A stretch of DNA of 64,000 bases from Eledone cirrhosa. Lineage: Eukaryota. Below, piece by piece: positions 1-64,000 of the stretch. The notes beneath the pieces were generated by a model that was not told the DNA's origin, did no database searches, and was given only the letters and a program-made list of their open reading frames with translations. Positions within the stretch are counted from its first letter, which is position 1. Every line of letters starts with the position of its first letter. The stretch spans positions 45,632,001-45,696,000 of the forward strand of contig OZ024749.1 in assembly GCA_964016885.1 (NCBI GenBank). Reading direction: 5' to 3'. The position numbers were made by a program, and so were the translations under genes.

Positions 1-378
1 CAAGTTGTTGTACTGACGTATGATGAGCGTAAATATTCTTTTAATAAAGCTTTATGATTATATATAAAAATATTAAAAATGTAAGTACTTTAATACAGAT
101 GCCTTTGTACGAATAATCTATGAAATGGATTAAAGCTAAACCATATATAGACATCGCAGATACAAGCCACATCAAAGAACAAGATAAAATATATTTCGAA
201 ATTAGACAGTCGTTCATAGCTGTATCTATACAGGCACACTTTTCTCTCATACACAATCATTCACTTAAGCACATGCACACTCAATTGCGCGCGCATGTAC
301 ACACATAAATATATACCTGTGCATTCAAATATAAACATAAATATATATAAATAAGTATGTGTGTGAATGTGTGTGAAT

Positions 379-670
<292 letters not shown>

Positions 671-919
671 ATAGCATGCAAATACACACAGATGCACATG
701 TGTATACATATGTATTCTTTTACATGTGTGAGTGTAATGTGTGTGTATGTGAGTGGTTTTGTGTACGTTGGTAAATGTGATAGATAATGAACAATACAAG
801 GTTGGAAATAAAATCTAATTCGTGTAACAAAAAATAACAATTGTATCTGATTCATTTAAAGGGACAAACGGAGTAAAAAATAAGAACTAACACCGCCATC
901 ACATCCACCGTCACTATGA

Positions 920-920
<1 letters not shown>

Positions 921-1004
<84 letters not shown>

Positions 1005-1025
1005 ATAATAATAATAATAATAATA
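921..1025. repeat. (ACT)n then (AAT)n trinucleotide microsatellite
   Basis: Directly visible tandem trimer repeats. Confidence 0.98.
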
Positions 1026-1457
1026 TTGAATTTAATAATGATAATTGTAATAATGTAAATAATAAGAATTTCCGATTTAATATAAGCAATAATATTAATA
1101 ATGTTTTTACTGAGATCAATTTTCGATGAAATAGAACATCGTTTATTATAGGTTTATTTAAAGCCAGACTTGTGGTGAAAGTACATTTACATGCGTTCAA
1201 TAATCGATCGTCACAATTTTCTCTACATTTTCTGAAATGTTATACATATGTATGCGAAATTGTGTGAAAAGATGCGTGGAACTGTGGGTACGTTTGTGGT
1301 CTGATGATCACCAAGTCCTGGGACATTTTCTCCTCGTGACAACATGATGTGTTCCTAAGAAAAACTCTGTAATTGATGCTGATCCTACTATTAGGATTTT
1401 AAAACAGGCATATATCAACATCCTACAGAGAACTGGAATCACTATTATATAGGCCAG

Positions 1458-1640
1458 GGCAGTGAATTGGCAGTATCCGTAGTGGGTCGGACGCCAGGCC
1501 TTCCAGCATAGTTACTACGATCTGAGTTCAAATTCCGTGGAGGTTAACTTTGCCTTTCATCCTAAAGGGGTCGATAAAATAAAGTACCAGTAATGGAAAG
1601 AGTATTTGCTGGCCTTGTGTCAAAAGTAAAAACAATTATA
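1458..1640 (+). mobile_element. tRNA-derived SINE, family A, full length
   Basis: A-box-like TGGCAGTATCCGT, B-box GAGTTCAAATTCC, central GCCTTTCATCCT..GGGGTCGATAAAATAAAGTACCAG and tail AAACAATTAT. TSD ATTATA(T/C)AGGCCAG at 1444-1457 and 1635-1648. Confidence 0.93.
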
Positions 1641-1680
1641 CAGGCCAGACTGAACGATTTTCACACACACACATCTATGA

Positions 1681-1885
1681 AGGCTTGTAGCTGATTGGTT
1701 ACAAAACGGGATTCGCAATCATGAGATTATCAGTTCGATTCCTGGACCAGGCGATGCGTTATATCCTTCCGCAAGCAACTTTCATTTCACGTTGCTCCTT
1801 CTACTTGGAGTTGCGACCAATAGATAGTATTAGCAATTGGAAAGACCAACGGAAACATAGTCACCACGGTTTGATTTGACGATAG
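1681..1885 (+). mobile_element. tRNA-derived SINE, family B (CORE-like), diverged
   Basis: A box TAGCTGATTGGTT, B box AGTTCGATTCC, then TCCTT..GCAAG..ACTT..TTTCACGTTGCTC. The 3' part matches the reverse complement of 17270-17470 and 51400-51498. Confidence 0.75.
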
Positions 1886-2482
1886 TCGATCAAATCTTCT
1901 ATATATATGTGTGAGGTATTTTCGCCTTCCTCTTATCGCTTGAGTTGTTACAAAGTTAGAAATCATTTTTCAAATTTACAATGAGGAATCTATCGTTTGT
2001 CTTGTCCTCAGGTTTTACATACTCCCATGGATTCTGCAGTGATGGAGGTTATTCCAGTTTCAGAGTCGCTAAATGTTTGAAGAAATACCCTTCACCAGTC
2101 GTTCCCAGTGGTTTCCCCTGCCTATCACTGGTAATAGTTTTAAGCGACGTTACTTGCAGCAGTGTGAAAGTAAATGCTTTGCTCAATAATCCACTGTATC
2201 ACCCTCATTCTGAACCATTACTATGGCCATAGAATCGTAAATATTACACATTTATATCATAATTGCTATTAATTTCAAAGTTTCTATAAGGTTTTTATAA
2301 TATTTTAGTTCGTATTAAATTAATCATAATTTTTTATTTCATCATGATTATAGGAAATATTTCAATATTCCCCTTAATACATGTTATCACACGTTTCACG
2401 TTCAGCGTAATACTTGCAAAACGGAGCATGAAAATAACAAAATCAAACATTTATAATTAACAAGAAAAAAGGGGAAAATATA

Positions 2483-2577
<95 letters not shown>

Positions 2578-2587
2578 CGTGTGTTTG

Positions 2588-2652
<65 letters not shown>

Positions 2653-3224
2653 CTTTATATATATATATATATATATATATATTCATATATACATATATAA
2701 ATATAAATATATATACATATACACGCATATATATATATACATACATACATGAAAACACACACACACACATACATACACACGCTCACATATATATCTATAT
2801 ACATATGTGTGTGTGTGTGTGTGTATATATGTGTGTGTATACCTAACTTTTTTTTAAATACTTATATTTATTAATTTTTTTCTACTTTTACTTTCTATTT
2901 AAATTTTGTTGTTATGTACTTGATTTTCATTTGTGAGATCAAAAGGCAAGTGAACCAAGCGTCAAATGTGTAGAAACTTTCAAATTTGCCAAACAATCCT
3001 GGTCTCTTTGAAAGGGGTACTAAATAGCATGACCACAATGCCTTGTTAATTAACAAACCAACCGGTCTCAGATATTGTCAGTGTATTGAAGTCATGACAA
3101 AAGGATCTAATTCCGTTTTTTAATTTTATTTATTCATGATCAATTGACTTTTTGTTTTTATTTTTGGAATTGAATTACCTATACGCTACCACTTTTTTTG
3201 CATCCATATGGATGTATGTTCTTG

Positions 3225-3346
<122 letters not shown>

Positions 3347-3395
3347 CATATATATATATATATATGTGTATGTATATATATATACATATATGTAT

Positions 3396-3470
<75 letters not shown>

Positions 3471-3671
3471 AATATGAATATTTATATATACATATATATA
3501 TATACATATATATATATTATATTTATATATATATATATAAATATATATATATGTATATATGTATATATATATATACATATATATATACATATATATACAC
3601 ACACATATATATATACATATATATATACATATTAATATATATGTACATACATATATATATATTTATATATA

Positions 3672-3702
<31 letters not shown>

Positions 3703-3758
3703 ATGTATATATATGTACACAATATACATATGTATATATATACTCAATATACATATGT

Positions 3759-3872
<114 letters not shown>

Positions 3873-4023
3873 GTATGCATGTATATAAATATGTGTGAGT
3901 GTGTATGGCACAGTTGTGTAGGGGTGATATTTATCTACTTATTAACATAGGTATGCACAGTCATATATAGATGTTTAATTATCCATACACATAATCACAC
4001 ATACATACATACATATACATATA

Positions 4024-4118
<95 letters not shown>

Positions 4119-4504
4119 TTAGGTATATATATGTATATATATATATAAATATATCTGTGTGTCTGACTATGTTTGTGTGTGAATGTGAATTTTGTCATTG
4201 TGTAAGAGAGTAAGATATGTCATTTCCCTGTATAGATTATTTTTTCTTTCCTTTTTTAGCATTTTCAATTAAGTTTTTTTTCTTTTTTACTTAATGAAAC
4301 ACAAAACATTAATTTAATTCACTCAAGAATATTATCTTAAGTAAAAAGTAAAAAGTAAATTTGAGGCAGCCATTTTTTCTCATACAACCTCCACTTGTCT
4401 TAAATTAAACAACAATAACGTTTTCTATTTAAATGCTTCCTCCTCGCTAATGAGCCTGATGTCAAAAGCAAATAAGTAAAATACATACAATTTCATATAC
4501 ATAC

Positions 4505-4724
<220 letters not shown>

Positions 4725-5578
4725 ATATATACGTACAATCATACATATGTGTGTGTGTATGTATACATACATGTGTGTGTATGTGTACATTTTAGTATGA
4801 TTTCGTGTTACGTACTAAAACAATTTAATATAATGATTGATGCAATATGTGCTTGGTTTCAAAAAAAGAAAAAGAAACAAGTCAGAATATAGCTAGAGAA
4901 TATAATAATTTGACATGAAGAACAATTTCTGAACATATTGCTTATATTTAACATACTATTGGCATTTACATTTGAGTAAGCACCTTTTTTCTGACTTTGT
5001 TCTAGTTAGTCGAATTTTTCACTATCATCTTTTTCTATCGCTCTAACATTAATTTTAACGTGATATATTTAGAAATCTAAACTTTACTTATACGTAATTG
5101 CTTCATATAGAATGTTCGCCTTATTAAATATAGATTCTTCTGTTTGTCACACACTTTTATTGTATAATTGCATGTAATTGCATATATATGTTTAGCCATT
5201 TTCTTTAGCCAGCTTGTTAAGTAAATATGATTTGCAATGGATATATGACAAGAGGGCTTTCAAATATATATAGATAAGATTCCTTTCTAGATATTTTAAA
5301 GGAATTTCATTCGGATCAGAGAGTAGACCGTATCTGCTGGTCTTGTAAATCAGGATTTCATGCTTGTATATATAATTGTAACAGACCGACAATTATATTT
5401 AATTGAAATACTAAGCATATATTACAATAGCATAATATATGATATTCATGGCACTGATTGTGGAGTGTATCAGTGTGAGTAACTGCATATATGTCTGTGC
5501 ATCTTACATACTAATGAGTTCACGTGAATTTACTTGAGCTTAGTCTACAGAGAGATCGATTAATATTTTTCTAACATT

Positions 5579-5670
5579 GCATAATACCAGCAATTCTGGC
5601 GGAAGGAGAAAGTATATTTGCCCCAATAATCATATAGTACTTTTGTTAAATCGACACTGGAGATGAACAT
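5579..5670 (-). mobile_element. old, diverged relative of SINE family A (3' part)
   Basis: Loose match by eye to the reverse complement of the family A 3' half (CCAGCAATT...GTACTT...ATCGAC...GATGAA). Confidence 0.4.
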
Positions 5671-6188
5671 TCAATATTTACTCCAATGCCTGGAAAGTAC
5701 AGATAGTATTAATAACTGGGAATATTTAGACACTCAATAAACGGTTAAAATAGGAAATATATTCCGTGATTGTAATGCAGGATAATCAGAAATTCTTTCT
5801 GGTGGACATCAACATCATACTCGGACATTCACTCCATGAATGGGCGAAACATACCGAGATTGTTCCCGAAATGGAGCAATTACAACGCAACAAATTGTAC
5901 ATTCATCCAAAGGTTTGTAACACTTTTGGATGAGTCCCCCAAGTTTTGCTAGCTGGAAATTTAGGTTCAAGCAGCAATAATTCTTCGTAATAAACGTTTG
6001 TAGTAACGCAAGGATTAGGACATATTGTGAAGTTAAACATAGTAAATTAGACTGATTAGTGTCCAGAATTTCGCATGACATATTTTATTAATTTTTGATT
6101 TTCTTTGTAATGTGGGATGTGACAGAAGTTTAAATGTTATATGGCCTGTCAACACTACACACTTTCACAAACGTATGTAAATATACAT

Positions 6189-6282
<94 letters not shown>

Positions 6283-6413
6283 TATATATATATAGATGTA
6301 TATATATATGTATATAGATATGTATATATATATATAACGAAGGAAATGTGGTAAGGAACCAGGTGGACCATAACACACCAAAGTACTCAATACTTAGGCT
6401 AGTAGAGTGGGTA

Positions 6414-6551
6414 ATAGAAACGAGTAGGACCTCGACGGCTGAGCTCAAGCCGTTTCGACGGCTAATTCTGGACTAAAATTTTAGTCCAAAATTTTAGTCC
6501 AGAATTAGCCGTCGAAACAGCTTGAGCTCAGCCGTCGGGGTCCTACTCGTT

Positions 6552-6556
<5 letters not shown>
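6414..6556. repeat. fold-back palindrome (arms ~69 bp) made of two hammerhead 3' halves
   Basis: 6414-6482 is the near-perfect reverse complement of 6488-6556. Each arm reads outward GTC-GAAA-CRGCTTGAGCTCAGCCG-TC-GRGGTCC. A single-arm homologue lies at 62927-62988. Confidence 0.95.
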
Positions 6557-6650
<94 letters not shown>

Positions 6651-6695
6651 GTATATATATATATATCTGTATATATATATGTATATACATACTTG

Positions 6696-6730
<35 letters not shown>

Positions 6731-7206
6731 TTATATGAACGTATGCGAGCGTCAGTGTGTGTATGTGTGTTTGTGAGAAGAGCATTGTAAGATCACATTG
6801 ATTATAGTGTATTTGTACTATGAAATCAAATGTTCAGAACGGAAGTATTTTTGAAAAGATAACCCAGCTTTTGTTATGCATTATTGCCTTGATGAAATAT
6901 GTATAGTCGTCACAATGAAAGATCATTAGAGATTACAAAGTTTAGTGTTTATGGAGCTGTTCTGTCGAGTAGTTCACGACCATTAGTTGTGTATCAAATA
7001 CATATATTTCTGACGGAAATACGATTTAGAAAACGTTGTTGATTAGAAGCAGCTATATAAGATATATATTTGTAAATGTATATGTTTCCGGGTTAGTGTG
7101 TATGTGGTTTTGTTGATATGGATGTATGTATGTATGTATACATGTATATAGATATATATGTGTGTGTGCCTGTAAGTTAATGTGTATGTGTAGCCGTATG
7201 TATCTG

Positions 7207-7238
<32 letters not shown>

Positions 7239-7256
7239 TACACGCACACATACACA

Positions 7257-7320
<64 letters not shown>

Positions 7321-7520
7321 NNNNNNNNNNNNNNNNNNNNNNNNNNNNNNNNNNNNNNNNNNNNNNNNNNNNNNNNNNNNNNNNNNNNNNNNNNNNNNNN
7401 NNNNNNNNNNNNNNNNNNNNNNNNNNNNNNNNNNNNNNNNNNNNNNNNNNNNNNNNNNNNNNNNNNNNNNNNNNNNNNNNNNNNNNNNNNNNNNNNNNNN
7501 NNNNNNNNNNNNNNNNNNNN
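7321..7520. other. assembly gap (200 N)
   Basis: Run of N flanked by (CA)n and (TA)n. Confidence 1.
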
Positions 7521-7537
7521 TATATATATATAAATAT

Positions 7538-7643
<106 letters not shown>

Positions 7644-7761
7644 GAGTCTACGTTTATGTGTACAAACTAGCGCTTCACCGAAATGGATCGATAGCATAAG
7701 TATTGAAGTATTGGGGTTGAGATGGTTGGATACAGAAAGATGATTCACAAGCATGGCCGGA

Positions 7762-7815
<54 letters not shown>

Positions 7816-7847
<32 letters not shown>

Positions 7848-7906
7848 GGAGAGGGGGAGAGAGAGAGAGAGAGAGATACCGAGAGAGAGAGAGAGAGAGA
7901 GAGACC

Positions 7907-7942
<36 letters not shown>

Positions 7943-7945
7943 GAG

Positions 7946-8020
<75 letters not shown>
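7816..8020. repeat. (GA)n microsatellite
   Basis: Directly visible. Confidence 0.98.
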
Positions 8021-8022
<2 letters not shown>

Positions 8023-8529
8023 AAGAGATAGATAGATAGTTACATATATACATAGAGAGAGCGCAGGAGAGGGTGTTCCTTATTATTTGCCTATTCCAGT
8101 TGTTACACGCCTCACTTCCATTCATTTACTCTCTGTCGTTCATTGGAAGGAATCTACTGTATTCAGGCCTGAAAAAAACTGCACCAGGTTTAAGAAAACC
8201 TTGGAAACGCCGTATATTAATTTAACGATATATCTGTTCCCCAACATTTATGGAATAACGAGAAATAGAAAATATAAACGTGTGTTTATTTGCTGAGGTT
8301 TAAAAACTCATAGTATTCAATTAAACGTCACTACGAAATGTATATTAACGAAAATAATTACCTATGTTAATCTACTTCATTATTCTGCCGAAATTTGTAG
8401 CTACGGCCTTCTCAGATACTGTTTTGTATTTTTACATGATGTTATACTCACAGATAATATACTCATTCTGTTCCGGAATTCATTCCTGGATGTTCCGTAT
8501 ATTTTCTAAACAGTCTGTTTGTCTACATC

Positions 8530-8718
8530 AATAATTGTTTCTACTTTTGGCACAAGGCCAGCAATTATCCACTATATTACTGGTACTTTATGTTATCGAC
8601 ACCGTAAGGATGAAAGGCAAAGTTAACCTCGGTGGGCTTCGAACTCAGAATGGCAAGGGCAGTAACCCTATGCGTCAAAGCATGGCGTGCGACCCTCTAC
8701 CGATAATACCAATCCACT
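8530..8718 (-). mobile_element. SINE family A, full length
   Basis: Reverse complement of the family consensus. Short TSD TCAATAAT at 8528-8535 and 8719-8726. Confidence 0.93.
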
Positions 8719-9497
8719 TCAATAATGTTTTCTCTACATTGCTATAAAAATTTCAACGCTCAGTATTAAAAATAATTTATGATGGGTAACACAATAAAAT
8801 GTGAAATAATACCATTTAGATTTCCATTCTGGTATATTCCACGTCACAATTCATATTATATTCCTAATTATAAGTATTCAACTCGTGTATATAAATAACA
8901 TGAACCTGATTCGTGAAAATAAAAGTAAAACTTAGTAGGTTTATTGTCGTTCGCTTATTACATGCCCCTAGGTAAGAGAGAAAATTTACATTTCTATGTT
9001 GTCATCAATAGAAATTTCAGCTACAGTAAATATATTTCAACAGAGAGCAGCACTAAAAGCATCCACACACTATGCAAATCTGTATAATATTGTTCTATTT
9101 TATTTCTATTCTATGCTATTATACATCTTTTATAAATAAATGTTACTGTGTTTGGATTAGAGCAAGCATAAAAAGAAAATGTATTATTTTTTTCTACGAT
9201 CCTATTCTCTAACAGGAATGCTTCCATTAATAGCTGTTCTATCATTTAGTAAATGAAATAACATACACAATCTGTAGCATAAGTGTTGCCAAATGTAGTA
9301 CAGTGTAAAACTAAATATGTTACTGTATTTTGATATGTTTCTTTACTATCTGAGATCAAATTCAGAGATGTTGCTACTAAGGTATTGGAAGTGGTTTACA
9401 CATTCAATGTTAAGCTGACCAGCCATGATGGGAGGATTTGGAGGGTCACCTGTCGACAGGGTCATGGTTTATTCACAACTGATGCTCAGGCCAACTT

Positions 9498-9550
<53 letters not shown>

Positions 9551-9555
9551 GATAT

Positions 9556-9984
9556 TACGATATATTAACAAATGGAAACAATATTTATAAAACCATATTT
9601 ATTTCATTATACATATTTCAAGGACACCAAGTTAAATTATGATGTGCTTTCATCAGATAAAATATAATATAGAGCAGTTTTATAAATAAATATTGACATA
9701 CCCTTAAAGAATGCGACCATTTCTGTTAGAAGCTTATTTAAATCTACTCTGATTTAAAAAATATCCGAAACTAATTTACATAATAGTATAAATTTATAAC
9801 CCCAATATCCGGGAGCTTCCAACAGAAATGGTTGCAATCTTTAAAGGTATGTCAATATTTATTTATAAAACTACTCTATATTATATTTTATCTTATGAAA
9901 GCCCACCATTATTTAACTTGGTGTCCTTGTTAATGAAATAAATATGGTTTTATAAATATAGTTTCCATTTGTTAATATATCGTA
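9556..9984. mobile_element. long inverted repeat (arms ~175 bp) of a hammerhead-bearing, PLE pLTR-like element
   Basis: 9556-9734 is the reverse complement of 9814-9984. Homologous to 62180-62320. The downstream motif AACAGATTAAAGTTTACGCAAAGAATCGCTGC (~10317-10358) is shared with the reverse complement of 62106-62148. Confidence 0.8.
9600..9664 (-). ncRNA. minimal type I hammerhead ribozyme
   Basis: Minus strand reads TATTTTAT CTGATGA AAGCACATC-ataatttaactt-GGTGTCCTT GAAA TATGTA TA^ATGAAATA. Core intact, 8-bp stem I, stem II 8/9 paired, quasi-palindromic stem III, AUA cleavage triplet. Confidence 0.8.
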
Positions 9985-10096
9985 TTTTTACTCCAATAAT
10001 TTGTTGAGTGCTTTATATCAGTTATACAAATATTTGCTTGTTGTATCCCAACAATTTAAATAGAACTTCTACATATATATAAAAATATATATAAAC

Positions 10097-10140
<44 letters not shown>

Positions 10141-10144
10141 GAAC

Positions 10145-10232
<88 letters not shown>

Positions 10233-10454
10233 ATAATAATACATTTGAAGACTAAAATCCAAAGAGGGCTCGATAAGGATAAATATATATATAATATATA
10301 AGAACAGTAGAGATTAAACAGATTAAAGTTTACGCAAAGAATCGCTGCTTTCACCCTTAACGGGAACTTCTGAAACTATAAAAATCAATCTGTGAACGCA
10401 GAAGTAAATATTTCGAAAACGTTGCAACCGAAGGAAGACAGGAAGACGATACTT

Positions 10455-10796
10455 TGGTTCGTGGAAACGTTCCCTGGCAAAGAATGGAAAAAAATGAAGA
10501 TAATACGTCATTATTTGGAGCAGTTGACTTTGCCTTTCATCCTAACGGGGTCGATAAAATAAAGTACCAGTAATGCACTGAGTAATTGCTGGCCTTGTGC
10601 CTAAAGTAGAAACAATTATTTGGAGCAGTGAAAACAATTACACAGAAAGACAAAAAAAAACGTTTATGGTATGAATGAAGTCGTAGACTAATATTCTATT
10701 AGGTGGTTCGTGGAGACGTTCCCTGGCAATGAACGAAAAAAACGGAGATAATACGTGATTATGGCATAACTGAAGTCGTAGACTAAAATTCTATTT
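10455..10796 (+). repeat. local direct duplication (~95-bp unit), first copy interrupted by a SINE
   Basis: TGGTTCGTGGARACGTTCCCTGGCAA...GATAATACGT at ~10456 and ~10704; TGAAGTCGTAGACTAAWATTCTATT at ~10676 and ~10771. Confidence 0.75.
10523..10620 (+). mobile_element. SINE family A, 5'-truncated
   Basis: 3' half of the consensus with a perfect 15-bp TSD ATTATTTGGAGCAGT at 10510-10524 and 10615-10629. Confidence 0.95.
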
Positions 10797-11719
10797 AGGA
10801 AACCGAATGATTTTCTGCTTCAGAATTGATTAAGAATAATGTAAATAAATTACAGTGGTTTTATATATATATATATATATATGATTAATTTAAATATTTT
10901 GTTGCGTAGCTACAAGAATGTAATAGCGTTGGTGATGCCATATATTATGTTGTCGATTGGTGTTTTGATGTAGTTAATGCCCCTCTTTTTTCCTTATGGA
11001 AGGAGTAGAAGCTTACACACATTTCCAGTTCGCATAATCTTTATTGAGTATATATATATACACACACAGATATATATACTGAAACACACACACACACATA
11101 AATATATATACATATACAGGTATGTGTATGTAGATATTTATATATATGTATATCTATATTCACTGTTAATATATACCAAGAAACAAAAACACCCCAAAAC
11201 AAGAAATATTATGAAATATGACGAAACTGACACTAACACCTCAAATTAATAAATGTAAACATTAATAAAATGAAAATTACAAGTGATTAAGCAAGCAACG
11301 AAGAATGACACAACGACAGCGACGCAAGTAAATGAGAACAACGACAGTAACAACAACAACATCAGCAACAACAACAACATTAGCGCCGAAACGTCACCAA
11401 TGACAACGACATCTACACATAAAGAAGATAACAGTAGAGAAAAAGAAAACATATGTAGTAATAAATTTAATATTTCTAACGAAGATTTCTATGAATAAAC
11501 GGCGCACATAAATGAAAGCAATAATATCTTATTCCTTTCATCCGCGTAAATTAAACTGCTCGCATTTCTGAAAGCAAATATTTATTACTTGTTTTCATTT
11601 GTCTCCTTAATTAGACCCAAATATTTTCTATATATATATATATACATGTGTGTGTGTATTTAAGTGTACATACGTAAATGTATGCGATATATACGCATGA
11701 ATAAATATATTTATGTTTG

Positions 11720-11776
<57 letters not shown>

Positions 11777-11795
11777 TATATATATACACACATAT

Positions 11796-11846
<51 letters not shown>

Positions 11847-12139
11847 TATATGTATTTAAATGCATAATACACACATCCACGAAAATATATCTGAATATAT
11901 ATAGATATACGTATGTGTGTCTGTGTGTTTGTGTGTGCGTGTGGGATTGTGTATGTGAGTATGTGAATGTGTATGAGTGAGTTTCTGTGTGTGTGATTGA
12001 AATTTATTTGCGTATCTGTGAGATGTATGTATATGTTTTTATTTTCCTTTTCTTTAAAGTATTATAATTCATTTCAAAATAAATTTGTGTCCCGTCTCTT
12101 TATAACGTAACATATTTCAGTTTTCTCGCTTGGTATATG

Positions 12140-12176
<37 letters not shown>

Positions 12177-12401
12177 ATGTGTGTGTGTGTATGTGTATGT
12201 GTGTGTGTGTGTGTATGTGTGTGAGTGTGTGTATGTTACCTCTTTATTCTATTTAAATCTTAACATAACAAAACATATTTTCGGTTTCATTTCAAGTCTT
12301 TCAATTACACGTGAATATATTTCGGTTCATCTTCGTGTAAATTTCGTCGACAGTTCTGTGTAATTGTTACCATCTTCTGTATCATCTTCCTTATTAACAG
12401 T

Positions 12402-12580
12402 GGCGGTGGATTTGTAGTCCCGGTATAGTGGCGAACGCCATGCTTTGCAGCATCGAGTAACGTCCCTTTACGGTATGTGTTCAAATCGCGCCTTGGTTAA
12501 CTTACGTTGTCGATAAAATAATGTACCAATAATGCCCTGGGTTAATTCTTGACCATGTGCCAAAATTAGAAACAATTATT
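12402..12580 (+). mobile_element. SINE family A, diverged, with internal deletion
   Basis: Head GGCGGTGGATT, GTTCAAATC B box and tail TAGAAACAATTATT. TSD TTATTAACA at 12391-12399 and 12576-12584. Confidence 0.88.
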
Positions 12581-12759
12581 AACAAGAGCATCATCATCAT
12601 AAACATCTTCATCTACAGCTACATCCTACCATTGTCAACTATATCAGTAGAATCATTGCCAGCATGACCATTTACTTCTTTCTGCCCCTCTTCGTTCTCA
12701 TGGACATCAATGTGATCTTCAAGGAAACCTTCATAGCAATACCAATCTTAATGTTCATG

Positions 12760-12830
12760 TCATCATTATCATCATCATCATCATCATCATCACTATCATC
12801 ATCATCATCATCATCATCACCACCAGCACT

Positions 12831-12875
<45 letters not shown>

Positions 12876-13271
12876 TTCATCATAATATTCATATATATTT
12901 CCGTGTCATTGACCATTCTCAATGATAACGATACCTAAATCGGATACATCATCATCATTATCACCACCGCCACCATCACCACCACCATCACCACTATCAT
13001 CATCCTCATCGCCACGATCATCATCATTATCATCATCTTCATCTGCACAATTATCACTCTCATCATTGTCATCACCATCATTATCAACAACAATACTGCT
13101 TCTTCCAATATTACGATAGGTAGCGCTTCTTCTTCTTCTTCTTCTTCTTCTTCTTCTTCTTCTTCTTCTTCTTCTTCTTCTTCTTCTTCTTCTTCTTCTT
13201 CTTCTTCTTCTTCTTCTTCTTCTTCTTCTTCTTCTTCTTCTTCTTCTTCTTCGTCTTCTTCTTCTTCTTCC
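12760..13271. repeat. (TCA)n, degenerate (CCA/TCA)n and (TTC)n trinucleotide arrays
   Basis: Directly visible. Source of the poly-S, poly-E and poly-R ORFs. Confidence 0.97.
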
Positions 13272-13876
13272 ATTACCTTGATTCATTACAATTTGCCATT
13301 ACATTTATTATCACCCCCCACAAACACATACAAACACAATCAGACACACAAACATACACACTCGTACCAATCAAACAACCACAGACACGCACACACACTC
13401 AAACTTGCATACACCCAACCATATACACACACAGTCACCTCACACATTTAGAATAATACAACGTCGCACATATACATATACACAATCTTATCCGAACTCA
13501 TATTTTACGAGCATACAGATCTGGAAATGCACACAATTACACACATACACGTACTATTCATACATACTCTTACATTGCATACACGCACTAACAAGCATAT
13601 ATCCCAGCACACACACAGTCTCAGCTCCGCATATAAGCCCACGCACATACACAGATACACAAAATACCACTCATACACACACATACTAACAGTGACACAT
13701 ACTAACATATACACACGTACACAGCAATAAACCGAACACATTATTATGAAAATTCATCAACGTTAGTTTATATCACTTTTTTTTTGTGTAGTTTATATAA
13801 ATTTTGTATGTTTGTTATATGAACTTTTACGTTACACTTTTTTTCTTATTTGTTATTTATGTTATTTGATATTCCT

Positions 13877-13998
13877 TATTATTATTGTTATTATTACTAT
13901 AATTATTATCATTATTAATATCATCATCATTATTATTATTATTATTATTATTGTTGTTGTTGTTGTTATTATTATTGTTGTTGTTGTTGTTGTTATTG

Positions 13999-14045
<47 letters not shown>

Positions 14046-14055
14046 TTATTATTAC
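13877..14055. repeat. (TTA/TTG)n microsatellite
   Basis: Directly visible. Confidence 0.97.
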
Positions 14056-14530
14056 TGACATTTTCGTCCATTTATATTTACCTTTATTTTTGTGAGTTGT
14101 TTGTCATTTTATTTTTATTTTTTTATTTTTATTATTTTCCTTTTACTCGTTGTTGTTGCTGTTAATGTTTGTTGTTGTTTGTGTTTTCATTTTTGTTAGT
14201 GTGGTTGTTTAAGTTGTTGTTGTTGTTTTTCATTACGATGTGCCTCCTTTGTATTATACAATTTCATCTCTAACGAAATTTCCACTAGAATGATCCCTTG
14301 GTATTAGTTATTGCTTTTCATTATAATTCAGTGGTATTAACAGTTGAAAGATTCATAATTGCAAATGGTCTCTTCCTCCAGCGACTGACTATAAAGATAT
14401 ATGACTGAGAGAGTGAGGGAACAAAGAGGAAGAGATAGGGAATGAATTTCAGAGGTAGTGAAGCACCATAGTGAGTGATAGATATATAGTGATACCTAAA
14501 TATATACATACGTATATATATATATATATA

Positions 14531-14582
<52 letters not shown>

Positions 14583-14672
14583 CATATATATGTGTGTGTG
14601 TGTAAATATATATATATATACATACACACACACACACACACAAACATATTTATATATATTTATATATATATA

Positions 14673-14746
<74 letters not shown>

Positions 14747-15393
14747 ACGGTGAAATAAAATATGTTGGTGTTGAAAAACATGATGGGTTTAGGCAGATGA
14801 GGGGATGGCAGAGGAAACACGTAGCTTACGAGCAGAAACATCAACACCAAACACATCCCGGCCCCCTCCAATTCAACATCATGTCTCATCATAATATTCA
14901 TTATCAAAATCATCACCATTTATGCTATCGTTACCTTAAGAAATGTATACTAGTACTAATACTGCTATTGCAGCAACTGCTGTTGCTGCTGCTGCTATTG
15001 CTGCTACTACTGCTGCAGCTACCGTCTGCCGTAGATTGATTTTGTCCATATGGTGTGGTTTACTGGTTGTTAGAGTCTAAGTGATTATGTCAGCTTGAAA
15101 ATTCCCTCTCTTCCGTATTATATAAAAGTAAATAAAACAAACTAAAAAAAAAAATCCAAAATGAAAATAAACAAGAAAAAGAATAACAATAAATAGCAAG
15201 TATACAAATAAATAAATATATAAAATATTTAAAATAAAAAAAAAACAGAATAAAAACTAAATACAAACAAAATAAATAGCAATAAGAAAATCGCTAATAG
15301 AAAATATCACCACCACCATCAACAACCAGAAATAACTACCGCAATAACAATAAATATATTTCCCAATAATAATAATAATAATAATAGTAATAA

Positions 15394-15432
<39 letters not shown>

Positions 15433-16036
15433 AAAAAACAACAATAAAAGGAACAACAACTTTAGTTAGGGGGTAATAAAACCACAAATATATTAAACAA
15501 CAGGATAAATTTAACAAACAACCTACCATACATATACCCAAGCCGACATGAGTGAAAATGATAATGATAAAAAATAATAAAAGTAATACTAATATAAGAG
15601 ATTAACCTGTTCACAATTATTATTTATATTTTCTTTCAGCGTTGGTTTCTTGTCCACTGATGCAAGAATCGGTGTTATTTTAATTATTATTCGCACACAC
15701 TTCCGCACATACACAATAGTAGACAGAACCAACTCCACCTCCATAACCGCAATCCCAATCACCATACTCTCGATCACTACCACTATTTTAAATAAAATAA
15801 ACGAGCACAAAGCACCACACCAGAGCCACCATTACCACTATAACCACCATCGTTATTGTATCTCTGATAAGGAGAACTCAGCTGTCGAAAATGACAATGA
15901 GAATCTTACCACAAACACTAATTTTAACCCCACCGCACCACCCTGCATATATATATATATATATATAAATGTGTAAAGTATGTCTGTAGAAAAGGTAACA
16001 GAAAGAAGAGTGGTCTATGTATTGTACAGAGCTATT

Positions 16037-16175
16037 TAATTACATAATAAGCAACACAATATCATTATTCCATTACCAAAGGTTTCAAGAGACTAGACAA
16101 TTCTTATAGAAACGTCTAGTTTCTTGAAACCTTTGGTAATGGAGAAAGTGTATTGTGTTGTTTGTTTTGTAATTA
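16037..16175. repeat. fold-back palindrome of hammerhead 3' halves (arms ~62 bp)
   Basis: 16037-16098 is the reverse complement of 16114-16175. Each arm reads outward TT-GAAA-CCTTTGG-TA-ATGGA and is homologous to the complete ribozyme at 16246-16305. Confidence 0.9.
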
Positions 16176-16245
16176 GACAAAATATACATACATACATACA
16201 TATATATATATATATAGTTATGTAATAAACAACATAAGGCAATTA

Positions 16246-16305
16246 TTCCATTTACCAGTGGTTTCTTAAAAGCAAAAAATTTTGCTTTCAATCATCAGAA
16301 TGAAA
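16246..16305 (-). ncRNA. minimal type I hammerhead ribozyme
   Basis: Minus strand reads TTTCATT CTGATGA TTGAAAGCAAA-attt-TTTGCTTTTAA GAAA CC-act-GG TA^AATGGAA. 7-bp stem I, 11-bp stem II, GUA cleavage triplet. Confidence 0.82.
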
Positions 16306-16454
16306 AAATCCTGGTGTATTTATTGATATATGGATTCTAAAAACAAAAATGCAATCTATATGAAAGTGAGGCTGGAGAAGGAAGAAGGAAAGGAAAAATA
16401 AAATAAAAACACACATGCAAACACACAAACACACACACACACAATTATATACAT

Positions 16455-16543
<89 letters not shown>

Positions 16544-16684
16544 CACACATACATACACACACACATATACACATATATATGTGTATATATATACACATAC
16601 ACATACATACATACACACATAAATATCAACATATCCATACATACACATACATATGAACAACCACACACATATATATACATATAT

Positions 16685-16729
<45 letters not shown>

Positions 16730-16771
16730 TACACATACACATACATAGCCATACACACATACATATACATT

Positions 16772-16834
16772 TAAGGCAATTATTCCATTTACCAGTGGTT
16801 TCTTAAAAGCAAAAGATGTTGCTTTCAATCATCA
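16772..16834 (-). repeat. truncated direct repeat of the 16235-16297 hammerhead unit
   Basis: Near-identical 63-bp copy that stops inside the CTGATGA core and lacks C3 and the stem I 5' strand. Confidence 0.9.
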
Positions 16835-17016
16835 TACTCTTTTTAACTGGACATCTCCGACGGAATTACTTCATTTATATATATATATATATGTGTGTGT
16901 GTGGGGGGGGGGTGTATGTGTGTGTGTGAGTAAAATAGAAACATAAATAACAACACAATCGGTACAGTATATGGAAGGGATATATAAGATTAACGCTTGG
17001 TATAGTAGTAAGAAGG

Positions 17017-17052
17017 TCTTAACGTTTCGGACGCTAGTCTTTCATCAGAAGA
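17017..17052 (-). ncRNA. degenerate minimal hammerhead ribozyme (GAAACGTT type)
   Basis: Minus strand reads TCTT CTGATGA A AGAC-tagc-GTCC GAAA CG TT^AAGA. Stem III is a loopless palindrome, the first stem II pair is mismatched (A-C) and stem I is only 4 bp. Confidence 0.55.
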
Positions 17053-17254
17053 AAGAATGAGAAATATGATAGATTGAGGGGACGGAATGGTTGGAATTTG
17101 CTTTCTCCGCCATTATGTTGTGATGGAGAGGCAGAGAGAGAAACAGGTTCACTTTTATAATATAGAATCTTATACTTTTCACATGATCAGCCTGACGGAG
17201 GAGAGTTCATTTATTATCTAAAATTGCTCTGATTGATCGACAAGAACTAATTAG

Positions 17255-17471
17255 CTTGTCGACGGGGGTGAACCTCATCAAATCGCATCAAGGATACAAT
17301 TTTTCATTGATCTTTCCAATGCTGATAATATCTACCGGTGGCAACTCCTGTCAGAAAGAGCCACGTGAAATAAAGTGTCTTGCTCAAGGACACAACTCAT
17401 CACCTGGTCCGAGAATTGAACTCGCAGCATCACGATTACGGATCTGACTCTCTAACCATTAAGCCACACGT
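17255..17471 (-). mobile_element. tRNA-derived SINE, family B (CORE-like)
   Basis: Minus strand has A box TGGCTTAATGGTT, B box GAGTTCAATTC and TGTGTCCTTGAGCAAGACACTT, which resembles the CORE domain. Homologous to 1681-1885. Confidence 0.8.
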
Positions 17472-18450
17472 TTTCACTAAATATCTACGATAAAGCACTC
17501 ACATTTGAAATTTAGTCAAACAAATTGTAAGAGTGTGCTATGCTTTAATGCAATATAGGAAGTCGCAAGGAAAGAATTCTTAAAATTATTCCTGTCAGCT
17601 ATTTTCTCCGAAGAATATAGTCTTATCATAATAAGACTATCTTCTTTCTTTCAAAATTTGTTTTAGTTCCAAGAACACCAATACCAAACCTATTATATTT
17701 GGAGGATTAGATAATAGTTGAAACATTAGACTCTAACAATAAAAAAAATAAAACTATACAATAAACAGCTGTATGGCTTTAAAATGGAGAAGAACTTTTG
17801 GAGATTAAATGTAATATATTCATATGCCCGCCTATCGGTTGAATAGCCAGATCATTTCTTTAGTTAAACCTTCTTCGGGCGTATAGTCATAAAAATATTT
17901 TTTGTTATACACATGGGAGTAGTTGATCGGTATTTCACGAATAAATTAATAGTTTGTTACTCTATTCAGAGATGATTCAGATCATGGGAAGAAAAAAATC
18001 ATAGGTTTAACTGCCAAAATGGTAATGGGAAAAAAATAAGTAGTAGCTTAAGTTTATTCTGTTTGACATTAATTCAATTGAAAGTTACTTTTAACGGAAA
18101 TAAGGATTTTCGGGATCTAGACATTTGTATATCAACCATTCTATATTTCCTAAATATATATATTACTTTATAGACATTTCTAGTTGTCTACTTCAACAAA
18201 TATGATGTATAATTCATTGGTTTCGATGATGAACATTAAGGTGTAACATCAACTGAATATCTGACTCTTTTTATTTCATGTGAAATTGGCGGATTATCCA
18301 TAAGGTAAATTCCAAGCAGATACTACAGGACAATAATGTACGTGAAGAAAGGGCGTTTGAATTTAAAACACATTTTTCGACAGGATAGGTCCAGATTCAG
18401 ACTAGGAATTTTCATTGAAAAGGATCTAAGATCTATATGAGATTATAGTA

Positions 18451-18638
18451 AATAATTGTTTCTACTTTAGGCACAAGGCCAGCAATTACCCAGTACATTA
18501 CTGGTACTTTATTTTATCGACCCCGTAAGGATGAAAGGCAAAGTTAACCTCAACGGAATTTGAACTCAGACTGTAAAGGAACCTAACTATGCTAGAAAGC
18601 ATGGCGTCCAACGCTCTACCGATACTGCCAATTCACCG
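18451..18638 (-). mobile_element. SINE family A, full length
   Basis: Reverse complement of the consensus. No clear TSD. Confidence 0.93.
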
Positions 18639-19436
18639 AGAACAAAATAGTAGTGAGATGGGTCAAAATAGTCATTTAAGTGTGCTAAATATATATCCCA
18701 CAGATGTAGATTGCTGAAAATCACTTCCCATTTATTAATTTACTGCACACTTACACTAGAGATTGGTGATGCAAAACACTTATTCATCTAGCATATACAC
18801 ACTAACTCACAGAGCTTCTTGTGTCTAAACTGCAAGACGAATCTACCTATACAATCTAGAAAAATGAAATACTCATAATTATAATTAAAACGAAAACATC
18901 AGTGTATGGGCTCATTACTGCAGCTTATGAGGTCTCAGATGAATTTATTGCAAGCAAAAGAAACTTCACCAGTGGTGAGGTCATGGATTCGGGCAGGTCT
19001 TATATTTTATGAATTTTTTTTTGTCGGTTGCGGACTGAATGTTCAATTTTATTTCAATTTTTTTTCGTCCTGAACATTTAGTGGGTCAGCTGTTGGTGTC
19101 AAAATGGTGTAAATGTATTCAGGCTGTGCCTGCTGGTTGAGAGTAGGGTCGGTTTGCACAAAATATATTCATGAGGCGTAGAGAGTTAAGGTCGTATTTT
19201 GGGGATAACTGTGGCCTCCTGTTCGAAATTGTCTGAGACAATCACACTGGAGTAATCTGGTTATTTTTTAAATATTATTTTCCTCTTACCATGAAGGACA
19301 AATTCATTCTGTTACCTTCGAGTAGAAAGGTAAGTATACGAAGCAGCATCGCCATCAAAGTGGGTTCGATTTAGGTTTGAAACCATCACCCTTCACTTAC
19401 GCAGTCAAATACTAATGAAAATCCCCACCCTATAAA

Positions 19437-19510
19437 TTCTTCTTCTTCTTCTTCTTCTTCTTCTTCTTCTTCTTCTTCTTCTTCTTCTTCTTCTTCTTCT
19501 CCCCCCCCCC
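19437..19510. repeat. (TTC)n plus C-run
   Basis: Directly visible. Confidence 0.97.
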
Positions 19511-19702
19511 TCTTCCTGCTGCTCCCCTCCAACTCCTCCTCGTTCTGCTCCTCCTCATTTTTCTTATCTGCCGTCGTCACCGTTTTCCTCGTCGTCATCA
19601 ATATGAAACCATCTTTCTTCGTATCCTTTCTTTGTTGTTGTATGTGTCCATCGTATGTCATAATCTCCTTACCATTCAACATTCTCCCATTTATTCGTCT
19701 TC

Positions 19703-19772
<70 letters not shown>

Positions 19773-19776
19773 CGCA

Positions 19777-19829
<53 letters not shown>

Positions 19830-20456
19830 GCATAAGTGTGTGAGAGTGTGTGCCTTTATGTGTGTGTGAATGAAGAAAGTATAACCAAATACACACGTAC
19901 ACATTGTTATACTTCCTTACGCACACATTCATGACTTGATATATTTATCTATATGTTGGTATGGTTAGTTCTTTTTATCATATTTTCCACATAGAAAAAA
20001 AATATATATCCGTCTTACTCTCTCTCTATAATTTCTTCCACATCCGGCAACACATATTGTCACACTAACATGCAGGCACTAACATTCACACATAAATACG
20101 CATACATTCACATACATTCACACACCATACTTCTCAATCAAAAAATACGTACATCACACATTCACACCCTACCTAATCATTCCACCTCTTACTTCCATAT
20201 CCATTTGCCATGCTCGATTTTAGTAAGACATCTATCATTACTGCCAGGTATTATCATGTATATTTTGCCTTTTGTGCATCTCTTCAAATAGATAACAACA
20301 CGATCTATCATTTTTCGCATGGATTACCAAACTAATACTTATAGCGTTTGTTTTCTTTCTGCCTCGGTTCGGGAACATTTTCTTTATTTTTTTACTGCTT
20401 TATACTACATTCACTGAGACATGTATGATATTAATATAAGATGAATATAAATAAGA

Positions 20457-20684
<228 letters not shown>

Positions 20685-20753
20685 GTGTGTATATATATGT
20701 GTGTGTGTGTGTGTTTGTGTATTAGTGTGAGTAAGTATACATATATATGTGTG

Positions 20754-20847
<94 letters not shown>

Positions 20848-21335
20848 TATATATATGCATATATTCATGCTTACAAGCATGCATACATGCATACATACAT
20901 TCGTTTTAAGTTACAAACAAGAATAAGAAAAAAATTTAAGAGCGAAATATAGTAAAATCATTTATTGTAACTCTGAGTTTAGTTGATCCTTGCTGGTACA
21001 CACGTGAGAGATAATAGTTAGAAAGAACTTGATAAAACCTGCTGTTTCTGCCTCTTATCGGCGGGAAAAACGTTAATGGATGAATCTAGAAGATATCAAA
21101 TTCGACGTTTTAACCAAAATGTCCTTTCGTCCTTAATACAAGTAGGTATCCATATTCGCCCAGTGTGTGATATTGACACCTCAAATTTTAGGAACTATCA
21201 GCCACAAGGACTTCAATGCAAGGCAGTTGACTATGCGTCACTCATTTCATCTAGTAACACATAACAATGTATATAATTCCTTTAAAAGAATTCCAGTAAG
21301 ATGCTAATATGATGTTAACATTATTACTGTCTACT

Positions 21336-21404
21336 ATAAAATAAAGTACCAGTAATACACTGAGATAATTGCTGGCCTTGTGCCAAAAGTAGAAACATAT
21401 TATT
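21336..21404 (+). mobile_element. SINE family A, severely 5'-truncated
   Basis: Last ~65 bp of the consensus. TSD ATTATTACTGTCTAC at 21320-21334 and 21399-21413. Confidence 0.9.
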
Positions 21405-21451
21405 ACTGTCTACAAAAGTCAGTTATTAATATAGTTAAGTGTTATTTGTGT

Positions 21452-21643
21452 ATTGGCAGCATTGGTAGAGCGTCAGACAACATGATTTACAGTATAGCCC
21501 TTTACAGCATGGCCCTTTACGTTCTGAGTTCAAATCCCACCGAGTTTAACTTTGCCTTTCATCCTTACGGGGTTGATAAAGTAAAGTACCAGTAATGCAC
21601 TGGAAAAATTGCTGGCATTTTGCCAAAAGTAGAAACAATTATT
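21452..21643 (+). mobile_element. SINE family A, near full length
   Basis: A and B boxes, central domain and tail present. Flanked by a diverged ~57-bp direct repeat. Confidence 0.92.
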
Positions 21644-22689
21644 ACCATATATAAAAGTCAGCTATTATTATAGTTAAGTATTATTTATATATTGAAATCA
21701 CTTGTCCGGTGTGTGATTTGTTTCAATAATGATTTGTTTTAATATTATATATATATATTAGTTATGGTTTTACATCGTGATATTTTTACCATGTATAGAT
21801 GTTCATAAATCGAGCATACAAGCCCTCTCTTCTTGGATATATTACATCACAGGATATATTATTTTCTTAATTTGAAAAAAAATATTTGACTGTAATTTCT
21901 AGCACGTCGGACTAATGTGCAGTGTCTTCTATTGCTGTTATTTGTGTTTACGTGTGTGTGTGTGAATGTGCATGTGAGAGAAGCTATTGTTAAATTTTGA
22001 CTGAAAATGACGCCATATAACTGTAATGCATTAAACATTGAGACGCTCTGATCTTCATGGTTAACTTGCATAACACTAACCATTTACCATTAACTATTTA
22101 CGTATACCGTTGGAGTACACTACCGGATGTCGTGCAATTTCGGATTACAAAGGTTTTAATCTAAATGCCTCCATGTTTAGATACAATTCGGACGCAGTCA
22201 TATTTGCACAAGGTTGTCAAATAAACGCTTTCAGAAGTTATTGAAATTCATAGAAGGTAAATATTATAGCTAAAAGCCAAAGTCACTGATTCAACTTGCA
22301 GCTTGCAACTGAGTTCACAAACATTACTGTTTTATCGAAACATTTACATTAAAGCTATAAAGAAGAAAAATAGAGTTCGCTTTTAAAAAGTTAAATATAA
22401 ATAGTGAAAAACATAGATTTTAAAATACATTAGATAGATGGCAAATAAAAAAAAAATGAAATTCAAAGAGGAAGGGTGGATTCAAACAAATTTATCGGTG
22501 AAAATTGAGAGTAATGAAAACAAGAATTTATAAGGTAAAAGTAAACACATTTTATTCAAATAAAAATTCGACAGAGAAAAAAATATAGAACAGAATAAAA
22601 TGAATAAAGCTTATAAATATTGTATGGGGAAAGTTGAGAAACAATGTTTTCCGAATCTATATTGTATATGCATACAAATACAAACAAAC

Positions 22690-22775
<86 letters not shown>

Positions 22776-22905
22776 TTATTTATTTATTTAACTACGTGTG
22801 TGTGAGTGTCGGTGAATTTGCGAGCGTGTTTGAGTGTGTGTGAGCGTGTGCACCTCCACACAGAGAGTCGCATATGAGCACACACACAAACACACACACA
22901 CTCAC

Positions 22906-22945
<40 letters not shown>

Positions 22946-23733
22946 ATTTATTATATTACACATATATATATATACATTGCTTAATGTTACTTGTCGATAT
23001 ATTTTTAGAAAGTGTAATTTAGAGTTAATATACTTAGATAACATACAATTGCTGTAATATTTGGGAAACATGCTTAGTTGACTAACATACCTTTCATGGC
23101 AGGTCTATATTCATGTCAATTGTAAGGATAAACAATGATTATTAAAATACCATGGCTTTATAGATTAGACCCTACGTAATTTACCTGTGCTACAATTAAA
23201 ACATCATCAATAGTTTTATAGTGTTTTTGCATCTATTGATGTGTAATTATGTATTATATTCCACTATTTTGTTTGAGAAAAGCCTTTTTATTTTATCACG
23301 AACAAGCATCAAAGGGGAAACAATAATTCATAGCGGGTGTAACCAAAATTAATATTACATAGAAATTTGTAATCAGTACTTCTATTCTTTTAGAAACGCT
23401 TAGCTCTCATATGCATATATTTCATAGTTATCCGCTAATTGTCTTTAGCTTTACACAACATAAATTTGACATTATCTGTATAACCTTCATGGCTTTGTAT
23501 GTGCGGTATATTTTCGTAATTATTAAATTCCTGTTATCTCGGGAAAAGTAACTTCAGTTGAAAAGGGTGTAGGTTCCGTATTAATTTGAAGTTAAGTATA
23601 TAAAAAAAAAATATTAACGCCTGCCTCTTTCATCTAATCGAGGTTCCTTTTGATGTTGTTGTTATATTTCATTCTTGGTTAACTATTTGCATATTATATA
23701 ATTTGTTCTGGGGTTCTGAGATCAAATCAACGT

Positions 23734-23939
23734 TCAGAATTCGTTTTCTACTTGTCTTCGTCCACATATTCCTGAGAGGGTCATGGCGGCAGAGTCCTCG
23801 AACACTCCTACCAACGAGTACTGTCTGAAGGAATACTCTCCAACTAATCCGGCTGGATCTACAAGCGGTACCAACCAAGCACATGTGTCTATCCCTGGCT
23901 CTCCTGGTTTCGCCAAGACAGTTATGAAAAGTTCAATTC
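23734..23939 (-). CDS. candidate terminal coding exon, product unknown
   Basis: GC-richer island. Acceptor cataactgtttgttctatcag, then a phase-1 open frame xIELFITVLAKPGEPGIDTCAWLVPLVDPAGLVGEYSFRQYSLVGVFEDSAAMTLSGICGRRQVENEF*. 28 of 67 codons start with G and there is an antisense shadow ORF. No family recognised. Confidence 0.55.
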
Positions 23940-24200
23940 CTGATAGAACAAACAGTTATGTACGAAGTACGTATATTATAAAGAAAATAGTTTCAAGTTA
24001 GTATAATCAAAATATTGGGAGGGCGTTAGTGGTATTCTGACAATATTACTCAGGAAAGTACTAAACAAGACAAACGAAAAAAATTCATTATTATTGTAAA
24101 TCTATAATTATATAATTCAATGGAAAATAAGGACAAAATCAAAGGCAGAAATCACCTACCATATAGATAATGATGAGGATATTAATATTAAATTAGTAAT

Positions 24201-24287
24201 AGTGGTGGCTGGGGTGGTGGTGGTGGTGGTGGTGGTAGTAGTAACAGTAGTAGTAGTATTAGTAGTAGTAGTAGCAGTAGTAGCAAC

Positions 24288-24322
<35 letters not shown>

Positions 24323-24343
24323 AAGTAGTAGTAGTAGTAGTAG
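24201..24343. repeat. (GTG)n/(GTA)n microsatellite
   Basis: Directly visible. Confidence 0.97.
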
Positions 24344-24439
24344 AATTGATGTGATTGATAATTACCAGTAATATGTTTAATCTCATGCTTATACGTTCCT
24401 ATATGTATGTCTGTGTATACATGCATGTATGTTTGTTTG

Positions 24440-24544
<105 letters not shown>

Positions 24545-24666
24545 ATGTATGTGTGTGTGTGTGTATGTGTATGTGTGCATCAGTACATAGGAGGACTGCG
24601 AATTGTGTTGTGGGTTATGACCCCATTAAGAACAGAAAACTATATCATAAACGCCAGTCTGTATAC

Positions 24667-24780
<114 letters not shown>

Positions 24781-24984
24781 CATATATATACACATATGTG
24801 TGTGTGTTATTATGTTTGTATGTGTGTATTGTATTTGAATGCAACTCTCATCCATGTACTACATTTTAAAGCAGAAAAAACTTATTCGTATATAACAAAT
24901 TAGGCGCCAAGTAAATAAAATATAATCTAAATGTACATTACTTTAGAGAAAAAATAATGCAGGTGTACCATTAAGCTTTTTGAC

Positions 24985-25060
<76 letters not shown>

Positions 25061-25131
25061 TACACACACACCCACGCACACACTCACACATACTCATAGA
25101 CACACACACACACACACACATGCACACACGT

Positions 25132-25200
<69 letters not shown>

Positions 25201-25313
25201 GATATATTATATTTAATTATCTTTTTTATTTGATATTTACGTTAATATTATAACTAATTCGCTGTAAAATCAAACGTAATTTATTTATATTATGGCGATT
25301 TCAAGAAGAGTAT

Positions 25314-25314
25314 T

Positions 25315-25346
<32 letters not shown>

Positions 25347-25436
25347 GATGATGATGACGATGATGATGATGATAATGATGATGATCATGAGGGGGATTTG
25401 AAGAAGATGATAATGATGATGATAATGATGATGATT

Positions 25437-25488
<52 letters not shown>

Positions 25489-25545
25489 CGTTGATGATGA
25501 TGATGGTGATGATGATGATCATAATAATGATAATGATGATGATGA
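25314..25545. repeat. (GAT)n microsatellite arrays
   Basis: Directly visible. Source of the poly-H and poly-I ORFs. Confidence 0.97.
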
Positions 25546-26107
25546 GGAGGAGGTAGTATGAGGTTTGCGAGAGTGGCATGGAGGATAAAACTGGGAATTG
25601 TGTTTATTTTACATATAAGTAGATGGGTAGCAAAACTATTAAAAGTGACTCTTAATGATATGACTTGGATTGTTGCTTTTCCATGTACGTTAACCACACG
25701 TACACACATAAAAACACGCATATATATATATATATTTATATATATATATATATATTTAGAGAGAGAGAGAGAGAGAGAGAGGAATGCCGCTCTTAATTTA
25801 GAACATCAAGGCTCCTTTGTAATGCCACACACACACACTCACACTAAATATGCATATGTGGGAGGGGGGACCGTGTGTATTTGTCCATGTGTGTGTAAAG
25901 TAACCCTGACATTCACGTCGATAAATTTTCACTTAATCGATATGAAAAATACACACCTGTAAGACTTAGAAGAAACCATTAGTAGGGAGGGTACCAACAA
26001 AAATGACTCTACTAACAACATTAGCATTACTATGTGAAAATAACACACATGCAACACATAGCTACAAAACACATTAAAAAGTGAAAAGAAAAATCTGGCA
26101 GCAAACA

Positions 26108-26230
<123 letters not shown>

Positions 26231-26712
26231 TCACATGTATATATATATATTATTATATATATATTATATATATATATATATGAAAATATATATATATATA
26301 TATATCATCAAAATACCAATGCATGTGACCATTAATAAAAACATTAGCCAATATTTTACGTACAAGAAAGCGGTAGATAAAGAGGCAGAGAGAACGAGAG
26401 AGAGAACGAGAGAGAGAACGAGAGAGAGAGAACGAGAGAGAGAGAACGAGAGAGAGAGAACGAGAGAGAGAAAGATATGTGGTGTTAGACAGAGAGATAA
26501 AGAGAGCGCTAAAGCAGAAACAAAGAAAGAAGAACTAATGGAAAACGAAGTATATGAAAGCTTGATATGCCGTATATATAAGTAAATAAAAACACATGTA
26601 CTCCCACTCACTCACATGCAAGCACTCACAATGATACACACACACACCCACACACATACACATACACACACGTACACCCCCCCATACACACACGCACACA
26701 CACACACACACC

Positions 26713-26743
<31 letters not shown>

Positions 26744-27274
26744 GTACACACCCACACACATACACATACACACACGTACACACCCACATATACACACGCA
26801 CACACACACACACCTACACACACACACACATACACATACACACACGTACACACAACTATTGTTGATGTTAATGTTATCGCTTCAGTCATTGTTATTTTAA
26901 TGTTCCATACCACTCTTTCGTCGTTAAATATCTATTATATCATTATTTATATATTTATCTTTTATATATAGATTAGAGTATTTTTTTTTTTCCATTTTTG
27001 ATATTTGTTGTGTTTATATATTTATTTGTGAGCTACGTTGTTTTTTTTTATTTATCTTTTGTTTCAATTTTGTTTAATTTTGTGATGTATTTAAATATAT
27101 TCTTTTAATGTTAACTATAGTAATGACATTATAGTAATTCTTCCGCTAACGCTCTCTTTCTCTCTCGTCATATAATATAGGAGGGAAGAGAAGTAAACAA
27201 ACATAGATGCATGTGTGCGTATAGTCATACACACACATATAAGTTTACATACACATACACACACACGCACACAC

Positions 27275-27366
<92 letters not shown>

Positions 27367-27462
27367 CATATATATATATACAGTGCGAGAGAGGTAACTT
27401 TATATATAAATATAAATATATAAATATATAAATATATAAATATATAAAGAGAGGGAGAGAGG

Positions 27463-27505
<43 letters not shown>

Positions 27506-27665
27506 AGAAAGAGAAAGCATGAGAAACAGAAAGAGAGAGAGAGAGGCAGAGAGATGGAGAAAGAGGAGATGTAAATCGTAAGCTTAATTTTCCTCATATG
27601 TCTCACTCAGTGCATACACACACACCACAAACACACCACACACACATACATATATATACATATAC

Positions 27666-27704
<39 letters not shown>

Positions 27705-28012
27705 TATATATATATGGGAGCTTCTGTATGTGTGTGTGTTCGTTTGTGCGTTTTCTCTTGGCATCGCTGTGTGTAAGGGTTTCTAATGATGCTATGTATA
27801 TTTAGGACTATTGTAAATACATGTTAAGTTTCAGCTTACACTGTATCGCGAAACTATTGAGAAAACATTCAAACATGTTTTTCTTTCTTTATAATTATAG
27901 TCACTGAAGCATTATCACTATGAGAGCTGCCATAACCATCATCATCCTCATAAACATTATCCTTTCCATCGTCATTACCAGCAAATGTTCATGATTCATC
28001 TCCCCTCATCTC

Positions 28013-28089
<77 letters not shown>

Positions 28090-28135
28090 ATATATATATA
28101 TATTTATATATATATATATTTATATATATATATAG

Positions 28136-28314
<179 letters not shown>

Positions 28315-28351
28315 CTGTTGGCTTCACGCTCACAATAATTTCTATACTTTA

Positions 28352-28412
<61 letters not shown>

Positions 28413-28430
28413 CATACATACATACATACA

Positions 28431-28492
<62 letters not shown>

Positions 28493-28504
28493 CATATATA
28501 TATA

Positions 28505-28598
<94 letters not shown>

Positions 28599-29084
28599 TA
28601 TATACATATATATATATATTGAGACAGATAGATGGTTAGATCTAGACAAACAGAGGTATAGATAAATAGATTGGTAGAAAGATGGTTGTATTGAAAGCTA
28701 GTTGGTTGTTTTCATGTTCCTCCACCTTAATAACAATCATAATAAACATCATCATAAATGACATTGTATTTGATATTCTCATCAAAGCTTCATCTAATTA
28801 AGGTACATAGCCGGAGGCATTTAACCCCGAACTCCCCACATGTCCCCAGCTAAATATTTGTTTAACCGAAATGGATTATTTCTTCATTGACAACACTAAT
28901 GGAATCTACATCAAACTTCATGTAAGCACTATCCTCGTCAGTACTAGCCTCACAGAACAAAGCAGAAATCTACACAGATTAATGCATAAGTATATCATAA
29001 ACACATACACACACACAAGCCTAACATATAAATATATATATAGATGCCTATATATATATATATGACCAGGCGTCTGCATTTGGG

Positions 29085-29154
<70 letters not shown>

Positions 29155-31126
29155 TTATATATGTACTTGCGTGTACTTTTGAGGTAATGGACTTCTAATG
29201 TATTTTAACTTTGATATATATTAATGGGATTTTATTTATTTTTTTGTTCGCAGTGTAACTTATGTACATGCGTTATTTATTTGCTTCCCTAAAATGTCAG
29301 ATTTATTTTGAATACCAGCTTCTATATTTCAATTTTTCGAATCACCCCCGCATTTGCAACCTAAATGTAGCAGTCATTCTTGCTCACAAGGTCTGCCAGG
29401 AATATTTACTAACATCTTCTAAATCTATCCCTTTATTTGTAAACTAGTTGGGTCATATTAAACAAAGTAAACCGTGATATAAAATATAGGGGAGACAAGC
29501 TGGTTCGTTGAGTGCTGATAATATTTTGAACATGTGTCGGCTATGTGTGCAATCGTATGCGGATGAAAAGCGATAACATTATATACAATGTATATTAATG
29601 CCAGAGCTTCTACATGTTCAATTCTTGCGCTAGACGTATCAGCTACATCTCATGACAAACACCAAAGATACAAAAGAAAATGTAACAGTTTACTACTATT
29701 AACACTACTTCCAAATAAATTCACCACTAGTTTCACAACGTATTGTCATGTTGATTCTTAATCTAGATATACCCAGCCTAAAGAAACATTGTAATTCAAT
29801 AATTGATATACCATTTAACAAAATTCTAATAGAGAATTACCGTAACTGTTGATAGAAAGCATCCACTTTATTTAGAATATATGGATCGTAATCTTACGAG
29901 TGTGAACACATTTTCTTACTTTCTCTTGAACAAAGACTATTCTATTCTTTTATACTCGATGTTCTTTACATATAACTATATCATTTAGAATTTTGGTTTC
30001 ATGTCATTGAAAGAGTAGCTATATCTTAAACCATACTTAATACATTTAACAGTAAGATATGCATTTGAAATTAGTATGCAACGATGAAACTCCAATAAAA
30101 CCAAATGGCTAATATCAATTTAATTATTTCGGGAAGTATGTGGGTCAAAATTTGGAGATATTGCCTTCTTAAAAGGCGACATCAACGAAAAATATATTTT
30201 CAGTATTTCTGAAGGGCTAGGGGTGCGAATAACAGCACTAAATTACATATCGGAAACTAGTAAAAATTTAGCATATTTTGAAGACTGTTGTTATGCTGAT
30301 TATTATGTTTTGGGATTCAATTACTTCATTTTATAGATAACAACAGATGTTACTTTCCTTTCCAGGTTTCCCCTCATTTAGTAGAGCGTATGTGATGATA
30401 GAATCATATCAATGATACAAGTAAGATAAGCTTTTCTCGTCTATTGACTAATTTCCGGCACTAATACTTACACAAAAATATTCAGTACTAAATTCAAAGA
30501 TATATAGTTAAAGTGAGAACCAATATACGATGGACCAACCAATATGAGATGAAATTTTCAAAAGCAGGAAATACATCAAGGTTAATGTATTTGTCCATAT
30601 GCTACTGATTGTATTAATCTTGAAGTCATCATGAGATGGATTTCAGCATTTATTATATAAGGGAGAAAACCGAAACCTTTCTTTCGATTTAGACCGCTTC
30701 TCACGCGTTTCTGCCTGACTCTTGGTTTGTCAATTATTCTTTCGTACATTTTTAGGACTAAAGCTTTTGTTTTATAATCATTATATATGTAAAATTCATT
30801 CATAACATTTCTCACAAAACAGAATGGGCAGTCTCGCTAGATTGGATATGTTGGCCCACTATCACTTAATAGAGTTTTCATGAAGAAATTTTCCTAATCA
30901 TTTTTTTCAAATAAGTTGAATTTTCTGCATTTTATATTGAATATGTTCTCACTCTCTGCCTGTTGTCAGATAACTATGAGTAATTATATGCTGGGGTGAG
31001 GAGTCGTAATAAGACAGAAACATACCAGAGGTTGTTAGCATACTTCCTCTCAAATCGACTAATCAATCCCAGTATAGTTTCTCCTTAAATAAATAGACTT
31101 ACACTCCCATATATTGGATGAACATT

Positions 31127-31318
31127 GCGGTGGATTGGCAGTTTCAGTAGAGGGTCGGACGCCATGCTTTGACGCATAGAGTTACGCCCCTTGCCATTCT
31201 GAGTTCAAATCCCGCCGAGGTTAACTTTGACTTTCATCCTTACGGGGGTCGATAAAATAAAGTACCAGTAATGTACTGGGTATTTGCTGGCATTGTGCCA
31301 AATTTAGAAACAATTATT
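31127..31318 (+). mobile_element. SINE family A, full length
   Basis: Matches the consensus from head to tail. Confidence 0.94.
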
Positions 31319-34300
31319 ACTAACCCCAATGATTTTCCATACACTTCTGGTGCAATCCAGTCTGATTATTTGATATTGGGGTTGTATTTCTTCGTTCAGT
31401 ATGTTATCTCTCCAACACTTACATATATGAACTATTCACAAAAGGCTAAAGTGAATAGTGTGTGAACATTACTCTCCTTATTAACGTTCATACTACACCC
31501 AGAATCTGATTACATGAGTTGTAGCACGGACACAGTGCTATAAATATGTGAAAACAGGTCCTTAATTTATCAATATCCCACTCATTTGACTATATAACAT
31601 ACCGAGAAAAAATAAATGTAAAACTGAACATTATATGGCATTTTCTCCGGTGTTCCATGTTTCCCCGTTGCCTAAAGCGTGCTGTGTCCTAATATATAAA
31701 TAGGTTTTGTTTTTAGTAATAATTTCTTTAGTATTGGAAATTAATTATTTTATATTAAATCTTTAATGAGTTAATCTTACAAAAAGGTTGTTGGAATAGT
31801 GGTAACTAATTTATATCATTAGCTAATATATGTTCATAAAAAAATCATGAACATGAGTGCACGATTTGCAAAATTTTCTATTTAGATGTAAAAAGAAAAA
31901 CCGCTGCAAATATACAACATAAATAAATAAGCAAATATAATCAACCACATTTTCAAGTGTTTGACATTTTGTTTCGTTTTTCTAGCTAAATGTCATGGTT
32001 TTTGCTCATGCGCTCTAATGTAATTTCCCATTGGAGGAAATAAAATGTAGTTAATTTTTATGTTGGTGTTACGTTTTGTAGGAATTGATTTAAGTGAAAT
32101 TGTTTCATCTTATATGAATCTAGTATACCATACACACGGCAATATATATATATATATAACACTAGTTGGAATTTGTGTTGTCGGATGCACCTTAGACTGA
32201 AGTCGGTGTAATGAAAGATGCGTTAATTTTTTTTTTCAAAGTACGAAAATATGTGTTAGTAATATTTGCATTCAAACCGTGATTTTACGTATGGATGTCG
32301 TTTGTCATAACGATATAAATGTCAGAAATGCTGGAATGACACGAAATCATCACCCACGTTTTAAAATATTACCCAATCGGAAGGTTTATTAAGTTGGTTA
32401 AGGGGGGAAATCCAAAATGTCCCCATCTGTGTGGCTCTAAAACTCAAAATCTCTCTTGATTCCTAGGAAAATCGATTATCAGTTTCCACTCTTATGATTG
32501 TTGATTAAAAAAAAAAAAACACAAATACTTTCCCGTACTTTATCAGACCAACACAACTGGAAGATTAATCACACATAATTCCCTTGTAAACACATTATAT
32601 TCATTGCAGTCACGTAGAATAAGTGATAATTGTTCAAGTGCTAAATGCACTCGAAAAATATATTTATTATTCCACGCGTTATTACTTTAACGTAAAATTA
32701 TCATATCATTTCTCGCCCATGTTTTCATTATGCTAAATATCTCAGCTTCCTTATATGGAAATCATAAATAGAACATTGGATATTTATTTGATCAGTAAGA
32801 AGCTCACTCACATCGACGAAGAATACATAATATATACATTTACTTTTACTAACTTTGACGATGTATTTTTATATTTATGGATTAACATAAAGCAACTAAA
32901 CAGATAAAAAACATATTTTATCTTAGCGAATACACGTGTTTACTTACATGGCAAAGACGTTTACCATGAAATCGGTATAGACATGCATATCAAACCTGTA
33001 TCATATAGATTGTGAGTTTTCATGTGGTTGAATTATTTACACCATTAGTGTATAGCTTGGAGCTGTTTACAGTATAGAAATATACGCTTTCATTTTAAGA
33101 GTTACTATGTCGGATTGCTTAAAGCTGTCAGAATTGTATCCTCGTAAATTCTGCACCGCTTTCTAGCAAATCCACATGCAAAACCACATGCAAAACCAAC
33201 ACAACTTATATATCGATAACACTCTCTTCAGTGTATCTCTTTTACAGTAAACAGTCGTTTTCTACTATAATTTATTATGATAGAATATACCGTAATTTAA
33301 CATCTCGTTACACCCTACTATTGAGGAATGTTTTGGCAAGGAATAAGAGAAGACGATTTCGTTGAAAGAAAACAAACAAAAAAAGTATCGTATCATTACT
33401 TACCGACCCAATAAGCATGTAGAACCTTCCCAAATGTTTAGGGCGATTTATGTTTATAAGTAAACAGTTTAATTCATTTACTTATTCAATAGACAAATCA
33501 CACCGACTCTCATATATCGTCCAACTGAAAGTATTGAAATTGGAGAGCATCTATATTGCCTGTACATATTTACTGTTAACATGCTTAGAAAATTTACTAC
33601 TATATAACATTTACTTCCTTCTAACGAATATATACCATTAGTTGTTTGCTATTCGTCACAGAACATGTTGATTTCAAGCCTAATTGAAAGACCATGATTG
33701 TGATTTAATGCATATTTTATTTGGACATATATCTATCCTCTAACACATTGTGGAAATGAAAACAAAAAGGCCAAATTTCCCATAGCTACGTACATTAAAA
33801 TGATTCCATGTTTAAAAATCAATATTAGGCAGCAAAAAGTATCTGTTGAATTTAACGTTAAATCGGTAATTTAATTCACCAACATGATGTTGGACAATAT
33901 TTCATAAGTAAATCTCAAAGTTTCACCACAGTCAGTTTTTCATTCATGTATCACTATAAAGTTTTCGCTCTTATTTCTAATTGTGTTTCACTAAATCAAA
34001 CATCATTTGAGTAGAAAATTTGTTGACGAAACAGAAAATACTCTTCATATCGAGAGTAACGAAGAAAACAAATATAGATATATGAAAATGTTTAGTCATG
34101 ATGGTGTAGAATTATTTTTAAAACTATTTTCTGCATATATAGTTTCTCTAGGACTATATTATGCAATAAGTTACATTTTTTTAGATGATAAGGTGTGCTG
34201 AGGGAAGTTTGATTGTTATATTTAGCAGATCAAGTTCACGCATCGAAGATCAGTAATTCACTAGTGAGTTTTATCGTTTATTCTCTGGGGAAAGACATCT

Positions 34301-35888
34301 TCACAATGCCAGTAAAACAAACCAATTATTTATTTGGTATGTTTTCTAAAGAATTCACAGTGAAGGAAGTTTAAACCGAAATGATACAAAACGAACCGAA
34401 ACGAAATACAATGAACCGTTGCTTGTTTTGCCCTCATATTTCTTCATTTAATTGTTATTGTATTGTATGGTATTATATTCGATTATAAACATTTCATTTC
34501 TAAAATATAATTTCATTCTGAGTTTCACAGGTTCACTGGTTTTACAAAATGCAATATATTGTTATCATTATTATTATTATTGTTATTATTATTATTATTA
34601 TTAACAATTTAATTTTTCGTATTGTTCGTTCCTTAGGGAATATTCTTCTACACTTAACGATAGTTTAATAATTACGTTACAGACACATGAACTTATGCTA
34701 ATATGATAACAATTGTTAGCCGGGTCAGCAGTTTTGAATTACGCACGTTGGCAGTAACACATTCTACTGTGAAATATTAATAACAAAAATGTTACAAATT
34801 AAAAAAAAAAACAAAAAAAAAAAAAAAAACATAGATACTATTACCAAGCTATATATCTTCTAAGAAATTAGCAATATCCTCAGCACTTAATATTTTAACA
34901 CCTCCGACCAACCTTCAGAATCTTGTTCAAATCCAGGCTGAAATATCATTTTTTTCAATTTTTTTTCTGTTCATATTAATAACCCCGCCGGCATATTATA
35001 TCGCAGCAAGGTGTTCCTTTCTGAGCTGCCTTAAGCCTGCCAGGAACATGCATGCTCAGTTGGACGGCAAATTTTAGAATCACTCCACTATTTTACCCTG
35101 CAGACAAGACCTGACCTCCAGCTAAAATGTCATCGATATGTTTCGGGAACGTTCTAGGGTTAGAAAAGTTCAGCGCCTCAAGCAATGTTGCTAAATGGCT
35201 TGGGGTTTTTGATAACGGTTCTACATATTTCTTCCATCAGTTTAGTCATCGTCATCATCACAATATTATAAATATATTCATCATAATCGTTATCATCATC
35301 TTCATCAAAACCATCCAACATCACCATCAGCAATATCACGAACAACACAAACACAACCACTCCCATCTTAATCATTTTCGCCTTCACAATGACCACGATA
35401 AAAATCATTCTACTCCAAACTCATCATCATCGTCATCATCGTCGTCGGCGTTGTCGTCGTTAGAACCATCATCATCGTTATAAACCTCCCGTTCTTCATC
35501 ATGTACCTCGTCATAGTTATCATCATCGTTGTTACAAACAACATCGTCATCAACATCATCGTCATCTTCATCTGAAACTGATCATCAGCATCATCAATAT
35601 CATTATTTGTCTTTCCTAGAAGAATTTTTCGTCATTAATTTCTTTCTTCGTTTTTATAAATGTTACCATTGCCACCCTTAAACGGACCACCACCACAACC
35701 ACCACCATAAATACCCGAAACCACCATAAACCCCTAAACCAGTACCACAACGACAACGACAACAAGGTTTGTCAATTATTTCTGGTCTCACACCAAGAGG
35801 TGCATTGAATACCAGAAAATAAGAATAGCAATATTTTTTGTCACATACGATGGGTAACCACCGTGAAATAAAAAAAAATGTGTTTCGT

Positions 35889-35957
<69 letters not shown>

Positions 35958-36170
35958 TCCGCTTTTGCCCAAATATATTTTCAGCCCAAGACATTATGTA
36001 GACATACACACACACCCACAGACTACCCCACACCCAACATATATGTATACATATATATTGATAGATATATGTGTGTTTCTGTGTACGTAGATTCACACCT
36101 ATATGTATGCAAAGCTGACGTTGGGGAAGGGCTAATCTATTACCATCATACCCATCCCCGCCTCTACTAA

Positions 36171-36246
<76 letters not shown>

Positions 36247-36306
36247 GTATATATATATATATGTACGCATACACACAGTCAGACAGAAAGAGAGAGAGAG
36301 AGATAG

Positions 36307-36384
<78 letters not shown>

Positions 36385-36393
36385 TGTGTTTGT

Positions 36394-36506
<113 letters not shown>

Positions 36507-37012
36507 AATAGCTAGACGGACATGATATAACAAATAAGGGCACTCGCAATTTGAAATCAACTTAATTGCCTTATAGAAACTGTATAATGTATCGTACCTT
36601 AGTAAACACTGCTTTCATGCATAGACTATAGTAATATGTCGCCAAGTATTACTCTATCTTTAAGAAATATGTTTTCATCTTCGTTCACTAAATTATATTA
36701 TTCATTTCTTTTTACTTAGTATGGACGGTATTATATCAAAGACAACATGCTCTCTTTTGATGATGGGACCTTTTGTGAAATTTGATGATATATTATCCCT
36801 CGTAGATCAAAAGCCAAATCATTTTCAACATTTCAGTTTTCAGGATACTTGTCAGAATTATTTTTCATTTGGTTCGTGTATATCATGTGTATATCACGTG
36901 CACACAGAGAGTCAATATTTTATACATTATTCACAAATCATTCAGACTGCACGCGTATGCACATATCAACATGTATAAACAAACACACAGATATAGACAC
37001 GCACATACTTAA

Positions 37013-37058
<46 letters not shown>

Positions 37059-37117
37059 AAGATGAATATAAAATAAAAGTGCTTTTTTTAAAAAGGAATT
37101 TATTATTGATGACCTGA

Positions 37118-37291
<174 letters not shown>

Positions 37292-37390
37292 GGAGGGAGA
37301 TAGAGAGAGATATATAAGAATTGGTCGTAGCTACGGCAGCGAAGCCCCTTTGCCTAGCTAAATCATATGTCAAACTTTATATAGTCATAT

Positions 37391-37807
37391 AGGCAGAAGG
37401 TACGCAAGAATTAGCCGGTACTGTTACAATATTGGAAATAATAATACGTGTTTATAACATGATAGCTTTATTTAAAATATTGCATACATTTCATTGCACA
37501 TAGAAGAATTGGTCGTAAGTACGGCAGCGAAGCCACTTTGCTTTGCTAAATCATGAGCATATAAACAGTTTGACTTATGATTTAGCAAAGCAAAGAGGCT
37601 TCGCTGCCGTAGTTGCGATTAATTCTTCTATATGCAATGAAAATATAAGCAATATTTTAAATAAAACTTTCATGTTATAAACACGTAGTATTATTTCCAA
37701 TAAAGTACCAGTAATGAACTGATTATTTGCTGGCCTTGTGCTTAAAGTAGAAACAATTATTTCCAATATCGTAACACTACCGGCTAATTCTTGCGTACCT
37801 TCTGCCT
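37391..37807. repeat. fold-back palindrome (arms ~167 bp) with a SINE inserted in the right arm
   Basis: 37391-37557 is the reverse complement of 37574-37807 once the SINE is removed. A third partial copy lies at ~37316-37376. Confidence 0.92.
37700..37761 (+). mobile_element. SINE family A, 3' fragment
   Basis: TSD ATTATTTCCAATA at 37690-37702 and 37756-37768. The empty site is preserved in the opposite palindrome arm. Confidence 0.93.
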
Positions 37808-38574
37808 TAGCAGAGTTAATAGCTGTCTGAAATAGTTACTTGCCTATAACATTTTGATATCTTCGTTACTGGTGCGTCCATCTGGCCTATTTGCTGGGAA
37901 TTGATAATTCGTAATGCTCAAAAACGAGTTCACCCTTTGACTATGAATATTCTAATCTTCGATATAATGTGTCGACTGCCATAGAGAGAGACAGCATTGG
38001 AGAACATGATTTTCGTCAGACTGAAATGAAGATCACTGTTTACATATATATATATTTATATAGTTATCCTTTAACAATGACATACATATATACATACATA
38101 TAAACCGATATACACATATGCACACATACAAACGTGCATGTATATATACAGACAAAGATACATGCATATGTAACAGTCTATATGTACAGATATTTCAAGA
38201 TTATTTTGTTATAACAACAAATATTATTAATTTATCCATATCCTGTTTACAATACACTTATCTTCGACGATATAGATATATGAACTAGTGAGGAGAATGG
38301 GTGAAAATGATAGAACAGATACACGGGTGAGTAATGAAATGTGAATTAGAGAAAAGCAGATGAAAATATGAAATATTGTTGTTTGAGAAGGTGATATATA
38401 CAACGTTAAATAGATACGTAGAGGAGAATAAATATATATATATATATATATATACATATACACACACACATTTATATAATATGTGTGTGGCTGTATATGT
38501 ATATATATGATTTATCTATATATATGTATCTATATGTATATATATGTATCTATATGTATATATATGTATATATT

Positions 38575-38606
<32 letters not shown>

Positions 38607-39377
38607 TATATAGATATATATAGATATATATATGTATGTATAATGATATAAAGAGGTATGAAGAAAGAAAGTGTGAGAGAAAATAGGAAATAGTGAGAGA
38701 GGTGAGGTATGCGCTGGGAGATTTGAAGAAGGATAATATTCGTACAAAGAATTTACGTTAAGTTATGATTTCGGAAATATATCTTGTACAAATTCCTAAA
38801 TTTGACGTTGAATAAAATAACTCAGATTTAAATGCATACACAAAAGAATAGATTTTAGAACGTTCCGACAATTTTCATAACTTTAAATTTATATCAGGTT
38901 AGATGAGGATATATTTCAATAGTAATTTGCAGGGGGTAGAATTAATGAGAGTGTGAAAAATATATTCACTAATTAATTAAAGAATTATCAATATATGAAA
39001 TGTATGTATTTTTTCTTCTTAAATATAAATTTTACAAATTAATATTTACATCCACTATGGGTATATCTTATGTTTTTCGTTTATGATTTTGAGATTTTGT
39101 TTAGCTTTTGGGTGAGATATATGATATATTTAAATTTGATTAAGTTATTTTTATTATATAGACTTCGAAAGGAATATATATCAAATTGTAATGTAATAAT
39201 CAAGTCAAAAGACTCTTTCAATCGATCTTTCTTCTTATCTAACCATATATCTCGGTGACAGCATATATACATATAATATGTTATATATTTTTTAATAAAT
39301 ATATATATGTATATATATGTGTGTGTATATACATATATATATACATATACATACATATATATATATACACAGACACC

Positions 39378-39440
<63 letters not shown>

Positions 39441-39548
39441 ATATATATACACGTATATATATATATTATATATATATATATATGTGTATATATATATATA
39501 TTATATATATAAATATATATATATATGTGTATATATATATATATATAT

Positions 39549-39598
<50 letters not shown>

Positions 39599-40079
39599 AT
39601 ATATACATGTGTGTGTGTGTGTGTGTATGTATAAGCGTGCGTGTATATCTATGTGTTTGTAATTGTGTACGTGTGTGATTCTCTGTGTTTCTGTATTTCG
39701 TATATTTGGGGATTTTAGCTAGGAATATTTTATTTTAATTTATATTTAATCTTCTTGTATTTTATTCACTCCTTCACTATATTGTTAGTGATATTATGTT
39801 ATCTATTTTATTATGAAAATTATCATAACACATTTAACATTTAACAACTGCTTGAAAATATTTTTTTTTATATTGTTGATGTATGTGTTATTCCTTGTGT
39901 GTGTTTGGATGTGTGTGTTTAACTGACAAAAGCAAAACATATGAAAGCTATCAGGACTCTTTAACTTTACTATCATAAACACATTAAGATGAATATATAT
40001 GAGCTTTAATATTAACAAAGAACACACACACAAACACTCTAAAAATGTATACATATACTCATCATACATACATAAATAA

Positions 40080-40113
<34 letters not shown>

Positions 40114-40143
40114 TTATATATATATATACATATATATTTATTT

Positions 40144-40174
<31 letters not shown>

Positions 40175-41234
40175 GACACATGCTTACATACTTACATACA
40201 TACAAACATACTTGCATACATACATATATACGTACGTACATACTTACATATATACATATATGCATACATATATATAATGGTAGATTCTATCCGTTTATCT
40301 GAAGTTTCAGACATTTTATCACTGATATATTTGCTCGTTTCTTTCTTTTTTTTTTTTTTTTTGGTAATTTTTCGTAGAGTGTGCCATCACATAATCTCTC
40401 ACTGCCTCATTGGAAGCAAACGAGCAAAGAACCAGGTTTAAAAATTAATTATATCTCTATCAATATTACAAAGAACACAAATGGATCTTGCACAAAACAA
40501 CAGCTATTATCAGATACTTTACTAAGACATTAACCTGTCCCATTATATGACAATACCATTACCGTTACCATAACATGTTGATTTGTTGTACAGTCATTCA
40601 TTCACTCACTCTCTCACACACACTTGCTTATACATATGCATAGGTGTGTGTGTGTGCTTTCAGCACACGCATAAGTGAGGAGGCACATATTATAAATTGT
40701 TGATTTCCTGAAATATATATACATATACGTACATGTATAAGCCTTCAGACAACACACATATAGAGGAGCAGAAAAGCTTCTCTCTATACGTATTGTGTGC
40801 ATAAGTTTTGATACATTTATTTTAATTTGTTGATATATAATACACAGATAGAGAGGTAAATGGGTCCACAAACACACACAACCCCATGCACCAACATACA
40901 CACATAAATATACACAGCCAGATAGACACACACATATATCAAATACAGAGGTGAATTCTTTGGAAGGCAAGGGGCTTTTATCTGGTTCATTCTTTTAACA
41001 GTTCTTTCTTTCAATCAAGTAAAACTTTACAAAATATCTGCGGGAAAGTGCATATATGTCACTACCCAATACACCTTCAGTGTGTAGTGTTTTACGGGCT
41101 TTACCCACTGGGCAGTGGTCATACGAAAGGGCTACCACTAGTAAATTCACTGTGATGAGACATTTACCACAGAAAATATTTGCTTGCTAGTCTATAGAAA
41201 AAAAATGATTTCTCATCATATTATTTCAAATGAA

Positions 41235-41428
41235 GGCGGTGGAGTGACAGTATCGGTAGAGGGTCGGCCGCCCTGCTTTGCTGAATCGTGTTATGGCCCT
41301 TTATGATCTGATTGCAAATCCCACCGGGGTCAATAAAATAATGTACCAGTCACGCACTGGGGTCGATTTAATCGAATTTCCGCTCCCCGAAAATTGCTGG
41401 CATTGTGCCTATATAAGAAACCATTATT
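41235..41428 (+). mobile_element. SINE family A, long-tail subfamily
   Basis: Extra segment GGGGTCGATTTAATCGA...CCCCGAAA before TTGCTGGC, and a deletion after the B box. TSD ATTATTTCAAATGA at 41220-41233 and 41423-41436. Confidence 0.9.
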
Positions 41429-43021
41429 TCAAATGACAAACATGAAATTGTCACACACAAAACCAAACAGTCACGTTCTAACGCACACTCAAGCAGACGA
41501 AGTCACAAATTCGTCTAACGTATTGGTTTGTTCAGGGTATATGGATTATATCTATGCTAATTGCTGGCATCTGTGATTAAAGAACCTTCTGAATATCATC
41601 GAAACCAGAAAGAGAACATACAAAAGGAAGAATTTGTACAAGGCACAGTATAGTTGTCAAGCTAAGGTTGGTACTTTATCATACAAGGTTATCTGTATCT
41701 TATTGTGTGTTTCCCCGCAGAGGTCAGCTTTGGTTTTGTATCCGTCTGGATACTCAAGATATTTTACTCTGATCTTCATAATGCGAACTATGAGTAAGAA
41801 TTATTTTTCTATTTTCGCTTAATGCCGGAAGGTAAATAGGACATTGCAAGTGTAATGTGTGGGTCGTCTTCAACGCGCAGTCACTCTTAATTAGAAATGT
41901 CCATTTACTATAATATTAACTTCACATGATAACTAATACAAAATCTAAAGTAACTTCAATTCAGACTCCTATTTTTCCTTCTCTCTTGTCTCCTTTCGCT
42001 TTGTTTAATTCAATTTTCCCACTCTCCTACAATAATTGGAATATCTAATCTATAGTAAAAGATAATAGTATAAAGATATGGAAACTGGCAAATAACGAAA
42101 ATAAAAAAATAATAATAACAATAGAATTAAAATAAACTATTGGAGGAAATAAAAAAAACAAGGCAAATACTACAACGTATCAACAAATATTTTATATTAG
42201 AAAGACTAACAAAATCTTCCAGAGTAAATGAAAAACGTAAGACAAACATTGATTGTAAAACAAGAGTTCGCAGGGAATAAATGTTGGTATAGTGAAAGTA
42301 TATGGGCTAATATCATGTAAGCTTCCAGATTGCCAGAGCCAGCCCCTCTAATAAAATGAAGGAAAAACATAACACAAAGAACAACATTGATATTAGTAAA
42401 ATAACTACAAAAACAACGGCTACTGCCACACCACCAGGAAAAACAACAATTCCAAGAAAACAATGGAGAAAACATCCTTTGGAAATAAACTAATCCCATA
42501 GTTGATTGATTATATCAGCTGTAACGGAATCTCAAAGTTGGTTATGTTATATAAAAACAAAAAAAAAGGAATAACAAAACGAAAGCAACAACAATAACAA
42601 CAACACCACCACCACCAACAAAAACAGCATAAACAATAACAAGAGAAAGTAAAAGCCCATAAAACGTAGGGGGGAGAGTATAATTGATTATGTGAACCTA
42701 GGTTCCACAGTTTAAATCAATCGCTTGATCTCATGTGCTGACCTTATGTTTATTCCGACTCCACAATCTATTGATAGCTGTCTGCTGAGTGCAAACATCT
42801 CTTCATAGACCTCATTGTGTTGGGTAATTGAAGCTCATGGCTTCCCGTATTAAGGATTATTGAGTTTTTCAAAATGAAATTTGATGGTGCTACAACCGGA
42901 AATCGTTTCGGCTATCTTTTATAAATGATGAGTTTTTGTTCTCTACATCCTTTCTGCTTTCGTTTTTTTTTATTATTTCTTTTTATATTTTCCTTTTTCT
43001 TAATCACATTTATGCGTGTTC

Positions 43022-43116
<95 letters not shown>

Positions 43117-43184
43117 TTATTTATATATATATATGTATGTATATATATGTTTGTGTGTGTGTGTATATATATATATATGTGTGA

Positions 43185-43230
<46 letters not shown>

Positions 43231-43823
43231 CTGTGTGTGTGTGTGTGTGTATATATGTATATATATATATATACATGTATATATATATATATATATTTAT
43301 TTTTGTTTGTTTCTGTTTCTTTATGTTGAATCTTACTTTTTCTGTTCTACTATCGAAGACATCATCAGTCGTAAACAGTAATAAAACACACATATACACA
43401 CACACATACATACACACACTCACGCACCCACACACTCACAGACATACACATACACATTGCACATACATATACACATACAAAAAAAAACTATTTATATATT
43501 CATATATTTACCAAGATACACATACATTCAAACACACTGGGATACACAGCATACACAAATACAAAAACATGAAGCAATTTCTTGCTTGCTTCCTTATATG
43601 TTTGTCACTTCATAGAGTGGAGACGCCCTGCCCAGTTCTTTTCCGCCCGCTTTCATTTTTTTCTCTAACCTTGCCAAAGATAACACATAGCTTAACAGCG
43701 AACATTAGTTATGAAAGCGGAAGGAAGTGTTTGAGACAAGGTTTGACTTGAAATAAGTTGGCTTCCATCACAATTATTTTCGACCGAAGCCGAATGACAA
43801 AAATAATATTATTAATAACAACA

Positions 43824-44013
43824 GGCGGTGGATTGGCAGTATCGATAGAGGGTCAGACGCCATGCTTTCCAGCATAGTTACGTCCCTTTACGATATGAGT
43901 TCAAATCCCGCCGAGGTTGACTTTGCCTTTCATCCTTACGGGGTAGATAAAATAAAGTACCAGTAATGCACTGAGTATTTGCTGGCCTTGTGCCTAAAGT
44001 AGAAACAATTATT
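43824..44013 (+). mobile_element. SINE family A, first of a tandem pair
   Basis: Near-consensus copy. TSD ATTATTAATAACAACAGG at 43808-43825 and 44008-44025. Confidence 0.95.
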
Positions 44014-44023
44014 AATAACAACA

Positions 44024-44215
44024 GGACGGTGATAGACTGGCACTATCGGTAGAGGGTCCGACATGCTTTCCAGCATAGTTACGTCCCTTTACGATCTAAG
44101 TTCAAATCCCGCCGAGGTTAACTTTGCCTTTCATCCTTACGGGGTCGATAAAATAAAGTACCAGTAATGTACTGGATTAATTGCTGGCCTTGTGCCAAAA
44201 GTAGAAACAATTATT
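44024..44215 (+). mobile_element. SINE family A, second of a tandem pair
   Basis: Near-consensus copy followed by a third copy of the target, ATTATTAATAACAA, at 44210-44223. Confidence 0.95.
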
Positions 44216-44242
44216 AATAACAAGAGCACAAGCAGATGCGGT

Positions 44243-44311
44243 AGCAGCATCAGCATCAGCATCAGTAGTAGTAGTAGTAGTAGTAGTATCAGTAGCAGCA
44301 GCAACAGCAGC

Positions 44312-44354
<43 letters not shown>

Positions 44355-44491
44355 TCGGTGGGGGTATTAGTAGTTATTTTGTCGATCTCAACATCATCAT
44401 CATCGCACTCGTTTAACATTCATCTTCTATGCTAGCATGGGTAGGACTAGTAGTCCTGGTAGTTGTAATAGCAGCTGCAGCCACAGTAGTC

Positions 44492-44538
<47 letters not shown>

Positions 44539-44540
44539 CA
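44243..44540. repeat. (GCA)n/(GTA)n microsatellites
   Basis: Directly visible. Confidence 0.96.
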
Positions 44541-44742
44541 GAACCACAACAGCAGTAACATCAGAAGACGCCAATTTATCATTCACTTTACACGTTAAAA
44601 CTAAATAAGCTTATCAAATTTTTGGGGTGGCATTTAAATTTATTGCCGTTTTTATAAATTTATATCTTTAAATATGTGATCGAAGGAGTGGATTGGAACA
44701 CGCCTACATCTGTATTGATATGAATATATCGATATATCCCTC

Positions 44743-44781
<39 letters not shown>

Positions 44782-44832
44782 CATGCATATATATATATAT
44801 GTGTGGATGTATATATATGTGTATATATATAT

Positions 44833-44878
<46 letters not shown>

Positions 44879-44891
44879 ATGTATATATATA

Positions 44892-45049
<158 letters not shown>

Positions 45050-45087
45050 GCACATAGACATATATATATATTCACACACATATATAT

Positions 45088-45132
<45 letters not shown>

Positions 45133-45584
45133 TATTATGAGTAATGAGCGTTGACTGAAACTAACTTCACCAGCCATTGGAAGCTATTGTTACTGTTTGG
45201 CTGATGTGAGCCTATCGTTTTATAGAAGAACCAAAAGCCGTGATAAAGCTGTATTAGGCCGACAGAGAAATAGGAATCGCTTATCTTTATAATGGGGGCT
45301 CTGTCATGTTCAGTGAACCAAACCTTATCGAGCTGCATGATCTCGGTAGACATTTTTTTTTCGGGTGTTTTGTTCTGTTATTTTTGTTTTACAATATATT
45401 TCCTCTCACTCAGGTTTAGCGCAGTTAAAAATTTTCTACTGCCAGTCTTTAAAAATATTGTCTGATAACGAACGGAACGGATAGAAGAATATTAACAACA
45501 AAGATATATGATAAACAAAAATGCAAAACAAAATATATAAAAACGTATAAATATCAATGCAAAACAACGCGCCTTCTTCCACTC

Positions 45585-45672
<88 letters not shown>

Positions 45673-45713
45673 TTATGTATATATATATATATATATATAC
45701 ATATATACATGTA

Positions 45714-45848
<135 letters not shown>

Positions 45849-45909
45849 GGAGAGATAGAGAAGAGGAATGTGGAAAGTGATGGAGAGAAATATATGAGAG
45901 TGAGCGAGG

Positions 45910-46007
<98 letters not shown>

Positions 46008-46013
46008 TACATG

Positions 46014-46099
<86 letters not shown>

Positions 46100-46732
46100 T
46101 GTGTGTGTGTATGCATACAACTGAATAAATAAATATATGTAACTAACTATCAAACAAACCAACAAATGAAAATCCATATTGTGATACATTAATCATAAAG
46201 TTAGGATATGAATCTAATAAGAGTGCATAGTTATTCATTCACTATATGGCATGCATTATAATATGAATGCCCTTATATATCGCCGAAAACTTTTCTTTGC
46301 TGCTGGTGTCGTTGGTGTTCATTTTGTTTGTTTATGGTCTTGGCTATGATTGTTGTAGTGTTGTTGGCAGCATTTATGATGCTAGTATGCCTAGTAGTAG
46401 AATGGCTATGGTTCAGATGTTGGCTGATGCTAGTCATGTTAGTACAATCGATGTTGCAGTAGTTATGCTTGGATTGTTTGCTTGTCATAATTTTGGCTAT
46501 GATAAAAATGTTGACGATGTTTCTGCTTCTTCAGATTATAGATTGCTATCGTCTTATCTCGTCAAGTTTCTGTCCAACAGATACTAAATCATGAAGTGAA
46601 ACCAGCAGTGTCAATAGACATTTTAATAGATTGAGACATTGCAAAGGAAACACCATGCGGTGTGGTGACGTTAAGACTGCATCTATCGAGTGTGCAATCA
46701 ACGAGATTAATGCTGGACCATCACGGGGGCAA

Positions 46733-46786
46733 AAGGAGAGGTGCCAATGGCTGCTAGAAATCTCGTATGCAGACAAGATGATATTC
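46733..46786 (+). pseudogene. possible decayed LINE reverse transcriptase fragment (YADD region)
   Basis: Translates KERCQWLLEISYADKMIF, loosely like the RTE-clade C-P-W-x-L-L-YADD-L segment. Judged by eye only. Confidence 0.25.
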
Positions 46787-46913
46787 TACAAGCGATGACT
46801 AAATGTCCGTACTGTTGAGGTTACAGTGGCTACTATCCCGGTGATGTTGATTGCCTGTACACTATAATGAGATGCGCAACCTGAATACTACAACTTAATT
46901 ATAAGCCTTACTA

Positions 46914-47050
46914 GGACGGTGGATTGGCAGTATCGGTAGATCGTCGGACACCATGCTTTGCGGTAAAGAGTTATGGCCCTTTATGGTTTGAGTTCAAATC
47001 CCGCCGAGGTTAACATTGTCTTTCATCCTTCCGGGGTCGATAAAATAAAA
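46914..47050 (+). mobile_element. SINE family A, 3'-truncated
   Basis: Head, B box and central domain, ending at GATAAAATAAAA. TTACTA occurs on both sides (46908-46913, 47051-47056). Confidence 0.9.
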
Positions 47051-47172
47051 TTACTATTAGTTCAGTCAGCTGCTGTATCGATATGAATCACTTTCAATAA
47101 AATTTCGCCAGAAATAGAATAGCAAAATTTAATAAGCGGGATAGAGAGGGGCAGATATTGATGCTTATTGAT

Positions 47173-47303
47173 ATATATAGAGGGATTGGAAAAGTGTTCC
47201 GTGTAGTAGATCTAGAGATGAGGAGAGTTTGGTATTAATTTATATAGAGAGGGTTATTGGAAGAGTGTTTTGTGTAGCTGATATAGAGAGAGGAGAGTTG
47301 GCT
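47173..47303 (+). repeat. diverged two-copy tandem duplication (~65 bp)
   Basis: TATATAGAG..ATTGGAA.AGTGTT..GTGTAG..GAT.TAGAGA.GAGGAGAGTT occurs twice. Confidence 0.75.
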
Positions 47304-47867
47304 GATGATGAAATTATCTATATTTTTGTTGAGATGGGCTATATTCAACAACCCGATCTGTATAAGTTGATTTCATTTGCCACCAATCTTCTCACTAGCT
47401 ACAACTGCAGACATACACGCACCCACATTAACATGTTGTCTAATATAAAAAGCCACCAGTAATCCTTATAATGTCAAACTAATATCTTGGAAATTATGAG
47501 CTATATATTTACACCAGTTCTCATTCGGCTTTGGGAGTAGGTAAGAACATATATGCATTAGTTTAGCAGTCAAAATAATTTTCTTTGATAATTCGAGTGT
47601 TATTTACTCACCAATAGCCTCTCGGCGTGAAAATTATCTTCCTTCGACAAATAGAGAAAGAAAAAGATACAAAATGGACAGAGATACAATAGCTAGATCA
47701 AAAATAAATACAAAAAAAAAACAAAAAAACGGGCCGATTCAGAGTTCCAGTGTACAGATATGAACACAATGAAGTATTCACAAATATTTCATTGTTCCAG
47801 CGTCAATGCCTCAAGCATAGGTTTTTACCAAGCCAGTTAATATATATATATATATATATATATATTC

Positions 47868-48099
<232 letters not shown>

Positions 48100-49172
48100 A
48101 AATTTCGAATCCAAGAACCAGTTTTTAAGTGGCTATGTTTTCTCTCAAGGCAAATAAAAAAAGCGTAAATATTAATGCATATTTATTATATAAATTATTA
48201 ATGTCATTACATAGTATATTGTTCGTCTAATTAGGAATCCAAATTTTAGCGACATGATTGTAAAAATATTGACTGACCTTTGAGATCTTATGTAGTTAGT
48301 TTCTTTTTCACATAAGACCAAACGAAAAGTAAGAAACAGAAAATACCATGTAACATGATATTCCCGCTCCTACAATGGTTCTCTTCCTCTGTTATAATAC
48401 AATTGAGTAGACGAATCACCATATTTGAAATTAGAAACGTTTATCATAATGGTTTGCAAAAGAAATTGCTAATAGTTATTTCAGATATGGTAGGGTTTTC
48501 CGTAAACGTTTATCCAAAGGCAGAGAGACATTGTTACATTATTTTGTTTTTCTTATCACTATTTTGTGGTCAGTAAATAAGATTGAAAAAATATGCTTTC
48601 AAACAAATATAATAATGATAATAATAACAAATGTCCTTCCTTGCACAACGATAGAAATGGCGAATATAGAAGGACAATGGACAATCACAGTGGGTAGTTT
48701 AATTGAAATGTGCACAAATAAAAATAAAATAAAAATGGCTATGGTACACAAAACCTGACTAAATCAATAAGTAGAAATCAATAAAATATGTTTTATTTGG
48801 CTTGAGAAGATCGACTGAATACACAAGAACGTAATGCACCAGCGTGGCCTTGATGCAATCATTGAAGAGGCATGCAAATTACATGCCGATGGCTAGATGA
48901 ATGTATTCACATTTTCGCTTATGCAACTTTTTAGATTATTTTTTCACACAGTCCAATGGGTGACAGGGCATTAAACAAATATTGCATTATATTGAAGATT
49001 ATGTATGTGGCTCGTACATGCAGCTTCTAATAATACATATACGTGCCACCATCAACAAAAAACTTTGATAATAACAGTTCCTTGAAATCCACGTAATACT
49101 CTATACTGAATATACAGAAGTTTATTCTTTCATATCATCTGGCTCATTCTATTGTATCACGAAATGGCACTC

Positions 49173-49333
<161 letters not shown>

Positions 49334-49886
49334 GAGAGAGAGAAGGAGAGAGAGTGGGGGGTAGATAGAGATCCAGGGAAAGATTTAACACCGCTTATTA
49401 CACTTAAATTGTCGAGAAAAATGTATTGGCCTCAAAGCAAACACACAAAATAGAAATACAAAAACTAAAAGCAACAGCAAAATAAGTAAAAATGAAAACA
49501 TAAGTCTGAACGACCGACATATAATATAATAAATTAATATATTATCAATAAATATCCTACGGCCATCCTATTGCGGATGACTATTTATTAGATGTCAATT
49601 TCTTTATGACATTTCATCAACTTTAAACTTTGACCCTCTATTGGGTTAGTGTTAGAAATCGCCTTGTCTGTAGCATCCTGTTAATGGACCTTATTAAAGT
49701 GATATCATCGAATGGGCAAGTGTTACGAAGAAACAAAGAAACAACAGTGAAGAGAATGTGCTAAACCAAGCAAAGTACAATAGAATAAATACTACACAAT
49801 TTTATCATTCATCCACCATCTTCCTTTTTCTTTATCCTCCTGCTTGTATTACGTTCGCCTCTCCCTCTCTTTAGGTATACGTGCCT

Positions 49887-49925
<39 letters not shown>

Positions 49926-49971
49926 TTATGTGTACATATAGAGACAATGTCACACATATATTTATATATGC

Positions 49972-50024
<53 letters not shown>

Positions 50025-50069
50025 CATATATATATACTTACATATACACACATATGCACACACACACAC

Positions 50070-50104
<35 letters not shown>

Positions 50105-50146
50105 CATACATACATACATATATATACGTACATATATACATACGTA

Positions 50147-50184
<38 letters not shown>

Positions 50185-50751
50185 TATGTATATTAATACT
50201 CCGCATAATGCCAAAAAATATATGCAACATTGTCATTTACTTTGTTGGGCTGTTCTTATTTATATTTCATATTCCTTCCATTTTTTTAATATAAGAGATT
50301 ACACATTCTCACCAAGGAAGCAGTTATATTTATATCTTCCCGCTACCACCAAGCGTTCCCTATATATTACCTGCCTGGGGCGCCTCTCCCAATCATTTAT
50401 TTGCAGTTGTGTATGAATTTGAAATCTATAAGCGTTTATAACAACACGTATTGCTATCCAATTCGTTTAAACGCATTAACTAAGTACCGACAAATCATGC
50501 GACAAATGCGCCCTTCAGGTAATAAGCGCTAAAATATTGTAAGGCAATATATTATTATTGTTATTTTCATTATTTTTATTATTAATATTATTGTGTTGTT
50601 TGTGGTAGTGGTGCTGATTCATGTTATTTCGTATTTTAAATGTTAGTAACAATAACAGTACGAAGAATATATATATGTATTTGTGTGTGTATATATATAT
50701 ATACGTATGTGTGAGTGTGTGTATAAATTATATATATATATACATCTATAT

Positions 50752-50821
<70 letters not shown>

Positions 50822-51399
50822 TTATTTTGTCTGTGTGTTATTAACTTCTTGTTTATCTCTTGAGAGCCTATAATCCTTCCCCACGATTCACCTGACCTCA
50901 TTCTAAAACACGATGAAAAAGATCCCATTAAAGATGAGAAGCATCAATTCGCAAACTGTAATACTCATAATGTTCAGCTCGTCTTCACATACTTTTATGC
51001 CAATGAATAAAGAGACTCCTGAAAGTGGACCCTTCCAGATTGGTCGCTTCCACCTGTACATTCAAATCATTCTATAACATAAACTGGACAAACATGTGGT
51101 TACCTTTTCTAAATATCTTACTAATCTAATAACTGTCTTTCTGTTTTCGGTATTTACCCACATCACGGAACATGTCATTCCTCGATATAGTAAGAAACCA
51201 TCGTATCTCTAATCCAAAGCGTTCCACTAAATTCATATTACACCCTTTTTTATATCCAGGCCTACAATTAAGATATGATTATTTTTTTCTCATTCTAATA
51301 ACAGTATGGTATTATTTGAGTGTGCTTCATATAATATTTCTAGTTCATCATGTAGAGATCTATTTATCGATAAGCTTCCACACATCTCTCGCATACCAA

Positions 51400-51498
51400 T
51401 TTGGGTGAACCTCGTGCAAACAGATAACAGAAATAATATTTCCATTGGTCTTTCCAGTACTGATACTATATTCATGGCAGAAAGAGCAACGTGAAATA
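51400..51498 (-). mobile_element. SINE family B, 3' portion
   Basis: GGGTGAACCTC...TTCCATTGGTCTTTCCA...CAGAAAGAGCAACGTGAAATA matches 17265-17372. Confidence 0.7.
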
Positions 51499-51508
51499 AT
51501 ACACACAT

Positions 51509-51588
<80 letters not shown>

Positions 51589-51637
51589 TTATATATATAT
51601 ATATATAGACAGAGAGAGACATAAATATGTATGTATA

Positions 51638-51702
<65 letters not shown>

Positions 51703-52107
51703 GTGTGTGTGAGTTTATGGCATTATATGCATCATTTAAGTATATAAGATCTTTGAGGCTTAATGTGACAGATCCAGTATTGGATCGCTAAGTTATTTGA
51801 ACGGGCAGCAGCTATAAGCGACAAGCTTGGGATGATAGATATATTCATTGATATTTAAAAGGCCAGGTTAAAGGGCCAGACGATTCAGTATAACTGTACA
51901 AGGATAGAAAAAGCGTTAGATGTTGGCATTTAAAAAAATATATTTTGTCGTTTGCCATTTGTTCAAAAGATTCTGCGGTTTATTTTTTTTATATTTACTT
52001 TATTTTTCTTCGTGAATATGATTATGACCTTCTGGAAATTTCGAAAAACTTATGGATGTGTTGATGGCAAAATATAAGTCATGGATTAATCATTTTTCGC
52101 CACTCAA

Positions 52108-52287
52108 AATTGAACACTGTGGAATTATTTTCCAATAAATTAGACATTCATTATATAATTTTATTTTACAATTTTCGTGATATCCTTTTATTGAGATCAC
52201 ATCATAAAAGGATTTCACGAACATTGTAAAATAAAATTATATAATGAACGTATAATTTCTTGGAAAATAATTCCACAGTATTCAATT
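52108..52287. repeat. fold-back palindrome (arms 84 bp, 12-nt loop)
   Basis: 52108-52191 is the reverse complement of 52204-52287 with few mismatches. Confidence 0.93.
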
Positions 52288-53375
52288 GTATATATTTGTG
52301 AGTGTATGTATGTCTAACAAAACAAACCTTATATCACTGAAATAGTAATTGATGACCAAAGCTGTACCGATTCTCTTCGACTAGTTTCGTAAACTTATAA
52401 TTCTCTAATGTGTAAGGCAAAAGGACGGCATTTGAATTGTAAATTGTACATTTTTACCTAATCCATTTAAATGTATTTCTTATTTAAACCAGTCTGATGT
52501 ATAGGAAAATGTTCAATTTTTGAATTTCCTAACAATGGTTAGGTTTGGCTAACCACCTCTTCTATGTAAGGTCACGTGTTTCATAGAGTTGAATTGAAAA
52601 AGTGATCTTATTGCTTTGATGAGATCCGCGAAGATTAAAGATGTCTGGGTCGGCTTTCTACTCACCACGTCGTTGTTACATCACTGACTAGGGAGAGTTT
52701 ACATGATATTAAAAATAATGGCACCCTTTGTTCCATCTCCCATATTAGCTTATCTCTGTTGATCGGCGGAGGCCAATTTATCGCAACTAACCATCATATA
52801 TGGTGGCCCTTTCGCTATCCAATGCCCACAATTCATTCTCTAGTTCAACGCCTATGACGAGTAATGCATATTTATTTTCAAAAATGATATGTGAAGCATA
52901 GGGTTTTTCATTTTTTCCGTAAGAAATATAGTAACAACATGTTAAGCATAGGTTTGTACGAACGGGCCAAATATTGGCATATATAACAATAATAAAAACA
53001 ACAAACAGTGTGAAGAGCATCAACAAGGATAGAAAGAAACAAACAGCCGTTATGTTGACAGTTAAATCTGACAGGTATTATTGATGTTAAATTTGGTTCT
53101 ACTAAGAACAGTTCTATTGAAAACACATATAATCTTATAATCCATTCCTGCATGATGAGACATGTCCATTGTTTCGTTGTGGTCATTTAAGAAATATTTA
53201 TGAATATACGACTAACAATCTCCGTAGAGGAGAAAGAAATACCTCGTTCAATTCCTCGCCATGAAGCTCAGACAGATTTTTCTCATTCACAATATATTGA
53301 TTTTAATATACATATATATATATATATGTTATGACGAAACATAAGTCAATTGCATGGACCCCTAATCCTTTATTT

Positions 53376-53431
53376 ACTGCTATATATATTTCGATGATAG
53401 CCATTGAATGGCTATGACCTCATCAGGCAGT
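53376..53431 (-). ncRNA. minimal type I hammerhead ribozyme (best-formed copy)
   Basis: Minus strand reads ACTGC CTGATGA GGTCATAGCCAT-tca-ATGGCTATCATC GAAA TATATA TA^GCAGT. Canonical G10.1-C11.1 pair, stem II 11/12 paired, perfect 5-bp stem I, palindromic stem III. Confidence 0.88.
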
Positions 53432-53490
53432 TAGAAAGTTCTTAGATATGCCAGCTCTGTGTTTATAGTGTTGATTGTATCAGAGCCTTG

Positions 53491-53529
<39 letters not shown>

Positions 53530-53783
53530 CACGCACATATATATATATGTATGTAACTAAGACATGCTTTAGAATTTAGAATAAACATAAAATGTATTGA
53601 TTTAATAAATATAACAATGAATAATACTACGGAAATAGTTTTTCAAATAGTAGCGCGATACACTCACTAAAATACACACACGCCAACACATACACGCACA
53701 TCTAAACATACACACAGATACACACACACACACAAACACATATGTGTGTGTGTGAGTGTTTGGGTAAACGTGAATGTGTCAGT

Positions 53784-53968
53784 AATAATTGTTTCTACTT
53801 TTGGCACAAGGCCAGCATTATCCCAGTGTATTACTGGTACTTTATTGTATCGACCCCGAAAGGAAGAAAGGCAAAGTTAACCTCGGCGGGATTTGAACTC
53901 AGACAATAAAAGGGCCGCAACTCTTTGCTGCAAAGCATGGCGTCCGACCCTCTACCGATACTGCCAAT
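53784..53968 (-). mobile_element. SINE family A, near full length
   Basis: Reverse complement of the consensus. Confidence 0.94.
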
Positions 53969-54397
53969 ATCTAACCCTAGACTTTCATGTGGAAAAAGAC
54001 CACTAGAACTCATGTTCTCATATCCATCAAAATATAGAAACATCCGATACATACACAAGCCTAACCCATCGCAACAATACATGTTAATGTAGACATGTCC
54101 TCAACACATGTAATTAGGCTAGATGATATGCACTGGTGTATATATTTTATGGTACGCATAACTCTTAATGCATTTACGCATACATATACATGTACGTTGT
54201 TACAAATGTGCATACACTATCAACATATTCCTTTAAACATATTAAAAAATCACCTCACATGCCTGAATATGTAGTTAAGTTTATAGTTTTTATTCGGATA
54301 GTCCATTATCGCGTATATGTATCTTTCCCCACCACACACTCAGAGGCACACATACACTCACATGCAAATAGGCATACACAGTAACTCTCACATATCA

Positions 54398-54460
<63 letters not shown>

Positions 54461-55760
54461 AGGTATAGGTATGTGTGTACCTTTTGTATGATTAACAGTG
54501 AAAGACAGCTGGACAAGGAAATAATAGGGGTGAATAAACACGTAAGAGCTTTTCGAGGAATGGAGCCATAGAGAATATGGAAACTCTCAAATTTGAAGTT
54601 GAATTATTTCATCGTGTCCGTCTCTATCTACATTAAGTTGTAGAAGCACTTATGTAGAAAACTCACAGCACAGATATATACAACAGACAGTTAGAGAATG
54701 TTAAACACGAGTGGACTCGAGAAAAATCCGTTATAAAATTTGTTTGTTTCTAATAAACAAAATGAAACCAGTTCCCACATGGATATTTCGTCTATTGTGT
54801 GTGTTCGTTTTGTCAAAAATGCTTTGTTGCACACGGACAATTAACACAGTACTGCTAGCGCATGAATTAATATTTCCAGAACTTCTATAACTTAGTGTTT
54901 AACTGTAATATAGCATACAAACATACAGATACAGAGGATGAGAGAGAGTAAGATAGATAGAGAGAAAATATGTGTGAGAGAGCTAGAGAGGGTGAGAGAC
55001 AGGGAATGAAAGATTTGTCATGAATCCGTAAGTATCCCAGCATTAAATACTAAAGTAGTTTTTCACCATCTACTTACCTCGGGGAGGGTTCGCTTAACGA
55101 TTTCCTCATGAATGTCCATCCATTAGGCAGCTGATATGTTACTTCTAGTATTAACAGCTACAATAATAACAACAATAACAACAACAAGAATATAAACAAC
55201 ACCAACATCAACACATACAAGAGGAAAAAGCAGTAGAGAGCTTCTATCTCCGGGGGAAAAAGAGGTTTAATGAAACGCGTTGGACGGTGTTTGCTTCGCT
55301 TAGCGCAAATTATGGATGAAATCGGCGAAATATTATGAAGTAGTCATTGGGATTCGTTGCTGTATGAAAACTTATATGCTATATTTGCAAGGGGCATAAA
55401 TGTGTTTTGTGTTTGCGCATTTGCATACTTCATTTTGTTCTTTATTATTTTGCTTAATATTTTTTTCTAGTCTTTTTTCCCATCTCGGACCAAAAGTGGC
55501 GCAAACAAATCCTCGAAATATATAAGCTGCACTTAAGTACTATCATCTCTATATCACCCTATGGGTTTACAACAAATACGAAGGCGTCTAGCTTCATCAA
55601 TATTTTCCCAGAATCACTATTGCTTTCTATTTGCTACCACATATTCGTTCTGTATATCTACATAGTTTTATTTTTATCTCTAATTCTATATGTTCAACGC
55701 ACTTTCTCACTATTTCAAAACATACACACACTTATATGAACATATATATATATTTATATA

Positions 55761-55958
<198 letters not shown>

Positions 55959-55992
55959 TATATATATATATATTTATATATATATTTATATA

Positions 55993-56082
55993 TATATACA
56001 ATATTGTATATTTGTGCTTATACCAACACGCGCGCACATACCAATGTAAATACATACATACAATATCATAAATTATCATACA

Positions 56083-56116
<34 letters not shown>

Positions 56117-56208
56117 TGTATGATAATTTATGATATTGTATGTATGTATTTACATTGGTATGTGCTCGCGTGTACTGGTATAAACACAAATATACAATAT
56201 TGTATATA
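55993..56208. repeat. palindrome centred on a short (TA)n tract (arms ~95 bp)
   Basis: 55993-56086 is the reverse complement of 56113-56208. Confidence 0.93.
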
Positions 56209-57520
56209 CAATACGTATATACTCATAATGAATAACAGCACAGGTAAATATCATGCTCCAAATACCTCATGTCTAAATAATAAAAACCTGAAATACATAA
56301 TAACCAAGACATACATATATTATAATTTTAAAAATCTCTACGCAGTACAATAACGTAATAAATTTAAAACCAAAATAGACCTATTAATATTTAGATAAAA
56401 TTTGAAATTCCATCATAAACTTAGTATAGGAATCACTACTGAGAATCAATGATTAAATTCAAATTAATTGTAAATTAATCAAAATCCACCAAACTAACGC
56501 ATGGACCTAAAAAATATGGTGTTAAATCCGTACAAAAACGACGCCACTTCTCTTGCTCCGAAAATCTTCTTACACTTTTCCAGAGACATGTATATACATA
56601 TCGTGCCATTTTTAGCGCACTGTGGTAATTTTGGTACATTCAGGAGTCTTGGAAGCGCAACCTTATAAAATACAATAAACACTGTATGAATATATATGTG
56701 AATGTCTGAATGCCTGACTATTTAGTTAATTCACACACACACATATACATACATACACATACACACACATATACATACATACACACACACTACACGTACC
56801 CCCCCCCCCCACACGCACACGTATACGCAATGCAATGCACACGCACAGACTCGCGTACAGTTTCATACTATCACACACTCACTAAAACAGTTGCACGAAC
56901 GCTAATATGCCCCTGCATATAAACGCATTAGTTAAATACTCGCTCTCGCAGACATGTAAACACACACTTAGTTTCATACACACACACACCAATGTACCCG
57001 ATCATACAACTACTTATCTATTAATACACTCATACATATGCAGACATAAACACGCACACACGTAACTACGTTTGCTTCCAGACAGAGATACCATTATACA
57101 TATAGCAAGACCGTTACATGGACACACAATCACAACCAAACTCCCATTAAATATTATCGAATGGATCAACAGACCATATCGACATTCGTTAGTGTCTGAA
57201 TCAGAGCATAAAGAGAACACCCATATAGTACAAGTAAGAGATACATGATGAACAAGTCCACAGAGAAAATGGTGTTGACGTTTACAGCCTGATGAAAGGA
57301 CGTAGACGAAAGGTATACATGTACAGTATTTCACACCTTATCTATTATGATATCTGAGTTGATGTGGAGAATATCGGGGTAAAAGACTGTCTGGAGTTTG
57401 TCAACTTTATAGTGACTGCCTATAACAGATCTACTTGATTAAAGTAAAATTGTCTCCCGTTGATATGCTTGAGATACTTATACTTGTTTGTATATTGGAG
57501 GTAGCATGTGTCATAATAAT

Positions 57521-57742
57521 GATTGCTGATATAGGCACAAGGTCAGCAATTTCTTTTTTGGGGGGGGGGAGAGGAAAGTCGATTAAATCGACCCCAGTGC
57601 GTGATTGTACATCATTTTATCGATCCCGTAAGGATGAAAGGCAAAGTTAACCTCGGTGGGATTTGAACTCAGATCACAAAAGGCCGTAAATCTATGCTGC
57701 AAAGCATAGCTGCCGACCCTCTACTGATACTGCCAATCCACC
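57521..57742 (-). mobile_element. SINE family A, long-tail subfamily
   Basis: Carries the same extra GGGGTCGATTTAATCGA segment as the 41235 copy. TSD CATGTGTC(A/G)TAATAAT at 57505-57520 and 57749-57764. Confidence 0.92.
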
Positions 57743-57776
57743 AGTTAACATGTGTCGTAATAATCTTATTTAACAG

Positions 57777-58062
57777 AGGCATAAAACCACACAGATTTTT
57801 TTAGGTGTGACGTGGAGGATTAAGTCAAACCTGGTGCATGAATGATATTTATTGAGCCCAAAATGATAAAATGCAATGTCTACAATGGCGATATTTGAAC
57901 ACAGACGTTCAAAGCCGAAAGAAACGATATATTACATTGTATCTGTCAGTCTAAGGAGTCTATCACGTTACCTTTAATTTCTAACACAATCCCAAGGACA
58001 GGCATTTAGAAATGGGAACAATCGATCAAATCGAACATATACTTGTCAGGTACTTTATTTTA
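57777..58062 (-). mobile_element. two old, diverged family A-related SINE remnants
   Basis: Loose matches to the reverse-complement consensus at ~57777-57905 (ending ATTTGAACACAG) and ~57979-58062 (ATCGATCAAATCGA...GGTACTTTATTTTA). Confidence 0.5.
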
Positions 58063-58630
58063 CCAACACTCTCTATCATTAGTAAAGGAAAATATATCAC
58101 ATATAAGTACTTAATTAAATAAACAGCTAAGTGGTGTGAGTTTTTATCGTCTCCATGACAGAAGATGTATTTCTACATATTTACATCCTCCTCCTATAGT
58201 GGAAGCTACGAAATATCTGTGTGTTGATAATAAGCCTAGTTTATTCGAAAGTTGTTTCCTGCTCGAATTTCAATCGTAATAGTAAGAAATTAATTCTTCA
58301 CACGAATATAATTTGGAGTTTGTAAAGTAAAGGCAGGAGACTCAACAACTACCGAGGGTCGACTGAAAGGTTAATCGACTGACTATGAAGGAGTGATGGT
58401 AGAGTTGCGATACCTTGCATACATTAATGGCACATTAGAGTCAAAGAAACGTTGCACCAAAAGAGAGAACGCCGAATTTTACATTCATACAATTTATCAT
58501 TTCAAACAAAATTCCCTATCATTCTTTTGTTTAGTTATTTTATGGTTTGTTTCACTTTATAACTTCTAACGTCTTTCAAACTCCTTTCTTTCTGACATTC
58601 TTTATTAATTGTCATTGTTATTTTATAATT

Positions 58631-58833
58631 GTGGATTGGCAGTATCGGTAGATTGGCAGTATCGGTAGAGGGTTGGACGCCATGCTTTCCAGCATAGTTA
58701 CGTCCCTTTACGATCTGAGTTCAAATCCCGTCGAGGTTGACTTTGCCTTTCATCCTTACGGGGTCGATAAAATAAAGTACCAGTAATGCACTGGGTAATT
58801 GCTGGCCTTATGCCTAAAGTAGAAACAGTTATT
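58631..58833 (+). mobile_element. SINE family A, full length with a duplicated 17-bp A-box segment
   Basis: GATTGGCAGTATCGGTA occurs twice. TSD GTTATTTTATAATTGT at 58617-58632 and 58828-58843. Confidence 0.95.
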
Positions 58834-58835
58834 TT

Positions 58836-59007
58836 ATAATTGTTTCTACTTTTGGCACAAGGCCAGCAATTATCCCAGTGCATTACTGGTACTTTATTTT
58901 ATCGACCCCATAAGGATGGAAGTCATCCTTATGGGGTCGATAAAATGAAGTACCAGTAATGCACTGGCATAATTGCTGGCTTTGTGCCAAAAGTAGAAAC
59001 AATTATT
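58836..59007. mobile_element. head-to-head pair of SINE A 3' halves forming a palindrome
   Basis: 58836-58918 (-) and 58924-59006 (+) are reverse complements separated by a 5-nt spacer. Confidence 0.93.
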
Positions 59008-59901
59008 ATTTTATCATTCCAATCCTATTTAAGTCCTTTAATTTTTTCTATTTCCATAGTATTATTATATCTATTTTCATTGTTTCTATCAATAGTTTGT
59101 TCTTCATTTTAATTTTCATACATTTCTTACTTCTCTCCTAGCTCTATTTCTTTCATATATGATGTCTGTATTCCTTACTAATTTTTTTACCATAATTTCG
59201 TTTTTTCCAATACCTCTCTTTCGTTCTGTGTCTTCCTCCTTTGCTTAGTTTTTTTCATTCTCACGATTTCTTTTCTAGCTATCAAACATTTAAAATCTCT
59301 TAACCCTCTCTCATTGAGGCCCTGTTCGCTTCTCGTTCGTTCCCACACACACCTTCTTTCTCTTCTCAATCTTTCTTTCTCTCTTTCTTTCTACCTTTCT
59401 CTATTTCTCTCACTCAAAAGCACACCAACATTCTGCCTTTCCTTTACGCATGCACACACAAATACATTCACAAACACATTCATATGGAGATATACTATTT
59501 CCCTTCTCTTTCTCTGTTTATCTCTCCTCCTTTCTCTCTATCTATCTCACTCTCTCTAGCTATCTATATCTGTCTCTCCCTACTCCTCTACGTGTTACCC
59601 ATTTTCTAATGTGTCCGTATTCTAGCCTTCTTTTCTGATGAGCAATAATACAAAGTGCATAACGTGATAGTTATAGATAATTGCGTTATAGATTGCCCAT
59701 TCCCATGCAGTAATTTTGAATAGAACTACTAAGTTCCTTCTACGGGAAGGAGGCCATTTTTCTGCTCAGATGCACCTGTTAGACACAGAGATAAGAATGC
59801 TTCCGTGAAAATCCAAATGCACAGTATCAAGGTTCACGTCTCAGCAAATCATACATATTCGGAAAGTTGACTCTGTGTACACACACACACTGAATTATGT
59901 G

Positions 59902-59992
<91 letters not shown>

Positions 59993-60012
59993 ATATCTAT
60001 CTATCTATCTAT
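59902..60012. repeat. (CTAT)n / GATA tetranucleotide microsatellite
   Basis: Directly visible. Confidence 0.98.
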
Positions 60013-60116
60013 ATATATAGAGGGGAGATGTATGCGGGTACGTGTGTATATAAACATACACATGTATGTATATATAAATATACACACACATATATATATA
60101 TATGAATACATATCTA

Positions 60117-60211
<95 letters not shown>

Positions 60212-60242
60212 ATATAGATACATACATACGTATATATGTATA

Positions 60243-60311
<69 letters not shown>

Positions 60312-60400
60312 CATATATATATATGTGTGTGTGTGTGTGTATGCGGAACTGTGTGTATATATTAACTGTCATCATATATGTAAACAGTTACACACATACA

Positions 60401-60456
<56 letters not shown>

Positions 60457-61179
60457 TATATATGTGTGTGGGTATGTGTGTGTGTGTATATATATGTGTC
60501 TATTTGTGTGTGAATGTGTGTATTCGTACATATGTGTGAGTATCCATGTGTGTGCATATCACTGTTTATATGTATATTTAACGTCCAGCAGTGGCCAGCA
60601 AGGAAGCTGGTCCGGTCAGATGACGTCAGTGCTAAGCGAACCAAAGAACCAGTCATTATCGACCAAAGGGGAAAGAGGATTTTGACACTACACTTCTGAA
60701 ATACAATGGGAGATGTCAGTGGGAGAATAAATGCACAGATTTGTTTCCACTCTCTGGACTTCTGCTGGACGCAGCAAGCGGAAAGATAAGCTCGGGACAG
60801 CAATACGAAGAAAACAAAGAACGGGAAAGAGATGTAGGAGCGTTGATAGCGTTATAGTTTCTTTATATAAGTGGTGGGAGCATAATTAGTGCTCACACAA
60901 GCTCAACCGAATGGTGAAGAAAAAGTTGAGATTGAGAGATATATTGGGGAAAGAAAATTGAAATATTAGTAAAATATAAGAATAGATGGTGGGAGAGAGA
61001 GATGGGGGGATAGAGAGAGAGCGAGAGAAGTTCATTGCTACTCAAATACTCAACCAGTTATTCGTAGTCACAAATGTCTACAGCATCCTGAAAAGTAAAT
61101 TATAACATTTCTAAACATGCACATATATCATTGCTCTCAAACATACACATAGACACAAACATACACACACTCACACACG

Positions 61180-61210
<31 letters not shown>

Positions 61211-61243
61211 CATACATATATATATACATATATATATATATAC

Positions 61244-61292
<49 letters not shown>

Positions 61293-61317
61293 CATATATA
61301 TATATATACATATATAT

Positions 61318-61394
<77 letters not shown>

Positions 61395-61524
61395 AGTGTG
61401 TGGGTGTTTGTGGAGGGGTAAATGTGCTAAAGATGTGCGTTCGAATGCAAATGATTCTAGCCAGAATCCATAAATTTAAATAATTGAGACAAATCAGGTA
61501 GAGTGCCATTCTAGTGACCTCATG

Positions 61525-61716
61525 GGCGGTGGATTGGCAGTATCGGTAGAGGGTCGGACGCCATGCTTTGACGCATAGAGTTACGGCCCTTACCAATCTG
61601 AGTTCAAATCCCGCCGAGGTTAACTTTGCCTTTCATCCTTACGGGGTCGATGTAATAAAGTACCAGTAATACACTGGAGTATTTCTGGCCTTGTGCCAAA
61701 AGTAGAAACAATTATT
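61525..61716 (+). mobile_element. SINE family A, full length
   Basis: Matches the consensus. Degenerate 15-bp TSD at 61508-61522 and 61711-61725. Confidence 0.94.
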
Positions 61717-62014
61717 GTGATCTCAATTTAAAAGTGTTGTCTTCTTCTTAAAACTGGTTATGCGTAGCCGGAGGCTCGCGTAATTTCCCGATGCTTAATT
61801 TTACATAATATCGCTTACTTGGAGAGCTTCGCGTTTGTATATCTATCTTTATGTATTCTTACTGTTCATATGTTACGATTGGGGAGAGTAGTAAGGAAAC
61901 ACATACACATACGCAAATACAGGCTTATGCATGTGCATGCTTGCATACGTAAATATATACATGTAGATAGATAGTAACTTACATGTAGATGGATAGCAAC
62001 ATGCATATACACAA

Positions 62015-62098
<84 letters not shown>

Positions 62099-62101
<3 letters not shown>

Positions 62102-62321
62102 ATGAAAGGGTGAAGGCAGCGATTCTTTGCTTAAACTTTAATCTGTTATTTTCATAAAGAAATATATATATATATACATATCAATGATATTAATACATGG
62201 AAACTATCTTTATAAACTATCTACATATTTATTTTATTATATATATTTCAAGGGTACCAACATTTTTGTACGCCCTCATCAGATAAAATACAAAAATTGT
62301 TTTATAAATATTGATATATCC
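62099..62321 (-). mobile_element. hammerhead-bearing PLE pLTR-like unit, same family as 9.6-10.4 kb
   Basis: Same motif order as 9814-10358 in the opposite orientation. Further fragments at ~62565-62680 and 63001-63030. Confidence 0.75.
62230..62290 (-). ncRNA. minimal type I hammerhead ribozyme
   Basis: Minus strand reads TATTTTAT CTGATGA GGGCGTAC-aaaaatgttg-GTACCCTT GAAA TATATA TA^ATAAAATA. 8-bp stem I, stem II 7/8 paired (two G-U), palindromic stem III. Confidence 0.82.
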
Positions 62322-62499
62322 AAAAAGAAGAACTTATTGTTTTAAGTTCATTTTGGATGGTGAAAGAAATTTCAAATCATAGGATGAAATATGTTAATGA
62401 GGCTAAACCTACATTTGAAAAAGATCGTTATGCCGAGGCCGAGGTATTCCGTACTTCTCTGTACTGTTTCAGAAAGAAGGGATAAACATGCCAATCTAC

Positions 62500-62552
62500 G
62501 TTTTGAATCCCGAGCAACGCCGGGCCATTCTGCTACGGGCCATTCTGCTAGT
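62500..62552 (-). mobile_element. Helitron/Helentron-type non-autonomous element terminus
   Basis: Minus strand ACTAGCAGAATGGCCCG(dup)GCGTTGCTCGGG. The ACTAG start plus CCCG...CGGG subterminal hairpin is recalled as typical of such elements. Contains a 15-bp internal duplication. Confidence 0.5.
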
Positions 62553-62687
62553 GGATAATAACATAAATATGGTTTATTAATATCATTGATATTATACTCC
62601 AGATATTATACTCTAGAAAACTGTAGAGTGCTTCGAATCTGTTATAATTAAATTTGTTGAATATCTAACAAATTAAATATCTATTTG

Positions 62688-62738
<51 letters not shown>

Positions 62739-62926
62739 AGATAGATAGATAGATAGAAACATGCATATATACATACATGTAGATAAATAGTTATATGAAT
62801 AGTATGTATATGTCCAAATATTACTTCCATAAAATAATTAAGTAGAGGATAATTAATAGATGGTGTAGAACATAACCTTTGTTTTACAGCACTCACATAG
62901 AGAAACATACACTCACACCCATACAC

Positions 62927-62988
62927 ACAGCTATCTAGCTGTCGAAATGGACGGAGCTCAGCCGTCGGGGGTCCTGACTTTTTTCCTA
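62927..62988 (+). repeat. truncated hammerhead (stem II plus 3' half), same family as 6414-6556
   Basis: ACAGCTA-tc-TAGCTGTC GAAA TGGACGGAGCTCAGCCG TC GGGGGTCC. The CTGANGA core is absent. Confidence 0.7.
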
Positions 62989-63098
62989 TATACATATATA
63001 TAACTTTAATCTGTTATTTTAATAAATAAATATATATATATATATATATAAGTAGTTCCATAACAGTTAGTCCAATCTTTCTCTCTCTCTCACTGTCC

Positions 63099-63137
<39 letters not shown>

Positions 63138-63812
63138 TCTTTCTCTCTCTCTCTATATATATATATACAGAGAGATAGAGAGGGCGGAGAGAGGAAAAAA
63201 ATGAAAGAGAATTGCTTCTGTAATATTCAGAAATATATACCATGTTTTAATCTTCACCTTCTATATACACCGAATCTTTATTAACATTTCACTCTATATA
63301 GCTAACTATGTATCTTACCTATTCCTGTAAAATGGTATTCCTATCTACATTTCTATGTCATTATACTCTCTTTCCCTCCTTTATCGTCTCAGGCTTTCAA
63401 TCCCTACTTCATTCATTTCTATCTAGATGTGAATACTTAACATTAATTTCACTATATAAGTCTCTGTTCTTCTCTAATACCATACATTATTTAACATCTT
63501 TTCTCTCTCCCACGTACTCACTTTATATCGCTTTATATCTATTTAACTAGCTCTTTCTCTCTTTCTCTCTCTCCCCCCCTCTCTCCATCCCACCCCCACC
63601 CCCTCTCTATCTCTCTCTCTGGTCCACTCTTCCACTTATTGCTCTTCACCGACACCATTCCGCTGCACAACTTCATTCTTGTCTTCCCGTAGCTATTGTA
63701 CATTTTAGGAGATCGTGTGTAGTCAGTGTAATAACCACACAGATATTACACTCGTTATATTATTGGCTGTCAGCTACAACATGTGCCCTTGGCTGTAATT
63801 TCATGTCCCGTG

Positions 63813-64000
63813 CAGGTGGTGAAACCTTTCGACCGAGAGCAAAGTTTCCTTGATGCCATCGCCAAATACAGCTAGTAGCGTCAAACCGTTCGCTTGGAAG
63901 GAGCCGTTTTACGCGCCATTAGACTGACCTATGAATGACAAGTCAACTGCGGTACGAACGATCGTGGGCAGCATGGTAAGAACAAGGAACCAGTCTATTC
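63813..64000 (+). pseudogene. probable decayed RTE-clade LINE reverse transcriptase fragment
   Basis: With stops and a frameshift reads VVKPFDR...VLRAIRLTY..KSTAVRTIVG, the order expected for the KAFDR...Y...T.VRT segment of non-LTR RTs. Judged by eye only. Confidence 0.45.

Follow-up and report, generated by a model that had tools for sequence, protein, structure and literature searches.

A head-to-head insertion in Eledone cirrhosa with its junction near the tip of a predicted hammerhead stem II

The window analysed here, 64,000 nt of Eledone cirrhosa DNA (contig OZ024749.1, positions 45,632,001 to 45,696,000), carries at 6336-6556 an insert of ~220 bases that is made of two back-to-back 3′ ends of an abundant repeat family and sits in (TA)n. 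We consider it somewhat probable that this short head-to-head insert arose when a reverse transcriptase stalled at the tip of a predicted stem II and the cDNA folded back and copied itself. A more tentative proposal, which we regard as possible without expecting it, is that the long stem II of the hammerhead is a preferred stop for the enzyme and that the ribozyme fold sets where most short copies of the family truncate and invert. The locus by itself is an ordinary dead insertion. If breakpoints do cluster in stem II, the ribozyme fold shapes insertions structurally, apart from cleavage, and if the stem II reading is true, the genome is seeded with near-perfect hairpins that lack the catalytic core. 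The abundance of the family makes such a hot spot testable with one assembly and one alignment. The features to which we refer are as follows.

6180..6335, no strand: left (TA)n/(GA)n microsatellite flank, from the sequence; the likely target
6336..6413, minus strand: 78-nt family tail, in the left arm only; bounded by reads and contigs that end in (TA)n at either boundary
6414..6433, minus strand: left arm, first family end and predicted stem I 3′ strand, from the sequence
6434..6456, minus strand: left arm, GAAA, 5-bp stem III with GAGCTC loop, and TC; predicted 3′ half of a type I hammerhead
6457..6477, minus strand: left arm, predicted stem II 3′ strand, up to the point where the family consensus departs (loose ends behind 6477)
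6475..6500, no strand: inversion junction, a 13-nt unit with A4T4 at its start, present in two exact copies where the natural hairpin would have its tip
6493..6556, plus strand: right arm, stem II 3′ strand, GAAA, stem III, TC and stem I strand, ending at the tail-less family end; match with E=4e-14
6557..6730, no strand: right (TA)n flank, from the sequence
62927..62988, plus strand: lone 5′-truncated relative, carrying a 7-bp hairpin at the 5′ end and probably belonging to a second subfamily

Geometry of the insert and abundance of its family

The window as a whole is AT-rich, microsatellite-dense DNA of animal type. Base pairing joins 6414-6482 to 6488-6556 at 66 of the 69 arm positions (the exceptions are 6418/6552, 6432/6538 and 6451/6519), and the DNA fold of the palindrome reached -79 kcal/mol with a z of -26, which none of 200 shuffles equalled. 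Reading outward, each arm displays (i) GAAA, (ii) a 5-bp stem whose loop holds the palindrome GAGCTC, (iii) TC and (iv) a G-rich strand; the change at 6519 costs the right arm one pair of the 5-bp stem. At the centre, 6475-6487 is repeated exactly as 6488-6500, a 13-nt tandem duplication, and an 8-nt word occurs twice per arm, 23 nt apart. A sequence-only reading of this DNA had described a palindrome with a long central stem at 6414..6556, and both the stem and the arms were found as described; the element itself starts earlier, at 6336, with the 78-nt left-arm tail that had been overlooked. The element sequence that remains amounts to 140 + 70 nt. Since the flanks are (TA)n, a target-site duplication, if any, is unreadable.

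Reads and contigs of four out of ten listed sequencing runs (X1, X4, X7 and X8) were aligned to 6336-6513 at 80% likeness, giving 14,376 contigs from X1, 382 from X4, 5 from X7 and 23,187 reads from X8. By the X1 and X8 counts, the family is high-copy. The tail at 6336-6413 is joined to the core in other copies, with aligned pieces at 6336-6430 and 6336-6459 spanning both. Loose ends in (TA)n were observed before 6414 in 2910 reads of X8 and 56 contigs of X1, and before 6347 in 1221 reads of X8; the family has two ends 78 nt apart, each of which runs out into (TA)n. Eleven contigs of run X4 possess the tail and at 6417 continue into a different core sequence, which suggests that the tail is shared with other families. 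Scans for the pattern in contigs from viruses, metagenomes and prokaryote genomes returned 0 loci.

At two of the three arm mismatches the right arm holds the family letter and the left arm a private one (6418, 9294 of 9629 reads; 6432, 10430 of 10789 reads), and for the third, 6451/6519, no family variant was among those listed; hence the mismatches likely arose after insertion. The depth of X1 fell from 399,323 at 6474-6479 to 8,600 at 6480-6485, and the summed depth beyond the centre was ~1,400-1,500 against a peak of 4.3 million, a fraction of ~0.03% that is not a copy number. By X1 depth, exact tip-centred palindromes are a small minority of the family. Nine deletion rows at 6480-6492 revealed that some contigs cross the palindrome centre at different spacings, possibly as natural variants or as further fold-backs, and no listed contig piece covers the entire stretch of this allele.

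Two further signals were set aside. Sharp read ends in X8 at 6467 (7187 of 10050) and 6477 (813 of 1381) had been candidates for truncation hot spots; both coincide with AATT sites in a RAD library and were read as restriction cuts by a presumed enzyme. A contig of X7 (depth 3.9) that reads as a flawless palindrome about the AATT at 6464-6467 was left uncounted as a possible library artefact.

The predicted half hammerhead and its stem II

The motif is predicted, from its 3′ half, to be a type I hammerhead. GAAA, stem III, UH and the 3′ strand of stem I are all present in the left arm and are weakened in the right arm and in the homologue at 62927-62988; the architecture of hammerheads (PMC4209133) would place cleavage between 6434 and 6433. 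Both arms had been noted to lack the CTGANGA half, and indeed the pattern [CT]TGAN[GA]A was found on neither strand in 6036-6856, nor in 62600-63300. With the CUGANGA half absent, the insert is likely dead and without ribozyme activity. The consensus of the loose ends behind 6477 is 30 letters long and ends just short of the expected place of CTGANGA, and no CTGANGA occurred among the 20 loose-end rows listed of 390. A search of 6336-6556 against Rfam with E up to 10 gave 55 matches, none of them a hammerhead; 53 were to microRNA hairpin models and all fell under the gathering score (in the scan of the whole window, 150 of 339 matches were listed). A missing hammerhead match is expected here, because only half a motif is present.

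The family differs from the window sequence behind 6477, as evidenced by 70 contigs of X1, seven of X4 and one of X7, and the runs agree with one another over the first dozen or so letters (agreement 0.57 in X1, 0.56 in X4 and 1 in X7). By eye, the loose-end consensus, itself with an agreement of 0.57, pairs imperfectly with 6461-6477 into a hairpin of ~7 bp at the tip round an A/T loop, followed by an internal loop and by a lower helix in which the last visible consensus letters pair with 6461-6464. The natural stem II would therefore be long and imperfect, spanning some 55-60 nt. Since the 5′ strand of other copies differs beyond 6477, it was the inversion that created the perfect stem at the centre, which is not the usual stem II of the family; if the family sequence behind 6477 pairs back on 6461-6477 as it seems to by eye, the natural hairpin has its tip at the junction. 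The earlier equation of the central stem with the ribozyme stem II was consequently wrong for the perfect stem and probably right in that the junction falls at the tip of that hairpin.

Origin and placement of the junction

On the account that we favour, a nick in (TA)n would prime cDNA synthesis at the outer family end, 6336, and the enzyme would copy the tail, the stem I strand, stem III, GAAA and the 3′ strand of stem II, and would stop at the stem II tip. In retroviral enzymes, pausing occurs within the first half of an RNA stem. The end of the cDNA, a self-complementary copy of the A4T4 loop, would then prime on itself, one slip at this step giving the 13-nt duplication, and copying would run back to the inner family end (the 6414 equivalent), which would finally be joined to (TA)n.

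Fifteen joint rows were obtained from the reads and contigs, 12 of which change strand. The lower ends of these 12 are spread over 6370-6437, and all 12 higher ends fall in 6461-6477, the stem II 3′ strand up to the tip; four of the 12 joints were found in both X1 and X8. Under a uniform null, with rows that are not fully independent, such a concentration has a P of 1e-5, 0.001 or 0.027 when the lower limit is set at 6434, 6448 or 6455, respectively. Ten of the higher ends, however, lie at 6464 or 6473-6477, where subfamilies depart from the reference, and two joints are left once these are removed. The reference stretch limits joints to 6477 or below, which renders junctions farther upstream invisible, and the rows may omit letters between the two sides of a strand change. 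With 10 of 12 joints at reference edges, the stem II hot spot is only suggested: the proposal that stem II is a recurrent stop or snap-back point is favoured by the placement of all 12 joints and weakened by this alignment-edge bias. In the asymmetric inversions, the shorter arm ends mostly at 6370-6374 and 6410-6417, in or beside the tail, and the cluster at 6410-6417 may be an alignment edge.

The bias bears directly on the reading that the position of the junction is not special, in which 5′ truncation with inversion could happen anywhere and short copies could not but break near the hammerhead, given its place ~40-140 nt from the 3′ end. We regard this as a substantial possibility, somewhat below an even chance. 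The joint data end at 6477 and favour alignment edges, as this reading would have it; yet none of the 12 higher ends falls in 6438-6460, the best-conserved and most visible part, and each of the two copies that the family has in the window is broken within stem II. Further evidence on its side came from the inverted pair at 9556-9984. Four non-SINE head-to-head pairs were compared in the window, of which the one at 6336-6556 joins at stem II. The pair at 9556-9984, 81% alike, belongs to another hammerhead-bearing family, with an intact CTGATGA core at 9656 (minus strand) and a decayed core near 9892 (plus strand), and its arms meet ~80 nt upstream of that core, where another hairpin, of 8 bp, lies (9737-9758). 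The 180-nt palindrome at 52108-52287 (90%) bears in its arms a GAAA-N4-TA word with an A-rich strand, 15-27 nt from the centre; the word resembles that of the minimal hammerheads of the window, and the locus is possibly a second half-hammerhead fold-back, while a profile of four hammerhead-like window copies matched neither 52108-52287 nor 6336-6556. The pair at 37419-37713 has no recognisable hammerhead word. Inversion therefore does not need stem II, given that 9556-9984 joins elsewhere and that Naiads make inverted 5′ copies without canonical hammerheads (PMC8557442); any hairpin may serve. The same two cases contradict the broader claim, made from the sequence alone, that stem II explains the inverted ends of Penelope-like insertions generally.

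Other repeats were observed in the window. CTGATGA...GAAA motifs at 17048 (minus), 53426 (minus), 57289 (plus) and 62282 (minus) look like complete minimal hammerheads, the one at 62282 being related to 9656. At 37310-37807 a partial tandem accompanies an inverted repeat in a Penelope-like layout, and the 3′ end of a SINE has inserted into its right arm. A SINE-like repeat of 190 nt, which we take to resemble an octopus SINE, occurs in about 15 copies, at 1458, 8527, 10523, 12398, 18442, 21448, 31127, 41235, 43808, 44008, 46914, 53784, 57593, 58646 and 61526; at 58646-59007, copies are joined both inverted and in tandem.

The homologue (E=3e-4, envelope 62927-62998) begins in the stem II region, as had been pointed out from the sequence. 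Its letters correspond to variant rows 6447, 6448 and 6460 of the read alignment, and it also fits the loose end behind 6464 (987 reads) over the initial three letters of that end. These matches suggest a second subfamily, provided that the variants occur together on the same molecules. If so, the homologue would be cut ~11 nt upstream of GAAA, within the stem II 3′ strand, and the letters that precede it would be a 6-7-nt inverted copy; alternatively, its 5′ hairpin is a natural short stem II. A fold-back of this kind arises as a flank by chance at 137 of 63,763 window positions and at 11 of 3,973 CA-rich ones. Just past the homologue, 63001-63020 holds a short word that recurs near 62136 and 10317 and sits at the 3′ end of the 62282/9656 family.

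The main rival to a cDNA fold-back is double priming, in which both nicked target strands prime cDNA, one at each family end, and the two products, each halted in stem II, are united at their ends with the help of A4T4. A Penelope-like protein has been described that both cuts and extends the two strands and uses two start sites (PMC11167929), and double priming would account for the exact coincidence of the right arm's end with the second family end. Microhomology was absent from 10 of the 12 strand-switch joints, so that for those joints stopping followed by joining fits better than priming by base pairing. The arms are nevertheless identical at the polymorphic positions 6421-6427, 6440 and 6465, as if copied from one template (two RNAs of one source copy would match too), and the 6-7-nt inverted piece of the homologue is too short for a second primed strand. 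Overall, we judge double priming unlikely, although it deserves to be taken seriously.

Less probable still is a reading without a hammerhead, in which the motif is just short inverted repeats clustered at a retroelement end; a hairpin would still set the junction. The missing CTGANGA at the window loci and in the 30-letter loose ends, the missing Rfam match and the 8-nt word, which allows other hairpins, agree with such a cluster, and a looser version of the 3′-half motif appeared in 59 of 2000 shuffles. The strict version, by a criterion chosen after viewing the sequence, appeared in nine of 5000, and the motif stands behind what seems a long natural hairpin and close to the 3′ end, a placement known from Penelope-like elements. 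Among the best 40 variants listed (118 further ones exist) none falls in GAAA or TC, which is not significant alone. We rate the cluster as improbable.

A palindrome formed after insertion, by repair of a hairpin-capped break or by template switching during replication at the natural hairpin, could account for the 13-nt central duplication as replication slippage; it would hardly account for a right arm that ends at the family-wide terminus and copies neither the tail nor the left flank, and we give this origin very little weight. Least credible of all are a foldback DNA transposon or MITE and an artefact of assembly. The long inverted arms at the ends and their TA context would suit the former, whereas most family depth stops before the centre (most copies are not whole palindromes with fixed terminal repeats, as the X1 drop revealed), the family continues non-inverted beyond 6477 and only one arm has a tail, and a fold-back at read level would not show the three differences between the arms, mismatches whose likely origin after insertion argues against an artefact.

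Probable Penelope-like identity and known systems

A search for reverse transcriptase or GIY-YIG among the 110 complex ORFs of at least 60 aa in the window gave no match, so the Penelope-like identity rests on anatomy, by which the family is likely a Penelope-like retroelement. Insertions of these elements are marked by a tail at one end, an inverted 5′-truncated copy and (TA)n targets (PMC8557442), and the tail corresponds to two start sites of reverse transcription (PMC11167929); the EN+ traits present here are a head-to-head inverted 5′-truncated copy, a one-sided tail with two termini and a (TA)n target. At the two window loci the copies are not tandem; non-LTR retrozymes consist of tandem units each with a complete type I hammerhead. 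The motifs searched for were absent from the consensus file of PMC8557442, bar one unrelated 11-mer, and the motifs searched for were absent from the Naiad and Hydra octopus entries of its supplement; a motif search of full-text literature gave only an unrelated match.

Head-to-head ends with junction palindromes and a self-priming reading of them are already known (PMC3846280), as are hammerheads with a palindromic loop 3 and in opposite-strand pairs (PMC4209133). A published link between stem II and inversion junctions was not found in the literature covered, a coverage outside which most subscription papers fall; the accessible parts of bioRxiv 10.64898/2026.07.22.740005 and PMC6431247 have no bearing on junctions. 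The origin of the tandem and inverted ends of Penelope-like elements is stated as an open question in PMC8557442.

Among the EN+ Penelope-like elements (Penelope/Poseidon, Neptune, Nematis, Hydra and Naiad; PMC8557442) the same truncation, 5′ inversion, one-end tail, (TA)n and near-3′ hammerhead are encountered; published tails measure 30-40 nt in the accessible sources, compared with 78 nt here. The hammerheads of these elements (PMC4209133) are mostly single motifs from truncated elements, with opposite-strand pairs 100-700 bp apart, and share the type I order, a palindromic loop 3 and, by the prediction made here, a large helix II with the present motif. They differ in stem III, which has its full 5 bp here, and in helix II, of 6-8 bp in the published motifs, where the natural stem II of our family would span 55-60 nt. 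PAc, the Poseidon of Anolis studied in vitro (PMC11167929), has the same two start sites bounding its tail and AT-rich targets, and its insertion did not need hammerhead cleavage; in its accessible text that study treats the starts of reverse transcription, not stops or inversion junctions. A parallel in geometry is the Penelope of Adineta vaga, for which self-priming was proposed in 2013 (PMC3846280): inverted pLTRs lie head to head with a junction palindrome, as in our insert. There, palindromes of 18-38 bp lie at the 5′ end of the pLTR and, in the accessible text, are given no link to a ribozyme; the authors invoke an antisense RNA template, whereas for the insert at 6336-6556 a cDNA folded back on itself would suffice.

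Follow-up and report, generated by a model that had tools for sequence, protein, structure and literature searches.

The hammerhead ribozyme motif described here is, with a probability that we put at about 0.87, the pseudo-LTR (pLTR) hammerhead of a high-copy Penelope-like element (PLE) with Hydra features, carried by a 168-nt, 5'-truncated copy that lies between (TA)n repeats. The window, meaning the whole 64-kb stretch of DNA analysed, contains the following features of relevance.

53376..53431, minus strand: type I hammerhead ribozyme motif, from sequence; predicted cut between 53381 and 53380
53420..53426, minus strand: core strand C3-A9 (CUGAUGA), from sequence; in the monomer, predicted to pair with the 3' side of stem II
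53393..53419, minus strand: stem II with loop II and closing pair G10.1-C11.1; probability 0.98 for the inner stem and 0.39 for the closing pair
53382..53389, minus strand: 8-nt all-AU palindrome, A15.1 to U16.1 (stem III, predicted by folding to form only between two copies); palindrome shared by a sister family
53331..53498, minus strand: 5'-truncated copy (168 nt) of a Hydra-type PLE, 3' end of the pLTR; 96% identity to the pLTRs of copy L061
53446..53498, minus strand: leader, beginning at the shared 5' start (72 nt before C3), from start-site mapping; predicted hairpin, pair probabilities 0.58-0.79
53495..53552, no strand: (TA)n insertion target at the 5' junction, from Tandem Repeats Finder and sequence
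53306..53329, no strand: (TA)n insertion target at the 3' junction, from sequence
62230-62290, minus strand: hammerhead of a second Hydra-like PLE family, with the same core and AU palindrome; 834 genome candidates

The hammerhead motif and its repeat family

Positions within the motif are given in hammerhead core numbering (C3, G10.1, A17 and so on). Read on the minus strand from 53431 to 53376, the motif has the type I order and carries 12 of 12 conserved core letters, namely C3 U4 G5 A6 N7 G8 A9, G12 A13 A14 A15.1, U16.1 and H17. The open-ended stem I is a perfect 5-bp helix (ACUGC/GCAGU) of 53431-53427, the 5' strand, with 53380-53376; stem II has 12 positions, 11 of them paired (one as G-U), with one C-C mismatch and a 3-nt loop. 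GAAA occupies 53392-53389, U16.1 lies at 53382 and A17 at 53381. The preliminary description of this DNA had claimed the complete invariant core in type I topology, both stems, the G10.1-C11.1 closing pair and a cut between 53381 and 53380, and the sequence bears out each of these, the cut position agreeing with A17. It had also given stem III as a self-complementary UAUAUA; the stem is indeed palindromic, but the palindrome consists of four AU units and is 8 nt long, not 6. Judged from the letters themselves, the hammerhead is confirmed as real and lies where it had been placed, with its activity standing as a prediction.

Positions 53331-53498 on the minus strand match the 3'-terminal 168 nt of each L061 pLTR at 96% identity, and the link of a minimal type I hammerhead with palindromic stem III to a PLE, proposed beforehand, is thereby upheld. 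The window copy differs from the column majority at 6 positions, all in the flanks and none in the hammerhead, and the first base of the hairpin predicted for its leader is the shared start. A 161-nt query against the 3.0-Gb genome gave 467 candidates, of which the 40 scored had 96-100% identity. Genome-wide, there are 2,108 exact matches to the 38-nt core and 3,608 to an 18-nt word close to the 3' end (reversed controls, 0), and we estimate the family at roughly 5,000-6,000 copies (about 5,850). The earlier characterisation of the ribozyme as hidden in apparent junk DNA is therefore overstated: at least 2,108 identical cores are present in the genome, and hammerheads of this clade have already been tabulated in print. 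The family is homogeneous, with about 2% divergence, and its copies have variable 5' ends and stop at one common 3' position, beyond which (TA)n begins; TA repeats mark this point in 28 of 30 anchor-chosen copies. Six insertions extend 81-83 nt further into the body, as a PLE tail, to a single end site, again in (TA)n. Repeat finders run on the window were swamped by microsatellites. Adjoining the copy, at 53783-53968, is an interspersed repeat of ~185 nt that matches 13 of 29 other flanking loci at 80-92%, in unrelated positions; it may be SINE-like.

The parent element and its clade

L061 consists of a pLTR at 1589-2069, a broken (frameshifted) ORF at 2192-4823 and a second pLTR at 5638-6118, with a hammerhead in both pLTRs 4,048 bp apart, which makes a unit of 4,048 bp. 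Among 20 further loci chosen by RT DNA, the pLTR-ORF-pLTR arrangement was found in four and an inverted truncated partner in two. The copies thus have the architecture of PLEs, with partial tandems, inverted 5'-truncated partners and an optional 3' tail. The loci concerned are listed here.

L061, L078, L081, L092 and L094: pLTR-ORF-pLTR partial tandems
L006, L083, L091, L096 and L115: inverted 5'-truncated partners

Among the 21 loci, none was seen with an intact full-length ORF. The protein used for analysis, P0001, is a natural 704-residue frame in L086 whose first ~27 residues are out of frame. It contains YRDD, a CxCX5C motif (C-N-C-R-D-P-S-L-C, also present in its homologs) and a GIY-YIG-like C-terminus, and has five homologs at 38-46% identity, one of them named from Argonauta hians, which makes a cephalopod host probable. 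Its structure model has a mean pLDDT of 57.6 with a long disordered linker. In Foldseek the model matched RTs, including group II intron RTs and telomerases/TERT (best E 4.7e-7, range 5e-7 to 1e-4), which, together with YRDD, supports an assignment of the modelled ORF product as an RT. Searches of Pfam and of PDB sequences with the ORF returned no supporting match. Residues 584-640 combine a GIY-YIG motif pattern with a modelled beta-beta-alpha fold and resemble the Hydra alignment in the published sections available to us, and this putative endonuclease domain searched alone had neither a profile nor a fold match. Also in L086, at 5498-7000, a 501-residue open frame of another retroelement, holding a DKG motif, stands beside the Hydra copy.

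According to the sections of Craig et al. 2021 (PMC8557442) drawn on here, the Hydra clade is marked by DKT, CxCX5C, the lack of CCHH, insertion into (TA)n and hammerheads. In the present family DKG is changed to DKT, with ADKT in 7 of 21 copies (the remaining copies gave no match, and many of them are truncated or broken in that region); visual inspection shows no pair of cysteines between the two GIY-YIG-like strands, so that the CCHH motif inside the putative endonuclease is absent; and 28 of 30 copies are inserted into (TA)n. At ~4 kb the element is longer than the clade's usual length of under 3 kb, which the same sections of PMC8557442 present as a general tendency and not as a strict criterion. 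By these motif and architecture features the element would belong to the Hydra clade. Four sequencing runs of unspecified kind, compared with L061 as contigs only, all contain the family. In one of them depth at the pLTR end far exceeds that at the ORF, depth being a measure neither of copy number nor of expression.

The likeness extends to the ribozyme. File S1 of Craig et al. 2021 (PMC8557442), in the portion used, includes an octopus family, Hydra-1_Obim, and according to File S2 the hammerheads of the Hydra clade have a palindromic stem III and lie ~100-200 nt from the 3' end. Those of Hydra-1_Obim, Penelope-1_SK and Hydra-1_Amil are, as here, of type I and ~100 nt from the 3' end; the entries used also share the palindromic stem III and a long stem II closed by G-C, and the elements share DKT, CxCX5C and (TA)n insertion, the C-terminal endonuclease being here a putative, GIY-YIG-like one. 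Several features set the present family apart in the same material: the supplement text contains neither a 17-nt word of the hammerhead nor CNCRDP from the linker; stem III consists of A and U throughout and the cut triplet is AUA, whereas the Hydra rows seen there all begin stem III with AC; and the ~4 kb unit has a long low-complexity linker and a tail of 81-83 nt, against 30-40 in the Hydra clade. Since its hammerhead and protein differ from those in the supplement text of Craig et al., the family is, as far as these sequences indicate, a new one within a known clade.

The sister family offers a second view of the same design. Its hammerhead (motif 62230-62282) has an AU-rich 8-bp stem I and a G-U closing pair in stem II, and the sister ORF in L204 is 57% identical to P0001. 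Core and palindrome are kept, while stems I and II have a different sequence and still pair, which points to selection on structure in active lineages. At L192 (C2:20313179-20316208) the 3' cleavage-side fragment of the window family runs through (TA)n into the 3' end of a sister-family copy, apparently by insertion of one family into the TA tract of the other. L205 contains, on the plus strand around 1775, a third hammerhead variant that shares this architecture and is more diverged.

Chance, host use and a separate short unit

In AT-rich repetitive DNA a motif of this kind could be a chance match, a reading favoured by the microsatellite-like nature of stem III itself and by Rfam. The hammerhead model recommended as a check in the preliminary description found nothing at E<=10 on 53200-53490, and in the whole window only microsatellite-driven miRNA matches were seen among the 150 of 339 matches listed. 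The other check proposed there, the frequency of matches in composition-matched shuffled sequence, came out in favour of the motif: the strict hammerhead descriptor has a single match in the window, 53376..53431, and none in 300 shuffles made in 1-kb blocks with dinucleotides kept. A loose pattern gives 18 overlapping matches at 6 sites in the window against 2.1 expected. The fixed position of the motif ~100 nt from the 3' end, like that in published Hydra families, and the retention of the core in the sister family although its stems differ also speak against chance, and we regard that reading as refuted by the shuffles, the 2,108 exact cores genome-wide and the different stems of the sister family; its remaining likelihood is negligible. 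Two further CUGAUGA...GAAA cores with a short stem II, at 17009-17048 (minus) and 57289-57323 (plus), failed the strict descriptor; they could represent minimal hammerheads that belong to other PLE families.

Given that the motif is real, the window copy might be a working ribozyme that the host has retained, for instance to cleave one of its own transcripts. Its hammerhead is unmutated while all 6 changes fall in the flanks, and in a sample of 45 copies the core seemed protected, with a five-fold deficit of changes (2/534 against 84/4,659 sites). This signal of selection on the core fails genome-wide, where, with the same two pins and span for both sets, the 12 core letters are kept in 2,248 of 2,695 copies and 12 composition-matched control letters in 2,196 of 2,695, per-site change being 1.5% and 1.7%, respectively (p=0.063). 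The core decays like control sites and the window copy shows no sign of selection; since core retention is similar to that of the control, copies of this age normally have an intact core. Furthermore, no host coding frame is evident among the unspliced frames of the window. A 13-nt word for trans-cleavage of (UA)n host RNAs has the motif itself as its sole window match. Host use is very improbable. Somewhat less so, though still unlikely, is that the ~170-nt unit forms a non-autonomous element of its own, retrozyme- or SINE-like, amplified from short masters by the PLE protein. About half of the copies are uniform: of 47 unique insertions chosen irrespective of their 5' end, 23 are short (-62 to -76 from C3), 18 longer and 6 shorter. 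Read-through RNA from a short copy carries the upstream (UA)n and could regenerate the same 5' end, and the part of a preprint available to us reports retrozymes as pLTR-derived (bioRxiv 10.64898/2026.07.22.740005). However, no variant is fixed in the short copies, the excess of shared variants within the short class is 0.076 (permutation p=0.15), and short and long copies have similar divergence (3.0 against 3.2 variants in 102 columns), a comparison of limited power with ~100 columns and 23 against 18 copies. A second hammerhead on the same strand within 1.5 kb was found at 0 of 60 loci (47 unique insertions); head-to-tail tandem units, the mark of retrozymes, are thus absent at these loci within that distance, which argues against a tandem retrozyme. 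Head-to-head inverted pairs of short pLTR ends occur at L006, L096, L126 and L175, and one arm often bears the 81-83 nt tail; because the hammerheads of such a pair are on opposite strands, they cannot dimerise in one RNA.

The window copy is thus likely a dead 5'-truncated PLE copy and not a separate non-autonomous element. The preliminary description had inferred a relic or active copy of a non-autonomous ribozyme-bearing retroelement. Its relic is borne out by the 168-nt truncated remnant. 'Non-autonomous' is not supported, because the unit is the 3' end of the pLTR of an element with coding sequence for an RT and a putative endonuclease, short and long copies agree in variants and age, and tandem retrozyme arrays were not found at the 60 loci. 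In the sections of PMC7229834 compared, non-LTR retrozymes share with this family a type I hammerhead, a unit of ~170 nt and a relation to PLE pLTRs; they form head-to-tail tandem arrays that give rise to circular RNAs, whereas the copies here are solo or in inverted pairs, and the unit here does not span from cut site to cut site as theirs does.

Predicted cleavage, 5' ends and implications

A lone copy is predicted to misfold, its core sequestered by stem II. Among the monomer folds, the inactive one has a nearest-neighbour energy of -14.7 kcal/mol, the one with stems I and II alone -13.6 and the active one, with its 2-bp stem III, -10.9; these energies omit tertiary contacts of the core, so that inactivity of the monomer is a prediction only. 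In the favoured inactive fold the core strand pairs with the 3' side of stem II, in competition with the closing pair G10.1-C11.1 (probability 0.51 against 0.39). Stem III in the monomer would be 2 bp with a 4-nt loop, at a pair probability of 0.014; between two copies it would be a weak 8-bp intermolecular duplex of -3.2 kcal/mol, and the dimer MFE retains the inactive core pairing too. A 2017 paper reportedly described dimer cleavage of small PLE hammerheads. No partner hammerhead of the same family occurs in the 64-kb window, and the models suggest that the window copy is likely inert, with cleavage only as a dimer or with the help of a protein.

Both routes have precedents. In the passages of PMC4209133 consulted, minimal PLE hammerheads show no monomer cleavage and weak dimer cleavage. 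These metazoan min-HHR resemble the present motif in the 5-bp stem I, long stem II, G10.1-C11.1 and palindromic stem III, and in occurring mostly as solo copies from truncated PLEs with predicted dimer cleavage; the same passages give 7-8 pairs for stem II, against 11 here, and unlike theirs the present motif needs no unpaired base between A9 and G10.1 and its family is homogeneous. The hammerhead of PAc, a Poseidon element of Anolis, is described in the relevant passages of PMC11167929 as cleaving only with the element's protein and as dispensable for insertion in vitro. PAc, as presented there, shares with our family two RT start sites flanking a tail, an AT-rich target and an uncleaved RNA as inserted template; it belongs to another PLE clade, and its hammerhead overlaps the ORF start, whereas here it lies ~225 nt upstream of it. 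By analogy, the ribozyme would act in the parent RNA with two pLTRs, as a dimer or assisted by protein: the two hammerheads, 4 kb apart, would pair their AU palindromes into stem III and cut after A17. PLE biology further suggests that the element's endonuclease would nick a (TA)n tract and that RT would start at an internal site ~50 nt downstream of the cut site, copying uncleaved RNA through the ribozyme up to 72 nt upstream of the core.

That last point reflects where the copies begin. The window copy belongs to the class that starts ~72 nt upstream of the core, which holds 23 of the 47 insertions. In the sister family 18 of 30 copies begin at -69 to -82, with unrelated sequence at the junction, as judged by pairwise alignment of the best matches to a query that reached only -48; both families leave units of ~170 nt. 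The cut site has the best TA microhomology and yet few starts: genome-wide, (TA)n abuts the 3' cleavage product in 42 cases, and among the 12 of these examined, 6 lack a core and 6 are expansions of stem III. As inserted cDNA almost never starts at the cut site, the template for insertion is not produced by cleavage. Microsatellite-like expansions of the AU palindrome are present in L186, L187, L189, L191, L196 and L078, and judging by their letters these copies would have a longer stem III.

Strong-stop DNA offers a tentative model for the pile-up. The ~170-nt copies could be strong-stop-like cDNAs, produced when reverse transcription from the internal site of the 5' pLTR runs off the 5' end of the mRNA, ~72 nt upstream of the hammerhead; we hold this possible but somewhat less probable than not. 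A promoter within the pLTR and an internal RT start, both known from PLE biology, would fit run-off at a transcript 5' end. Against a simple start-site model, none of the four RT-chosen full-length copies has a 5' pLTR starting at -72; against run-off, a hairpin predicted for the window-copy family has its base at this same position. The initiator-like word found at -72 is a weak indication, with 8 such words in the last 476 nt. Microhomology alone is insufficient to explain the start, as longer TA-like words at -266 and +37 and an identical CATATG at -226 have no such peak, but it may contribute. A 5'-end pile-up is not described in the PAc passages drawn on (PMC11167929), and no report of one was found in the accessible parts of the open literature on PLE pLTRs, preprint supplements apart. 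If the model is true, half of the insertions are complete copies of the mRNA leader, which would map the promoter and show an uncleaved template in vivo, and strong-stop units could be the seed of retrozymes.

The ribozyme itself is ordinary in kind, as hammerheads of PLE pLTRs, including those of Hydra-clade elements of an octopus, have already been published. In the sections cited, Craig et al. (PMC8557442) pose the role of the hammerhead in endonuclease-bearing PLEs as an open question. With thousands of young copies, the family is a natural data set for that role, and the pile-up of 5' ends at a fixed distance in two families makes the model of transcription start and strong-stop synthesis directly testable.
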